Source of the DNA: Pseudoalteromonas sp. MSK9-3
GTDB lineage: Bacteria > Pseudomonadota > Gammaproteobacteria > Enterobacterales > Alteromonadaceae
Length of the DNA stretch: 32,000 nt
Direction: 5' to 3'
Assembly: GCF_003590335.1 (NCBI RefSeq)
Contig: NZ_MIET01000046.1
Coordinates: forward strand, 264,905-296,904
The position numbers and the translations under genes were made by a program. Shown in pieces: positions 1-32,000 of the stretch. Numbering within the stretch: the first letter of the stretch is position 1; each line of letters starts with the position of its first letter. The notes beneath the pieces were generated by a model. It was not told the DNA's origin. It worked only from the letters and a program-made list of their open reading frames with translations, and did not search any database.

Positions 1-102
1 GTTGGCTTGCTCAAACAGTGCATCATGCAGCAAGAACGCACCGACGGAGCCCCGTAGTTTTGCCAAAAAGCCATCAAGCTCTAATGCTGCGGCCTCAGGC
101 AC
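1..102 (-). CDS. 5' end of an unidentified gene running off the left edge (partial)
   Basis: The minus-strand frame is open from about nt 170 to nt 1 with protein-like composition (..NVPEAAALELDGFLAKLRGSVGAFLLHDALFEQAN). The first usable start is GTG at 102-100, preceded by GGGA. No family recognised. Confidence 0.3.
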   Translation of the reverse strand, partial: MPEAAALELDGFLAKLRGSVGAFLLHDALFEQAN

Positions 103-444
103 ATTTGCATCCCAATACGCACCTTCGTTATCGAACGCTTCTGTTGCATTGTTGGCTTTATTAACGTGTAACCCTTACACTTTAAACACGATTTAAACCC
201 GTTTTAAAGTGAACGATTGTGATCTAATTCTAAACGTATAATGAGCAGGAATGATCGTAGAATGAGTCAAAATGAGTGGGTTTTGTCTAAAAATAAACGT
301 AATTTGATTTATGGTTATTTTAGAGTTAGGCTAAGTGAAGTCCTTAGTTAATAGGGGCTTCAGAGCAGTCAAATCTAAAATATCACTTCATCATTAAATT
401 TAGAAATGAGCGACCCTTACAATCAATACGTTGTAATTTAATTC

Positions 445-472
445 ATTTAACATAACGTAAATTATAGGAGGT
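445..472 (-). other. dif-like Xer recombination site (site A), 11-6-11 architecture
   Basis: The minus strand reads ACCTCCTATAA-TTTACG-TTATGTTAAAT. The right arm is 11/11 identical to the XerD-binding arm of E. coli/Vibrio dif. The left arm ends in ATAA, palindromic to TTAT. The site lies 82 bp upstream of the recombinase start. Confidence 0.55.
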
Positions 473-520
473 GATTTTATATTGTTACGCGCTGTCTATT
501 TAGCTGTGGCTTATATATAA

Positions 521-546
521 TGTCCAATACTAGACAGTATCGGACA
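521..546. promoter_or_regulatory. Imperfect palindrome directly upstream of the recombinase start (operator or recombination core site)
   Basis: TGTCCAATACT-agac-AGTATCGGACA has 11-bp arms with one mismatch. It can also be read as 9-8-9 (TGTCCAATA ctagacag TATCGGACA). It ends 7 nt before the ATG at 554. Confidence 0.4.
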
Positions 547-553
547 TAAATAT

Positions 554-1765
554 ATGCTTTCCCCCTTAGTTGATACACTTAAGCAACTTCGTTACCAAAT
601 TGCCCACATTGAAGATGGCACTTTGACCAACGAATACCCTGAGCTTGAATCATTTTTATCTCATACTGTACGTTCAGTAACTAATGCACGGGATGATATC
701 GAGTTTTTGTATCAGTTTTTATATGTGTATGGGAGAAAATCAGAGGCGACGTTTAATCGTTTTAGAAATGAACTAGAGCGGTTTTATTTATGGGCTTGGG
801 AATGGCGCGCACTATCAGTATTTGAACTCAAGCGAGAAGACATCGAAGCATATGTAGAGTTTGTCGTAGAACCTGACAATCGATGGGTCTCTGACTCCGT
901 CCAATGGCGTTTTAAAGATCATGAAGGTTTACGTATGGTCAATAAGCTGTGGCGCCCATTTGCACATAAAGAAAATGGTGTCAGTCAGCAAACTTTTTCA
1001 GCTATGTTTACAGCTCTAAATGTATTTTATAAATTCGCTATTCTTGAAGAAAAAACATTTACTAACTTTATACCTGTGGTTAAAAAAAATAGCCCTTATT
1101 TAATCGTACAATCTCAAATTAAATTGCCAGATACATTAAGTAATTTACAGTGGGAATATGTGTTTGGTGTTACACGAGATAAATGTGAACAAGATCCAAG
1201 TTTGGAGCGTAATCTATTTACTTTAGCGTGTTTAAAAGGACTGTATTTACGTATATCAGAGTTATCGGAACGACCACAATGGTCGCCGGTTATGTCGCAC
1301 TTTTGGCAAGATCCAGATGGCTTTTGGTATTTAAGGATCATGGGAAAAGGGAATAAATTACGAGATGTCACACTGAGTGAAGATTTCATTTTATATTTAC
1401 GGCGTTATCGGCAATATCGCGCCCTACCCGCATTGCCACGTGTTGATGAGCCCTACCCTATAATTCACAAATTACGTGGTCAAGGGGGTATGAATGTTCG
1501 TCAGATCAGACGTATTGTTCAGCAAAGCTTCGATTTAGCTGTTGACTCTTTAGCAGTCGACGGTTTTTCTGATGAGTCAGAGCAATTAAAAGCTGCAACG
1601 GCACACTGGCTCAGACATACAGGAGCGACCCATGACGCACAACATCGACCGTTAAAGCATTTATCTGAAGATCTAGGGCATGCTAAAATTGCAACGACAG
1701 ACCAAATTTATATTCAAACTAATATTAAAGAACGTGCGAAATCTGGTTCAAAAAGAAAGTTATAA
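554..1765 (+). CDS. Tyrosine site-specific recombinase (Xer-like / phage-integrase family), 403 aa
   Basis: C-terminal catalytic signature is present: LRISEL (Arg I), HWLRHTGATH (H-x-x-R) and LGHAKIATTDQIY (catalytic Tyr). The N-terminal region resembles a SAM-like core-binding domain (ATFNRFRNELERFYLWA). Confidence 0.85.
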   Translation: MLSPLVDTLKQLRYQIAHIEDGTLTNEYPELESFLSHTVRSVTNARDDIEFLYQFLYVYGRKSEATFNRFRNELERFYLWAWEWRALSVFELKREDIEAYVEFVVEPDNRWVSDSVQWRFKDHEGLRMVNKLWRPFAHKENGVSQQTFSAMFTALNVFYKFAILEEKTFTNFIPVVKKNSPYLIVQSQIKLPDTLSNLQWEYVFGVTRDKCEQDPSLERNLFTLACLKGLYLRISELSERPQWSPVMSHFWQDPDGFWYLRIMGKGNKLRDVTLSEDFILYLRRYRQYRALPALPRVDEPYPIIHKLRGQGGMNVRQIRRIVQQSFDLAVDSLAVDGFSDESEQLKAATAHWLRHTGATHDAQHRPLKHLSEDLGHAKIATTDQIYIQTNIKERAKSGSKRKL

Positions 1766-1985
1766 ATAAAAACTTGAGTGACTTTTTATTCATATAATGT
1801 ATTTTATATTATATAAATTTAAATAGTAGGATTTTTTTTGGTTGTTTAAAGGTTGATTTTATACGTTAAGTTTATTTATAAAATTTACTATAAATTGTTT
1901 TTCTTTATTTTAGTGCTATTTTTAGTATTGTTTTTAGTGGTGGAATTTGGCAATAAATTTAAATGATTTTTAAGATTGATTAGCT

Positions 1986-2139
1986 CATTGAACATTGAAC
2001 ATTGAACATTGAACATTGAACATTGAACATTGAACATTGAACATTGAACATTGAACATTGAACATTGAACATTGAACATTGAACATTGAACATTGAACAT
2101 TGAACATTGAACATTGAACTTTGAACTTTGAACTTTAAG
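1986..2139. repeat. Heptanucleotide microsatellite: (CATTGAA)x19 perfect, then (CTTTGAA)x2 and one degenerate unit
   Basis: Counted directly. There are 133 nt of perfect 7-bp periodicity from 1986 to 2118, then variant units to 2139. It lies in the convergent intergenic region between the recombinase gene and the ydiJ-like gene. Confidence 0.97.
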
Positions 2140-2255
2140 GCCGATATTGGCCTAGTGCTGAGTTAAAAGTAACCAATTCCAATCGGCTTACGTTAAACCC
2201 TGTGTTTTTTAAGGTGAATTTGGAAATTGAAGGATTAATCGGCTAAATTTGCATG

Positions 2256-2283
2256 TTATTTATACTTTTTTGTTATGTTAAAT
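2256..2283 (+). other. dif-type half site (site C): exact XerD arm with non-canonical left arm
   Basis: TTATTTATACT-TTTTTG-TTATGTTAAAT. GTTATGTTAAAT (2272-2283) is the perfect 12-bp inverted repeat of ATTTAACATAAC (445-456). Confidence 0.4.
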
Positions 2284-2374
2284 TGTGACTTTTCAAGTTC
2301 TAATAAAGTGATACCCTTCTTTTTTACCATTTCCTGATTAGCTTAAATTAAGAATAATACACTAAGTAGGTTAA

Positions 2375-2404
2375 GGTCGTATACGTTTGGAAACGTATAC
2401 GACC
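2375..2404 (-). terminator. Perfect 14-bp-stem hairpin just downstream of the ydiJ-like stop (possible terminator, no U-tract)
   Basis: GGTCGTATACGTTT-gg-AAACGTATACGACC. It sits 6 nt past the stop of the minus-strand gene and has no flanking T-run. Confidence 0.4.
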
Positions 2405-2410
2405 AAGTTA

Positions 2411-5400
2411 TCAATGCGTTATATTTTGTGCAATGTACTCAATTGGGTGTTTAGGCTTTTGGCCTTCATAGCGTTTTACCTGGCTACGACATGAAAATCC
2501 AGTAGACAGTAAAATTGAATCTCTTGATTTATCTATCTCAATTTTCCAAGACATATCATATAACGCTCTTGAGTTTTCTTGGTTTTGAATTTCATGGCCA
2601 TAAGTACCAGCCATACCGCAACATCCAGTACTCGGTGTTGACAAAGATAACCCTAGCTTTGAAAAAATGTCTTTCCAAACCTTACTGGCATTTGGCATTG
2701 CCGTTGTTTCTGTACAATGAGAAAGTAATGTGAATTTCGAGGCTGATTTTTCTTCAGATACAGAAATCCCCTGCCAATCTTGTTGTGAAAACCATTCATG
2801 CGCTAAACTGACTTTAAAGTCACCACATTGCTCGCCCAATATTGTTTTATATTCATCTTTGTAGACCATAACGAGCGATGCATCGAGTCCAATCATTGGA
2901 ATATCATATTGAGAAAGTGAGTTTAAAAACTGACTGGCATTTTTTGCAGCTGTCTTGAACTCTTTTAAAAAACCTTTTACGTGTTGTGCTTTACCATTTG
3001 GTTTGAATGGTAATAAAATTGGTGTTTTGCCAAGAGCGACAACAAGATCTATACATGAAGAAACTAACTCTGCTTCATAAAAAGTTGTAAAAGGGTCTTG
3101 AACAATGAAAACACAGTTCTTTCTTTCAGTCTCAGTTAACGAAGATAATTCGTCACCGTCAAATAAATATTTATGGTGAACTCTGTTATTAACTGAGGGT
3201 ATGCTCAATGTTGGTGTATCGACATAACCAAATATCTTTTTAATTAGAAAGGCTATTGGTTTAGTGTTTACGACTGGATTAATGAATGCGGCACATTTAG
3301 ATAGATATGGTGCAGTCAGTTCAATACTTCCAACTAAGTAATCTTTAAGAGGTCTATTGTATCTACTATGATAAAGATTTAAAAAGCGTGAACGAAATGT
3401 AGGCACGTCTACTTTTATTGGGCAAGCGGTAGTACATGCTTTACACGCTAAACATTCATCCATTGACTCTTTAACTTCATGTGAAAAGTCATACTCTCCT
3501 TTATTTTTTGCTCGAGTATTTAAAAACCTTTCCCACCATGTAATGTCATTCTCTTTATTGATCAATTGCTTTTCAACATCAAGAATATTTACGTCTGCTT
3601 TTTCTTGTAGTCTTAGCCACTCACGAATTAAACTTGCTCGGCCTTTTGGAGAGTGGCGGCGATCTTTCGTCACTTTATAAGACGGGCACATTGGCGAAGA
3701 TTCATCGTAGTTAAAACAAAGTCCGTTACCGTTACAGTTCATGGCATTTTCAAAACTGTCACGAACTTCGATGTCAATTGTCTTATCGAACCAAGCTCTC
3801 TTTTGAGAGTCAACACTTACTAACTCATCTGTACTTTCTAGTGGGGTACAAATTTTTCCTGGGTTTAATCTGTTGTTTTTATCAAATACTGATTTTATTT
3901 TTCGTAATTCAGTAAACAGTGTCTCACCAAAAAAATCGGGACCATATTCGCTGCGGTAACCTTTTCCATGTTCGCCCCACATTAACCCTCTATATTTAGC
4001 TGTTAAAGCCACTACTTGATCCGAAATTTTTCGCAATAATTTTTCTTGTAGTGGATCACTCATATCTAATGCTGGGCGAACATGTAAAACACCAGCATCA
4101 ACATGGCCAAACATTCCGTAGTTTAAATCGTGCGAGTCGAGCAAAGCTCTAAACTCAACAATGAAATCTGCTAAGTTTTCAGGTGGTACGGCGGTGTCTT
4201 CAGCAAATGCGAGCGGTTTTTGTTTTCCTTTTGTGTTACCCAAAAGTCCAACTGCTTTTTTACGCATTGCATATATTTTTAATATATCGGCTTTATCGTT
4301 TATAAGTTGATAACCGATCACCCCTGCTTGCTTATTTGTTATCAAGTCATCTAATTTCTTACACAGTGATGAAATTTTGTCATCCATTTCATTTTCTGTT
4401 TCACCATTAAACTCAACCATATTGAGTCCTTGCATCTCAATGCCTGGAATATTGGTTATTAAGTCCGATACTGAATGCCAAATAATATCTTCTCTTGCCA
4501 AGTTTAATACTTTACTGTCTACAGTTTCTACTGATGTTGCCTTTGCTGAAACAAGAAAAGGTGAGTTTCGAAGCGCTGAATCGAAGCTGTCATATTTAAT
4601 ATTAATCAAAGTTTTAAATGGTGCGATAGGTGTAATATTTAACTTTGCTTCAGTAACAACACCTAACGACCCTTCAGACCCAGTAATGATCCTAGATAAA
4701 TCGAAATTTTCTAGCGTATTATCAAATACGTTTTCTAGGTCATACCCTGTGAGAAATCGGTTTAGCCTAGGGAATTTTTCTAAGATTAATGACCTATTTG
4801 AATGACAGCTATCAATGACTTGTTGATAGATTTGTGACGCCCTGCCTTCTTGGCTTGCAATGACGTGTGCTTTTTCAGTTGATATTCGTCGCGTGTTGAG
4901 TTCGGTGCCGTCGACCAAAAAAGTTTTTAAACCTAAAACATGATCACTAGTCTTTCCGTACACGAGTGAACCTTGTCCAGATGCATCCGTGTTGATCATT
5001 CCCCCCACTGTAGCGCGGTTGCTTGTTGAAAGATCTGGGGCGAAGAAAAAACCATACGGCTTAAGGTAATCATTTAATTGATCTTTTATTACACCCGCTT
5101 GTACTTTTACCCACTTTTCTTCAACATTTATTTCTATGATTTCTCGCATGTGACGCGATAAATCTATCACAATACCTGGCGTGAGTGATTGACCATTAGT
5201 ACCTGTACCACCGCCCCGTGGCCCAAATGTTAATGATAGAAATGGATCTTGTTGCGCACAATGTAATGCTGTTTGAATATCTTTGTTGTTTTTTGGATAT
5301 ATAACAGCTTGAGGGATATTCTGATAGATACTGTTATCAGTAGCCGTGACGAGCCTTGTTGCATAGCTGCTGTCAGTTTCACCTAAAAAACCGTTATTTT

Positions 5401-5467
5401 TTATAAGGTTAAGGTAATCATTTAATAAGGCACTTGCTGAATCTTGTTGATTTATATTGGCAATCAT
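2411..5467 (-). CDS. ydiJ: FAD-binding (PCMH) / 4Fe-4S / CCG-domain oxidoreductase, YdiJ-like (D-2-hydroxyglutarate dehydrogenase type), 1018 aa
   Basis: FAD motif PRGGGTGTNGQS, ferredoxin-type cluster CLACKACTTACP, and a C-terminal CCG motif CCGMAGTYG. The length is the same as I recall for E. coli YdiJ. Confidence 0.85.
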   Translation of the reverse strand: MIANINQQDSASALLNDYLNLIKNNGFLGETDSSYATRLVTATDNSIYQNIPQAVIYPKNNKDIQTALHCAQQDPFLSLTFGPRGGGTGTNGQSLTPGIVIDLSRHMREIIEINVEEKWVKVQAGVIKDQLNDYLKPYGFFFAPDLSTSNRATVGGMINTDASGQGSLVYGKTSDHVLGLKTFLVDGTELNTRRISTEKAHVIASQEGRASQIYQQVIDSCHSNRSLILEKFPRLNRFLTGYDLENVFDNTLENFDLSRIITGSEGSLGVVTEAKLNITPIAPFKTLINIKYDSFDSALRNSPFLVSAKATSVETVDSKVLNLAREDIIWHSVSDLITNIPGIEMQGLNMVEFNGETENEMDDKISSLCKKLDDLITNKQAGVIGYQLINDKADILKIYAMRKKAVGLLGNTKGKQKPLAFAEDTAVPPENLADFIVEFRALLDSHDLNYGMFGHVDAGVLHVRPALDMSDPLQEKLLRKISDQVVALTAKYRGLMWGEHGKGYRSEYGPDFFGETLFTELRKIKSVFDKNNRLNPGKICTPLESTDELVSVDSQKRAWFDKTIDIEVRDSFENAMNCNGNGLCFNYDESSPMCPSYKVTKDRRHSPKGRASLIREWLRLQEKADVNILDVEKQLINKENDITWWERFLNTRAKNKGEYDFSHEVKESMDECLACKACTTACPIKVDVPTFRSRFLNLYHSRYNRPLKDYLVGSIELTAPYLSKCAAFINPVVNTKPIAFLIKKIFGYVDTPTLSIPSVNNRVHHKYLFDGDELSSLTETERKNCVFIVQDPFTTFYEAELVSSCIDLVVALGKTPILLPFKPNGKAQHVKGFLKEFKTAAKNASQFLNSLSQYDIPMIGLDASLVMVYKDEYKTILGEQCGDFKVSLAHEWFSQQDWQGISVSEEKSASKFTLLSHCTETTAMPNASKVWKDIFSKLGLSLSTPSTGCCGMAGTYGHEIQNQENSRALYDMSWKIEIDKSRDSILLSTGFSCRSQVKRYEGQKPKHPIEYIAQNITH

Positions 5468-5617
5468 GACGGTAATAATTTATTGCTTTGATCTAATTGT
5501 ACCACGGAGTGATAGACAAAAAGTTGAGAATTTTAATCTTTGTTACATATTATGCAAACTTAAACATACTTTAATTTGTATACTTTAATCATAGTCATTT
5601 TGATGGATAGATAAAGC

Positions 5618-5821
5618 ATGAAGAAAGTAATGATACTTGGGTTAGGTGTTTTGTTTGTATTACTTGCGGTGATATTTTTTGTGGTGCCCGGACCTTCAAT
5701 AATATTTGCGATGGCGGCACTCGTCTGTTTCTCAATATATTATCCAACTGCAAGAAAATACTTAAAAAAGTTACAAACGATATTTACTAAAGCGTGTCAT
5801 AAACTCGATGGCATAAAGTAA
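5618..5821 (+). CDS. Small two-TM membrane protein (PGPGW-like), 67 aa
   Basis: The ORF has two hydrophobic helices and an FFVVPGPSIIF motif. It ends at a strong bidirectional terminator. The RBS is weak. Confidence 0.5.
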   Translation: MKKVMILGLGVLFVLLAVIFFVVPGPSIIFAMAALVCFSIYYPTARKYLKKLQTIFTKACHKLDGIK

Positions 5822-5850
5822 AAAAGCCGGCGTATAAGCCGGCTTTTTTA
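5820..5850. terminator. Bidirectional rho-independent terminator
   Basis: AAAAAAGCCGGC-gtataa-GCCGGCTTTTTT: a GC-rich stem flanked by an A-run and a T-run, between convergent genes. Confidence 0.85.
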
Positions 5851-5863
5851 ATCGCTATAGAGA

Positions 5864-8239
5864 CTAGTTTTTTAGCTTGTCAGCCAAGTATAACCATGTT
5901 TCTAATACGGTATCAGGGTTAAGTGAAACAGAGTCAATACCCTGCTCTACTAACCATGCTGCAAAATCTTCATGATCCGAAGGACCTTGACCACAAATAC
6001 CTACGTATTTGCCTTTTGCTTTAGCTGTTTGAATTGCCATAGATAGCAATTTTTTAATTGCTGGATTACGTTCATCAAATAAGTGTGCTATTAATCCCGA
6101 GTCCCTATCTAAGCCAAGTGTTAGCTGAGTTAAGTCATTTGAACCGATAGAGAATCCGTCAAAATATTCTAAAAACTCTTCAGCTAAAAGTGCATTTGAA
6201 GGGAGTTCGCACATCATAATTACTTTTAGACCATTTTCACCACGTTTTAGGCCATGCTCTTCAAGTAATTCAATAACGCGAGCTGCTTCTTCTAATGTCC
6301 TAACAAATGGGATCATGACTTCGACATTAGTTAAGCCCATGGAGTTACGAACACGTTTGATAGCTTCACACTCTAATGCAAAACACTCTCTGAAATCTTC
6401 AGAGATATAACGCGCTGCACCTCGAAAACCAATCATAGGGTTTTCTTCTTCTGGTTCGTACTGTTGCCCACCCACTAAGTTTGCATATTCGTTTGATTTA
6501 AAATCAGACATACGAACAATAACGCGCTCTGGTGCAAATGCACAGCCTAACGTTGAAATACCTTCAACAAGCTTAGATATATAGAACTCTACTGGCGATT
6601 CATAGCCTGCAATGATTTCTTTAATTTCAGCTTGAAGTTCTGCGGGTTGATCATCAAAATTAATGAGGGCTTTAGGGTGAACACCAATCATTCTATTAAT
6701 AATGAATTCAACACGTGCTAGGCCAATTCCCGCATGAGGTAGTTTAGCAAAATCGAATGCACGGTCTGGGTTGCCCACATTCATCATTATTTTCATCGGT
6801 AAGTCTGGCATTGTGTCTACGCGAGATGAAATAATGTCAAAATCAAGCTGACCTTCGTAAATAAAGCCAGTATCACCTTCCGCACAAGAAACCGTAACTT
6901 CCTGATTATTTTTAATTAAATCAGTTGCATTACCACAGCCAACGACGGCAGGAATACCCAGTTCACGCGCGATGATCGCCGCATGACAAGTACGCCCACC
7001 ACGATTTGTGACGATGGCAGCTGCACGCTTCATGATTGGTTCCCAATCTGGGTCTGTCATGTCCGTAACAAGTACATCACCAACTTGGACTTTATCCATT
7101 TCATCAATAGAATTAAGTACGCGAACGACGCCTTTACCAATTTTATGACCTATTGCCCGACCTTCCGCAATCACTGTGGATTGTGATTTAAGCTGAAATC
7201 GTTCCATTACGTTTGAATCTTCGTTCGAACGAACGGTTTCCGGACGTGCTTGGACGATATATAGTTTGCCGTCGTTACCATCTTTTGCCCACTCGATGTC
7301 CATTGGACGTCCATAGTGCTTTTCAATGATAACAGCTTGCTTAGCAAGTTCTTGGACTTCGTCATCTGTTATAGAGAATTTTGCTGACTGTTCAGCAGCA
7401 ATGTCTATAATTTCAACTTGCTTGCCATGTGATTCATCAGATGAATAAACCATTTGAATTGCTTTAGAACCGATGTTGCGTCTAACAACAGAAGGCAGGC
7501 CTTTAGCAAGCGTTGGCTTATGAACATAAAATTCATCTGGGTTAACAGCGCCTTGAACAACCATTTCCCCTAGTCCATAACTAGACGTAATAAAAACGAC
7601 GTCTTCAAAGCCGGATTCAGTATCGATACTAAACATAACACCGGATGATGCTTTGTCTGAGCGAACCATACGTTGGATACCCGCTGATAACGCTACACCA
7701 CGATGGTCATAACCTTGGTGAACACGATAAGAGATTGCACGGTCGTTAAATAGTGAAGCAAATACGTGTTTAATTGCGACCATTACGGCGTCAATGCCAC
7801 GTACGTTAAGAAATGTTTCTTGCTGACCGGCAAATGATGCGTCTGGCATATCTTCTGCTGTTGCTGAAGAGCGCACCGCGAAAGAAACATCAGAATTTTT
7901 ATCACCGTGAAGGGTATTATAAGCGTCGTGAATTGCTTTATTTAGTTCTGGTTGGAATGGAGTATCGATTATCCATTGTCGTATTTCTGCGCCAACCTTG
8001 GCTAGTGTGTTAACGTCATCGACGTCTAGAGTGTCTAAAATAGTGTGGATTTTTTCGTTGAGTCCAGATTGCTCTAAAAACTCATTAAAAGCATCGGCGG
8101 TTGTAGCGAATCCACCAGGTACTTGTACACCAGCGTTAGAAAGGTTCGATATCATTTCCCCAAGTGAAGCGTTTTTACCACCAACTCGAGGTACATCTTG
8201 CATACCTAACTCTTGATACCAGAGAACGTAGTCTTGCAC
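5864..8239 (-). CDS. ppsA: Phosphoenolpyruvate synthase, 791 aa (GTG start)
   Basis: N-terminus [25 protein letters not shown] matches the remembered E. coli PpsA. Phosphohistidine loop [21 protein letters not shown] and a C-terminal GSNDLTQ are present. GGAGA lies 7 nt upstream of the GTG. Confidence 0.95.
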
Positions 8240-8381
8240 GGAACTGTCTCCAAAACAAATTGTATTTAATGTGAGAGATTGTTTGACCTTTAGTACAGGT
8301 CAAGGGCATTCTACACTGGCAAGTACGCTTACGTAAACCGCGGAAGCCAAAATTCAGCTAATTTGTAAGAACAAGGTTAAA

Positions 8382-9191
8382 ATGAGAACAGCATTTTATA
8401 TATCAGACGGAACAGCGATAACATCAGAGGTGTTTGGGCATGCGACACTCTCTATGTTTCCAGTGGAATTTAATCATCAAACAATCCCTTTTGTTGAAAC
8501 GGTGAGAAAAGCTGAAGAAATCAAAGAACTGATTGACTTAAATGCAAAGAATACCGGTGAACGGCCACTGGTGTTTTTTACATTTGTGAATCCCGAACTA
8601 TCTGACATAATTCTTTCATCTCAAGGTGTATGTTATGACTTTTTAGCATTGGCTAGTAAGGTCGTTAAAAAAGAATTAAATGTTGAACCCGTTCCAAAAG
8701 TGCATCGCACTCATTCAATTCATGAAGCAAGTTATGATTTTAGAATTGATGCTGTGAATTACGCGTTGGCCAATGATGATGGGGCAAATATAAAAGATTA
8801 TGAACAAGCTGATATCATTTTAGTTGGTGTGAGTCGCTCAGGCAAAACTCCAACGAGTTTATATCTCGCATTACAGTATGGTATCAAAGCCGCTAATTAT
8901 CCGATCACAGAAGATGATTTGGAAAAAGGTAACTTCCCCAAATGCTTGCTAGCACATAAGAATAAACTGTTTGGTTTAACAATTAACCCAGAACGATTAT
9001 CAGCGATCCGTGAAGGTAGAATGGCTAACTCAAAATATGCGTCTATTCGTCAGTGCCGAATAGAAGTCAGAGAAGTCGAGATGCTGTTTAAAAAGCATCG
9101 AACGCCATATCTAAATTCTACTAGTCATTCCGTTGAAGAGATATCAGCTAAAATTATTTCTGAAACAGGGCTAACAAGAAGGAAGTATTAA
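8382..9191 (+). CDS. ppsR: PEP synthase regulatory protein (bifunctional kinase/pyrophosphorylase), 269 aa
   Basis: P-loop VGVSRSGKTPTSLYLA. The gene is divergent from ppsA, as in E. coli (ydiA). Confidence 0.9.
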   Translation: MRTAFYISDGTAITSEVFGHATLSMFPVEFNHQTIPFVETVRKAEEIKELIDLNAKNTGERPLVFFTFVNPELSDIILSSQGVCYDFLALASKVVKKELNVEPVPKVHRTHSIHEASYDFRIDAVNYALANDDGANIKDYEQADIILVGVSRSGKTPTSLYLALQYGIKAANYPITEDDLEKGNFPKCLLAHKNKLFGLTINPERLSAIREGRMANSKYASIRQCRIEVREVEMLFKKHRTPYLNSTSHSVEEISAKIISETGLTRRKY

Positions 9192-9196
9192 TAAAA

Positions 9197-9212
9197 GGCT
9201 GCAAATGCAGCC
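9197..9212. terminator. Hairpin between convergent ppsR and the DAHP synthase gene
   Basis: GGCTGC-aaat-GCAGCC, followed by TTTTAT on the minus strand. Confidence 0.5.
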
Positions 9213-9228
9213 CTTATAATTGAACTTT

Positions 9229-10584
9229 TTAAACTTTGCTACGTGCGTCTTTAAGCAAATCAGCTACTAAAAATCCGAGCTCTAATACTTGGTCAGCATT
9301 AAGACGTGGATCACATTGCGTACGATAACGTTGTGCTAGGTCTTCATCAGATAAGCCATAAGCACCACCAACACATTCGGTTACATGCTGACCTGTCATC
9401 TCCAAGTGTACACCACCCGGGTAAGACCCTTCCGCTTTATGAACAGCGAAGAATTGACTTATTTCACGTAGTATATTATTAAAGCTGCGTGTTTTATAGC
9501 CTGTACTCGCTTTTTCAGTATTACCATGCATTGGATCTGAGGTCCAAACAACCTTGCGCCCTTCGTCTTGTACTCTGCGAACAAGGGCTGGTAATTTTTC
9601 TGGTAGTACGTCTGCTCCCATTCTGGTGATCAGTGTTAATCGTCCAGGGATATTGTCTGGGTTAAGTGCATCAATTAACGCGATTAACTCGTCAGGTGTC
9701 ATACCCGGTCCGACTTTTACACCTATTGGGTTTTTAATGCCGCGGAAAAACTCTATGTGGGCATGGTCAAGTTGTCTTGTGCGTTCTCCAATCCAAACAA
9801 AGTGGGCTGAGCAATCATACCAGTCACCAGTAAGATGATCCCTGCGAGTAAGTGCTTGCTCATAGCCTAGTAAAAGTGCTTCATGAGATGTATAGAGCGA
9901 CGTTTCTTTTAGACTTGGAGCTACGCTTGAGTCAATTCCACACACTTCCATAAACTCGAGTGCGTCTTGAATCTTATCAGCCATTTGCTGATACTTTTCT
10001 TTGAGAGGATTCGCAGCAACAAAGCTCATATTCCAACGGTTTACTTGGTGCAGATCCGCCAGGCCACCTTGTGCAAATGCTCTTAACAAGTTTAAGGTGG
10101 CTGCACTGTGATGGTAAGCTGTCATTAACCGGTTAGGGTCTGGCACTCGCGATTCTTCAGTAAACTCAAAGTTATTAATGATGTCGCCACGGTAAGACGG
10201 TAAAGAAACGCCATCGATTGTTTCAAAATTCGAAGAACGGGGTTTAGCGTATTGCCCTGCCATTCTGCCAATTTTTACAACGGGACATTTTCCACCATAT
10301 GTTAAAACGACAGCCATTTGTAGAAGTGTTTTGAATGTATCGCGAATATTTGCAGCATTAAAATCAGAGAATGACTCTGCGCAATCTCCGCCTTGTAACA
10401 AGAACGCTTTACCTTCACAGACATCCGCTAGATTTTTATAAAGGCTACGTGTTTCCTCAGCAAAAACTAAAGGAGGCGCTTTGTTTAGTTGCGCTTCGAT
10501 GTCTACTAATGCTGCTTTATCAGGGTATTCTGGTTGTTGGACAATTGGATGTTCTCTCCAACTATCTGGGTTCCAAGGTTTCAT
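9229..10584 (-). CDS. Class II (plant/actinobacterial-type) 3-deoxy-7-phosphoheptulonate (DAHP) synthase, 451 aa
   Basis: The ~450 aa length, N-terminus [19 protein letters not shown] and [13 protein letters not shown] are typical of class II DAHP synthases. A GAGGA RBS is present. Confidence 0.88.
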
Positions 10585-10678
10585 TAATTTTCCTCATTCC
10601 AATGTAGTGTTACCTCACCACGAAAGTATCGTATAGACGTACCGGCTTCAAGGTAAATTTAGTATTTATTTCAGTTAA

Positions 10679-10692
10679 GAACACATCATACT
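10679..10692 (+). other. Putative replication terminator (Ter-like) site 1
   Basis: Exact GAACACATCATACT. The reverse complement AGTATGATGTGTTC resembles E. coli Ter AGTATGTTGTAACT. Confidence 0.6.
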
Positions 10693-11005
10693 AAATTTAG
10701 CGCATTAATGTATCATCTGAACATCTTAATTTATTTAATCTAATCCTTTTAATCAGACCAAAACATATTTAGCTATTGATATGATGAGAGTTAAGTACAC
10801 TCATTTGCGAAATAGATGATTAGCAGTAACTTGAATTGAAGGTTTGGCTGCTTAATGGTTGTTTTTAAAACTGCTAATAATTTTGGACGTGTAACCATTG
10901 AGGAAAAATAATCCAAATGTATGCTAAATGTTTATAAATGAACGACCCTAGAACTGGACCGCTTTAGTTCGAAACATAGACTCTCTTTTTATATTGTGGC
11001 TCCAA

Positions 11006-11194
11006 TCATAAAACTGTCTCTTGTTTACCGAAGTAAACTTCATCTGGTGTAAGTTCATTGGAGCCTTGATTGGCATGCCAGTTATTATGCAGTCTTTTTA
11101 TCAATAAGTTATGAACCGTTACAATATTATTGGTTTTGCCATTGATTAATGTCAAAACGATTATTTTGAATATGTTTTTTAACACAAGGAACAC
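11006..11194 (-). pseudogene. 3' remnant of an integrase-core (rve) transposase/integrase
   Basis: The ORF tail LIKRLHNNWHANQGSNELTPDEVYFGK resembles the conserved end of rve domains (..YN..RPH..L...TP.EVY). There is no upstream catalytic domain. Confidence 0.45.
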
Positions 11195-11203
11195 ATCATA
11201 CTT
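11190..11203 (+). other. Putative Ter-like site 2
   Basis: Exact GAACACATCATACT, in the same orientation. Confidence 0.6.
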
Positions 11204-11325
11204 TATTCGAATAAATATACACTCTCAGCACCGCTATTTAAAAAACATCAATAACCAGTAATAAGCCTTTACGAAACTCAAGTATCGTATGGTGTTGCTT
11301 ACTAAATGATTAACTACTTTTATTT

Positions 11326-11727
11326 GGTGTGTTCAAACGATTAAATACCTCAAACTATGCCTTTAAATGTAAAAAATTTGGAGTTGGTCATAGTACAACC
11401 ATCCTGTAGCTCAACGCAGAATCATCAATATTCGGCTAATCTCAATGCCATCTCAAAATGGCAAAAAACCGAAAGCATGGTGGCCATGGTCCGTTCAAGT
11501 CACTATTCTAATTTAGCAATTGAAACCTGTTTAACCTTAAGACTGTATTCCATTTTCCACAAACACTCTTGGAAGGGTTTTGGAATTCTTTACCCACTAT
11601 GGTGAATATCATATTGCAATCAACCGGTTATTATTGTGAATACAAAAGCAGTAAATATAATGAATGGGCTAGGTATGACAAAATACCAGCAACATAGTTA
11701 ACACTGAAATATTGATTGAAAGTTACC
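11326..11727 (+). mobile_element. Internally deleted IS5-family (IS903-like) element remnant
   Basis: The N-terminal fragment ..HYSNLAIETCLTLRLYSIF..GF resembles IS903-group RYSDLAITTVLVIKRVF.L.LR..QGF. A C-terminal fragment in another frame, NIMNGLGMTKYQQHS*, resembles LN.M...GMP.S. Imperfect terminal inverted repeats start with GGT at both ends. Confidence 0.5.
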
Positions 11728-12139
11728 TATCTGATCAGCAGTGCCTAAGTTAGGTTAGAATTTGAAGTTGTTAGTCTAAGAAGTTGGTTGCGGAAAATAT
11801 ACCTAGTCTATGTGATTATTGGTCTCATAATAATGGACTTAAATTGTCATAAAAAGGATATGAGTATGGAGCAATTAATTTTCATTTTGTTAGCGATCGG
11901 CTTGTCTAAATTACACAGCAATACTATCTCGACTGTTAGATTTAATACAATGTAATAGATCAAACTTTTACTTTCTAATAAGTGAGTTTATATCAATACA
12001 ATTATCGATGTTGTTTTCGGTAAAGTTATACTTTACCGCCCTCTCCCGGCTATAAGTATAAATAGAGTTAAGTTCACTCTCCATTGATGACTATTATCAC
12101 AATAGCAAAAAAGAGATTGTTCTGGTATCATCAGTGAAA

Positions 12140-12153
12140 GAACACATCATACT
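12140..12153 (+). other. Putative Ter-like site 3
   Basis: Exact GAACACATCATACT, in the same orientation. It lies 3 nt from dif-type site B. Confidence 0.6.
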
Positions 12154-12156
12154 ATT

Positions 12157-12184
12157 TCGTTACTTATTTTCAATTATGTTAAAT
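12157..12184 (+). other. dif-type site B in the terminus region: exact XerD arm, divergent left arm
   Basis: TCGTTACTTAT-TTTCAA-TTATGTTAAAT. The right arm matches canonical dif 11/11; the left arm matches GGTGCGCATAA poorly. Confidence 0.4.
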
Positions 12185-13351
12185 TATACAACTTACACAA
12201 AATTCAACTGTCCTACCAAGATTAATATCTTTGAAATTTTTGGTTCTTTTCATAACTCACTTTGTTAAGTTTATTAAAGCTTTTCAAAAATTTGATGAAT
12301 TTTCGTATAAAAATGCATTTCAAAAAAAGAAAATTATCGAAAGCACCATAGTCATGAAGCGAGTACTTCAAAGAGTTCAATTACAATATAGTGACAGTAT
12401 TATCCAGCCACCCTGGAAAAACTTAACTCCAATAAAGGCCACCAATCTTACCTTATTGTGATAGTCGCTTTTGTAAAATTACTATACAATTTCAGATTAA
12501 CAGCTTAAAAATAAACCATATCAACATTCAAAGAGAGTAATTATTAAAACTGACGAGCTATTTATTAAAAATTGCTAACGAACCTGCATTCGCATAATTT
12601 TCATGATATGAAAAATTACGAATAACTACTCAATGCTCCGCTAACTAGCTACCCCTTCAGCAAACGTTAAAAACGTATCAGTGTCGTCACAAGAGATAAG
12701 GTATTTTATATTCCTATTTTCAGTTAATGACTGAATAAAAATATAGATAAGTATTTTTCTTAAAGTTTGTCATTGAGGCCATTTACCAACGACAATCCAA
12801 AACTGAGGAAGTAGTAACCGTGATACAAAGCAGAAAATACTATCATTAAGTTAACCTTTCAATTATGAAAGACCGTATCTTTTAAACACAAGTGAAGGAA
12901 GTAATCCGCTTTCATAGTAAAAACTTAGCTCATTCTATATTTAACACGAAAAGGTGAGAAAGCTGAGGTTTGTAACTTAAAATAAGTTTTTATAACCCAA
13001 AAAGCGTCAATCAACAAAGGTGATATTCCACACTGCTAATTGTAAAGTGGTTTATGTCCTGGTGTCGCTACAACCTAGTCAAATTTAGGTAGTGCCTTTT
13101 TTCATATCGCTCGTTAACACTCAAGAACTATAATAGTAAAAGAGATAACTTATCTCAATACCTACCTGAGCTAAAAGAACATTCATCAATATGTTTAATT
13201 ACTCTCTGCTATTTCCTTGTACTTCTAACATGTAGCTATCGGTTCATTGACCAAGGTACATATTTAAAAATAAGCTTTCAATAAAAATCAATGCTGTCTT
13301 AGTAGAATAAATTCGACCTAAGATAACAATAAATGATAAAATACAGAATAA

Positions 13352-13365
13352 GAACACATCATACT
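13352..13365 (+). other. Putative Ter-like site 4
   Basis: Exact GAACACATCATACT, in the same orientation. Confidence 0.6.
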
Positions 13366-13463
13366 AAACGTTAATTAGTTTTTATATATCGATGTAAACC
13401 TCAGCCAGTTGTCAGAAACAAAATTTAGACTCAAGAGTAACAAACTTGATATAATAAGGAAGA

Positions 13464-13477
13464 GAACACATCATAAG
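13464..13477 (+). other. Putative Ter-like site 5 (variant)
   Basis: GAACACATCATAAG: the last two bases differ, including the C equivalent to E. coli C6. Confidence 0.45.
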
Positions 13478-13527
13478 TAAGCTCGTAGATAAAGAAACAT
13501 CTCGATACGTTTAATGCTCACAAATGT

Positions 13528-13556
13528 AGAACACATCATACTTTAAATGTTATAAT
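13528..13556 (+). promoter_or_regulatory. Putative tus promoter
   Basis: Perfect TATAAT at 13551-13556, with AGAACA 17 bp upstream. Ter-like site 6 fills the spacer. Confidence 0.35.
13529..13542 (+). other. Putative Ter-like site 6, inside the tus promoter
   Basis: Exact GAACACATCATACT. It lies between a weak -35 and the TATAAT at 13551-13556, 50 nt upstream of the tus ATG. Confidence 0.6.
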
Positions 13557-13591
13557 ACACCTATGAACATTACAACTATTTATAATTTAAT

Positions 13592-14473
13592 ATGTCATCA
13601 AGCACCAATCAGTTTAAGCTTAGAGCACATTTTGACCATTTAATGGAGCTTACTTCATTATTTTGTGTCGAATTAGAAAAATCGGATATTATCTCTGCTG
13701 ATTATTATCAACTCCCGAACGTCACAAAAGAATCAGAAGAAAAAGCACCTGAACAAATACAAGTTCAAAAAATAACAGGCAATAAAGCTATTGATAAGAT
13801 TGTTTTTGCTTATAAAGATTTATTTTTAGATGAAAAAGTCAGTGGAAAAGTGCTGCAACGCCACCCAGGTATTATACGTATTAACGACGAAACCCATACT
13901 CTTCAAGCAAGGCTGAAAGAAGTAAATAAAGCAAAAGAAGATTTTAAAAATGCAATTTTACAAATCGAAAATAACGACGCTCGTTTTGAAGCAGTACATA
14001 GTGCAATCCCTAACTTAATGACTTTAGCTGCTTATAGAAAAATACACAGCGAGTTAGCAGAACCATATTCTGTAAGGTTTACATGGATGACAAAACACGC
14101 TACCCGTACTTTAACTAAAGATGCCGCATTAGAAATGCTCAATAAATCTTCAAATTACAATAACCCACGAATGATTGATCAAGAATCTTGGTTATCTCTC
14201 GTACAAAAAGAAAAAGCGCGTGTAGCCAATTTAGCTGAAAAAAGTAAATTAAGAATTAGAAGGCCAACACGAGTATCGCCTGAAATAAATGTTCGATTTA
14301 CTGCAGAAAATAGATATCATGTTAGCGCAGCGTTACCATTTATTCTTTTTAATCCGAGTAAAGATACAAAAATCGGTAGCCTAAAACACTATGAAAAAGT
14401 TGAAAATCATCCAAGAAAGAAAGAATATAACTTTCTCGTAGACAGGATATATCTAGAAAAAGTAAGCGAATAG
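13592..14473 (+). CDS. tus: DNA replication terminus site-binding protein (Tus) homologue, 293 aa
   Basis: Collinear blocks match the remembered E. coli Tus. RFEAVHSAIPNLMTLAAYR aligns with RFEWVHRHLPGLITLNAYR. VRFTWMTKHATRTL aligns with LRFGWANKHIIKNL. SKLRIRRPTRVSPEINVRF aligns with AKLKIKRPVKVQPIARVW. The size is similar (293 vs ~309 aa). Confidence 0.85.
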   Translation: MSSSTNQFKLRAHFDHLMELTSLFCVELEKSDIISADYYQLPNVTKESEEKAPEQIQVQKITGNKAIDKIVFAYKDLFLDEKVSGKVLQRHPGIIRINDETHTLQARLKEVNKAKEDFKNAILQIENNDARFEAVHSAIPNLMTLAAYRKIHSELAEPYSVRFTWMTKHATRTLTKDAALEMLNKSSNYNNPRMIDQESWLSLVQKEKARVANLAEKSKLRIRRPTRVSPEINVRFTAENRYHVSAALPFILFNPSKDTKIGSLKHYEKVENHPRKKEYNFLVDRIYLEKVSE

Positions 14474-14474
14474 C

Positions 14475-15689
14475 TTACTTTTTCACTATTTGTTCTAAGA
14501 TTTCTTCATCAATCACTTCAACATCTTCAACAATACGCTTTCCACCTTGGATTTCAATACGCTTATTATGTTTATTTAAAGTCAGTATTTCATCGCAAAA
14601 CTGTGATGATGGATGCATTTCATAAACGTAATCGATGATCTTGCCTGTATTGTCATCCTTTACATTGCTTATGCTGTAATCAGAAATCGCGCCTTTTTCA
14701 ATCAAATCTTTCATTGTTGTTGTCATATCGCGACGTAAAGCCTTCAATTTATTCTCAACAATTTCATCGGTGGAATAAATTGACCCATACTTTTCCATGA
14801 TTGACAAAAGACGAAAATGATACGTTTTTCCTGGTGCTGCATAGCGCCATAAATGATATAAACGTAACATCATCCAACGTGACAAACCGCGCTTTAATTC
14901 TTGTGCACTATTAAAATAATATCCTTTATACTCTAAATTATCGATCATATTATGAACAAACGCATTCAAACACGCGACACATTTAATGTTGCCACCTTGC
15001 CCCTTTTTACCGCTAAAGTGCAGTGAAGATAAAAAGTTCATATTTGATTCATAGAATGAGTCATCAATATCGGTATTTTTTGTATCCGTTGCTGAGTATT
15101 TGAACGAAAGTTTAGAACCTTGTAACGCTTCTAAAGACTCTTTAATTTGTGGGTAAGGCATTGACTGACCCACGGCTTTGAGTTCTTGAGCTAATTCGTT
15201 CATTGAAAATATTACAGCATATTGAATACCGGACTTAAAATTTATTTTTACAATTTTTCCTTTTGACGCGAGACGAATAAGCGCACGTTCTACTTTTTCT
15301 TCTCTATCAGATGGCCAAACCAGATACTCTAGGTCTTCTCCATCTTTCTTACTACTTACAACAGCCGGGGTTATTTTTATCTCACCTTCATACAAAATAC
15401 CGTCAACTTTTTCTGAGATTCGCCGTGTGATGATCGTTTTTTTAGGCGCTTCTTCTAAAGGAAGTTTTTTATGACCCGAACGGACAAATCGACCCCAAAG
15501 ATCATAGTGATTGAATGTATTAGAATAAGCTCGCAACCCATACGCAGCATTTTCTAATGATATACGAACATCTTTATTATCCGTAAACAGCGCCAAACTT
15601 TCGTTATCAATAGCGCTTTCCACACCATGTATCTGACCCCTTAGTGAATCGGGCAGATTATCAACAGAGATGTTCACCTTTCGGCTCAT
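14475..15689 (-). CDS. Plasmid-type replication initiator (Rep, winged-helix/TrfA-RepA-like), about 404 aa
   Basis: The gene is divergent from parA across an iteron/GATC/DnaA-box region. The likely start is the ATG at 15689, with GGAAG 7 nt upstream; the ORF track extends to a TTG at 15740. The family assignment comes from context and general Rep-like character, not from a recognised motif. Confidence 0.65.
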   Translation of the reverse strand: MSRKVNISVDNLPDSLRGQIHGVESAIDNESLALFTDNKDVRISLENAAYGLRAYSNTFNHYDLWGRFVRSGHKKLPLEEAPKKTIITRRISEKVDGILYEGEIKITPAVVSSKKDGEDLEYLVWPSDREEKVERALIRLASKGKIVKINFKSGIQYAVIFSMNELAQELKAVGQSMPYPQIKESLEALQGSKLSFKYSATDTKNTDIDDSFYESNMNFLSSLHFSGKKGQGGNIKCVACLNAFVHNMIDNLEYKGYYFNSAQELKRGLSRWMMLRLYHLWRYAAPGKTYHFRLLSIMEKYGSIYSTDEIVENKLKALRRDMTTTMKDLIEKGAISDYSISNVKDDNTGKIIDYVYEMHPSSQFCDEILTLNKHNKRIEIQGGKRIVEDVEVIDEEILEQIVKK

Positions 15690-15740
15690 TATTTTACTTC
15701 CAAAATTTATGACAGCTAATAACAACATATTCATGAACAA

Positions 15741-16324
15741 AAGTTAATGATTTAAGTTAGTATAAAACTGATCTATCCAAGTTTTTTTTTTGAGATCGCT
15801 TTTTTACTAACTAGACAAAAATAAAGATCATCTTTTTACTAACTAAGGTTGGTTATTAAGCTTTTTGTGCACAAAACACTGTTTAATTCTGGTTGAAATA
15901 CGGTGTTATTGTATCGATTGTGGATAACTGCACACAATGTTGGTATAGATCAGATCTGTACTTAGGATAGATCCGATCTTTATTTACTTGATCATAAGAA
16001 TCAAAATCGAAATGTTTATAACCATTTGAATTTACTTAGTAAAAATGTGATCTAACGGGTCGGAAATGTGTATAAGTGTGTGGGTAACCTGTTCACTCCT
16101 TTACTTTAAATATAGGAGTTAGTAAAAAGAGGATCCATGAGTACATAAAGATCAGATCTTTACTTCGTACAAATTAGATCTGCTATTTTTAACATTATTC
16201 ATATATATCATATGGTTATGTTCTTTTTAGCAAACCCTATCCTTTAATACCTATATACTTAACCATATTTAATCTTCTTATTTATACTTAGTTAAGTAAT
16301 TTTATATGATGTCTTATATTTTTT
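15741..16324. other. Plasmid-type replication origin (ori of the secondary replicon)
   Basis: Five 18-bp iterons GTTAGTAAAAAnnnGATC lie at 15756-15773 (+), 15794-15811 (-), 15826-15843 (-), 16035-16052 (+) and 16118-16135 (+). There are 13 GATC sites between 15770 and 16180. Three AGATCnGATCTnTACTT-type repeats lie at 15947-15963, 15969-15989 and 16149-16165. An AT-rich tract spans 16186-16324. Confidence 0.8.
15919..15927 (-). promoter_or_regulatory. Perfect DnaA box
   Basis: TGTGGATAA is the reverse complement of the consensus TTATCCACA. It sits centrally between the two iteron groups. Confidence 0.7.
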
Positions 16325-16384
16325 GTGTTTACTACTAAAGTAATGGACATTATAATGATAGGTATCAAGTCAAGGATATCGCGT

Positions 16385-17620
16385 ATGTCAATTAATAACA
16401 AAGCACTTTCAACATATCGTTTATTAAAAGCAACAGCAGAAGTTGCTGAACAATCACTAGAAGGTCGTATACAGCATTATAGGGCCCATTTAAAGACAGA
16501 TGAGAAAGAGCTAAGAACCTATACACAAAAAGCCGCAGCTGATTTGCTTGGATGTAATAATAGAACATTAAAACGACGTCATGACCAAGGTGATTTTGAT
16601 CACCTTAGTATCCAAAAAGGTGCAAACGGGCATTACGCATACACATTGTCAAATATCTTCGCAATGGCCGAAATCTTAGGTGTAGAGGCTGATCAAAGAA
16701 AAACAGGCGATAAACTCCAAGTGATCGTTATCAATTCACTAAAAGGCGGCTGTGGCAAAACCACGTCTTTGGTGAATATTGCAGCTGCTTTAGCCACCAC
16801 AAATATTAAGCGATACAGAATTGGTATTATTGATCTAGACCCACAGGGATCATCATCTAGCTTTTTTCCGGCTAACGATCCTGAGCCGATAACAGTGGGA
16901 GATCTAATGAGAGACTGTATCGAGTTAGATGAAAACGAAACATGGGCTCAGGTTGTATCAAATGCATTTCAAGAAACGCATATCCCAAATATACGCGTTT
17001 TACCATCAGGGATGGACGATTTTTATTTCGAACATGAAACAGCCACTGAACTTAAAGAAAGCTCAGGATATGAACAGACCCGACATTATCACAAACTATT
17101 AGAAAAAGTTATTGCACCTGTTGAGTCACAATTTGATCTAATTCTAATAGATACAGCGCCCTCATTGAATTTTATGTTTTACAATGCGCTCATGGCCTCT
17201 ACAGCAATGCTCATACCAGTCCATCCTGAGGCTGTTGATTTTGACGCTAATAACAAATATCTAAAAAGACTTGGTGAGATTTATCATACAGTCGCCGCAC
17301 TTGGCCATGATGGTTGGGATTTCATGCAATTTTTAGTGACAAACTATGTTAAAGGTAACCATTCTCAAAGAGACATAGTGAAAGATGTAAGAAGTGCTTT
17401 TGGACGACAAGTTATGAGTTACCCAATAAATCATAGCTCTGCAATCACAGCCAGTTCATCATCGTTCAACACTATTTTTGATCAAAAAACATCTGATAGT
17501 TTGGCAAGCAGAGAGTCACTTGTTAAATCACAAGAAAATATTAAAGATGTTGTAGACGAACTAGAAATGTTGATCAGGTCAAATTGGTTATCCACACAAT
17601 CTTCATTAGCACAATCTTAA
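16385..17620 (+). CDS. parA: Type Ia partition ATPase ParA (long N-terminal HTH form), about 411 aa
   Basis: Deviant Walker A KGGCGKTT, plus DLDPQGS and LILIDTAPS. The ATG at 16385 has AAGGA 8 nt upstream; the ORF is open from 16325. Confidence 0.9.
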   Translation: MSINNKALSTYRLLKATAEVAEQSLEGRIQHYRAHLKTDEKELRTYTQKAAADLLGCNNRTLKRRHDQGDFDHLSIQKGANGHYAYTLSNIFAMAEILGVEADQRKTGDKLQVIVINSLKGGCGKTTSLVNIAAALATTNIKRYRIGIIDLDPQGSSSSFFPANDPEPITVGDLMRDCIELDENETWAQVVSNAFQETHIPNIRVLPSGMDDFYFEHETATELKESSGYEQTRHYHKLLEKVIAPVESQFDLILIDTAPSLNFMFYNALMASTAMLIPVHPEAVDFDANNKYLKRLGEIYHTVAALGHDGWDFMQFLVTNYVKGNHSQRDIVKDVRSAFGRQVMSYPINHSSAITASSSSFNTIFDQKTSDSLASRESLVKSQENIKDVVDELEMLIRSNWLSTQSSLAQS

Positions 17621-17636
17621 ATAGGGTCGTATAAAA

Positions 17637-18599
17637 ATGGCTAAAAAACGTAAGAACGATACCCGGTTAGATCCATTTGCAACTGCAGTTGAAGGGAGCA
17701 GTTTAGATGATCTTTTAGATCAAGCGAAAATAGGTGATGTGATCACCATGCCAGCACCTAGTGATCCATTACGTACAATCACATTAACATGCCAAGTAAT
17801 AAAATCAGCCGATATAGAAACGACTACTCAAGTTTATGGTCAAAATAGACGGGAACAAAGTTTATTGAACGAAAAGTCTGTTGCAGATATCTTACCAGCC
17901 ATAAAACACGATAAGAGAAACCTCCACCCGGCTCTGTGCTGGCAAAAAGGTGCTCAGCAATGGGTGTTATCAGGTTCAAGGAGAAGAAAGGCTTGTATGC
18001 TCGCTCAGGCTGACTATGTTGTATTGTCGTCCGCTGATTTTAATGATGATGATGCAAAAGCTCTTGCCATCTCTTCAGATCAATATATTGCACCAAGCTT
18101 ATGGGAACTAGGAAAAGCATATAGCACGACTAAACACAACTTAGTTAATCAAGGTTTGAAAGGCTCTTACCGTGAAATTGCCGCTATTGAAGGCATTTCT
18201 CACACCGCGGTTGCTGATGCTATAAAAGCTTTCGAGGTTATTCCTAAAAGTGTTCTTAGCTTATATCCAACGCCAAATCACTTAGGCAGAGAAGCAGCTA
18301 AAAAGCTCATTAACGCGATTAAAGATAATAAGTCTGCATTTGAACAACAAGTTTGTCATTTTAGTCAACAATCATTCATTAGCGATGAACAAAGCGATGA
18401 AAAACGGGCAATGCTTACAACTCAGTTTTTAACAACATTTGGTGATAAAGCTAATCGCACAGAAGCTTTGTTAGAAAACAAGTTCATTAAATTACAACGT
18501 AATATAAAAAGTGGTGATGTAACAATTAAAATCGACAATAAAGTGTTAACTGATAAGCGCCTTGAACAGCTACAAAAATTGTTAGCTGGCTATAATTAA
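17637..18599 (+). CDS. parB: Plasmid-type partition protein ParB, 320 aa
   Basis: The gene lies immediately downstream of parA. It has a GSRRR arginine patch and an HTH (YREIAAIEGISHTAVADAIKA). Confidence 0.85.
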   Translation: MAKKRKNDTRLDPFATAVEGSSLDDLLDQAKIGDVITMPAPSDPLRTITLTCQVIKSADIETTTQVYGQNRREQSLLNEKSVADILPAIKHDKRNLHPALCWQKGAQQWVLSGSRRRKACMLAQADYVVLSSADFNDDDAKALAISSDQYIAPSLWELGKAYSTTKHNLVNQGLKGSYREIAAIEGISHTAVADAIKAFEVIPKSVLSLYPTPNHLGREAAKKLINAIKDNKSAFEQQVCHFSQQSFISDEQSDEKRAMLTTQFLTTFGDKANRTEALLENKFIKLQRNIKSGDVTIKIDNKVLTDKRLEQLQKLLAGYN

Positions 18600-18616
18600 C
18601 ACCTTAAATGTTTCAC

Positions 18617-18670
18617 GTAACTGGTTGATATTCATACTTTGGTCTATAAAGGTGAACTCCAACCAGTTAC
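18617..18670. repeat. 11-bp perfect inverted repeat with a 32-bp spacer downstream of parB (candidate centromere or terminator)
   Basis: GTAACTGGTTG ... CAACCAGTTAC. It is overlapped on the left by TGTTTCACGT (18609-18618), which equals the first 10 nt of the canonical chromosomal parS TGTTTCACGTGAAACA. Confidence 0.35.
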
Positions 18671-18758
18671 TGTTCGCAACTTTATTATGACTTTACCCTT
18701 TAGCTCGTTCCTATAATTTCATATACTGGCGAAATATTTCATTTGTCATGCTGAGCTG

Positions 18759-21700
18759 ATGTCAACGCAGTTATCTAAAGAGCAATTGTTTGCTTTGTTT
18801 GAAGAAATAAAACAAGAACAAGCAACGCAATTTCCCCTTTCCGAACGATTTTTGAAGCAGTACTTTAATAGTGCGCTCCTTGTCAAAGCGAAAGAGTATC
18901 TGAATAATTCTCAAATTAGTTACTTGGATCACAGTAAAGATTTTTCACGCATTGATTCTCAAGTTTTGGGCAACTTTGGAAATACGTTTTCTCAGCATAT
19001 CAAAATTACGACAGTTAATAATTCAAAGCGTGTAGAGGCACAATGCACTTGTTCAAATAACGCAAAATGTCGACACATTGCAGCCGTTCTTTTGAAGTTA
19101 AAAATTGATCACTCAGGCGGCTTTGGCGAAGCTTATCTCGTAAATGATTGGTTCAATGAGCTAACGCAACTACAACAAAGTAATTTCCAAAGTACCAATA
19201 ATGTCTTGCTGTTTGTACTTGAACCGCATGGCAAAGAGCTATTGTTGAGTCCAAAACTGTCGCCTTTTAAACCCGATGGCGTTTATCCATTAGGCAGATC
19301 TCTTTCTGAGCAACAACTTAATAGCCATTTAGCGCCAAAAGGTGTGTTAGAAACAGACTTTAGGTTATTCAATTGGGTTCGTTCTCAAAATACCCCGGGC
19401 CATTTTGAGATATTTGGTAATTGGGGCTTTACAGCTGTTGAGCAATTGATTAAAACCAACCGATTCTATTATCAAAATAAGAGGCAGCCACTTGTATTAG
19501 GCCACCAAAAGCGGCTGCGCTTTGAGTGGCAGATCAATGACAAAAATGCGCAACTGTGCGGATTGTTGTCTCAAGTTGATAACTGGCTACTGTTAAGAAC
19601 CGATCCGCCTATGTACCTTAATACAGATGATCTGATCATAGGCCGGATCAACTCTGAATTAAACGCTCAGGAAATAGCGCACTTACAGACTATGCCACCG
19701 GTTGCACTTGATCAGCTAAATCAAGTCATGACGCGCTTTAATGATCTGTTCGCGAATGATGTGATCCTGCCTCCTGCAGGCTATAAAAGCGCTGTAAAAC
19801 CAACTCACGTTTATGCCAAGCTGAAAGGAGTGAATAACAGCCTTGAGCAGACATTAGCACTGACCATCGAAAACACCGTTGGGCTTTCCAAAGCTGAACA
19901 GGCAAAACACGTTAAGCGCAGCGAGCAAGTACTGCTGGGTTTAGGGCTGAATGCGAGTGATGGACTATTTAAATTACCCGTAAACGATGCGAATGGCGTG
20001 CATTGGTTTAATAATGAGGTTAAACCCAATTTATTAAAGCAAGGCTGGGAAGTAGAAGAGCTTACACATAAGCATCCTGTGAACTTGCCACATATAACGC
20101 TGTCATTAAAACGTGACAAGCAACACCATATCTTAGGTAAAGTGATGTTTAATAGTAAGCCTATTTTACTTGATTGGGACACCACAACACCGCTAGATAT
20201 TAATAATTTGGCTGATCATCATCAGTATGTAAAAATTGCTGAGCAATACTATGCGGTACCTACTCCAACATTTAATGAGTTGCTCACTCTCAAGCAACGG
20301 TTTAGCTATTATACGTCTGGTCAACAGTTTAAGTTTCCGCTGTCTTATGCAAAAAAAGTATTTGAGTTAAGCTCCATAGAGTCCGTAAGTAACGATGTAA
20401 GGCTGCTAGACTATTTGAAAGAGCTAGAGTTACCGATTGAGTCTAGTGCTTGTGCAACGCACAGCGATCAACAAAACTTTGTACTAAGAGATTATCAAGA
20501 GCAAGGTGTGAGTTGGCTAAAGTTTTTAAACCGTCATCAGCTCGGCGGAATTTTAGCGGATGATATGGGCCTTGGGAAAACATTACAGGTAATAGCCTAT
20601 TTTGTTGGCCAACATAATACATTGGTTACGAAGCCCTGTTTAATTGTTTGCCCAACCAGTTTGGTAGGAAACTGGCAAAACGAGTTTAAGCGATTTGCAC
20701 CGCATTTAACCTTAACAACGGTTCATGGTTCGGATAGAGAAAAAACATTAGAACACGTGCATTCAGCACGTTTTATCTTGACGACTTATCCCTTATTAAA
20801 ACGTGATCTCGCCTATTACAAAGAATTAGAGTTTGACTCTATTGTGCTTGATGAAGCGCAGTACATAAAAAATGAAACTGCGCAGGTTTCTAAGTGTGTA
20901 AAGCAATTAAATGCACAGTTTAAGTTGTGTTTAAGTGGTACGCCGGTTGAAAATAACTTATTGGAATTAAAGTCATTACTAGATTTTGTGATGCCAGATG
21001 TTCTTGGCACGAAACAACAGTTTAAGCACCATTTCCAAATACCGATAGAAAAAGAGCAAGATACAGCGCGCGCTTTAGAGCTTAAAACGCTTATCGCACC
21101 ATTTATTCTGCGCCGTACGAAAGTTGAAGTCGTAAAAGAATTACCCGATAAAACGGAGTTAGTCAAAGAGCTTGAATTTAGCCCAGAGCAGGCAACTTTG
21201 TATCGCAGTGTTCAGCTGCAAATAGAAGACAAATTAGTTTCTTTGTTTAAAGAGCAAGGTGCTCAAAAAAGTAAGCTTGCCTTCTTAGATGCGTTATTAA
21301 AGTTAAGGCAGATATGCTGTCATCCTAAGCTGGTAGATAAAGGTATGGGCAGCGAAAGTGCAAAGTTTGTATGGTTAGCCGAGCATTTACCTAATATGCT
21401 GTCACAGGGTCGCAAGGTGATTATTTTTAGTCAATTTACGTCGGTGCTTGAATTGATCTCACAGCAACTTACAGCCAATGAGATTGTGTTTACGACATTG
21501 ACTGGGCAAACCCGAAATAGAGAGCGTGCCATTAGCGATTTTACTGACGGGCATTGTGATGTGTTTTTGATAAGTTTAAAAGCAGGCGGCACAGGCCTTA
21601 ACCTCACGCAAGCAGATACGGTGATCCATTTTGATCCCTGGTGGAACCCCGCGGTCGAAAATCAAGCAACAGATCGAGCGTACCGGATAGGTCAAGATAA

Positions 21701-21863
21701 ACCTGTGTTTGTATATAAGTTGATAATGGCTAACTCTATCGAACAGAAAGTATTTAGTATGCAACAACAAAAGCAGGCACTTGTTGATGTTTTATTTGCT
21801 GATAAGAGCTTGAATTTAGGTAAGTTTGATGAACAGCAAATGTTAGCCATGCTGCAGTCGTAA
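18759..21863 (+). CDS. SNF2-family helicase/ATPase with N-terminal SWIM zinc finger, 1034 aa
   Basis: SWIM motif CTCSNNAKCRH. Helicase motifs are DDMGLGKT (I), DEAQYIKN (II), SGTPVEN (III) and GGTGLNLTQADTVIHFDPWWNPAVENQATDRAYRIGQ (V-VI). Confidence 0.9.
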   Translation: MSTQLSKEQLFALFEEIKQEQATQFPLSERFLKQYFNSALLVKAKEYLNNSQISYLDHSKDFSRIDSQVLGNFGNTFSQHIKITTVNNSKRVEAQCTCSNNAKCRHIAAVLLKLKIDHSGGFGEAYLVNDWFNELTQLQQSNFQSTNNVLLFVLEPHGKELLLSPKLSPFKPDGVYPLGRSLSEQQLNSHLAPKGVLETDFRLFNWVRSQNTPGHFEIFGNWGFTAVEQLIKTNRFYYQNKRQPLVLGHQKRLRFEWQINDKNAQLCGLLSQVDNWLLLRTDPPMYLNTDDLIIGRINSELNAQEIAHLQTMPPVALDQLNQVMTRFNDLFANDVILPPAGYKSAVKPTHVYAKLKGVNNSLEQTLALTIENTVGLSKAEQAKHVKRSEQVLLGLGLNASDGLFKLPVNDANGVHWFNNEVKPNLLKQGWEVEELTHKHPVNLPHITLSLKRDKQHHILGKVMFNSKPILLDWDTTTPLDINNLADHHQYVKIAEQYYAVPTPTFNELLTLKQRFSYYTSGQQFKFPLSYAKKVFELSSIESVSNDVRLLDYLKELELPIESSACATHSDQQNFVLRDYQEQGVSWLKFLNRHQLGGILADDMGLGKTLQVIAYFVGQHNTLVTKPCLIVCPTSLVGNWQNEFKRFAPHLTLTTVHGSDREKTLEHVHSARFILTTYPLLKRDLAYYKELEFDSIVLDEAQYIKNETAQVSKCVKQLNAQFKLCLSGTPVENNLLELKSLLDFVMPDVLGTKQQFKHHFQIPIEKEQDTARALELKTLIAPFILRRTKVEVVKELPDKTELVKELEFSPEQATLYRSVQLQIEDKLVSLFKEQGAQKSKLAFLDALLKLRQICCHPKLVDKGMGSESAKFVWLAEHLPNMLSQGRKVIIFSQFTSVLELISQQLTANEIVFTTLTGQTRNRERAISDFTDGHCDVFLISLKAGGTGLNLTQADTVIHFDPWWNPAVENQATDRAYRIGQDKPVFVYKLIMANSIEQKVFSMQQQKQALVDVLFADKSLNLGKFDEQQMLAMLQS

Positions 21864-21974
21864 AAATAATTAAAAATTATTTGAACTAACTCAAAATCAC
21901 AGGGTCTATTATTGTACTTGTTGGTAGCAATGAGTTTAACATTGATTTCCCCCTTGATTACTTATTTGTAATGG

Positions 21975-22006
21975 AGCCAGCAGAATTTGCTGGCTTTTTT
22001 GTTTTT
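21975..22006 (+). terminator. Rho-independent terminator after the SNF2 gene
   Basis: AGCCAGCA-gaatt-TGCTGGCT followed by TTTTTGTTTTT. Confidence 0.85.
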
Positions 22007-22139
22007 GCAGTTGCAATTTCTTCATTTAGAAATAATTCCACATTCTGTCCACATTGTTTCGCTTTAATAAACATATTACAACGACGCACCAAGTTAGTTG
22101 GTCTGGTGTCACTTAATTAGATCTAGAAGGCGAATACAA

Positions 22140-22337
22140 ATGTTGTGTTATGAAGAAGCACCATCGCATCTGAACTTTATTGAACCACTTTCGCAATGTG
22201 ATTATGATCTACTTGCAGAGGTTGCGACCAGCGATGATCTAAATAGCATTCTAACTATGCTATTATTTGATGAGACATTGTCTGACTCGTTGAAAAACGA
22301 CGTAAAGAATCAATTAAAAGCAAATCAATTAAAGTAA
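22140..22337 (+). CDS. Small acidic hypothetical protein, about 65 aa
   Basis: The ATG has GAAGG upstream, and the ORF ends 20 nt before the response-regulator start. No family recognised. The ORF track starts it at a TTG at 22098. Confidence 0.35.
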   Translation: MLCYEEAPSHLNFIEPLSQCDYDLLAEVATSDDLNSILTMLLFDETLSDSLKNDVKNQLKANQLK

Positions 22338-22357
22338 TTACCAATCGAAGAGAAATT

Positions 22358-23047
22358 ATGCAGCACATCCTTATAGTTGAAGATGACTTTGATATAGCAG
22401 AGCAAGTCATGTTGTTTTTTAAAGCATCTGGATTTAAAACGTCACATATTGCTGACGGTGCTGAGGTTGTGCCTTGGGTTGAAGAAAATAGCCCAGATGC
22501 GATTTTGATGGACATTATGCTGCCGAACCAAGATGGTGTGGAATGCATGAAGCAGATCCGAGCTTTTTCTATGGTGCCAATTATTATGATGACGGCCAAA
22601 GTGGCTGAATCAGATAGGTTAAAAGGGCTTGAGTTTGGTGCTGACGATTATGTGTGTAAACCCTTTAGCGCCGCTGAATTAGTAATGCGTATGAAAGCCA
22701 TTTTGCGTCGCTGTGCTCCTTTAGCAGATGCTGAGTCAGAAAAGTTGGTGAATGTCGATGAGGCGCAGTTGACGGTAACATTAAAAGGGCAATTATTAGC
22801 ATTAACGAAGGTGGAGTTTGATGTGTTTGCATTACTGTATAACGCGCCAAGCCGAGTCTTTTCGCGTCAGCAGATCCTAGATTATATTCAACCAGACAAC
22901 TTTGACATTTCAGATCGAGTCATTGATAGTCACATCAAAAATATTCGTAAAAAAATAAAATCTTTGAATATTTCTCCAAAATTGGTTGGGTCGGTTTACG
23001 GTGCCGGCTATCGCTATGATGAGCAGCAAATCAATAACAGTAATTAA
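22358..23047 (+). CDS. OmpR/PhoB-family response regulator, 229 aa
   Basis: Receiver motifs LIVEDD, DIMLP and TAK are present, with a C-terminal winged-helix ending GAGYRY. Confidence 0.9.
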   Translation: MQHILIVEDDFDIAEQVMLFFKASGFKTSHIADGAEVVPWVEENSPDAILMDIMLPNQDGVECMKQIRAFSMVPIIMMTAKVAESDRLKGLEFGADDYVCKPFSAAELVMRMKAILRRCAPLADAESEKLVNVDEAQLTVTLKGQLLALTKVEFDVFALLYNAPSRVFSRQQILDYIQPDNFDISDRVIDSHIKNIRKKIKSLNISPKLVGSVYGAGYRYDEQQINNSN

Positions 23048-23103
23048 GTGATAACCGTGATGCTCTCAGGTATTATTAATTAAAAATATTACCTGAGAAC
23101 ATT

Positions 23104-24567
23104 ATGTTAGACGCGCTTTTTCCTCACCTTTATTGGTCGCATGTCGCCGTGTTTTTTTCGGCTATTATCTGCCCTTTACCTTTTTATTTTCTCAGTCGTC
23201 AAAAACTCAAGACACAGTTTTCGGTGCTAGAGCAGCAACATCTTCACAGTTTAAACTCCAATGAACAGCTGGCGCTTCAGCAACAGTCATTGCAAACAGA
23301 GTTACAGCAGTTACAGGCAGAAAAAGTTCAATTACATGGTCATTGTCAGCAATACCAAGCTAGGTTGTCTGAGAAACAATCTCAAGTTGTTCAATATCAG
23401 GAGTTATGGCAGCGCAGTGAACAAAGCCTGTCAGAAAACCGTTCAAATACTCACCAGTTAGAACTTGAGTTAAACGATCTGAAAGTGACGTTAGAGCAAA
23501 AACAACTCAGTTTTGATGCACAAATTTCACAGTTGGAGAACTCTAAAAACCTTTTAAAACAAGAATTTGAGAATATAGCAAATCAAATTTTTGAAGAAAA
23601 GACCACGCGTTTTAATCACCAAAGCCAAGAGAAATTAAATCAATTACTCAAGCCTGTTCAAGGTGAACTGAAAGGGTTTAGAGATAAAATGGAAGCTATT
23701 CACAGCGAAGAGTTAAAGCAACGCGCTGCACTTAAAACTGAGCTGCTGCATTTACAAGAAAACAATAGAAACATCACCGAGCAAGCACACCAACTCACCA
23801 GTGCGCTGCAAGGACAGAAAAAAACGCAGGGGAATTGGGGTGAGCTGATGCTTGAGAATGTGCTCGATAGTGCAGGCCTTCGTGCGGGCTATGATTATAA
23901 GCGAGAGGTGTCGTTTACCACGGATGAAGGAAAGTATCGGCCTGATGTAGTGGTATATTTGCCTCAAGAGCGTCACCTAGTGATCGATGCGAAAACATCA
24001 CTTAATGCCTACACACGATATGTTAATGCAGACTCTGAGCTAGAAGCAAGTGATGCGCTCGTTGCTCACTCTCAAGCGGTAATTGCTCGGATCAAAGAAC
24101 TGGGTAGTAAATCTTATGAAAGATTACCAGGACTAAACTCACCAGACGTCGTTATTATGTTTATTCCGATAGAGTCAGCTTTTGTTGAGGCAATCAAGCA
24201 TATGCCTAATATGTATCAACATGCATTAGAGCAAAATGTATTGGTGGCCACACCAACAACCTTATTAACGAGTATGAATATTGTTAAGCAGTTATGGCGT
24301 TTTGAAGAGCAGAGCAAACATAGTAGAGAGCTCGCATTAAAAGCTGAGAAATTTTACAACAAACTCAATAGTTTTTTGCACAGTATGGAAGGTGTTGGGC
24401 GTCAGTTAGATAAAGCCAAAGAAAGCTACGACACAGCCTTCTCGCAGTTGTATCATGGGAAAGCTAATTTGATAAAACAAGCATCAGAATTTAAAGAGTT
24501 AGGTGTGTCTGTGAATAAAGAAATGCCAAAAGAACTGGTAGAAAAGTCTAAGTTAGAACTTGAGTAA
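23104..24567 (+). CDS. rmuC: DNA recombination protein RmuC, 487 aa
   Basis: N-terminal TM segment, long coiled coil, then an RmuC nuclease-like core (NWGELMLENVLDSAGL, RPDVVVYLPQERHLVIDAKTSL). Confidence 0.88.
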   Translation: MLDALFPHLYWSHVAVFFSAIICPLPFYFLSRQKLKTQFSVLEQQHLHSLNSNEQLALQQQSLQTELQQLQAEKVQLHGHCQQYQARLSEKQSQVVQYQELWQRSEQSLSENRSNTHQLELELNDLKVTLEQKQLSFDAQISQLENSKNLLKQEFENIANQIFEEKTTRFNHQSQEKLNQLLKPVQGELKGFRDKMEAIHSEELKQRAALKTELLHLQENNRNITEQAHQLTSALQGQKKTQGNWGELMLENVLDSAGLRAGYDYKREVSFTTDEGKYRPDVVVYLPQERHLVIDAKTSLNAYTRYVNADSELEASDALVAHSQAVIARIKELGSKSYERLPGLNSPDVVIMFIPIESAFVEAIKHMPNMYQHALEQNVLVATPTTLLTSMNIVKQLWRFEEQSKHSRELALKAEKFYNKLNSFLHSMEGVGRQLDKAKESYDTAFSQLYHGKANLIKQASEFKELGVSVNKEMPKELVEKSKLELE

Positions 24568-24592
24568 TATGAGTGAGGCTTTTAAATCGTCA

Positions 24593-24611
24593 ACCCCCTT
24601 TACAAGGGGGT
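24593..24611. terminator. GC-rich hairpin between convergent rmuC and the 172-aa gene
   Basis: ACCCCCTT-tac-AAGGGGGT. There is no clear U-tract on either strand. Confidence 0.4.
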
Positions 24612-24653
24612 GATTAAATATAGAAAAATATAGAAGAGGATAAAAACAACGAG

Positions 24654-25172
24654 TTAGGCGTGACTATTTGGGTTTTGACACTGCGCAAAATTGCCTTTTC
24701 TAGGAGAGTCGACATATAAGTTAATATACAACTCACTTTTATTGATATCTAACCACACTCTGCTGCTGGCTGGCGGACATAAAGAATGTTTAATATAGCC
24801 TTCGAGCTCCTTTTCATTCATAGAGAGCTTTTGTGGAATGCTGATAAAAATATTGACCTCGCCATCATCGAATTTAGCTCTTTTAAACTGCCAGCTACCC
24901 ATCATAAATTGTTTTGAGAAATAACGAGATATTTTATTTTGGGCAGTCACATCTAACATTGCACCTTGTGCCTTAGTCCCACCGGAAAAATACATCCATG
25001 CACTGGCAAGAATAATAAAGCCACCTAATAGCATTGAAATGAACGGTACGTTCATTTTATTATTTTTTGGCGCATTCTTACGTGAGCTTTTACGTAATGA
25101 TTGCTTTTTTTGCTCCGTGCGTGATTCTACAATTTTTACCCAATCACCGTGTTTGATTGTTCGCTGTGTCAT
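24654..25172 (-). CDS. Hypothetical membrane-anchored protein, about 172 aa
   Basis: A strong GGAGGG RBS precedes the ATG at 25172 (the ORF track extends to 25214). One TM segment (FISMLLGGFIILASAWMYF). No family recognised. Confidence 0.7.
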   Translation of the reverse strand: MTQRTIKHGDWVKIVESRTEQKKQSLRKSSRKNAPKNNKMNVPFISMLLGGFIILASAWMYFSGGTKAQGAMLDVTAQNKISRYFSKQFMMGSWQFKRAKFDDGEVNIFISIPQKLSMNEKELEGYIKHSLCPPASSRVWLDINKSELYINLYVDSPRKGNFAQCQNPNSHA

Positions 25173-25292
25173 AATTACCCTCCAAGATTCTATATGCGTA
25201 TTACAGCAATACAATGTGGAAGAAAAATGAAGTGAACCGCTTAATATAGGGCTTTATAGCCCGAAACTGGTTGGATGAGTAAAATCGTTAAC

Positions 25293-27338
25293 TTATGCTT
25301 TTGTTGGTATTATAGGTAAAGTTAAACGAACACATAAGCCCCCAGACTTGCCGTGATGTAGTTTAATGTCACCTTGTAAGGCGTGCGTTAAGCCTTCGCA
25401 TATAGAGAGCCCTAGACCTGATCCTCCTAATGCCCTACTACGAGACTTATCTATGCGATACAGTCGCTCAAATAGTTTATTAAGCTCGGCTTCAGAAACA
25501 CCTGGGGTGCTATCGTCAATCTGAATGAATATATGTTTTGTATTTACTCTGACTTTTAATCGAATGTGTCCTGGGCTATCAGTGTATAAACACGCATTTT
25601 TAGCTAAGTTAGTAATAATTTGATCCAGTTTTTGTTTATCGGTCGTGAATATCGTTGCTTCAGGAATATCGATGTCAGCTATAAATCGTAAATTAGATTG
25701 TTCTGCGAGTGTTTTCATATCCGCTATGTAATGTGAAGTAAGTGTACTTAAGTGACACTCCTGCCATATCAAATGAATTGACTGATTTTGCACTTGAGAT
25801 AATTGATATACGTCAGAGATGAGGTTATTTAGCTGCGACATTTTATTATATATTTTAGTGTAAGCGAGTACCTTGTCATCGAGCAAGTTATGCTCCAAAG
25901 CTTCAATATGTAGTTGTAATACACTTAATGGTGTTCTGAGTTCATGAGAAATATCAGCCAACATTTGGTCTTTTTGTTTCAAATTCGCTTGATATAGACT
26001 TGCCTTATATTGGGCATTGCGATGTTTTATGACATATAAGTACACGGTGACGACACTGAATAGTAAAATTATGATACATGCCAGCAGCCATGTGCGCTTT
26101 TGCAAAATTTGTTTCTCGAGTTCAACTTTCATTACTGCTGACTTTTTTTCTGTTTGGGCTAGTTTTTGATATTGAACCAGGGCGTTAACTTGCCGTTTAT
26201 ATTGCTCGGTGGCACCTTGAGTTATTTCTTGATCTGCTAGTTTATGAATAGCAAATGCGCTCAGTAAAGCGTGATACGCTTCTTCATGTTGATTTTTAAG
26301 CATACGGTATTGTGCTTTAGCATATTGAAGCTGGGCATCTAGTTTTTTATCATTTATGCCTTTGAGGATCTCTTGGGCTTTTGGGAGGTATAGTTCAAGA
26401 AGGTCGGTGTTTTTTAACTGAATATGTAGTTCTATTAGATGTAAATAGGCATTTGCTTTTCTTATTGGAGATTGCGTTTTTAAAGCATGATTTAAACTTT
26501 GTTGTACTGAACTGAGCGCCATATGAGGGTTATCTAGCTTCAAGTAGATGCGGTGCAATGAGTTATATGCACGTGCTAGATTTGCATTGGCCTCCAGTGG
26601 CTTTAGTATGCTAATGACTTCTATAAATTGATCTAACGCTTCGTTGTATTTGTTATTTTTCAGTTTTATCTCTGCAAGCCTTATTCCTGTGTCTGCAATG
26701 TTTTTTACTTCCTCTGACTTTTTATCATTGATGAGTGCTTCATTAAAAAAGTGTTCTGCTTGTTCAAAATTATGAATGCGTACTGATAGGTCACCTAAGT
26801 TATAAAAGTTGGAAGCCTTCATTTCCCAATCTTTAGATGTTTCAAGAAATTTTTGGGCCTTTAAATGGTACTTCATAGACAGAGCCACGTTGTTTTTTGC
26901 ATCATACAATGACCCGAGATTATTATAAGACTGGCCTATGAGTGATTTATTATTGAGAGATTTAGCTATTTTCAGTGCTTTTAAATAATGCTTTTTGGCT
27001 ATTTTTAGTTGATGGCTGCGTCGGTAGTTGATCCCAAGCTCTTTGGTTACATCATAAAGAAGAGCTTTAGAAGGTAGGTTAATTAAAGAGATGGTATTAA
27101 GTTGCATGATGGCGTCATCATACCTATTTTGTTTACGTAAAACTTTTGCGAGTTTGAGCTTTGTTTTATTCTCATCGAACTTGCCACTGCGTTCGAGAGT
27201 TTTTAGCAAAGTATGTGCTTGTGTTAATTGCCCTTGATTTATCAGCACATCCACATCATTGAATGATGGTTGTGCCAATACAATGCCAGTAAAAGTGATA
27301 TTAAAGAAGAAAAAAACCTGAGCTAAATAGTGTTTCAT
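25293..27338 (-). CDS. Sensor histidine kinase with a large N-terminal TPR-repeat domain, 681 aa
   Basis: Signal peptide, about 400 aa of TPR-like repeats, a TM segment (LLACIIILLFSVVTVYLYVI), H-box SHELRTPL, and ATPase G-box GGSGLGLSI. Confidence 0.9.
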   Translation of the reverse strand: MKHYLAQVFFFFNITFTGIVLAQPSFNDVDVLINQGQLTQAHTLLKTLERSGKFDENKTKLKLAKVLRKQNRYDDAIMQLNTISLINLPSKALLYDVTKELGINYRRSHQLKIAKKHYLKALKIAKSLNNKSLIGQSYNNLGSLYDAKNNVALSMKYHLKAQKFLETSKDWEMKASNFYNLGDLSVRIHNFEQAEHFFNEALINDKKSEEVKNIADTGIRLAEIKLKNNKYNEALDQFIEVISILKPLEANANLARAYNSLHRIYLKLDNPHMALSSVQQSLNHALKTQSPIRKANAYLHLIELHIQLKNTDLLELYLPKAQEILKGINDKKLDAQLQYAKAQYRMLKNQHEEAYHALLSAFAIHKLADQEITQGATEQYKRQVNALVQYQKLAQTEKKSAVMKVELEKQILQKRTWLLACIIILLFSVVTVYLYVIKHRNAQYKASLYQANLKQKDQMLADISHELRTPLSVLQLHIEALEHNLLDDKVLAYTKIYNKMSQLNNLISDVYQLSQVQNQSIHLIWQECHLSTLTSHYIADMKTLAEQSNLRFIADIDIPEATIFTTDKQKLDQIITNLAKNACLYTDSPGHIRLKVRVNTKHIFIQIDDSTPGVSEAELNKLFERLYRIDKSRSRALGGSGLGLSICEGLTHALQGDIKLHHGKSGGLCVRLTLPIIPTKA

Positions 27339-27402
27339 AATGCTTATTTGTATTGAAAACCGCGCACATTCTTGATGATTAATGTGGTTGAATTATGAAG
27401 CC

Positions 27403-27419
27403 TGTAAAGGGCCTTTACA
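27403..27419. repeat. 17-bp perfect palindrome TGTAAAGG-G-CCTTTACA
   Basis: Read directly. It lies 43 bp left of the distal iteron cluster, in the kinase upstream region. Confidence 0.6.
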
Positions 27420-27461
27420 TATTGCATTTTGCGCAATTATTTGTCGGCATTAAGGGAGAGG

Positions 27462-27653
27462 GTTAGTAAAATTGTGTTTTATCAATGCTGGCGTTAGTAA
27501 AAATTTGATTTATAACTGTGCCAAAGTTAGTAAAAATGTGCTCTGTGAGCGATTAAGCTCTATTTATTGGTGAAATAATTGGCTGGAAATATGTTTTAGC
27601 GGTAATTCTTGAATGCTACGTTGAATTTGCCAAAAGATAGTAAAAATATGATC
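27462..27653 (+). repeat. Distal cluster of four origin-type iterons
   Basis: GTTAGTAAAATTGTGTTT (27462), GTTAGTAAAAATTTGATT (27493), GTTAGTAAAAATGTGCTC (27526) and GATAGTAAAAATATGATC (27636). All are on the + strand, with spacings of 31, 33 and 110 bp. They share the core of the ori iterons. Confidence 0.7.
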
Positions 27654-27670
27654 CGGTGTGTGTGTAGAGC

Positions 27671-27697
27671 AATAAAGAGCCTGTTAGGCTCTTTATT
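27671..27697 (-). terminator. Terminator of the isocitrate lyase gene
   Basis: AATAAAGAGCC-tgtta-GGCTCTTTATT: a perfect 11-bp stem 10 nt after the stop. Confidence 0.75.
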
Positions 27698-27707
27698 GGC
27701 ATCATTT

Positions 27708-29312
27708 TTAGAATTGATTCATGGTATTAGCCGACCCGCCAGCTTTTAGTGCATTTTCTCCTGAAAAATACTCTTTATGGGTATCTCCAATGTTAGACCC
27801 TGCAAGGTCTTGGTGTTTCACTGAGGCCTGCTCCCTGCGGATCTCTTGACGTTGCACATCTCTGACATATGCGAGCATTCCGAGCTCACCAAAGTAGCCT
27901 TCTGACAGAATATCAGTGCTCAGTGCCGTGGTATGGTAGGTTGGTAATGTGATCAAGTGATGGAAAATTCCTGCTTCTCGCGCCCCGTCTTTTTGAAAAT
28001 TCTGTACCAGCAAATCTGCTTCACGAGCAAGTTCTGTATTATCTAATTCTGGACTCATCAAGGCTTTCGGATCATGGCTTGGATCTGGATAGTGACTTAA
28101 GTCTTTTTGCTGTGCTTGCCACTGTGCATAGACTTGCTCTCGGAATTTCAGTGTCCAGTTAAATGAAGGTGAGTTGTTATAAACCAGTTTGGCGTCGGGC
28201 ACCTGCTCTTTAATGCTATTGACCAGTTCGGCGATTTGACTAACATTGGGCTTTTCAGTTTCAATCCACAGTAAGTCGGCACCTGATTGTAAGCTCGTAA
28301 CGCAATCTAATATGACACGTGCTTTTTCTGATCCTTCTTTAAATTGATATAGACCATTATCAAGGCGCGTTGGTTTGCAGAGTTGCCCATCGAGTTTTAT
28401 CGCCATTTCGCCGTCATTTAGTTCATCTATATTATCGACCACGGTTGTTTCTAAAAATGCGGTATATTGGCTTGCGATATCTCCAGGCGTTTTTGATACC
28501 GGGATCTTTTGCGTTAGACTTGCGCCCAAAGAGTCTGTTCTGGCGACAATTATTCCCTCTTCCACACCCAGTTCTAAAAATGCATAGCGTACAGCATTAA
28601 TTTTTGCGAGAAAATCTTCATGTGGCACCGTGACTTTTCCTGCTTGGTGGCCGCATTGCTTAGCGTCTGATACCTGATTTTCTATTTGAATGGCACAGGC
28701 GCCCGCTTCAATCATTTTTTTAGCCAATAAGTAAGTTGCCTCTTCATTACCAAAACCAGCATCAATATCGGCTATGATTGGTACAACATGTGTTTCAAAA
28801 TTATCAATTCGCGAAATGATTTCTTGGGTCTGTTTACCTTGGGATATTGCATCATCTAACTCCCGGTATAAGTGGTCTAATTCGCGTGCATCTGCTTGTT
28901 TTAAAAAGGTATAGATCTCTTCAATTAATGACGCGACAGACGTCTTTTCATGCATACTTTGATCTGGCAGCGGGCCAAATTCTGACCGCAGTGCTGCAAC
29001 CATCCAGCCACTTAAGTACACGTATGAGCGCTTGGTTGTTTTTTGATGCTTTTTCACAGCCATCATCATTTGTTGTGCAGTAAAACCATGCCAGCAGCCT
29101 AGTGATTGTGTGTATTGACTCTTATCTGCATCATACGCTGCCATATCTTGGCGCATGATATTTGCTGTGTATTTCGCAATATCAAGGCCTGTCTTGAACC
29201 TGTTTTGAAGGCTCATTCGACTAGCAAACTCTGGGTTTATAGACTGCCATGTTGACTTGTTGCCCTGACAAAGGGTTGTATAGTGATCTACTTTAGCTTG
29301 GTAGTTTTTCAT
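27708..29312 (-). CDS. aceA: Isocitrate lyase (long ~530-aa form), 534 aa
   Basis: ICL signature KQCGHQAGK, an AAGGA RBS, and a divergent malate synthase gene alongside. Confidence 0.92.
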   Translation of the reverse strand: MKNYQAKVDHYTTLCQGNKSTWQSINPEFASRMSLQNRFKTGLDIAKYTANIMRQDMAAYDADKSQYTQSLGCWHGFTAQQMMMAVKKHQKTTKRSYVYLSGWMVAALRSEFGPLPDQSMHEKTSVASLIEEIYTFLKQADARELDHLYRELDDAISQGKQTQEIISRIDNFETHVVPIIADIDAGFGNEEATYLLAKKMIEAGACAIQIENQVSDAKQCGHQAGKVTVPHEDFLAKINAVRYAFLELGVEEGIIVARTDSLGASLTQKIPVSKTPGDIASQYTAFLETTVVDNIDELNDGEMAIKLDGQLCKPTRLDNGLYQFKEGSEKARVILDCVTSLQSGADLLWIETEKPNVSQIAELVNSIKEQVPDAKLVYNNSPSFNWTLKFREQVYAQWQAQQKDLSHYPDPSHDPKALMSPELDNTELAREADLLVQNFQKDGAREAGIFHHLITLPTYHTTALSTDILSEGYFGELGMLAYVRDVQRQEIRREQASVKHQDLAGSNIGDTHKEYFSGENALKAGGSANTMNQF

Positions 29313-29536
29313 AACGAGTTATCCTTCGAACGGTTAATTTATTCTGTTTTTCATATGAGAGTGCACCAAGTGGTCTGACCCCGGTGGTTAATTAAACATT
29401 AGGCCTGTTTTAGTGATTTTTTAAATTTATAGTTGTTATTGCCGTTATCATTTCTATGAATGTATATTTGCTGTTCGAGTGGGTAGTCTTTACGTTATGG
29501 TTACTTAAACCCGTTCAAATTAACTAGGATTTAGAT

Positions 29537-31714
29537 ATGAGTATAATGGTCCAACACTCAGGCTTGTCGGTAGATAAGGCGCTCTTCGAATTTGTAAATC
29601 AACAAGTGCTTCCTGGTACTGGTATTCAACAATTACCATTTTGGGATGGATTCGCGGATCTGATTGATTCTTTGTCACCCACAAATAGAGAGCTGTTAAG
29701 TAAGCGGGCTGATCTACAAAAAGAAATTGATGAATATCACCGAGAAAACCCTGTATGGGACAGCCATAAGTATCGGATATTTTTACAAGATATTGGTTAC
29801 CTAGTCACCCCGCCTAAAAAGTTTAGCATTGATACAGAAAATGTTGATCCAGAAATCGCATTGATGGCTGGTCCGCAATTGGTGGTGCCGGTTAATAATG
29901 CACGGTTTGCTTTGAACGCAGCAAATGCCCGTTGGGGATCGCTATATGATGCTTTGTATGGCACTGATGTGCTTTCGCAAGACGAAGGAGCGGAGAAAAC
30001 CCCAGAATATAATCCTGTACGAGGCTTTAAAGTGATGGCGTTTGCGCGTCAGTTTCTTGATAGTGCTTTGCCTTTAAGTAATGGTTCACACATAGAAAGT
30101 ACAAACTATGCAGTGCTAAATGGTCAGCTAATGGTCACGTTAAACGATAGCCAACATGTGACGTTACAAGCATCCGAGCAGTTCATTGGCTATCAAGGTC
30201 AAGCGCAAAACCCGTCGTCACTGTTGTTTAAACACCATGATTTACACATTGAAGTGCAAATAGACTGCCATGATCCTGTTGGTCAATCAGATAAAGCAGG
30301 TATCAAAGATGTTGTGTTAGAGTCAGCTCTGACGACTATTATGGACTGCGAAGACTCGGTCGCTGCCGTGGATGCACAGGATAAAGTGACGGTATATAGT
30401 AATTGGCTTGGTTTAATGAAGGGCACGCTTACAGAAGAAGTTTCTAAGCACGGACGACTTTTTACCCGTCAATTAAACGATGATAAGCGCTTTATTGCAG
30501 TGTCTGGGGAGCAAGTTACGTTAAAAGGTCGAAGCATGATGTTTGTGCGAAATGTTGGCCATTTAATGACAACCCCTGCAATAGTTGACCGTCATGGACA
30601 GGCTATCTTTGAGGGGATCTTGGATGCGGTGATCACGTCACTCTGTGCTTTGCATGATCTCAAAGGGTTGGGTCGGTATAATAATTCGGCTGCTAAAAGT
30701 ATTAATATTGTAAAACCTAAAATGCATGGCCCCGAAGAAGTAGCGTTTACAGCACAGTTATTTTCGAGCGTAGAAGCGCTATTGTCGTTACCTTGCAATA
30801 CAATAAAAATGGGGATCATGGACGAAGAGCGTCGCACCTCTGTTAATCTCGCTGCATGTATTGAGCAAGCTAAATCCAGAGTGGTGTTTATCAATACTGG
30901 ATTTTTAGATCGTACTGGAGATGAAATTCATACTTCCATGCTTGCGGGTCCAGTGCTGCCTAAGTCACGTATTAAGTCACAACCATGGATATCGGCTTAT
31001 GAGGATCGTAATGTTGATATTGGTCTGAATTGCGGCTTTTCAGGTAAAGCGCAAATAGGCAAGGGTATGTGGCCAATGCCAGATAATATGGCGCTGATGA
31101 TGGAGCAAAAGTTAGCACACCCAAACTCTGGTGCAAATACGGCTTGGGTACCCTCCCCTACAGCCGCGACGCTGCATGCTATGCACTACCACAAAGTCAA
31201 TGTATTTGACGTACAGCAACAAATTGTCAAACGCGAAGAAGCGGCTTTGGGTGAGCTATTGACGCCACCGTTATTGCATGATGTTCAGTTGAGTAAAGAA
31301 GATATTCAAGCTGAGCTGGACAATAACGCCCAAGGCATATTAGGTTATGTGGTACGTTGGATAGACCAAGGAGTGGGTTGTTCAAAGGTACCTGATATTA
31401 ACCATGTGGGGCTGATGGAAGACAGAGCGACACTGAGAATATCTAGCCAGCATATTACCAATTGGTTAGTACATGGGGTTTGTTCTCCAGAGCAAGTGCA
31501 TAGCACATTCTTAAAAATGGCTGAGGTGGTGGATGGGCAAAATCAAGATGATCCCAATTATAAGCCAATGGTTACAAGTAAAGCCGAGTTACAAACGAAT
31601 TTGGCTTTTCAAGCTGCACTTGCATTAGTATTTGAAGGTGCTGAACAGCCAAATGGTTATACCGAGCCGTTGTTACATGAGTTTCGTTTGAAGTTTAAGC
31701 AACAGGGCCAATAG
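29537..31714 (+). CDS. glcB: Malate synthase G, 725 aa
   Basis: The length and [19 protein letters not shown] match the remembered E. coli GlcB. Confidence 0.93.
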
Positions 31715-31739
31715 TTAAATAAGCCAACTGACTATCCAG

Positions 31740-31768
31740 TACGAATGTAAACCCCCATTACATTCGTA
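31740..31768 (+). terminator. Hairpin after glcB
   Basis: TACGAATGTAA-accccca-TTACATTCGTA: a perfect 11-bp stem with a weak T-run. Confidence 0.55.
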
Positions 31769-31927
31769 TTGTGATTGAGTGCATGGCCGCTAGTACGCTT
31801 TACATCGTTCAAATTTGCACGCGATATTAGAGATAGCAATGCAATGACTAACTAAACGCAAACAGTTGACCCGAAGGCTTATATAGGCTCTTATGTTTTA
31901 CGTTTTTTTGATATTAAAGGAATTTTT

Positions 31928-32000
31928 ATGAAGTTATCTCTGGTTGCATTAGGTCTTAGCTTGTTTGCGAGTTCGGCCTTTTCAGCGCCCTCCTCATTAG
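31928..32000 (+). CDS. Start of a secreted/periplasmic protein (partial; signal peptide only)
   Basis: An AAAGG RBS lies 7 nt upstream. MKLSLVALGLSLFASSAFSAPSSL is a typical Sec signal peptide with an AFS-A cleavage site. Confidence 0.6.
   Translation, partial: MKLSLVALGLSLFASSAFSAPSSL

Follow-up and report, generated by a model that had tools for sequence, protein, structure and literature searches.

A dif2-linked tyrosine recombinase and its candidate palindromic site at the terminus of a Pseudoalteromonas chromid

The segment at positions 445-2283 of the DNA stretch analysed here (32,000 nucleotides; hereafter the window) is best explained as the terminus (dif2) locus of a chromid together with an Xer/Cre-like recombinase module that is coupled to dif, and not as a mobile or invertible element. 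We place the probability of this reading at roughly 60%. The module would consist of the gene for a tyrosine recombinase (Rec) and a palindrome upstream of it (PAL), which is proposed to be the cognate site of Rec, and the pair would constitute a self-contained Xer/Cre-like system of the plasmid type. Presumably, dimers of the chromid are resolved at the neighbouring dif2 site by XerC and XerD encoded on chromosome 1, as suggested by homology and by the literature.

The terminus site and its replicon

The first-pass annotation described the segment as bounded by a perfect 12-bp inverted repeat, ATTTAACATAAC at 445-456 and GTTATGTTAAAT at 2272-2283, built on the 11-nt XerD-binding arm of dif, TTATGTTAAAT. 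Both the repeat and three exact copies of the 11-mer are confirmed (445-455 on the minus strand, 2273-2283 and 12174-12184 on the plus strand), where 0.15 copies are expected on average by chance and none of 100 dinucleotide-preserving shuffles contained at least three. A search of the window with one mismatch allowed yielded no sites beyond the exact three. The repeat is thus present at its full 12 bp in the window, but its twelfth base is incidental, because the corresponding repeat in P. citrea DSM 8771 is only 11 bp long.

As the annotation had also proposed, the copy at the left end belongs to a complete site and the copy at the right end is an XerD arm alone. The complete site (site A; 445-472, minus strand) includes an XerD arm (445-455), a central hexamer (456-461), and an XerC arm (462-472), and reads ACCTCCTATAA-TTTACG-TTATGTTAAAT on the minus strand in an 11-6-11 arrangement. 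The right-hand copy (site C; 2267-2283, plus strand) reads TTTTTG-TTATGTTAAAT. The third copy (site B; 12174-12184, plus strand) likewise has an exact XerD arm, and neither site C nor site B has a recognisable XerC arm.

Published Pseudoalteromonas dif1 and dif2 sequences are ACAACCTATAA-TTTATA-TTATGTTAAAT and ACAGCCCATAA-ATTACG-TTATGTTAAAT, respectively (Carnoy & Roten 2009). The XerC arm of site A is identical to that of TAC125 dif1 at 9/11 positions, and its central hexamer matches that of TAC125 dif2 at 5/6. In common with chromosomal dif sites used by XerC and XerD, and with Pseudoalteromonas dif2, site A has the 28-bp 11-6-11 layout, an exact XerD arm, and an XerC arm of the form ..CC[C/T]ATAA, whose inner end is ..ATAA. 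It is located in intergenic, non-coding DNA at a skew switch (the cumulative GC skew of the window has its maximum at ~2-3 kb and its minimum at ~16-17 kb), and related loci carry the same type of site. The repA-parA origin is ~15.3 kb from site A, which agrees with the dif2-ori2 distance of ~15 kb in most of the chromids listed by Xie et al. 2021 (Table S3b). Given the match to the published sites and the published distance to the origin, site A is, by sequence comparison, a genuine dif and the dif2 of the chromid, a site type already annotated in the genus. It is not materially different from published Pseudoalteromonas dif2 sites, whose orientation relative to neighbouring genes varies by clade. 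The xerC and xerD genes are listed on chromosome 1 of TAC125 (Carnoy & Roten 2009).

The nature of the replicon is evident from a cluster of genes on the right-hand side of the locus. This cluster includes tus (13592-14473; Pfam Ter match), a putative repA (14475-15740, minus strand), an ori2 spacer between repA and parA2 (15741-16324) in the region of the GC-skew minimum, parA2 (16325-17620; Pfam ParA match), and a parB-like gene (17637-18599). The gene order in the window agrees with the chromid order tus-repA-parAB-helicase-rmuC described by Xie et al. 2021. Therefore, the replicon is a chromid of the Pseudoalteromonas citrea group, and the window covers its ori2/ter2 region with tus, repA, parAB, and rmuC. 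Because dif2 was already known, the observation as first written adds little beyond this assignment.

A conserved recombinase and the palindrome upstream of its gene

The rec gene (554-1765, plus strand) is a conserved chromid gene that codes for a 403-aa Xer/Cre-like tyrosine recombinase. The protein matches Pfam Phage_integrase (E = 1.4e-9) and is not XerC, XerD, or XerS, since it scores below the cut-offs of all three curated NCBIfam equivalog families (67.8 against 335 for TIGR02224 XerC, 51.6 against 329.6 for TIGR02225 XerD, and 25.6 against 267 for NF003462 XerS). Residues R233, K268, H351, R354, H376, and Y386 are invariant in our alignment of Rec proteins (alignment A1), and we take these, from motif comparison with XerD, to be the R-K-H-R-H-Y catalytic set, which is complete in Rec as it is in Cre/loxP-type modules. 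The best Foldseek matches of a structural model (pLDDT 73.8, with a poorly modelled C-terminus) are XerD, XerA, XerH, and Cre. A profile search of the PDB with alignment A1 returned nothing at E ≤ 0.001, and matches in PHROGs are to generic integrases only.

Among species-representative genomes, Rec was found in all 80 loci, with no empty site seen, and the gene is chromid-borne in every case where the replicon could be identified. Identity among Pseudoalteromonas species is 73-98%. The right-hand synteny rec-FAD-ppsA-ppsR is conserved, and the FAD-ppsA block adjoins rec in 62 of the 80 loci. Other genera and an Alteromonas megaplasmid harbour homologues with ~41-53% identity. In Thalassotalea, rec and PAL are located at 0.97 Mb of a 4.9-Mb record, and the Colwelliaceae homologues reside in a stable housekeeping context without dif; in neither group is there an XerD arm next to rec and PAL. 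Full-length relatives are also carried by plasmids and megaplasmids, where, among the records listed, only those with 34-44% identity were taken as full-length. The larger set of 1483 plasmid records that match at E ≤ 1e-8 includes generic tyrosine-recombinase similarity, such as 577 Klebsiella matches of ~25% identity under Tn4401 'tnpR'. Two other identities for Rec were rejected. A prophage integrase is incompatible with the lack of phage genes between sites A and C and with the universal presence of the gene in the genus. An integron IntI with an attI site is contradicted by the score (26.5 against a cut-off of 265), by unfitting spacing and motif, and by left-flank genes that are not cassettes.

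Immediately upstream of rec is a 28-bp imperfect palindrome (PAL; 520-547, plus strand) with the sequence ATGTCCAATAC-TAGACA-GTATCGGACAT, which again has an 11-6-11 layout. The end of PAL is 6 bp from the rec ATG in the window, and PAL is 13-210 bp upstream of the gene in other lineages. A full PAL precedes rec in 56 of the 80 loci, the gene-proximal arm alone is present in a further eight, and variant palindromes occur upstream of the Rec homologues of Psychrobium, Thalassotalea/Colwelliaceae, and the Alteromonas megaplasmid. The arms are conserved and the 6-bp spacer is variable. Moreover, the arm sequence changes with the Rec lineage, and among the neighbours examined of PAL copies that precede rec homologues, rec is the only recurring gene. 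These features suggest that PAL is the binding and core site of the adjacent Rec protein, with a Rec dimer presumably occupying the two 11-bp arms. The earlier analogy to systems in which a recombinase gene abuts its own site is thus apt, but the abutting site is PAL and not dif.

PAL is positioned between the rec ATG and a -10-like TATAAT box that was recognised by eye, and therefore Rec binding at PAL probably also autoregulates rec. The rec gene is intact in the eight species that have only half of PAL, which is easier to reconcile with an operator than with an essential recombination site. The replacement of the left arm in these species is also compatible with crossovers at PAL.

Another copy of one PAL arm, TAAGTCCGATACTGA (4460-4474, plus strand), is present inside the FAD-oxidoreductase gene (2411-5467, minus strand), which is convergent with rec. 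This half-site spans codons 332-336 (S-V-S-D-L) and exhibits the lowest synonymous-codon entropy in the gene across 62 species (0.23; the runner-up among non-overlapping windows has 0.54, and the mean per codon is 0.74). In the non-pigmented clade, the PAL arm has exactly the 13-mer of this half-site.

Several known classes of site were considered for PAL and rejected. The core of the E. coli Ter site is GTTGTAAC, and PAL is unlike a Tus/Ter site in that its arm does not convincingly resemble this core, it is palindromic, it occurs in phages, and it is found upstream of rec far from termini. A protelomerase target is unsuitable because the central 6 bp are not self-complementary, and a LexA box fits neither the spacing nor the motif.

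Copies of PAL beside dif and in phages

On both replicons, chromosome 1 and the chromid, PAL is found next to the XerC arm of dif. In the window, the spacer between the two (473-519) is unconserved in sequence; measured as far as the GTCC of PAL, the gap amounts to 49 bp. Gaps of 31, 41-43, 49-53, or 62 bp occur in 18 spacer clusters with divergent sequences, and P. xiamenensis has a gap of 21 bp. In total, 29 PAL sites are located 31-62 bp from the XerC arm, with gaps that cluster at 31, 42, 52, and 62 bp (Rayleigh R = 0.8). The gap therefore appears to be quantised in steps of roughly 10 bp with a free sequence, but the phasing statistic is only indicative because the PAL-dif lineages are not independent; the sample is also biased, as the loci were collected by searching for PAL. 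In the non-pigmented clade, PAL is on the side of the XerD arm, at a distance of ~700 bp from dif2, and the variable sequence to the left of the XerC arm contains no PAL, indicating that the arrangement is not universal on the chromid. Nevertheless, the placement of PAL on the XerC side, its occurrence on both replicons, and the helically phased distances suggest that PAL is physically coupled to dif.

Phages that integrate at dif carry the same element. The dif-integrating inoviruses in this sample have their own PAL adjoining attP. In the inovirus prophage L125, the crossover is inside the XerC arm and both the host PAL and the phage PAL are intact. The prophages L125 and L021, which are integrative mobile elements exploiting Xer (IMEX), are integrated exactly between dif and PAL and have brought their own PAL along. 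A search of GenBank phages with the phage PAL and a search of IMG/VR with the Colwelliaceae PAL variant each gave no match.

The PAL spacers differ between chromosome 1, the chromid, and the phages, whose spacer is TGAATA. Consequently, any recombination of PAL by Rec would be limited to identical (sister) copies and would amount to multimer resolution. Alternatively, Rec may assist Xer recombination as an accessory or synapsis factor. A more far-reaching version of this alternative treats Rec and PAL as a third part of the Xer machinery that had gone unrecognised until now. A Rec dimer bound at PAL on the helical face of XerC would then steer synapsis or catalysis at dif1 and dif2, a phage PAL near attP would permit recruitment or licensing at the host dif, and the intragenic half-site and the orphan XerD arm would be parts of the same terminus nucleoprotein architecture. 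We regard this version as possible, if rather unlikely.

It is also conceivable, but unlikely, that the locus is an anciently domesticated IMEX. On this account, Rec and PAL reached dif2 on an Xer-exploiting element, site C is the distal junction with an XerD arm and central region like the 17-bp attP of PM2-like phages, and dif2 was later inverted in the citrea lineage. The order in the phenolica group, dif2(+)-PAL-rec-XerD arm(+) with direct repeats 1.3 kb apart, is what such an origin would leave, and PM2-like Pseudoalteromonas phages do use an attP composed of the XerD arm plus central region (PMC12715192). The supply of PAL by L125 and L021 and the plasmid-borne relatives of Rec are further points in its favour. 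However, none of the phage-type contigs, defined by PAL with the TGAATA spacer, carry rec, and the universal, syntenic distribution of Rec, for which no empty site was seen, counts against this account. Furthermore, a scar alone would not remain identical at 11/11 positions in 24 loci as its flanks randomise, and the Colwelliaceae homologues are found in their housekeeping context with no dif.

A different interpretation holds that PAL is the operator of a helix-turn-helix regulator, such as a host or phage repressor, and that its proximity to rec and dif reflects phage-derived regulatory DNA left behind at dif. In L118-type prophages, which represent a second phage type, PAL has a Cro/CI-like repressor gene on one side and the early replication operon on the other. 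A phage operator would be expected at this position, which counts against PAL as a Rec site. The half-PAL sites upstream of intact rec genes point the same way, as do similar palindromes on soil-metagenome contigs (ATGTCCGCTAA-N6-TTAGCGGACAT), only three of 120 of which have a rec homologue. None of these 120 palindromes has a dif-like site within 150 bp, so the PAL-dif coupling does not extend to them. We nonetheless consider a repressor operator quite unlikely: PAL is present without a helix-turn-helix gene at the dif site of chromosome 1, at dif2 of the window, and upstream of rec in Psychrobium, in Colwelliaceae, and on the Alteromonas plasmid, rec is the sole recurring neighbour among the genes examined beside PAL copies that precede rec homologues, and the arms follow the Rec lineage. 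In addition, an 11-6-11 arrangement with conserved arms and a free spacer is the layout of a tyrosine-recombinase core site.

Orphan XerD arms, mobility, and known systems

With its left flank, site C reads TTATTTATACT-TTTTTG-TTATGTTAAAT, and a stretch of 128 bp (2284-2411) separates it from the FAD-oxidoreductase gene, whose 3' end faces it. The exact 11-mer on the plus strand recurs ~37-145 bp from the 3' end of this gene in 24 loci, among which the left flank is unconserved and no conserved XerC arm is present in the left half. P. xiamenensis has this arm on top of a full dif2. As a bare arm, site C is subject to strong purifying selection and constitutes an XerD half-site conserved in its own right. 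The inverted repeat formed by sites A and C is then a by-product of two XerD-binding elements that have opposite orientations in the citrea lineage.

The DAHP-synthase gene and tus are separated by 3 kb of AT-rich spacer, which contains site B (TCGTTACTTAT-TTTCAA-TTATGTTAAAT with its left flank). Site B had been assigned to the terminus region; the 11-mer is indeed exact, but the site is on the origin side of the locus, upstream of tus. The corresponding spacer is only 336 bp in P. xiamenensis. The 3-kb spacer of the window has no match in any of the fetched loci, and an exact-protein look-up with the DAHP synthase also found no match. As a lone extra 11-mer, site B could have arisen by chance (P about 0.1).

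The orphan arms at sites C and B might instead resemble XDS, at which XerD acting without XerC would unload Smc-ScpAB at the terminus as in Bacillus subtilis, where several copies of such XerD-only sites are present in the terminus region. Unloading of SMC by XerD at XDS is established in that organism (Karaboja et al. 2021, cited in PMC11894783) and provides a precedent. Smc-ScpAB is encoded by Pseudoalteromonas (Xie et al. 2021), and the strong purifying selection on site C as a bare arm would be in keeping with such a role. Yet each locus has just one or two orphan arms, site B has no counterpart among the fetched loci, and in the non-pigmented clade no additional arm is present within 17 kb, which makes this role improbable.

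The segment was originally likened to pdif modules and proposed to invert. The inverted layout of sites A and C is confined to the citrea lineage, and their orientation is the same in the window and in L001, L257, and L255, the four citrea-group sequences compared. Elsewhere in the genus, sites of the A and C types either form direct repeats, an arrangement seen only in the phenolica group, or are 10 kb apart. The (CATTGAA) x 21.1 microsatellite (1986-2133; detected by TRF) between the convergent rec and FAD-oxidoreductase genes has ~13 copies in P. citrea DSM 8771 and is absent from L255, a relative with 91% identity. The suspected past rearrangement at the left junction is borne out, as homology to P. 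citrea DSM 8771 ends 28 bp to the left of the XerD arm of site A. Even though the exact XerD arms of sites A and C face outward and close relatives diverge in their left flank immediately at site A, it is highly improbable that the cassette is inverted or moved through recombination of these sites by XerC/XerD or by the 403-aa recombinase, because site C lacks an XerC arm, the hexamers of site C (TTTTTG) and site A (TTTACG) differ at 2/6 positions, a single orientation is observed in the citrea group, A-type and C-type sites are differently arranged elsewhere, Rec is never missing from the 80 loci and keeps the same right-hand neighbours, and the conserved site adjoining the recombinase is PAL and not an XerD arm.

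Similar reasoning distinguishes the segment from known mobile elements. Acinetobacter pdif modules also have inverted Xer-type arms around a short segment, but they require two complete inverted sites and move across contexts. In the window, one boundary is a half-site, the cargo is a resident recombinase, and the segment is never found in a different context. An Acinetobacter origin was likewise rejected, since the homologues and the gene cluster assign the window to a Pseudoalteromonas chromid. IMEX such as CTX/VGJ-type inoviruses and PM2-like dif-type DJR phages do integrate at these dif sites, as exemplified by L125 and L021, and PM2-like phages have XerD-arm-only attachment sites comparable to site C. 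In contrast to IMEX, the segment carries its own recombinase gene, has inverted rather than direct sites, and is fixed in the genus, its presence in 80 of 80 loci leaving no presence/absence polymorphism. We found no description of a known IMEX with its own PAL adjoining attP, as in the phages of this sample.

The preferred reading, a Rec/PAL module coupled to dif2, has closer parallels among recombinases with dedicated sites. Like the recombinases of XerS/difSL, XerH/difH, and Cre/loxP-type systems, Rec has two domains and is encoded directly beside a palindromic site, in which the arms are conserved and the spacer is free to vary. XerS and XerH are the sole dimer-resolution systems at their termini, whereas Rec coexists with XerC/XerD and the canonical dif1 and dif2 sites, and copies of PAL are beside dif rather than being dif. 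The presence of Rec relatives on megaplasmids and the plasmid-derived nature of the chromid are reminiscent of plasmid resolution modules. The SloxP site of the SCre/SloxP system, which we located on the plasmid of Shewanella sp. ANA-3 at 100% identity, has arms (..GTCCGATA / TATCGGACAT..) that share 8-10 bases with the PAL arms. However, its layout is 13-8-13 rather than 11-6-11, and of the recombinase genes less than 15 kb from SloxP, two in number, neither has detectable similarity to Rec, so that Rec was rejected as an SCre homologue. The resemblance of the arms may be coincidental.

The location of PAL also invites comparison with cer and psi, whose accessory sequences are on the XerC-arm side of the core site. 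PAL is likewise a candidate protein-binding element on this side, with distance constraints that suggest a defined nucleoprotein architecture. The accessory sequences of cer and psi are roughly 180 bp long and are bound by PepA with ArgR or ArcA. In contrast, PAL is a single 28-bp palindrome 21-62 bp away from a chromosomal dif, and its proposed binder is itself a tyrosine recombinase.

What appears to be new at this locus is a genus-wide tyrosine recombinase with its own candidate core site, apparently undescribed until now, of which phased copies are present at dif on both replicons. The palindrome has also been copied by two unrelated groups of dif-integrating phages. We know of no protein-bound accessory site at a chromosomal dif, and if the coupling is functional, PAL would be the first. 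Such coupling would also introduce a further level into the way in which Xer-exploiting phages locate or control the site of their integration. More broadly, these features bear on termination and dimer resolution in a plasmid-derived chromid that replicates almost unidirectionally.

Site A and the chromid terminus

The window holds three exact copies of the 11-bp XerD arm TTATGTTAAAT, at 445-455 (minus strand), 2273-2283 (plus strand) and 12174-12184 (plus strand), as the first-pass annotation had noted. By chance a mean of 0.15 copies per window is expected, none of 100 dinucleotide-preserving shuffles reached three, and a search of the window tolerating one mismatch returned no extra site. 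Site A (445-472, minus strand) has the full layout ACCTCCTATAA-TTTACG-TTATGTTAAAT. Site C (2273-2283) is an XerD arm only, also as described earlier, and so is site B (12174-12184). In P. haloplanktis TAC125, dif1 is ACAACCTATAA-TTTATA-TTATGTTAAAT and dif2 is ACAGCCCATAA-ATTACG-TTATGTTAAAT, and both xerC and xerD reside on chromosome 1 (Carnoy & Roten, PLoS One 2009, PMC2731167). Site A shares the TAC125 XerD arm and combines a genus-type XerC arm with a dif2-type central hexamer.

The genes further along the window include tus (PF05472, 13592-14473), a 421-aa minus-strand ORF within the tus-parA cluster, parA (16325-17620) followed by a 320-aa ORF, and genes for an SNF2 helicase, a response regulator and RmuC. 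This is the tus-repA-parA2B2-ywqA-rmuC cluster that, according to Xie et al. (mBio 2021, PMC7858055), surrounds ori2 of the Pseudoalteromonas chromid. Cumulative GC skew reaches its maximum near 2-3 kb and its minimum near 16-17 kb, and therefore the short arm between ori2 and the terminus measures ~15 kb, in agreement with published dif2 positions ~15 kb from ori2 in most chromids (Xie et al. 2021). The distance from site A to the repA-parA spacer is 15.3 kb. Because arms, central hexamer and distance agree, site A corresponds to the already annotated chromid dimer-resolution site, dif2.

The location of dif2 relative to rec, the gene for the 403-aa tyrosine recombinase Rec (554-1765, plus strand), was compared across 80 related loci fetched from species-representative genomes. 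In the window, P. citrea, P. peptidolytica and one other, a full dif2 in minus orientation precedes rec by ~100-110 bp. The P. phenolica group has it in plus orientation at a distance of ~116 bp upstream, and the large non-pigmented clade has it, again in plus orientation, ~780 bp upstream with a small gene between. In P. xiamenensis it is found 9 kb upstream.

The 12-mers at 445-456 and 2272-2283 do form a perfect inverted repeat, which had been read as bounding an invertible, pdif-like module. Inversion between A and C is not borne out: site C lacks an XerC arm, and the central hexamers differ (TTTTTG at C, TTTACG at A). A single orientation is found in the window, in P. citrea DSM 8771 (L001), in a metagenomic scaffold of 98% identity (L257) and in a relative of 91% identity (L255/L256), for which the orientation covers the upstream palindrome, rec and site C, since its contigs begin ~30 bp upstream of the palindrome and the dif2 region is missing. 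The module reading fares no better, as the same elements are direct repeats or lie kilobases apart in other clades. The repeat is just 11 bp long in P. citrea DSM 8771, so its twelfth base is incidental. Most probably, the inverted repeat is a lineage-specific juxtaposition of two XerD-binding elements.

The suspected rearrangement at the left junction does find support. Homology to P. citrea DSM 8771 begins at 417, 28 bp left of the XerD arm, and the first start codon of the minus-strand ORF at 1-170 is indeed a GTG at about 102. Positions 1-416 are unrelated to P. citrea DSM 8771 and are shared with the scaffold of 98% identity. These comparisons point to strain-level turnover directly beyond the dif2 XerD arm.

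The microsatellite reported between sites A and C is (CATTGAA) x 21.1 at 1986-2133, and its copy number varies among the window and citrea-group relatives (21, about 13, or absent). Heptanucleotide microsatellites recur beside dif2 in several species, with unit and copy number varying from one species to another. Arrays of (GCTGATA)n, (CTGACAA)n or (CTTACGG)n lie immediately left of the dif2 XerC arm (L033, L041, L043, L047, L052), and the window array lies near site C. P. citrea also carries a 9-bp repeat, (TTAATTATT)n (L001, 9320-9530). Many draft assemblies, including two independent metagenome assemblies with the same end base, break ~60-1200 bp upstream of rec, at the palindrome or dif2 (L003, L013, L019, L034, L035, L042, L044, L052, L054-L056, L255, L256), which suggests repeats shared with chromosome 1 or prophage heterogeneity.

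Site C recurs in 24 loci as an exact plus-strand XerD arm, with about 37-145 bp separating it from the 3ˊ end of the neighbouring FAD/Fe-S oxidoreductase gene (2411-5467, minus strand). Across these loci its distance to the rec stop codon ranges from 4 to >3000 bp and nothing to its left is conserved. P. xiamenensis has site C as well as a full dif2 at another position. Because it is exact in 24 loci, has a free left flank and coexists with dif2, site C appears to be an independent, selected XerD half-site and not a degenerate dif2. By analogy, it could be an XDS-like XerD site, or an attachment junction of the type left by integrative elements exploiting Xer (IMEX) that has been kept because it is functional. 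Site B falls within a 3-kb spacer of ~31% GC between the DAHP-synthase gene and tus (10585-13591) that contains no ORF of at least 100 aa and has no match among the fetched loci. The equivalent spacer in P. xiamenensis spans 336 bp. This region may be decayed foreign DNA, and site B may be an IMEX scar or may have arisen by chance, because 0.15 exact matches are expected per window and the DNA is AT-rich.

The recombinase Rec and its upstream palindrome

Virtually all Pseudoalteromonas species encode a Rec homologue (73-98% identity), frequently on a contig of 0.8-1.3 Mb or a record titled "chromosome 2" or "plasmid"; the nearest is that of P. citrea DSM 8771 (97%). The gene is present in 80 of 80 loci, and 62 of these share the right-hand neighbours encoding the FAD/Fe-S oxidoreductase, ppsA and ppsR. 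The left flank is highly variable. This distribution argues that rec is a resident chromid gene. An alignment of proteins from Pseudoalteromonas, Psychrobium, Thalassotalea and Colwelliaceae has invariant LRISEL (R233), GKGNKxR (K268), HWLRHTGA (H351, R354) and LGH (H376) motifs and Y386, residues that we take to be catalytic from the motifs of XerD. Assignment as XerC, XerD, XerS or an integron integrase was rejected, with scores far under the curated cut-offs, and PHROGs matches are to generic integrases only. The AlphaFold model (pLDDT 73.8, with a poor C-terminus) is nearest to XerD, XerA, XerH and Cre, which are simple two-domain recombinases as opposed to arm-binding phage integrases. 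Full-length relatives of 34-44% identity are plasmid-borne, among the plasmid matches listed, in Alteromonas, Agarilytica, Teredinibacter, Pseudomonas (pQBR103-type), Legionella and Coxiella (QpH1), which fits a plasmid-maintenance heritage for a plasmid-derived chromid.

Aligned upstream regions of rec reveal a nearly invariant 28-bp imperfect palindrome, PAL, of the form (A/T)(T/A)GTCCAATAC-TAGACA-GTATCGGAC(A/T)T. It is present in 56 of the 80 loci (520-547 in the window) within otherwise unalignable DNA. The arms are kept, and the 6-bp spacer differs even between close relatives (TAGACA, TAAACA, TAATCA, TAACCA, TAGTCA). Eight species retain the gene-proximal arm alone, with unrelated sequence in place of the distal arm, and these loci look like crossover products at PAL.

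Palindromes of 11-6-11 layout also precede rec homologues of about 41-53% identity outside Pseudoalteromonas: ATGTCCAATAC-TCTTAA-GTATTGGACAT in Psychrobium, ATGTCCGTTAA-TGTTAA-TTAGTGGACAT in both Thalassotalea fonticola and one Colwelliaceae genome (identical, with unrelated flanks), and ATGTCTAATAC-TTGTTA-GTATTAGACA on an Alteromonas mediterranea megaplasmid. No XerD arm was found near the palindrome and rec homologue in these groups, where the neighbours are housekeeping genes, pqiAB and an M23 peptidase gene. Because rec is the sole recurrent gene beside the palindromes, among the genes examined, and arm sequence tracks Rec lineage, we infer that PAL is a putative binding or core site of Rec. 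In the window, PAL starts directly after a TATAAT box (read by eye; a consensus promoter scan did not predict it and was uninformative) and ends 6 bp before the rec ATG. Given this position between box and start codon, rec is likely to be autoregulated through PAL.

A PAL arm, TAAGTCCGATACTGA, also occurs inside the FAD/Fe-S oxidoreductase gene at 4460-4474, 3.9 kb from PAL. Across 62 species, synonymous entropy in this gene is lowest at the codons of the half-site (S-V-S-D-L), with a value of 0.23; the next non-overlapping window scores 0.54, and the mean per codon is 0.74. Wobble positions are invariant in ~53 of the 62 species, the strongest synonymous constraint in this gene, and the half-site is under selection at the DNA level.

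Apparent phased pairing of PAL with dif, and PAL in phages

A pattern scan of IMG/VR yielded 43 PAL-bearing contigs, 11 of which include rec and are chromid fragments. Some 20 others, without rec, have PAL with a TAGACG (or TAGGCG) spacer next to a full dif, the gap to its XerC arm being 42-62 bp. The central hexamer of this dif is most often the dif1-type TTTATA, and a CheY-like response-regulator gene lies on the other side. This neighbour matches the "transcriptional regulator 217 bp away" in the TAC125 dif1 entry (Carnoy & Roten, PMC2731167). We read these contigs as probable chromosome-1 dif1 loci with IMEX prophages. The window has the same geometry at dif2, in the order XerD arm, centre, XerC arm, 49-bp gap and PAL.

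Among 29 sites in 18 sequence-divergent spacer clusters, the gap between PAL and the XerC arm is 31, 41-43, 49-53 or 62 bp, with a Rayleigh R of 0.8 at periods of 10-10.5 bp, in a sample of loci found through the PAL search whose lineages are not independent. In P. xiamenensis, a complete PAL lies 21 bp from dif2, with rec 9 kb away. The spacer between dif and PAL is free in sequence and quantised in length in helical turns, a probable signature of two protein complexes obliged to face each other. The non-pigmented clade departs from this pattern: its chromid PAL sits ~700 bp away from dif2, on the side of the XerD arm, and the sequence next to the XerC arm varies.

Seven contigs of 5.5-7 kb (L089, L093, L104, L109, L122, L125, L126) carry PAL with the spacer TGAATA, a form of PAL that has no match in the GenBank phage collection. 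In free phage forms (e.g. L093), PAL lies beside an attP composed of an XerC arm, a 12-bp centre and a degenerate XerD arm, and in integrated copies (L109, L125) it is 31 bp from the XerC arm. The gene content of L125 (RCR initiator, ssDNA-binding protein, coat protein, Zot) marks it as an integrated inovirus. At both of its junctions the crossover falls within TTATAGG of the XerC arm, leaving an intact PAL at each end, that of the host (TAGACG) at one and that of the phage (TGAATA) at the other. The chromid locus L021 has the same arrangement at dif2, and holds an IMEX integrated between dif2 and PAL. In L008 and L021, a phage-type hybrid site, CTCAACATAAC + 12 bp + AATTATGGGG, adjoins the chromid PAL ~100 bp upstream of rec. 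An intact dif2 and a second PAL are also seen 6.9 kb leftward in L021 (1065-1185).

The PAL of a second phage type (L107, L118, L121; remnant in L050) likewise has the TGAATA spacer. It is located between the early replication operon and a gene for a Cro/CI-like repressor, which adjoins the dif-like site at its 3ˊ end. In several non-pigmented species, the XerC arm of dif2 marks the exact end of a Cro/CI-like repressor gene with the C-terminus ..KKISAACVA.. (left of dif2 in L015, L031, L044, L056, L058 and L077; compare L118, 3240-3800, and L050, 6700-7230). Its counterpart is the terminal gene in a larger type of dif-integrating prophage, one that has a 663-aa replication protein. At dif2, these repressor genes probably mark PM2-like IMEX elements or what is left of them. 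A study of PM2-like dif-type DJR phages of Pseudoalteromonas (PMC12715192) describes a 17-bp attP consisting of XerD arm plus centre and a p15/p16 lysogeny module, and its passages found by term search do not mention PAL.

The chromosome 1, chromid and phage classes of PAL have different spacers. Because of this difference, PAL, if it recombines, would do so only between identical (sister) copies. The same logic applies to the central regions of Vibrio dif1 and dif2.

Relation to known recombination systems

The Rec/PAL pair resembles single-recombinase Xer and Cre/loxP-type modules in three respects: a palindromic core site directly adjoins the gene, the recombinase has a simple fold, and its relatives reside on plasmids. 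Unlike single-recombinase Xer systems, Rec coexists with XerCD, and it lies outside the XerC, XerD and XerS families. At cer and psi, accessory sequences are located on the XerC side. The phased pairing of PAL with dif on this side is analogous, although it would involve a single 28-bp palindrome, a chromosomal dif and a recombinase as the presumed binder.

The sequence GTCCGATA / TATCGGACAT is common to the PAL arms and SloxP, the SCre target on the Shewanella ANA-3 plasmid (NC_008573.1, 260248-260281; L248/L249). By BLASTP, Rec is unrelated to either of the two recombinases encoded within 15 kb of SloxP, and the likeness may be coincidence or a convergent site preference. A palindrome, ATGTCCGCTAA-N6-TTAGCGGACAT, is widespread in metagenome contigs (L128-L247, e.g. 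L129, L178, L214; at least 120 matches), mostly from soil or rhizosphere as judged by their names, with spacers TGGCAC, TGACCC and TGGCCC. In some copies the core is accompanied by two additional direct half-sites, an arrangement reminiscent of resolution sites that have accessory arms. Among the matches listed, only three come with a rec homologue, and no match lies near a dif-like site.

No published description of PAL or of Rec was found: a string search with a PAL-arm 9-mer gave unrelated papers only, among the matches listed, and neither is mentioned in the passages found by term search in papers on Pseudoalteromonas, dif and IMEX. What the first-pass annotation had singled out is mostly ordinary, being the known dif2, and the mechanism proposed for it is wrong. 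The locus nevertheless holds a recombinase/site pair, apparently undescribed until now, that is coupled to dif and copied by IMEX phages.

What the first reader, a model, noticed from the sequence alone, without database searches (positions are those of the whole stretch)
10679..14473. Tus homologue plus six co-oriented Ter-like sites set directly against a plasmid-type origin: a predicted hard-wired unidirectional fork barrier
ORF 13592-14473 aligns in collinear blocks with E. coli Tus as I remember it. QLPNVTKESE aligns with SLPEVKKEDE, and RFEAVHSAIPNLMTLAAYR with RFEWVHRHLPGLITLNAYR. VRFTWMTKHATRTL aligns with LRFGWANKHIIKNL, and SKLRIRRPTRVSPEINVRF with AKLKIKRPVKVQPIARVW. In the 2.9 kb upstream, which has no convincing gene, GAACACATCATACT occurs five times exactly (10679, 11190, 12140, 13352, 13529). 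It occurs once more as GAACACATCATAAG (13464). All six copies are on the + strand. Conservation is limited to about 18 bp (A-R-GAACACATCATACT-W-W), so these look like stand-alone protein-binding sites, not pieces of a longer repeat. The reverse complement AGTATGATGTGTTC shares G6-T-A-T-G10 and T12-G-T14 with E. coli Ter (AGTATGTTGTAACT) but departs from the enterobacterial GTTGTAAC core. By analogy with the Tus-Ter lock, the C6 equivalent lies at the right-hand, origin-proximal end of each site. On that reading, all six sites show the non-permissive face to forks leaving the origin (15.7-16.3 kb) leftwards. They show the permissive face to a fork arriving from the left after circling the replicon. 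This predicts enforced unidirectional replication with the terminus only 2-5 kb from the origin. To my recollection, unidirectional replication with the terminus beside the origin has been reported for Pseudoalteromonas chromids. I do not know of a defined Ter motif or a demonstrated Tus dependence there.
Basis: partly seen in the sequence, partly recalled or inferred. Interest (0 to 1): 0.85.

Follow-up and report, generated by a model that had tools for sequence, protein, structure and literature searches.

The report
Tus-Ter fork barrier beside chromid origin
A Pseudoalteromonas secondary chromosome carries a Tus replication-terminator gene next to its plasmid-type origin, preceded by six same-direction copies of a 13-16 bp site that is conserved across the genus, which is very probably the long-missing "Ter" site that stops one fork and makes this replicon copy itself in one direction only.

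Summary
GAACACATCATACT occurs five times exactly and once as a variant, all on the + strand, in the gene-poor 2.9 kb upstream of a full-length Tus homologue (Pfam PF05472, E=7e-79). Tus is followed by repA, an iteron/DnaA-box origin and parAB.

The motif is no local accident. It lies upstream of tus in all 80 other Pseudoalteromonas species fetched: 202 co-oriented and 43 inverted copies within 4 kb, and none in 609 kb downstream. It is the only k-mer family shared by all 81 upstream regions. It survives where the flanking DNA no longer aligns. In a complete 680-kb related chromid it occurs only three times, all next to tus.

In 46 of 81 species, one inverted copy abuts the tus start codon, as TerB does in E. 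coli, forming a proper fork trap. The P. spongiae lineage, the clade known to replicate bidirectionally, lacks the motif and the Arg198 equivalent of Tus.

The published model (Xie 2021, Galli 2019, Goodall 2023) already proposed such a barrier, but the Ter site had not been found. Binding and fork arrest remain untested.

The parts
10679..10692 (+). Ter-like site 1, the outermost, about 95 bp from the DAHP-synthase start. Its position is conserved in P. citrea, P. aurantia 208 and sp. T1lg23B.
   Evidence: Exact match. The first 108 bp of the intergenic region align at 84-94% with L127, L128 and L129.
11189..11202 (+). Ter-like site 2
   Evidence: Exact match. The flanks are not conserved.
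12140..12153 (+). Ter-like site 3. An orphan XerD-arm-like TTATGTTAAAT follows 21 nt later (12174-12184).
13352..13365 (+). Ter-like site 4
13464..13477 (+). Variant site GAACACATCATAAG. The C13 (C6-equivalent) is replaced by A, so it is probably weak or unable to lock.
   Evidence: C13 is 93-94% conserved in unbiased half-site seeds.
13529..13542 (+). Ter-like site 5/6, the innermost, 50 nt upstream of the tus ATG (the site starts at -63). A TATAAT (13551-13556) lies 9 nt downstream, so this is a probable tus operator as well.
   Evidence: The same site-TATAAT arrangement occurs in P. aurantia and P. citrea. The promoter scan did not call it, so the promoter is an inference.
13592..14473 (+). 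[quoted passage not shown]
   Evidence: PF05472 E=7e-79. PDB Tus E=2e-27. The fold matches Tus only. E49, K89, R93, F140, H144, K175, H176, R198 and R232 equivalents are conserved.
14456..14484 (.). 12-bp-stem hairpin between the convergent tus and repA genes (terminator-like)
14475..15740 (-). repA, the chromid initiator. It has no Pfam hit. The ORF is 421 aa, and homologues are called at 404 aa, which would put the start near 15689.
   Evidence: The function of the homologue was shown in P. tunicata and P. spongiae by Xie 2021.
15741..16324 (.). ori2: iterons TTAGTAAAAAnnnGATC in both orientations, a DnaA box at 15921-15929, and GATC clusters
   Evidence: The repA-ori2-parA layout matches Xie 2021 Table S3b.
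16325..18599 (+). parA2 (to 17620) and parB2 (17637-18599)
445..472 (-). Candidate dif2, ACCTCCTATAATTTACGTTATGTTAAAT, 15.3 kb from ori2 on the tus side and next to a tyrosine-recombinase gene (554-1765)
   Evidence: It resembles the single best dif-like site of the HL-AS2 chromid (ATAACCTATAAGTTATGTTATGTTAAAT), which lies 15.0 kb from ori2, the distance Xie 2021 gives for TAC125 dif2. It is not verified.

Best explanation
The 13-16 bp element A-R-GAACACATCATAC-W-W is the Ter site of the chromid-encoded Tus of Pseudoalteromonas. Read in the Ter convention it is WW-GTATGATGTGTTC-YT.

In this window, five consensus copies and one variant all point the same way. The C6-equivalent cytosine is on the + strand at the origin-proximal end of each site. 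With E. coli polarity, Tus bound there shows its non-permissive (locking) face to any fork that leaves ori2 (about 16 kb) leftwards through repA and tus. It shows its permissive face to the fork that has travelled rightwards around the whole replicon.

The leftward fork is therefore held within 2-5 kb of the origin. The innermost site acts first and the outer sites act as back-ups. The other fork copies the rest of the chromid, passes dif2, and fuses with the held fork in the Ter array. The net result is unidirectional replication with the terminus beside the origin. The innermost site, just upstream of a TATAAT, probably also lets Tus repress its own gene.

Shown here: Tus family membership, motif enrichment, orientation, genus-wide conservation, uniqueness on a complete chromid, and the TerB-like position in relatives. 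Inferred: Tus binding, polarity, fork arrest, and the existence of the short-arm fork.
For: (1) Tus is a bona fide family member. The residues I recall as key to the lock and to DNA contacts are conserved: E49, K89, F140, H144 and R198.

(2) The motif is 26-fold over chance in the window. It is present upstream of tus in all 80 other species loci. At <=1 mismatch there are 202 co-oriented and 43 inverted copies in 282 kb upstream, against 0 in 609 kb downstream. It is the only 10-mer family shared by all 81 upstream regions.

(3) Phylogenetic footprint. The window and P. citrea intergenic regions do not align, except for the first 108 bp beside the DAHP-synthase gene, inverted IS-remnant segments and the 18-bp sites. 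Half-site seeds recover the other half at 92-99%, apart from position 10 at 78%.

(4) Specificity. In the complete 680,547-bp HL-AS2 chromid only 3 sites exist at <=1 mismatch, all within 850 bp of tus.

(5) Homologous layout. In 46 of 81 loci an inverted copy abuts the tus ATG, e.g. GTATGATGTGTTCTT-ATG. This is the orientation and position of E. coli TerB, AGTATGTTGTAACTAAAGT-N10-ATG, seen in 5422 of 5426 genomes. Tus autoregulation through TerB is established (PMC8707476).

(6) Polarity is internally consistent. With E. coli polarity (C6 on the excluded leading-strand template; PMC4499146), the paired sites form a trap that forks can enter. With the opposite polarity they would enclose about 100 bp that cannot be replicated.

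(7) Direction. The cumulative GC skew of HL-AS2 is monotonic, and the tus-sense strand is the leading strand. Xie 2021 places dif2 4-27 kb from ori2 on the repA side and shows unidirectional marker-frequency profiles.

(8) Natural experiment. L209/L210 match all six P. spongiae JCM 12884 primers of Xie 2021 and its 857-bp ori2. This bidirectional lineage has no motif copy within 4.2 kb upstream or 10 kb downstream of tus. Its Tus has lost the otherwise invariant NPR(198)MIDQ loop.
Against: There is no binding or fork-arrest data for any Pseudoalteromonas Tus.

Five positions of the enterobacterial Ter sequence differ (11 and 15-18), so the polarity is carried over by analogy.

G149 of the cytosine pocket is N or S here, and I79 is variable.

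This window's clade lacks the TerB-like inverted site, so the layout argument rests on relatives.

Local GC skew is not decisive. The array and the tus-repA interval are negative, as predicted. The 5 kb beyond the outermost site is also negative in 33 of 33 loci. That region is dominated by genes on the - strand, but it could also mean that forks from ori2 often run on towards dif2.

It is unknown whether a leftward fork is assembled at all (Xie 2021 leaves this open).

The main chromosome could not be scanned, so Tus may have further targets there.

The identity of L209/L210 as the P. spongiae lineage rests on primer matches and lengths, not on a named record. P. tunicata, a unidirectional close relative, could not be obtained as the matching control.
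Confidence: 0.7

Rival explanations
1. Safety-catch model, as in plasmid R1. ori2 normally fires a single rightward fork. The Ter array is rarely used and serves only to stop stray leftward forks. Where an inverted site exists, it also stops the returning fork from running through the origin, preventing over-replication, rolling-circle replication and multimers. The sites are still Tus-Ter barriers, but they do not cause the unidirectionality.
For: Xie 2021 states explicitly that one or two forks are both possible. R1-type plasmids use origin-proximal Ter sites this way (Goodall 2023 citing Krabbe 1997). The inverted site facing the returning fork in 46 of 81 species fits an anti-over-replication role. 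P. spongiae repA plus ori2 alone supports replication.
Against: Several clades, including this window, keep 2-6 co-oriented copies and no inverted one, which protects only against leftward forks. The loss of the sites coincides with the one lineage that replicates bidirectionally from a homologous repA-ori2. This suggests the origin can fire both ways once the barrier is gone.
Confidence: 0.22
2. The sites are Tus operators that only regulate transcription of tus and of neighbours such as the DAHP-synthase gene. They have no significant role in fork arrest.
For: The innermost site sits beside a TATAAT upstream of tus. The vicinal site overlaps the tus start region in relatives. Site 1 is about 95 bp from the DAHP-synthase start. 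TerB is an operator in E. coli.
Against: Many copies lie 0.5-3.9 kb from tus in non-alignable DNA. Some lie inside a permease coding sequence or 7-10 kb away near dif-like sites. Orientation is strictly maintained, which operators do not need. The lock residues F140, H144 and E49 are conserved.
Confidence: 0.05
3. The motif is bound by another chromid factor (RepA, ParB or another regulator), or it is the end of a mobile element. Its link to tus is mere proximity to the origin.
For: The region lies next to ori2 and contains IS remnants. No binding data exist.
Against: The motif is unrelated to the ori2 iterons. It is not palindromic as parS sites are. It is never found in inverted pairs flanking a transposase, and its flanks are not conserved. 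Its position tracks tus, not repA or ori. It shares 9 of 14 positions with TerB, including G6. It lies in the TerB position in relatives. It is lost together with the Tus R198 loop in the spongiae lineage, where repA, parAB and ori2 are retained.
Confidence: 0.03

Closest known systems
E. coli / Enterobacterales Tus-Ter, especially the TerB-tus pair and the 'type I' fork traps with a vicinal Ter (Toft et al. 2021, PMC8707476)
   Same: Same protein family and fold. The site is asymmetric and about 16 bp long, and shares G6-T-A-T-G10 and T12-G-T14 with Ter. Most relatives have a vicinal site in the same orientation directly upstream of tus. Several co-oriented back-up sites are present. Autoregulation is likely.
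   Different: Ter positions 11 and 15-18 differ (GATGTGTTC instead of GTTGTAACT). Tus is only about 25-28% identical, with A173M and Q250H invariant in the genus. The system sits on a plasmid-derived chromid beside the origin, not opposite it. In this window's clade all sites face one way, so there is no trap. dif2 lies outside the innermost sites in the HL-AS2/TAC125-type chromid and in this window if 445-472 is dif2, and apparently inside the array in the piscicida and luteoviolacea groups.
Origin-proximal Ter sites of IncFII plasmids R1/R100 (TerR1/TerR2; Krabbe et al. 1997, as summarised in Goodall 2023, PMC10331603)
   Same: Ter sites lie a few kb from a plasmid-type origin on a replicon that replicates unidirectionally. 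They stop the fork that would go the wrong way or return through the origin.
   Different: R1 relies on the host's chromosomal Tus and the enterobacterial Ter sequence. Here the replicon encodes its own Tus, is 0.6-1.4 Mb and essential, and has its own Ter consensus and up to six copies.
Published hypothesis for Pseudoalteromonas chrII (Galli 2019 PMC6549158; Xie 2021 PMC7858055; Goodall 2023 Fig. 3B)
   Same: The same model: tus next to ori2, and a presumed ter that blocks the counter-clockwise fork.
   Different: Those papers had no Ter sequence. Xie reports that a search with the E. coli consensus failed. Goodall marks the ter site with a question mark. The motif, its orientation, copy number, genus-wide conservation and absence in the spongiae lineage are supplied here. 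Neither orientation of the 14-mer occurs in the searchable literature.
Bacillus subtilis RTP-Ter
   Same: A polar fork barrier built from a site-specific DNA-binding protein.
   Different: The protein fold and the binding mode (dimers on bipartite sites) are unrelated. It is an analogy only.

Membership tests
[quoted passage not shown] | Full-length match to the family profile | tested here: met
   PF05472 E=7.2e-79, residues 9-288 against profile positions 1-295 of 296. The NCBIfam equivalogs NF002810 (247 bits, cut-off 323) and TIGR02648 (133 bits, cut-off 178) fall below their enterobacterial cut-offs, so this is a divergent subfamily.
[quoted passage not shown] | Tus fold | tested here: met
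   The AlphaFold2 model (pLDDT 71.5, pTM 0.65) matches only Tus chains 1ECR and 4XR0-2 (E about 1e-17, TM 0.59-0.61). The next hit has E>1. Model confidence is moderate.
[quoted passage not shown] | Residues of the cytosine-6 lock pocket and key DNA contacts. By my recollection of Mulcair 2006 and Kamada 1996 these are I79, F140, H144 and G149, plus E49, K89 and R198. | tested here: inconclusive
   F140, H144, E49, K89(K/R), R198 and R232 are invariant in 14 Pseudoalteromonas Tus. I79 is L/M/V/I/K and G149 is N/S/G. The roles of these residues are taken from memory, not from a tool.
[quoted passage not shown] | Cognate asymmetric Ter site with a conserved G-C(6) pair next to an AT-rich non-permissive flank | tested here: met
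   WWWW-G-TATGATGTGTTC. The C6 equivalent (C13 of the + strand motif) is 93-94% conserved with unbiased seeds, and the flank is W-rich. Nine of 14 positions are identical to TerB. Binding itself was not tested.
[quoted passage not shown] | A Ter site directly upstream of tus in the TerB orientation (vicinal Ter, autoregulation) | tested here: not met
   It is absent in this window and in the P. citrea/aurantia clade, where a co-oriented site at -63 next to a TATAAT takes that place. It is present in 46 of 81 related loci.
[quoted passage not shown] | Polar arrest of replication forks | not testable with these tools
   This needs 2D gels, marker-frequency analysis of mutants, or in vitro helicase assays.
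R1-type origin-proximal fork barrier on a unidirectional replicon | Ter sites within a few kb of a plasmid-type (Rep/iteron) origin | tested here: met
   The sites lie 2.2-5.1 kb from ori2.
R1-type origin-proximal fork barrier on a unidirectional replicon | The replicon replicates unidirectionally, away from the Ter side | tested here: inconclusive
   This cannot be tested for the window's own replicon, because only 32 kb is available and the local skew is ambiguous. It is met for a related complete chromid, which has monotonic cumulative skew with the tus-sense strand leading. It is also met in the literature for the genus.
R1-type origin-proximal fork barrier on a unidirectional replicon | Barrier depends on host-encoded Tus | tested here: not met
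   tus is carried by the replicon itself, adjacent to repA. On this point it works like R1 but is organised differently.

The most novel reading that the evidence does not exclude
The Tus-Ter array is the switch that sets the replication mode of a whole secondary chromosome. The repA-ori2 origin can fire in both directions. The co-oriented Ter array next to it converts this into unidirectional replication. The single known transition to bidirectional replication, in the P. spongiae/piratica/SAO4-4 clade, happened through loss of these sites together with remodelling of the Tus Arg198 loop. This would be a fork barrier used to programme replication direction, with evolution of a chromosome-like mode by dismantling it. 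It would also show a Ter specificity that stayed invariant over roughly 400 million years (Xie's dating of the genus) while Tus itself diverged to about 45% identity.
Probability: 0.4. Interest if true: 0.85.

Novelty: new variant of a known kind. Interest (0 to 1): 0.68.

Why it matters
Pseudoalteromonas chromids are the experimental model for how a plasmid becomes a chromosome. Most of them replicate in one direction and a few in two. The papers that established this state that the ter sequence could not be found, and that it is unknown whether one fork or two start at ori2.

A defined 16-bp Ter candidate makes both questions directly testable in P. haloplanktis/translucida TAC125, which is genetically tractable. 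It comes with known orientation, copy number and position in 80 species, and with a natural loss in the bidirectional lineage. The tests are to delete or invert the sites or tus, and then read marker frequency.

It also provides a second, strongly diverged Tus-Ter specificity pair (GATGTGTTC core; A173M and Q250H). This is useful for understanding how the mousetrap lock and base recognition co-evolve, and as an orthogonal polar fork barrier for synthetic biology. Finally, it supports the view that chromosomal fork traps descend from plasmid origin-proximal barriers.

Tried and rejected
(1) Genome-wide mapping by scanning public collections with the 14-mer did not work. Chromosome 1 of any Pseudoalteromonas could therefore not be examined.

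(2) A dif search with the E. coli dif sequence at <=3 mismatches found nothing. A looser arm-based score gave the candidate at 445-472.

(3) Local GC skew was tried as a way to locate the fork-fusion point. It is confounded by conserved gene orientation and is not decisive.

(4) P. tunicata, P. piratica and named P. spongiae loci could not be obtained. They are absent from the 80 loci and from the top-120 protein lists. The P. denitrificans protein P0332 is not on record. P. tunicata primers match none of the fetched loci. The spongiae lineage was identified indirectly through published primers.

(5) Reading the 2005 MMBR Tus review for residue-base contacts failed because the paper is not held. 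The contact roles are therefore from memory.

(6) Mobile-element ends, integron sites and ncRNA were considered and rejected. The flanks are not conserved, there are no inverted pairs, and there is no Rfam hit.

(7) RepA iterons were considered and rejected because their sequence is different.

Full report
WHAT IS IN THE WINDOW. The window comes from the secondary chromosome (chromid) of a Pseudoalteromonas. Its Tus is 92% identical to that of P. aurantia S3788 and 80% identical to that of P. citrea. The gene order around the finding is as follows:
- a dif-like site at 445-472
- a tyrosine recombinase gene (554-1765)
- an FAD/Fe-S protein, ppsA and ppsR
- a DAHP-synthase gene (9229-10584, - strand)
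- a 3.0-kb gene-poor stretch
- tus (13592-14473, +)
- repA (14475-15740, -)
- a 0.6-0.7 kb AT-rich region with iteron-like repeats, a DnaA box and many GATC sites
- parA and parB

This is the conserved tus-repA-ori2-parA2B2 cluster described by Xie et al. 2021 (PMC7858055). Those authors showed experimentally that repA plus ori2 form the minimal replicon.

GAACACATCATACT occurs five times exactly (10679, 11189, 12140, 13352, 13529) and once with two changes (13464), always on the + strand. The chance expectation is 0.27. Conservation stops about 2 bases either side of the 14-mer. The ORF is a full-length Tus: Pfam PF05472 at E=7e-79 and E. coli Tus structures at E=2e-27. A predicted structure matches Tus and nothing else. 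It falls below NCBI's equivalog cut-offs. At 50% clustering the Pseudoalteromonas type forms only 3-4 clusters, set apart from all other Tus proteins at <=34% identity. The stretch upstream has no convincing gene, only decayed IS fragments, and no Rfam family.

THE MOTIF IS A GENUS-WIDE, TUS-LINKED ELEMENT. I fetched tus loci with 10 kb of flank on each side from 80 further Pseudoalteromonas species.
- Every locus carries the motif upstream of tus.
- At <=1 mismatch there are 202 copies co-oriented with tus and 43 inverted copies in the 4 kb upstream (282 kb in all). There are 6 copies in 393 kb further upstream. There are none in 609 kb beyond the origin.
- A blind count of 10-mers shows that GAACACATCATAC is the only word family present upstream of tus in all 81 loci.
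- The element behaves as one unit. Seeding on one half recovers the other half at 92-99%, apart from position 10 at 78%.
- The consensus is A-R-GAACACATCATAC-W-W-W-W.
- Between this window and P. citrea the 3-kb spacer no longer aligns, except for the first 108 bp, an inverted IS remnant and the 18-bp sites themselves. This is a clear footprint of selection on the sites.
- In two denitrificans-like loci a distal copy is kept inside the coding sequence of a permease, in codons RYDVFF.
- The motif is unchanged in a chromid whose Tus is only 46% identical (THAF3).
- In the complete 680,547-bp chromid of strain HL-AS2, a close relative of TAC125 that I assembled from 14 fetched pieces, the 13-mer at <=1 mismatch occurs exactly three times, all within 850 bp upstream of tus.

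WHY TUS AND WHY THIS POLARITY. Read on the other strand the site is AGTATGATGTGTTC. It matches E. coli TerB (AGTATGTTGTAAC) at positions 5-10 and 12-14, including G6.

In 46 of 81 loci a single inverted copy lies directly against the tus start codon. An example is GTATGATGTGTTCTT-ATG. I verified that in 5422 of 5426 E. coli genomes the tus-sense strand reads AATAAGTATGTTGTAACTAAAGT, then 10 nt, then ATG. The vicinal site therefore has the same position and orientation as TerB, through which Tus autoregulates (PMC8707476).

In E. coli the helicase approaching the non-permissive face encircles the G6 strand, and the excluded C6 flips into Tus (PMC4499146). Transferring that polarity, copies co-oriented with tus block forks coming from ori2 through repA and tus. 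The vicinal inverted copy blocks the fork that has gone round the replicon. Together they form a trap that forks can enter and not leave. The opposite polarity would create a roughly 100-bp segment that neither fork could reach, which argues for the E. coli polarity.

The direction of the main fork fits. The cumulative GC skew of the HL-AS2 chromid falls monotonically, with 30 of 35 bins of one sign. The G-rich leading strand is the tus-sense strand. Xie's Table S3b puts dif2 4-27 kb from ori2 on the repA/tus side.

Residues that I recall as essential for the lock and for binding (E49, K89, F140, H144, R198) are invariant in the genus. A173 and Q250 are replaced by invariant M and H. Both sit in the DNA-contacting region, which would be consistent with the altered core of the site. 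The residue roles are from memory.

A NATURAL EXPERIMENT. Two Logan contigs (L209 and L210) match all six P. spongiae JCM 12884 primers printed in Xie's Fig. S3d, with 0-2 edits. They give the same amplicon sizes, have the 857-bp repA-parA gap listed for P. spongiae, and encode a 287-aa Tus like P. spongiae. P. spongiae belongs to the only clade shown to replicate its chromid bidirectionally. In this lineage no copy of the motif exists within 4.2 kb upstream or 10 kb downstream of tus. Tus has also lost the otherwise invariant NPR(198)MIDQ loop, while keeping the rest of the protein. Two further unnamed lineages (L208 and L213) behave the same way. This is what the barrier model predicts. It remains indirect, because the contigs are unnamed and the sister species P. 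tunicata could not be retrieved.

THIS WINDOW'S VERSION. The P. citrea/aurantia clade, like the P. rubra and P. phenolica groups, has only co-oriented copies. The window has five plus one variant, and P. citrea has six. It is thus a one-way barrier rather than a trap. The innermost site (13529) would stop the leftward fork 2.2 kb from the origin, with four or five back-ups out to 5.1 kb. The returning fork meets the sites from their permissive side and fuses with the stalled fork. The innermost site lies 9 nt upstream of a TATAAT in this window and in its relatives, so it may replace TerB as the tus operator. The promoter scan did not call this promoter. The variant at 13464 lacks the C6-equivalent cytosine and is probably a weak or non-locking site.

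WHAT REMAINS OPEN. Binding and arrest are untested. It is not known whether ori2 launches a leftward fork every cycle or whether the array is an R1-like safety device. Xie et al. leave this question open. Local GC skew does not settle it. The array (-0.07) and the tus-repA interval (-0.08) have the sign expected for leftward replication, and DNA beyond the origin has the opposite sign. However, the 5 kb beyond the outermost site is also negative in all 33 loci tested. Large conserved genes lie on the - strand there. Chromosome 1 could not be scanned.

RELATION TO THE LITERATURE. Galli et al. 2019 noted that tus always lies next to the chromid origin. Xie et al. 2021 proposed that a counter-clockwise fork might be blocked at ter2, and reported that the E. 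coli ter consensus finds nothing. Goodall et al. 2023 drew the model with the ter site marked by a question mark and compared it to plasmid R1. Later papers on these chromids do not define a ter. Neither orientation of the 14-mer occurs in the 8 million papers searched. The concept is therefore known, while the site and its architecture appear to be new. This is a new variant of the Tus-Ter kind, and it makes an explicitly stated open question testable.

Noticed in passing
window 445-472 (-), next to ORF 554-1765 (+): A dif-like 28-mer, ACCTCCTATAATTTACGTTATGTTAAAT, has a perfect XerD arm. It lies 15.3 kb from ori2 on the tus side, directly upstream of a tyrosine-recombinase gene (Pfam Phage_integrase, E=1e-9). 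It resembles the single best dif-like site of the HL-AS2 chromid, which is 15.0 kb from its origin. This is probably dif2.
   Followed up: partly
window 12174-12184 (+) and 2256-2283 (+); many loci, e.g. L138 -3732, L156 -2525/-1476/+927, L135-L164 about +894..+925 (-): Orphan copies of the XerD-arm 11-mer TTATGTTAAAT, without a recognisable XerC arm, are strongly enriched around tus in the pigmented clades. About 45 of 81 loci have 1-4 copies against a chance expectation of about 0.01-0.03. Some coincide with Xie's dif2 distances, so dif2 would lie inside the Ter array in the P. piscicida and P. luteoviolacea groups. Others, just past the tus stop codon, are unexplained.
   Followed up: partly
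window 22815-22828 (-); L001 19226; L003 10244: A two-mismatch near-copy of the motif (AAACACATCAAACT) lies in the opposite orientation inside a response-regulator gene, 6.5 kb right of the origin. The same two mismatches are conserved in P. citrea and P. aurantia. If functional it would face the main fork. It is more likely a coding coincidence or pseudo-Ter.
   Followed up: partly
window 10700-12500; L127 7000-7900: The spacer that carries the Ter sites contains decayed IS fragments. There is a weak DDE_Tnp_1_5 hit for ORF 11357-11605, and a homologous piece is inverted in P. citrea. Many draft assemblies of other species break 0.1-1 kb upstream of tus (L126, L140, L144, L146, L150, L155, L158, L160). 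The terminus-side spacer seems to be a sink for insertions.
   Followed up: partly
L211 9287-9299 and L212 9346-9358: In denitrificans-like lineages the distal Ter site lies inside the coding sequence of a FecCD-type permease, in codons R-Y-D-V-F-F. The spongiae lineage has F-D-F-S-V-F-Y at the homologous place. This is a protein-coding sequence that doubles as a presumptive fork-barrier site.
   Followed up: yes
L135, L136, L138, L142 at +964..+989 relative to the tus start: In the P. piscicida/maricaloris/peptidolytica group an exact inverted copy lies inside the 3' end of repA, beyond tus, instead of at the tus start codon. There the trap would enclose the whole tus gene.
   Followed up: no
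window 14456-14484: A 12-bp-stem hairpin lies between the convergent tus and repA genes. It is a likely bidirectional transcription terminator overlapping both stop codons.
   Followed up: no
PLSDB NZ_CP023400.1 (P. spongiae 149-kb plasmid), one search hit H23: A separate plasmid of P. spongiae carries a distant Tus homologue (28% identity, two matching places). Nearly 4,000 PLSDB plasmids, mostly from Enterobacterales but also Vibrio, Aeromonas and Photobacterium, encode Tus-like proteins.
   Followed up: no

Follow-up and report, generated by a model that had tools for sequence, protein, structure and literature searches.

We report a cluster of four origin-type iterons (27462-27655) in a 32,000-nucleotide stretch of Pseudoalteromonas sp. 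MSK9-3 DNA (the window), located 11.5 kb from the replication origin ori2 and 11.3 kb from the last origin iteron. The cluster is probably a remote, methylation-independent control locus of predicted RepA-binding sites, set in a conserved module linked to the aceA gene. This reading draws on sequence comparison across the genus, a structure model of the initiator and analogy to studied replicons, and would place the cluster under a known principle, the iteron-based control of replication through initiator sites outside the origin. A full-text search of the literature returned no description of the iterons of Pseudoalteromonas chromids or of initiator sites outside ori2.

Judged by its gene content, the window covers the origin region of a second chromosome (chromid) of Pseudoalteromonas, in which tus (13592-14473), repA, the intergenic origin, parA and parB are found together. 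The chromid initiator gene repA (14475-15740, minus strand) was identified through its homologues and an AlphaFold model, and its start is probably the ATG at 15689 because the homologues are 401-408 aa long. The type Ia partition operon consists of parA (16325-17620, plus strand) and parB (17637-18599, plus strand). Among the 70 loci gathered with ParB, the nearest relatives by ParB identity are P. aurantia S3788 (98%), P. citrea (88%) and P. aurantia 208 (81%). The origin itself, ori2 (15756-16182), contains class I iterons, a DnaA box (15919-15927), a GATC-rich portion and an A+T-rich stretch reaching parA; it has 13 GATC sites in 450 bp, compared with an average of 3.9 per kb over the window. 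At a matrix score of at least 16, its iterons begin at 15756 (+), 15792 (-), 15824 (-), 16035 (+) and 16118 (+), with a weaker one at 16163 (+), and each of them carries GATC. Experimentally, repA and ori2 constitute the minimal replicon in P. tunicata and P. spongiae (Xie et al., PMC7858055).

Most Pseudoalteromonas chromids replicate unidirectionally according to marker-frequency data, with dif2-ori2 distances of 4-27 kb (PMC7858055). In the window, a candidate dif2 (445-469, minus strand) with an exact XerD arm, TTATGTTAAAT, was the one match obtained with three mismatches where 0.09 were expected, and it puts the terminus on the left-hand side of ori2, about 15 kb away, which is consistent with rightward replication through parAB. 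The rightward replication predicted in the preliminary description of this DNA is therefore in agreement with both the dif2-like site and the marker-frequency data of the genus. All extra-origin iterons of the window are situated on the parAB side of ori2, and the genes separating the origin from the cluster are parA, parB, an SNF2 helicase gene, a response regulator gene, rmuC, an ORF of 186 aa and a histidine-kinase gene (25293-27338, minus strand, start at 27338).

The complete repeat is a 20-mer, (G/C)TTAGTAAAAWnnTGATCTG, as defined by a 20-nt weight matrix built from 265 origin sites of 70 related loci, for which a threshold of 16 corresponds to a shuffle null of about 0.03 sites per 32 kb. 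Eleven sites of the window reach this threshold against that expectation, namely six in ori2, four in the cluster and one at 25608. The cluster opens with three class II (GATC-less) iterons on the plus strand, GTTAGTAAAATTGTGTTTTA (27462-27481, score 20.4), GTTAGTAAAAATTTGATTTA (27493-27512, score 25.9) and GTTAGTAAAAATGTGCTCTG (27526-27545, score 25.7), and ends with a class I (GATC) iteron on the same strand, GATAGTAAAAATATGATCCG (27636-27655, score 22.7). The tails read GTTT, GATT, GCTC and GATC in order, and the last of these is the sole GATC of the 369-bp intergenic region. The first two iterons correspond to conserved alignment blocks, the third has 14 columns invariant across eight species, and TGATC of the fourth is likewise invariant across eight species. 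On the right, the module is bounded by the aceA terminator hairpin (27670-27698; -12.8 kcal/mol, z -6.1), followed by the aceA stop at 27708. With several direct repeats in the range of about 17-22 bp that are the same as in the functional origin and exceed chance, the cluster is as expected of an iteron-type theta replicon.

Much of what had been described earlier at this place was borne out, including the four plus-strand copies at start-to-start distances of 31, 33 and 110 bp between the kinase start and the aceA terminator, the tails themselves, and the presence of the GATC tail in every origin site compared with one of the four distal sites. The core had been expected about once by chance, and the expectation for the exact 9-mer TAGTAAAAA is indeed 1.17, against eight occurrences in the window, a number reached in none of 100 shuffles. 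The earlier count of about eleven core copies stands as an excess over chance and fails as a count, having mixed exact cores with cores carrying one mismatch; five to six origin sites and five extra-origin sites are a better tally. Two isolated copies reported near 12915 and 13134 score below 10 over the full length and are core-only chance matches in A+T-rich DNA, and the fifth extra-origin copy at 25608, with a score of 22.3, had been overlooked.

Alignment of the intergenic region from eight species whose ParB proteins are 69-88% identical shows three kinds of conserved block and no others, namely the iterons, a palindrome on their left and the terminator of aceA. From the palindrome to the terminator, 45 of 80 columns within iterons are invariant versus 2 of about 160 elsewhere. 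On this alignment evidence, the cluster is composed of genuine origin-type iterons under selection, and is neither a chance assembly nor a decaying relic. At face value, four origin-type repeats of which three are without GATC could resemble the remnant of a duplicated or integrated origin, decaying or still firing. Such an origin is very improbable, since the module is devoid of a DnaA box, of a 13-mer-like GATC run and of an A+T-rich unwinding region, has no neighbouring rep gene, possesses a single GATC in 369 bp, is conserved genus-wide with diverged flanks, and is still constrained in the tail positions of its iterons. An auxiliary origin was rejected as a candidate on the same missing DnaA box, unwinding element and GATC cluster.

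The constraint on the tails was assessed with GATC-less sites chosen by their core alone, which avoids tail bias, giving 41 distinct sequences from distant clusters. These keep G15 in 83%, T17 in 80%, Y18 in 90% and T19 in 76%, and have A16 in only 12%; their usual tails are GGTT, GTTT, GTTC and GCTC. The loss of A16 while the surrounding tail positions are kept argues for selection against the Dam target rather than decay, and points to the GATC-less sites being a selected site class from which the Dam target, above all its methylatable adenine, has been lost. The GATC tails of the cluster had been called mostly decayed, a description that does not survive this comparison, as the other tail positions are still constrained and it is mainly the methylatable adenine that is gone. 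The conserved GATC-less state does fit the accompanying proposal of a methylation-independent class of sites. Three of the four cluster sites are without a Dam site, in the manner of the Vibrio 39-mers, and their binding would be expected to be independent of methylation.

Beyond the window, sites scoring at least 17 outside the origin amount to 367 in 672 kb on the parAB side versus 4 in 498 kb on the tus side in 70-71 loci, and none was found inside parAB in the same loci. They recur in two places, directly past the parB stop in the majority clade and abutting the 3' end of aceA. The majority clade has five to six sites past parB, mostly with GATC, at about 2.6 kb from ori2. A solo site together with a palindrome is also embedded in the SNF2-helicase coding sequence of this clade, where the protein is unconserved.

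The module at aceA has a fixed order, consisting of the palindrome, three to five GATC-less iterons, one to four GATC iterons and the aceA stop, with the GATC-less iterons about 31-42 bp apart and a gap of about 100-170 bp before the GATC iterons. This order is common to the window, NC201, HL-AS2, shioyasakiensis, CF6-2, donghaensis, HL-AS1, Bsw20308, CuT4-3 and THAF3; of eight further complete chromids besides NC201 and HL-AS2, seven keep it, and P. xiamenensis has one aceA site only. Most relatives have in addition an opposite-strand GATC site before the palindrome, whose counterpart in the window, at 25608, is on the same strand and which is absent from NC201. The module lies on the parAB side in 14 of 14 complete chromids, at 8-72 kb from ori2, with the orientation of the window in six and inverted in eight. 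In HL-AS2, of which 250 of 680 kb were scanned, 21 extra-origin sites were counted versus about eight origin sites; all 21 are confined to the parAB side, at no more than 76 kb from ori2, and none turned up in the remaining 137 kb of the scan. The cluster is thus conserved in related genomes as a genus-wide module, whereas its position at 11.5 kb is not.

The phenolica group (L012-L018) and L063 have no extra-origin iterons within 10 kb of parB. Together with the single site of P. xiamenensis, this indicates that the module is dispensable or replaceable in some lineages. No Rfam family matches the intergenic region. A metagenome scan with the loose pattern TTAGTAAAANNNNGGTTT gave mostly chance matches from unrelated organisms; among the matches listed, the relevant ones were L122, with an aceA module, and L162, with an ori2, and none of those listed was from Chr1 or another new context.

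The same synteny bears on a local role of the repeats, in which they would be bound by the OmpR-type regulator encoded nearby (22358-23047), as raised in the preliminary description, or by RepA, and merely control the kinase gene. OmpR-family proteins bind direct repeats, and those of the cluster are located 124-317 bp upstream of the kinase start. A promoter scan gave one weak match overlapping the region, and its matches were no more numerous than in shuffled controls. However, the module is kept without the kinase in L004-L009 and in all majority-clade chromids, nine complete chromids have an S9 peptidase or another gene as left neighbour, and the majority clade is without the regulator gene near ori2. 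Moreover, the repeats are identical in sequence to origin iterons and hold a fixed relation to the 3' end of aceA and to no promoter. The operator reading, largely refuted by the presence of the module in the absence of kinase and regulator, is therefore regarded as scarcely probable.

The solo GATC iteron GTTAGTAATAATTTGATCCA (25608-25627, plus strand, score 22.3) is placed within the coding sequence of the kinase N-box (LDQIITN). L001-L003 preserve its 20-mer but for a single base change, and the neighbouring codons vary. A near-identical variant, GTTAGTAATAATCTGATC, occurs in non-coding DNA of L006 and L007, and GTTAGTAATATCCTGATC in L008, all three loci being without the kinase. Kinase remnants were sought in L004-L009 and none was found; these loci carry additional GATC iterons in non-coding DNA.

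The protein predicted to recognise the iterons is RepA, which gave no match in sequence-family searches of Pfam, NCBIfam and PDB sequences. Its AlphaFold model, of moderate confidence (pLDDT 71, pTM 0.67), was compared with the PDB by Foldseek and matched domains 2-3 of RctB (E 1.2e-8), RepE54 (8e-4) and Pi (2nra; 1.7e-3), with further matches to other iteron-binding Rep structures. As modelled, RepA resembles RctB, RepE and Pi in having a double winged-helix core, and an initiator of the predicted Rep fold thus adjoins the origin iterons.

Across the genus, Rep identity is 84-99% and the iteron core is invariant, and covariation was consequently compared in more distant replicons. The metagenome-assembled replicon L074, whose Rep is 67% identical, has TwCGAGAAAT..TGATCTG at its origin, and past its parB two GATC-less copies, ACTTCGAGAAATTTTGCTCTG and ..TTTTGTTTTG, with the tails GCTC and GTTT as in the window; the altered 5' half of the iteron (TwCGAGAAAT) is present in its GATC and GATC-less sites alike. 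The iteron is TAACGTGTAAATGCGATCTG in L072 (Rep 48% identical) and CATAGAGGTAAAGTGATCTG in L073 (Rep 49% identical). Among the plasmids, that of P. donghaensis (Rep 48% identical) has at least 13 iterons, AATAACGTGTAAATGCGATCTG, with a period of 43 bp, and that of P. carrageenovora (Rep 49% identical) has CATAGAGGTAAAGTGATCTG. The plasmid iterons of these 48-49% identical Reps have a different 5' half and an unchanged GATCTG tail, and no ParAB homologue is seen in the few kb around rep; in the 8 kb fetched of the P. donghaensis plasmid there is no homologue of the chromid ParAB, a PRTRC-type ParB being annotated instead. In these related replicons the iteron motif, by sequence comparison, tracks Rep and not ParB. 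From this covariation and the structure model, we infer that RepA binds both classes of site.

To the left of the cluster stands the conserved palindrome TGTAAAGGGCCTTTACA (27403-27419), a candidate parS or other protein site of the form TGTAAA-S5-TTTACA. Across 71 loci, 70 copies were found to the right of parB and none to the left, and HL-AS2 has seven in the 112 kb adjoining ori2. Its fold is weak (-6.2 kcal/mol, z -1.8). The palindrome is probably not a RepA site, since its arms are unchanged in L074, in which the 5' half of the iteron differs. A Rep-dimer operator, suggested by the GTAAA that the palindrome has in common with the iteron, was rejected on the same unchanged arms, the L074 core being without GTAAA. 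The palindrome is instead a good candidate for the ParB centromere and a better parS candidate than the iteron, which is asymmetric and tracks Rep, whereas a parS would be palindromic and track ParB.

It could be argued from this proximity that iterons and palindrome together form the centromere or partition complex of ParAB, or that ParB spreading modulates RepA occupancy and so couples segregation to replication. The five to six iterons of the majority clade start 2 bp past the parB stop, where a type Ia centromere is classically found; the palindrome lies at a median of 188 bp from the closest extra-origin iteron, and its start precedes the first iteron by 59 bp in the window and by 58-77 bp in L004-L011 and NC201. 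In L074 the order is parB stop, palindrome and GATC-less iterons, and there is a precedent in the competition of ParB2 with a 39-mer at parS2 of V. cholerae, where ParB2 spreads from parS2 over a 39-mer (PMC6090056). Yet the iteron lacks palindromic symmetry, and no other element is repeated in this origin, for whose replication repA alone suffices (PMC7858055). The iteron also co-varies with Rep in plasmids that show no ParAB homologue in the few kb around rep; the constancy of the palindrome arms while the iteron changes in L074 implies two different proteins. On balance, a partition role of the iterons is rather unlikely. Its coupling version is compatible with, and not exclusive of, a RepA control locus. 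A combined centromere-initiator checkpoint can tentatively be envisaged, somewhat less doubtful than the partition reading but still improbable, in which ParB spreading from the palindrome and the non-methylatable predicted RepA sites would time the release of RepA to ori2. If so, segregation, Dam methylation state and initiation timing would be linked on a unidirectional chromid, and the module would be an independently evolved counterpart of the rctA parS2/39-mer circuit of V. cholerae, made of ordinary iterons minus the Dam target.

As a RepA control locus, the cluster might operate as follows. RepA monomers would recognise one 20-bp scaffold at both ori2 and the cluster. After passage of the fork, the GATC sites of the origin would be hemimethylated and hence sequestered, poorly bound by RepA, or both, while the three GATC-less sites, having no Dam target, could hold RepA throughout the cell cycle. 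Owing to its place on the first-replicated side, the module would double in copy number soon after initiation, when the GATC-rich origin is hemimethylated. It could then lower the RepA available to ori2 by titration and pair with the origin iterons through RepA-RepA contacts (handcuffing), and either or both of these would restrain re-initiation and set the copy number. We infer both the negative direction of the effect and the part played by methylation, and if RepA needs methylated GATC, as RctB does at its 12-mers, the GATC-less sites might bind RepA weakly or bind another form of it.

Typically, autoregulated initiators buffer pure titration, as is familiar from iteron plasmids, and titration by itself may fall short, initiator autoregulation being such a buffer. 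The extra-origin sites are presumably not needed for initiation, because repA and ori2 alone replicate in P. tunicata and P. spongiae (PMC7858055); they stand outside the minimal origin, as control iterons do. They also have the layout of a remote titration locus, with initiator-type sites kb to tens of kb away from the origin and on the side replicated early. The variable distance of 8-72 kb and the variable orientation argue against a finely position-tuned device, and one tuned to 11.5 kb is unlikely for the same reason. Of the early-duplicated timing device proposed in the preliminary description, the location on the early-replicated parAB side persists in 14 of 14 complete chromids, and the timing role of the 11.5-kb position is weakened by that variation and by the lineages in which no module is found near ori2.

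The opposite sign of effect can also be considered, in which case the GATC-less sites would store or remodel RepA in the manner of crtS or DARS and promote initiation at ori2. The crtS site of V. cholerae stimulates initiation independently of methylation (PMC6090056), the GATC-less site class is conserved and distinct from origin iterons, and the timer of Pseudoalteromonas Chr2 is not known (PMC7858055, PMC13342612). On the other hand, a timer coupling Chr2 to Chr1 would be expected on Chr1 and not on Chr2, the sites retain the ordinary iteron scaffold, and the extra-origin iteron clusters studied in plasmids, as well as the remote locus of V. cholerae Chr2, are all inhibitory. A positive element is accordingly considered improbable, and a negative RepA control locus is preferred.

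Among known systems, the closest analogue appears to be the remote locus on V. cholerae Chr2 that titrates RctB, where five iterons together with a single 39-mer-like site about 40 kb from ori2 bind RctB (Baek and Chattoraj 2014, as reviewed in PMC6090056). The earlier comparison with P1 incA and the Vibrio 39-mers is looser than the comparison with the RctB locus. This locus, like datA of E. coli, resembles the present cluster in being a group of initiator sites carried by the replicon itself, tens of kb away from its origin, in mixing origin-type with methylation-independent sites in an early-replicated part, and in its related double winged-helix initiator core and proposed titration of the initiator. 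The Pseudoalteromonas RepA is nevertheless from another sequence family, with no match among Pfam, NCBIfam or PDB sequences, its two site classes are built on one 20-bp scaffold rather than on unrelated 12-mers and 39-mers, and its module is tightly ordered and tied genus-wide to the palindrome and the 3' end of aceA.

Likewise, incA of P1 and incC of F are extra origin-type iterons outside the minimal origin that are unneeded for initiation and for which titration or handcuffing is expected, and the majority-clade cluster immediately behind the par operon, at about 2.6 kb from ori2, is similar in layout. However, incA and incC abut the rep gene, whereas the cluster of the window lies 11.5 kb away (8-72 kb in relatives) with seven genes intervening instead of being immediately adjacent to rep. 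The Pseudoalteromonas replicon is, moreover, a chromid of 0.7-1.3 Mb whose sites are split into Dam-target and non-target classes.

In V. cholerae Chr2, RctB binds the GATC-containing 12-mers only in their methylated form, and the 39-mers, which are inhibitory, are without GATC (PMC6090056). The 39-mers and the 29-mer are like the GATC-less sites in that binding cannot depend on methylation, and they are inhibitory partners of GATC origin iterons, a likeness that for the present cluster would extend to a presumed inhibition. One 39-mer adjoins parS2, with ParB2 spreading, which recalls the palindrome beside the cluster (PMC6090056). Unlike the cluster sites, the V. cholerae elements have a distinct sequence and length (29 or 39 bp), are unrelated to the 12-mers in both respects, and are located in ori2-inc (PMC6090056); the GATC-less sites of Pseudoalteromonas are ordinary iterons in which one or two bases of the Dam site are substituted, and they are remote from the origin.

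Overall, the limiting and timing of replication of secondary chromosomes outside Vibrio is an open question; for Pseudoalteromonas the control and timing of Chr2 are stated to be open (PMC7858055), and the description of "timers" in more systems has been called for (PMC13342612). We present a predicted RepA site of 20 bp, its division into two classes set apart by nothing but the Dam target, the coordinates of a conserved remote module, a candidate centromere and, from the structure model, a likely structural link of RepA to RctB, RepE and Pi. The proposed control circuit is now directly testable in genetically tractable species (TAC125, P. tunicata). If the RepA control reading is true, the Pseudoalteromonas chromid would be a second, independent chromid that pairs non-methylatable initiator sites with methylatable origin sites.

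The predicted chromid initiator RepA (window 14475-15740, minus strand) matched no sequence family; its structural model lies closest to domains 2-3 of RctB (5tbf, E 1.2e-8), followed by RepE54 and Pi. Since its homologues are 401-408 aa long and their alignments begin at residue 18-21, translation probably starts from the ATG at 15689. Long iteron arrays with periods of 43-45 bp were found in two plasmids whose Reps are 48-49% identical to RepA (L072, 4495-5476, and L073, 3966-5029), and these plasmid iterons keep the GATCTG tail and differ in the 5' half. GGTC replaces GATC in one copy, at 4887 of L072.

Within ori2, GATCT-n-T-rich elements (GATCTGTACTTAG, GATCTTTATTTAC and GATCTTTACTTCG; window 15948-15995 and 16150-16182) may mark the unwinding region, and they resemble the 13-mer consensus of Escherichia coli oriC. 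A dif-like site (TCCTATAATTTACGTTATGTTAAAT, 445-469, minus strand) carries an exact XerD arm and lies about 15 kb left of ori2; its placement fits a terminus beside the origin together with unidirectional replication.

Other repeats were also recorded. The stretch left of tus (10600-13590) is A+T-rich with few ORFs; within it are a weak iteron-like site (11956, minus strand, score 15.3) and a hairpin (GGTAAAGTTATACTTTACC, 12019-12037), neither of which is conserved in the related loci L002 or L003. Just past the parB stop, an inverted repeat (GTAACTGGTTG ... CAACCAGTTAC, 18616-18674) sits in the 160-bp parB-SNF2 spacer, which is iteron-free in the window's clade; L032 shows partial conservation of the right arm of this repeat. 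Four matches to the TAGTAAAA core in L028 (14695-15273, minus strand), spaced by about 193 bp and all under the full-site threshold, are probably an unrelated tandem repeat.

A palindrome, TGTAAAG-GGC-CTTTACA (general form GTAAA-S5-TTTAC), lies at window 27403-27419 and is also present in L001-L070, L074 (a replicon with a 67%-identical Rep), L076, L077-L079 and L082-L089. Across 71 loci, 70 copies lie to the right of parB and none to the left, and seven occur in the 112 kb adjoining ori2 in HL-AS2 (L078). This palindrome is a candidate parS, the centromere of the chromid's ParAB system. Its copies often lie less than 200 bp from extra-origin iterons. In HL-AS2, eight iterons make up a third field (NZ_CP133572.1, 59078-62144), 51-54 kb from ori2 and beside another palindrome copy at 58941; most of the eight carry GATC, and several fall within genes. 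Solo iteron sites occur at 52313 and 95572. Extra-origin iterons are absent within 10 kb of parB in the P. phenolica group (L012-L018) and L063, which may be lineages that have lost or moved the iteron module beside aceA. The phenolica group nevertheless retains the palindrome, which lies there between aceA and the kinase (or the 186-aa ORF), and has 6-8 origin sites.

Iterons were also located inside coding sequence. A full-length GATC-bearing iteron (GTTAGTAATAATTTGATCCA, window 25608-25627, plus strand) falls within the N-box of the kinase (LDQIITN), and this 20-mer has one variable base among four species while the codons on either side vary. L006 and L007 have the near-identical GTTAGTAATAATCTGATC, and L008 the related GTTAGTAATATCCTGATC, in each case in non-coding DNA; none of the three loci carries the kinase. 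In the majority clade (L019-L049 and relatives), the coding sequence of the SNF2/ywqA helicase contains both the palindrome and a solo GATC iteron, at roughly +2590 to +2800 relative to the start of parB (for example 12605-12621 and 12792-12811 in L032). Conservation of the protein does not extend to these positions in the window's orthologue, and the arrangement suggests DNA-level selection within a gene.
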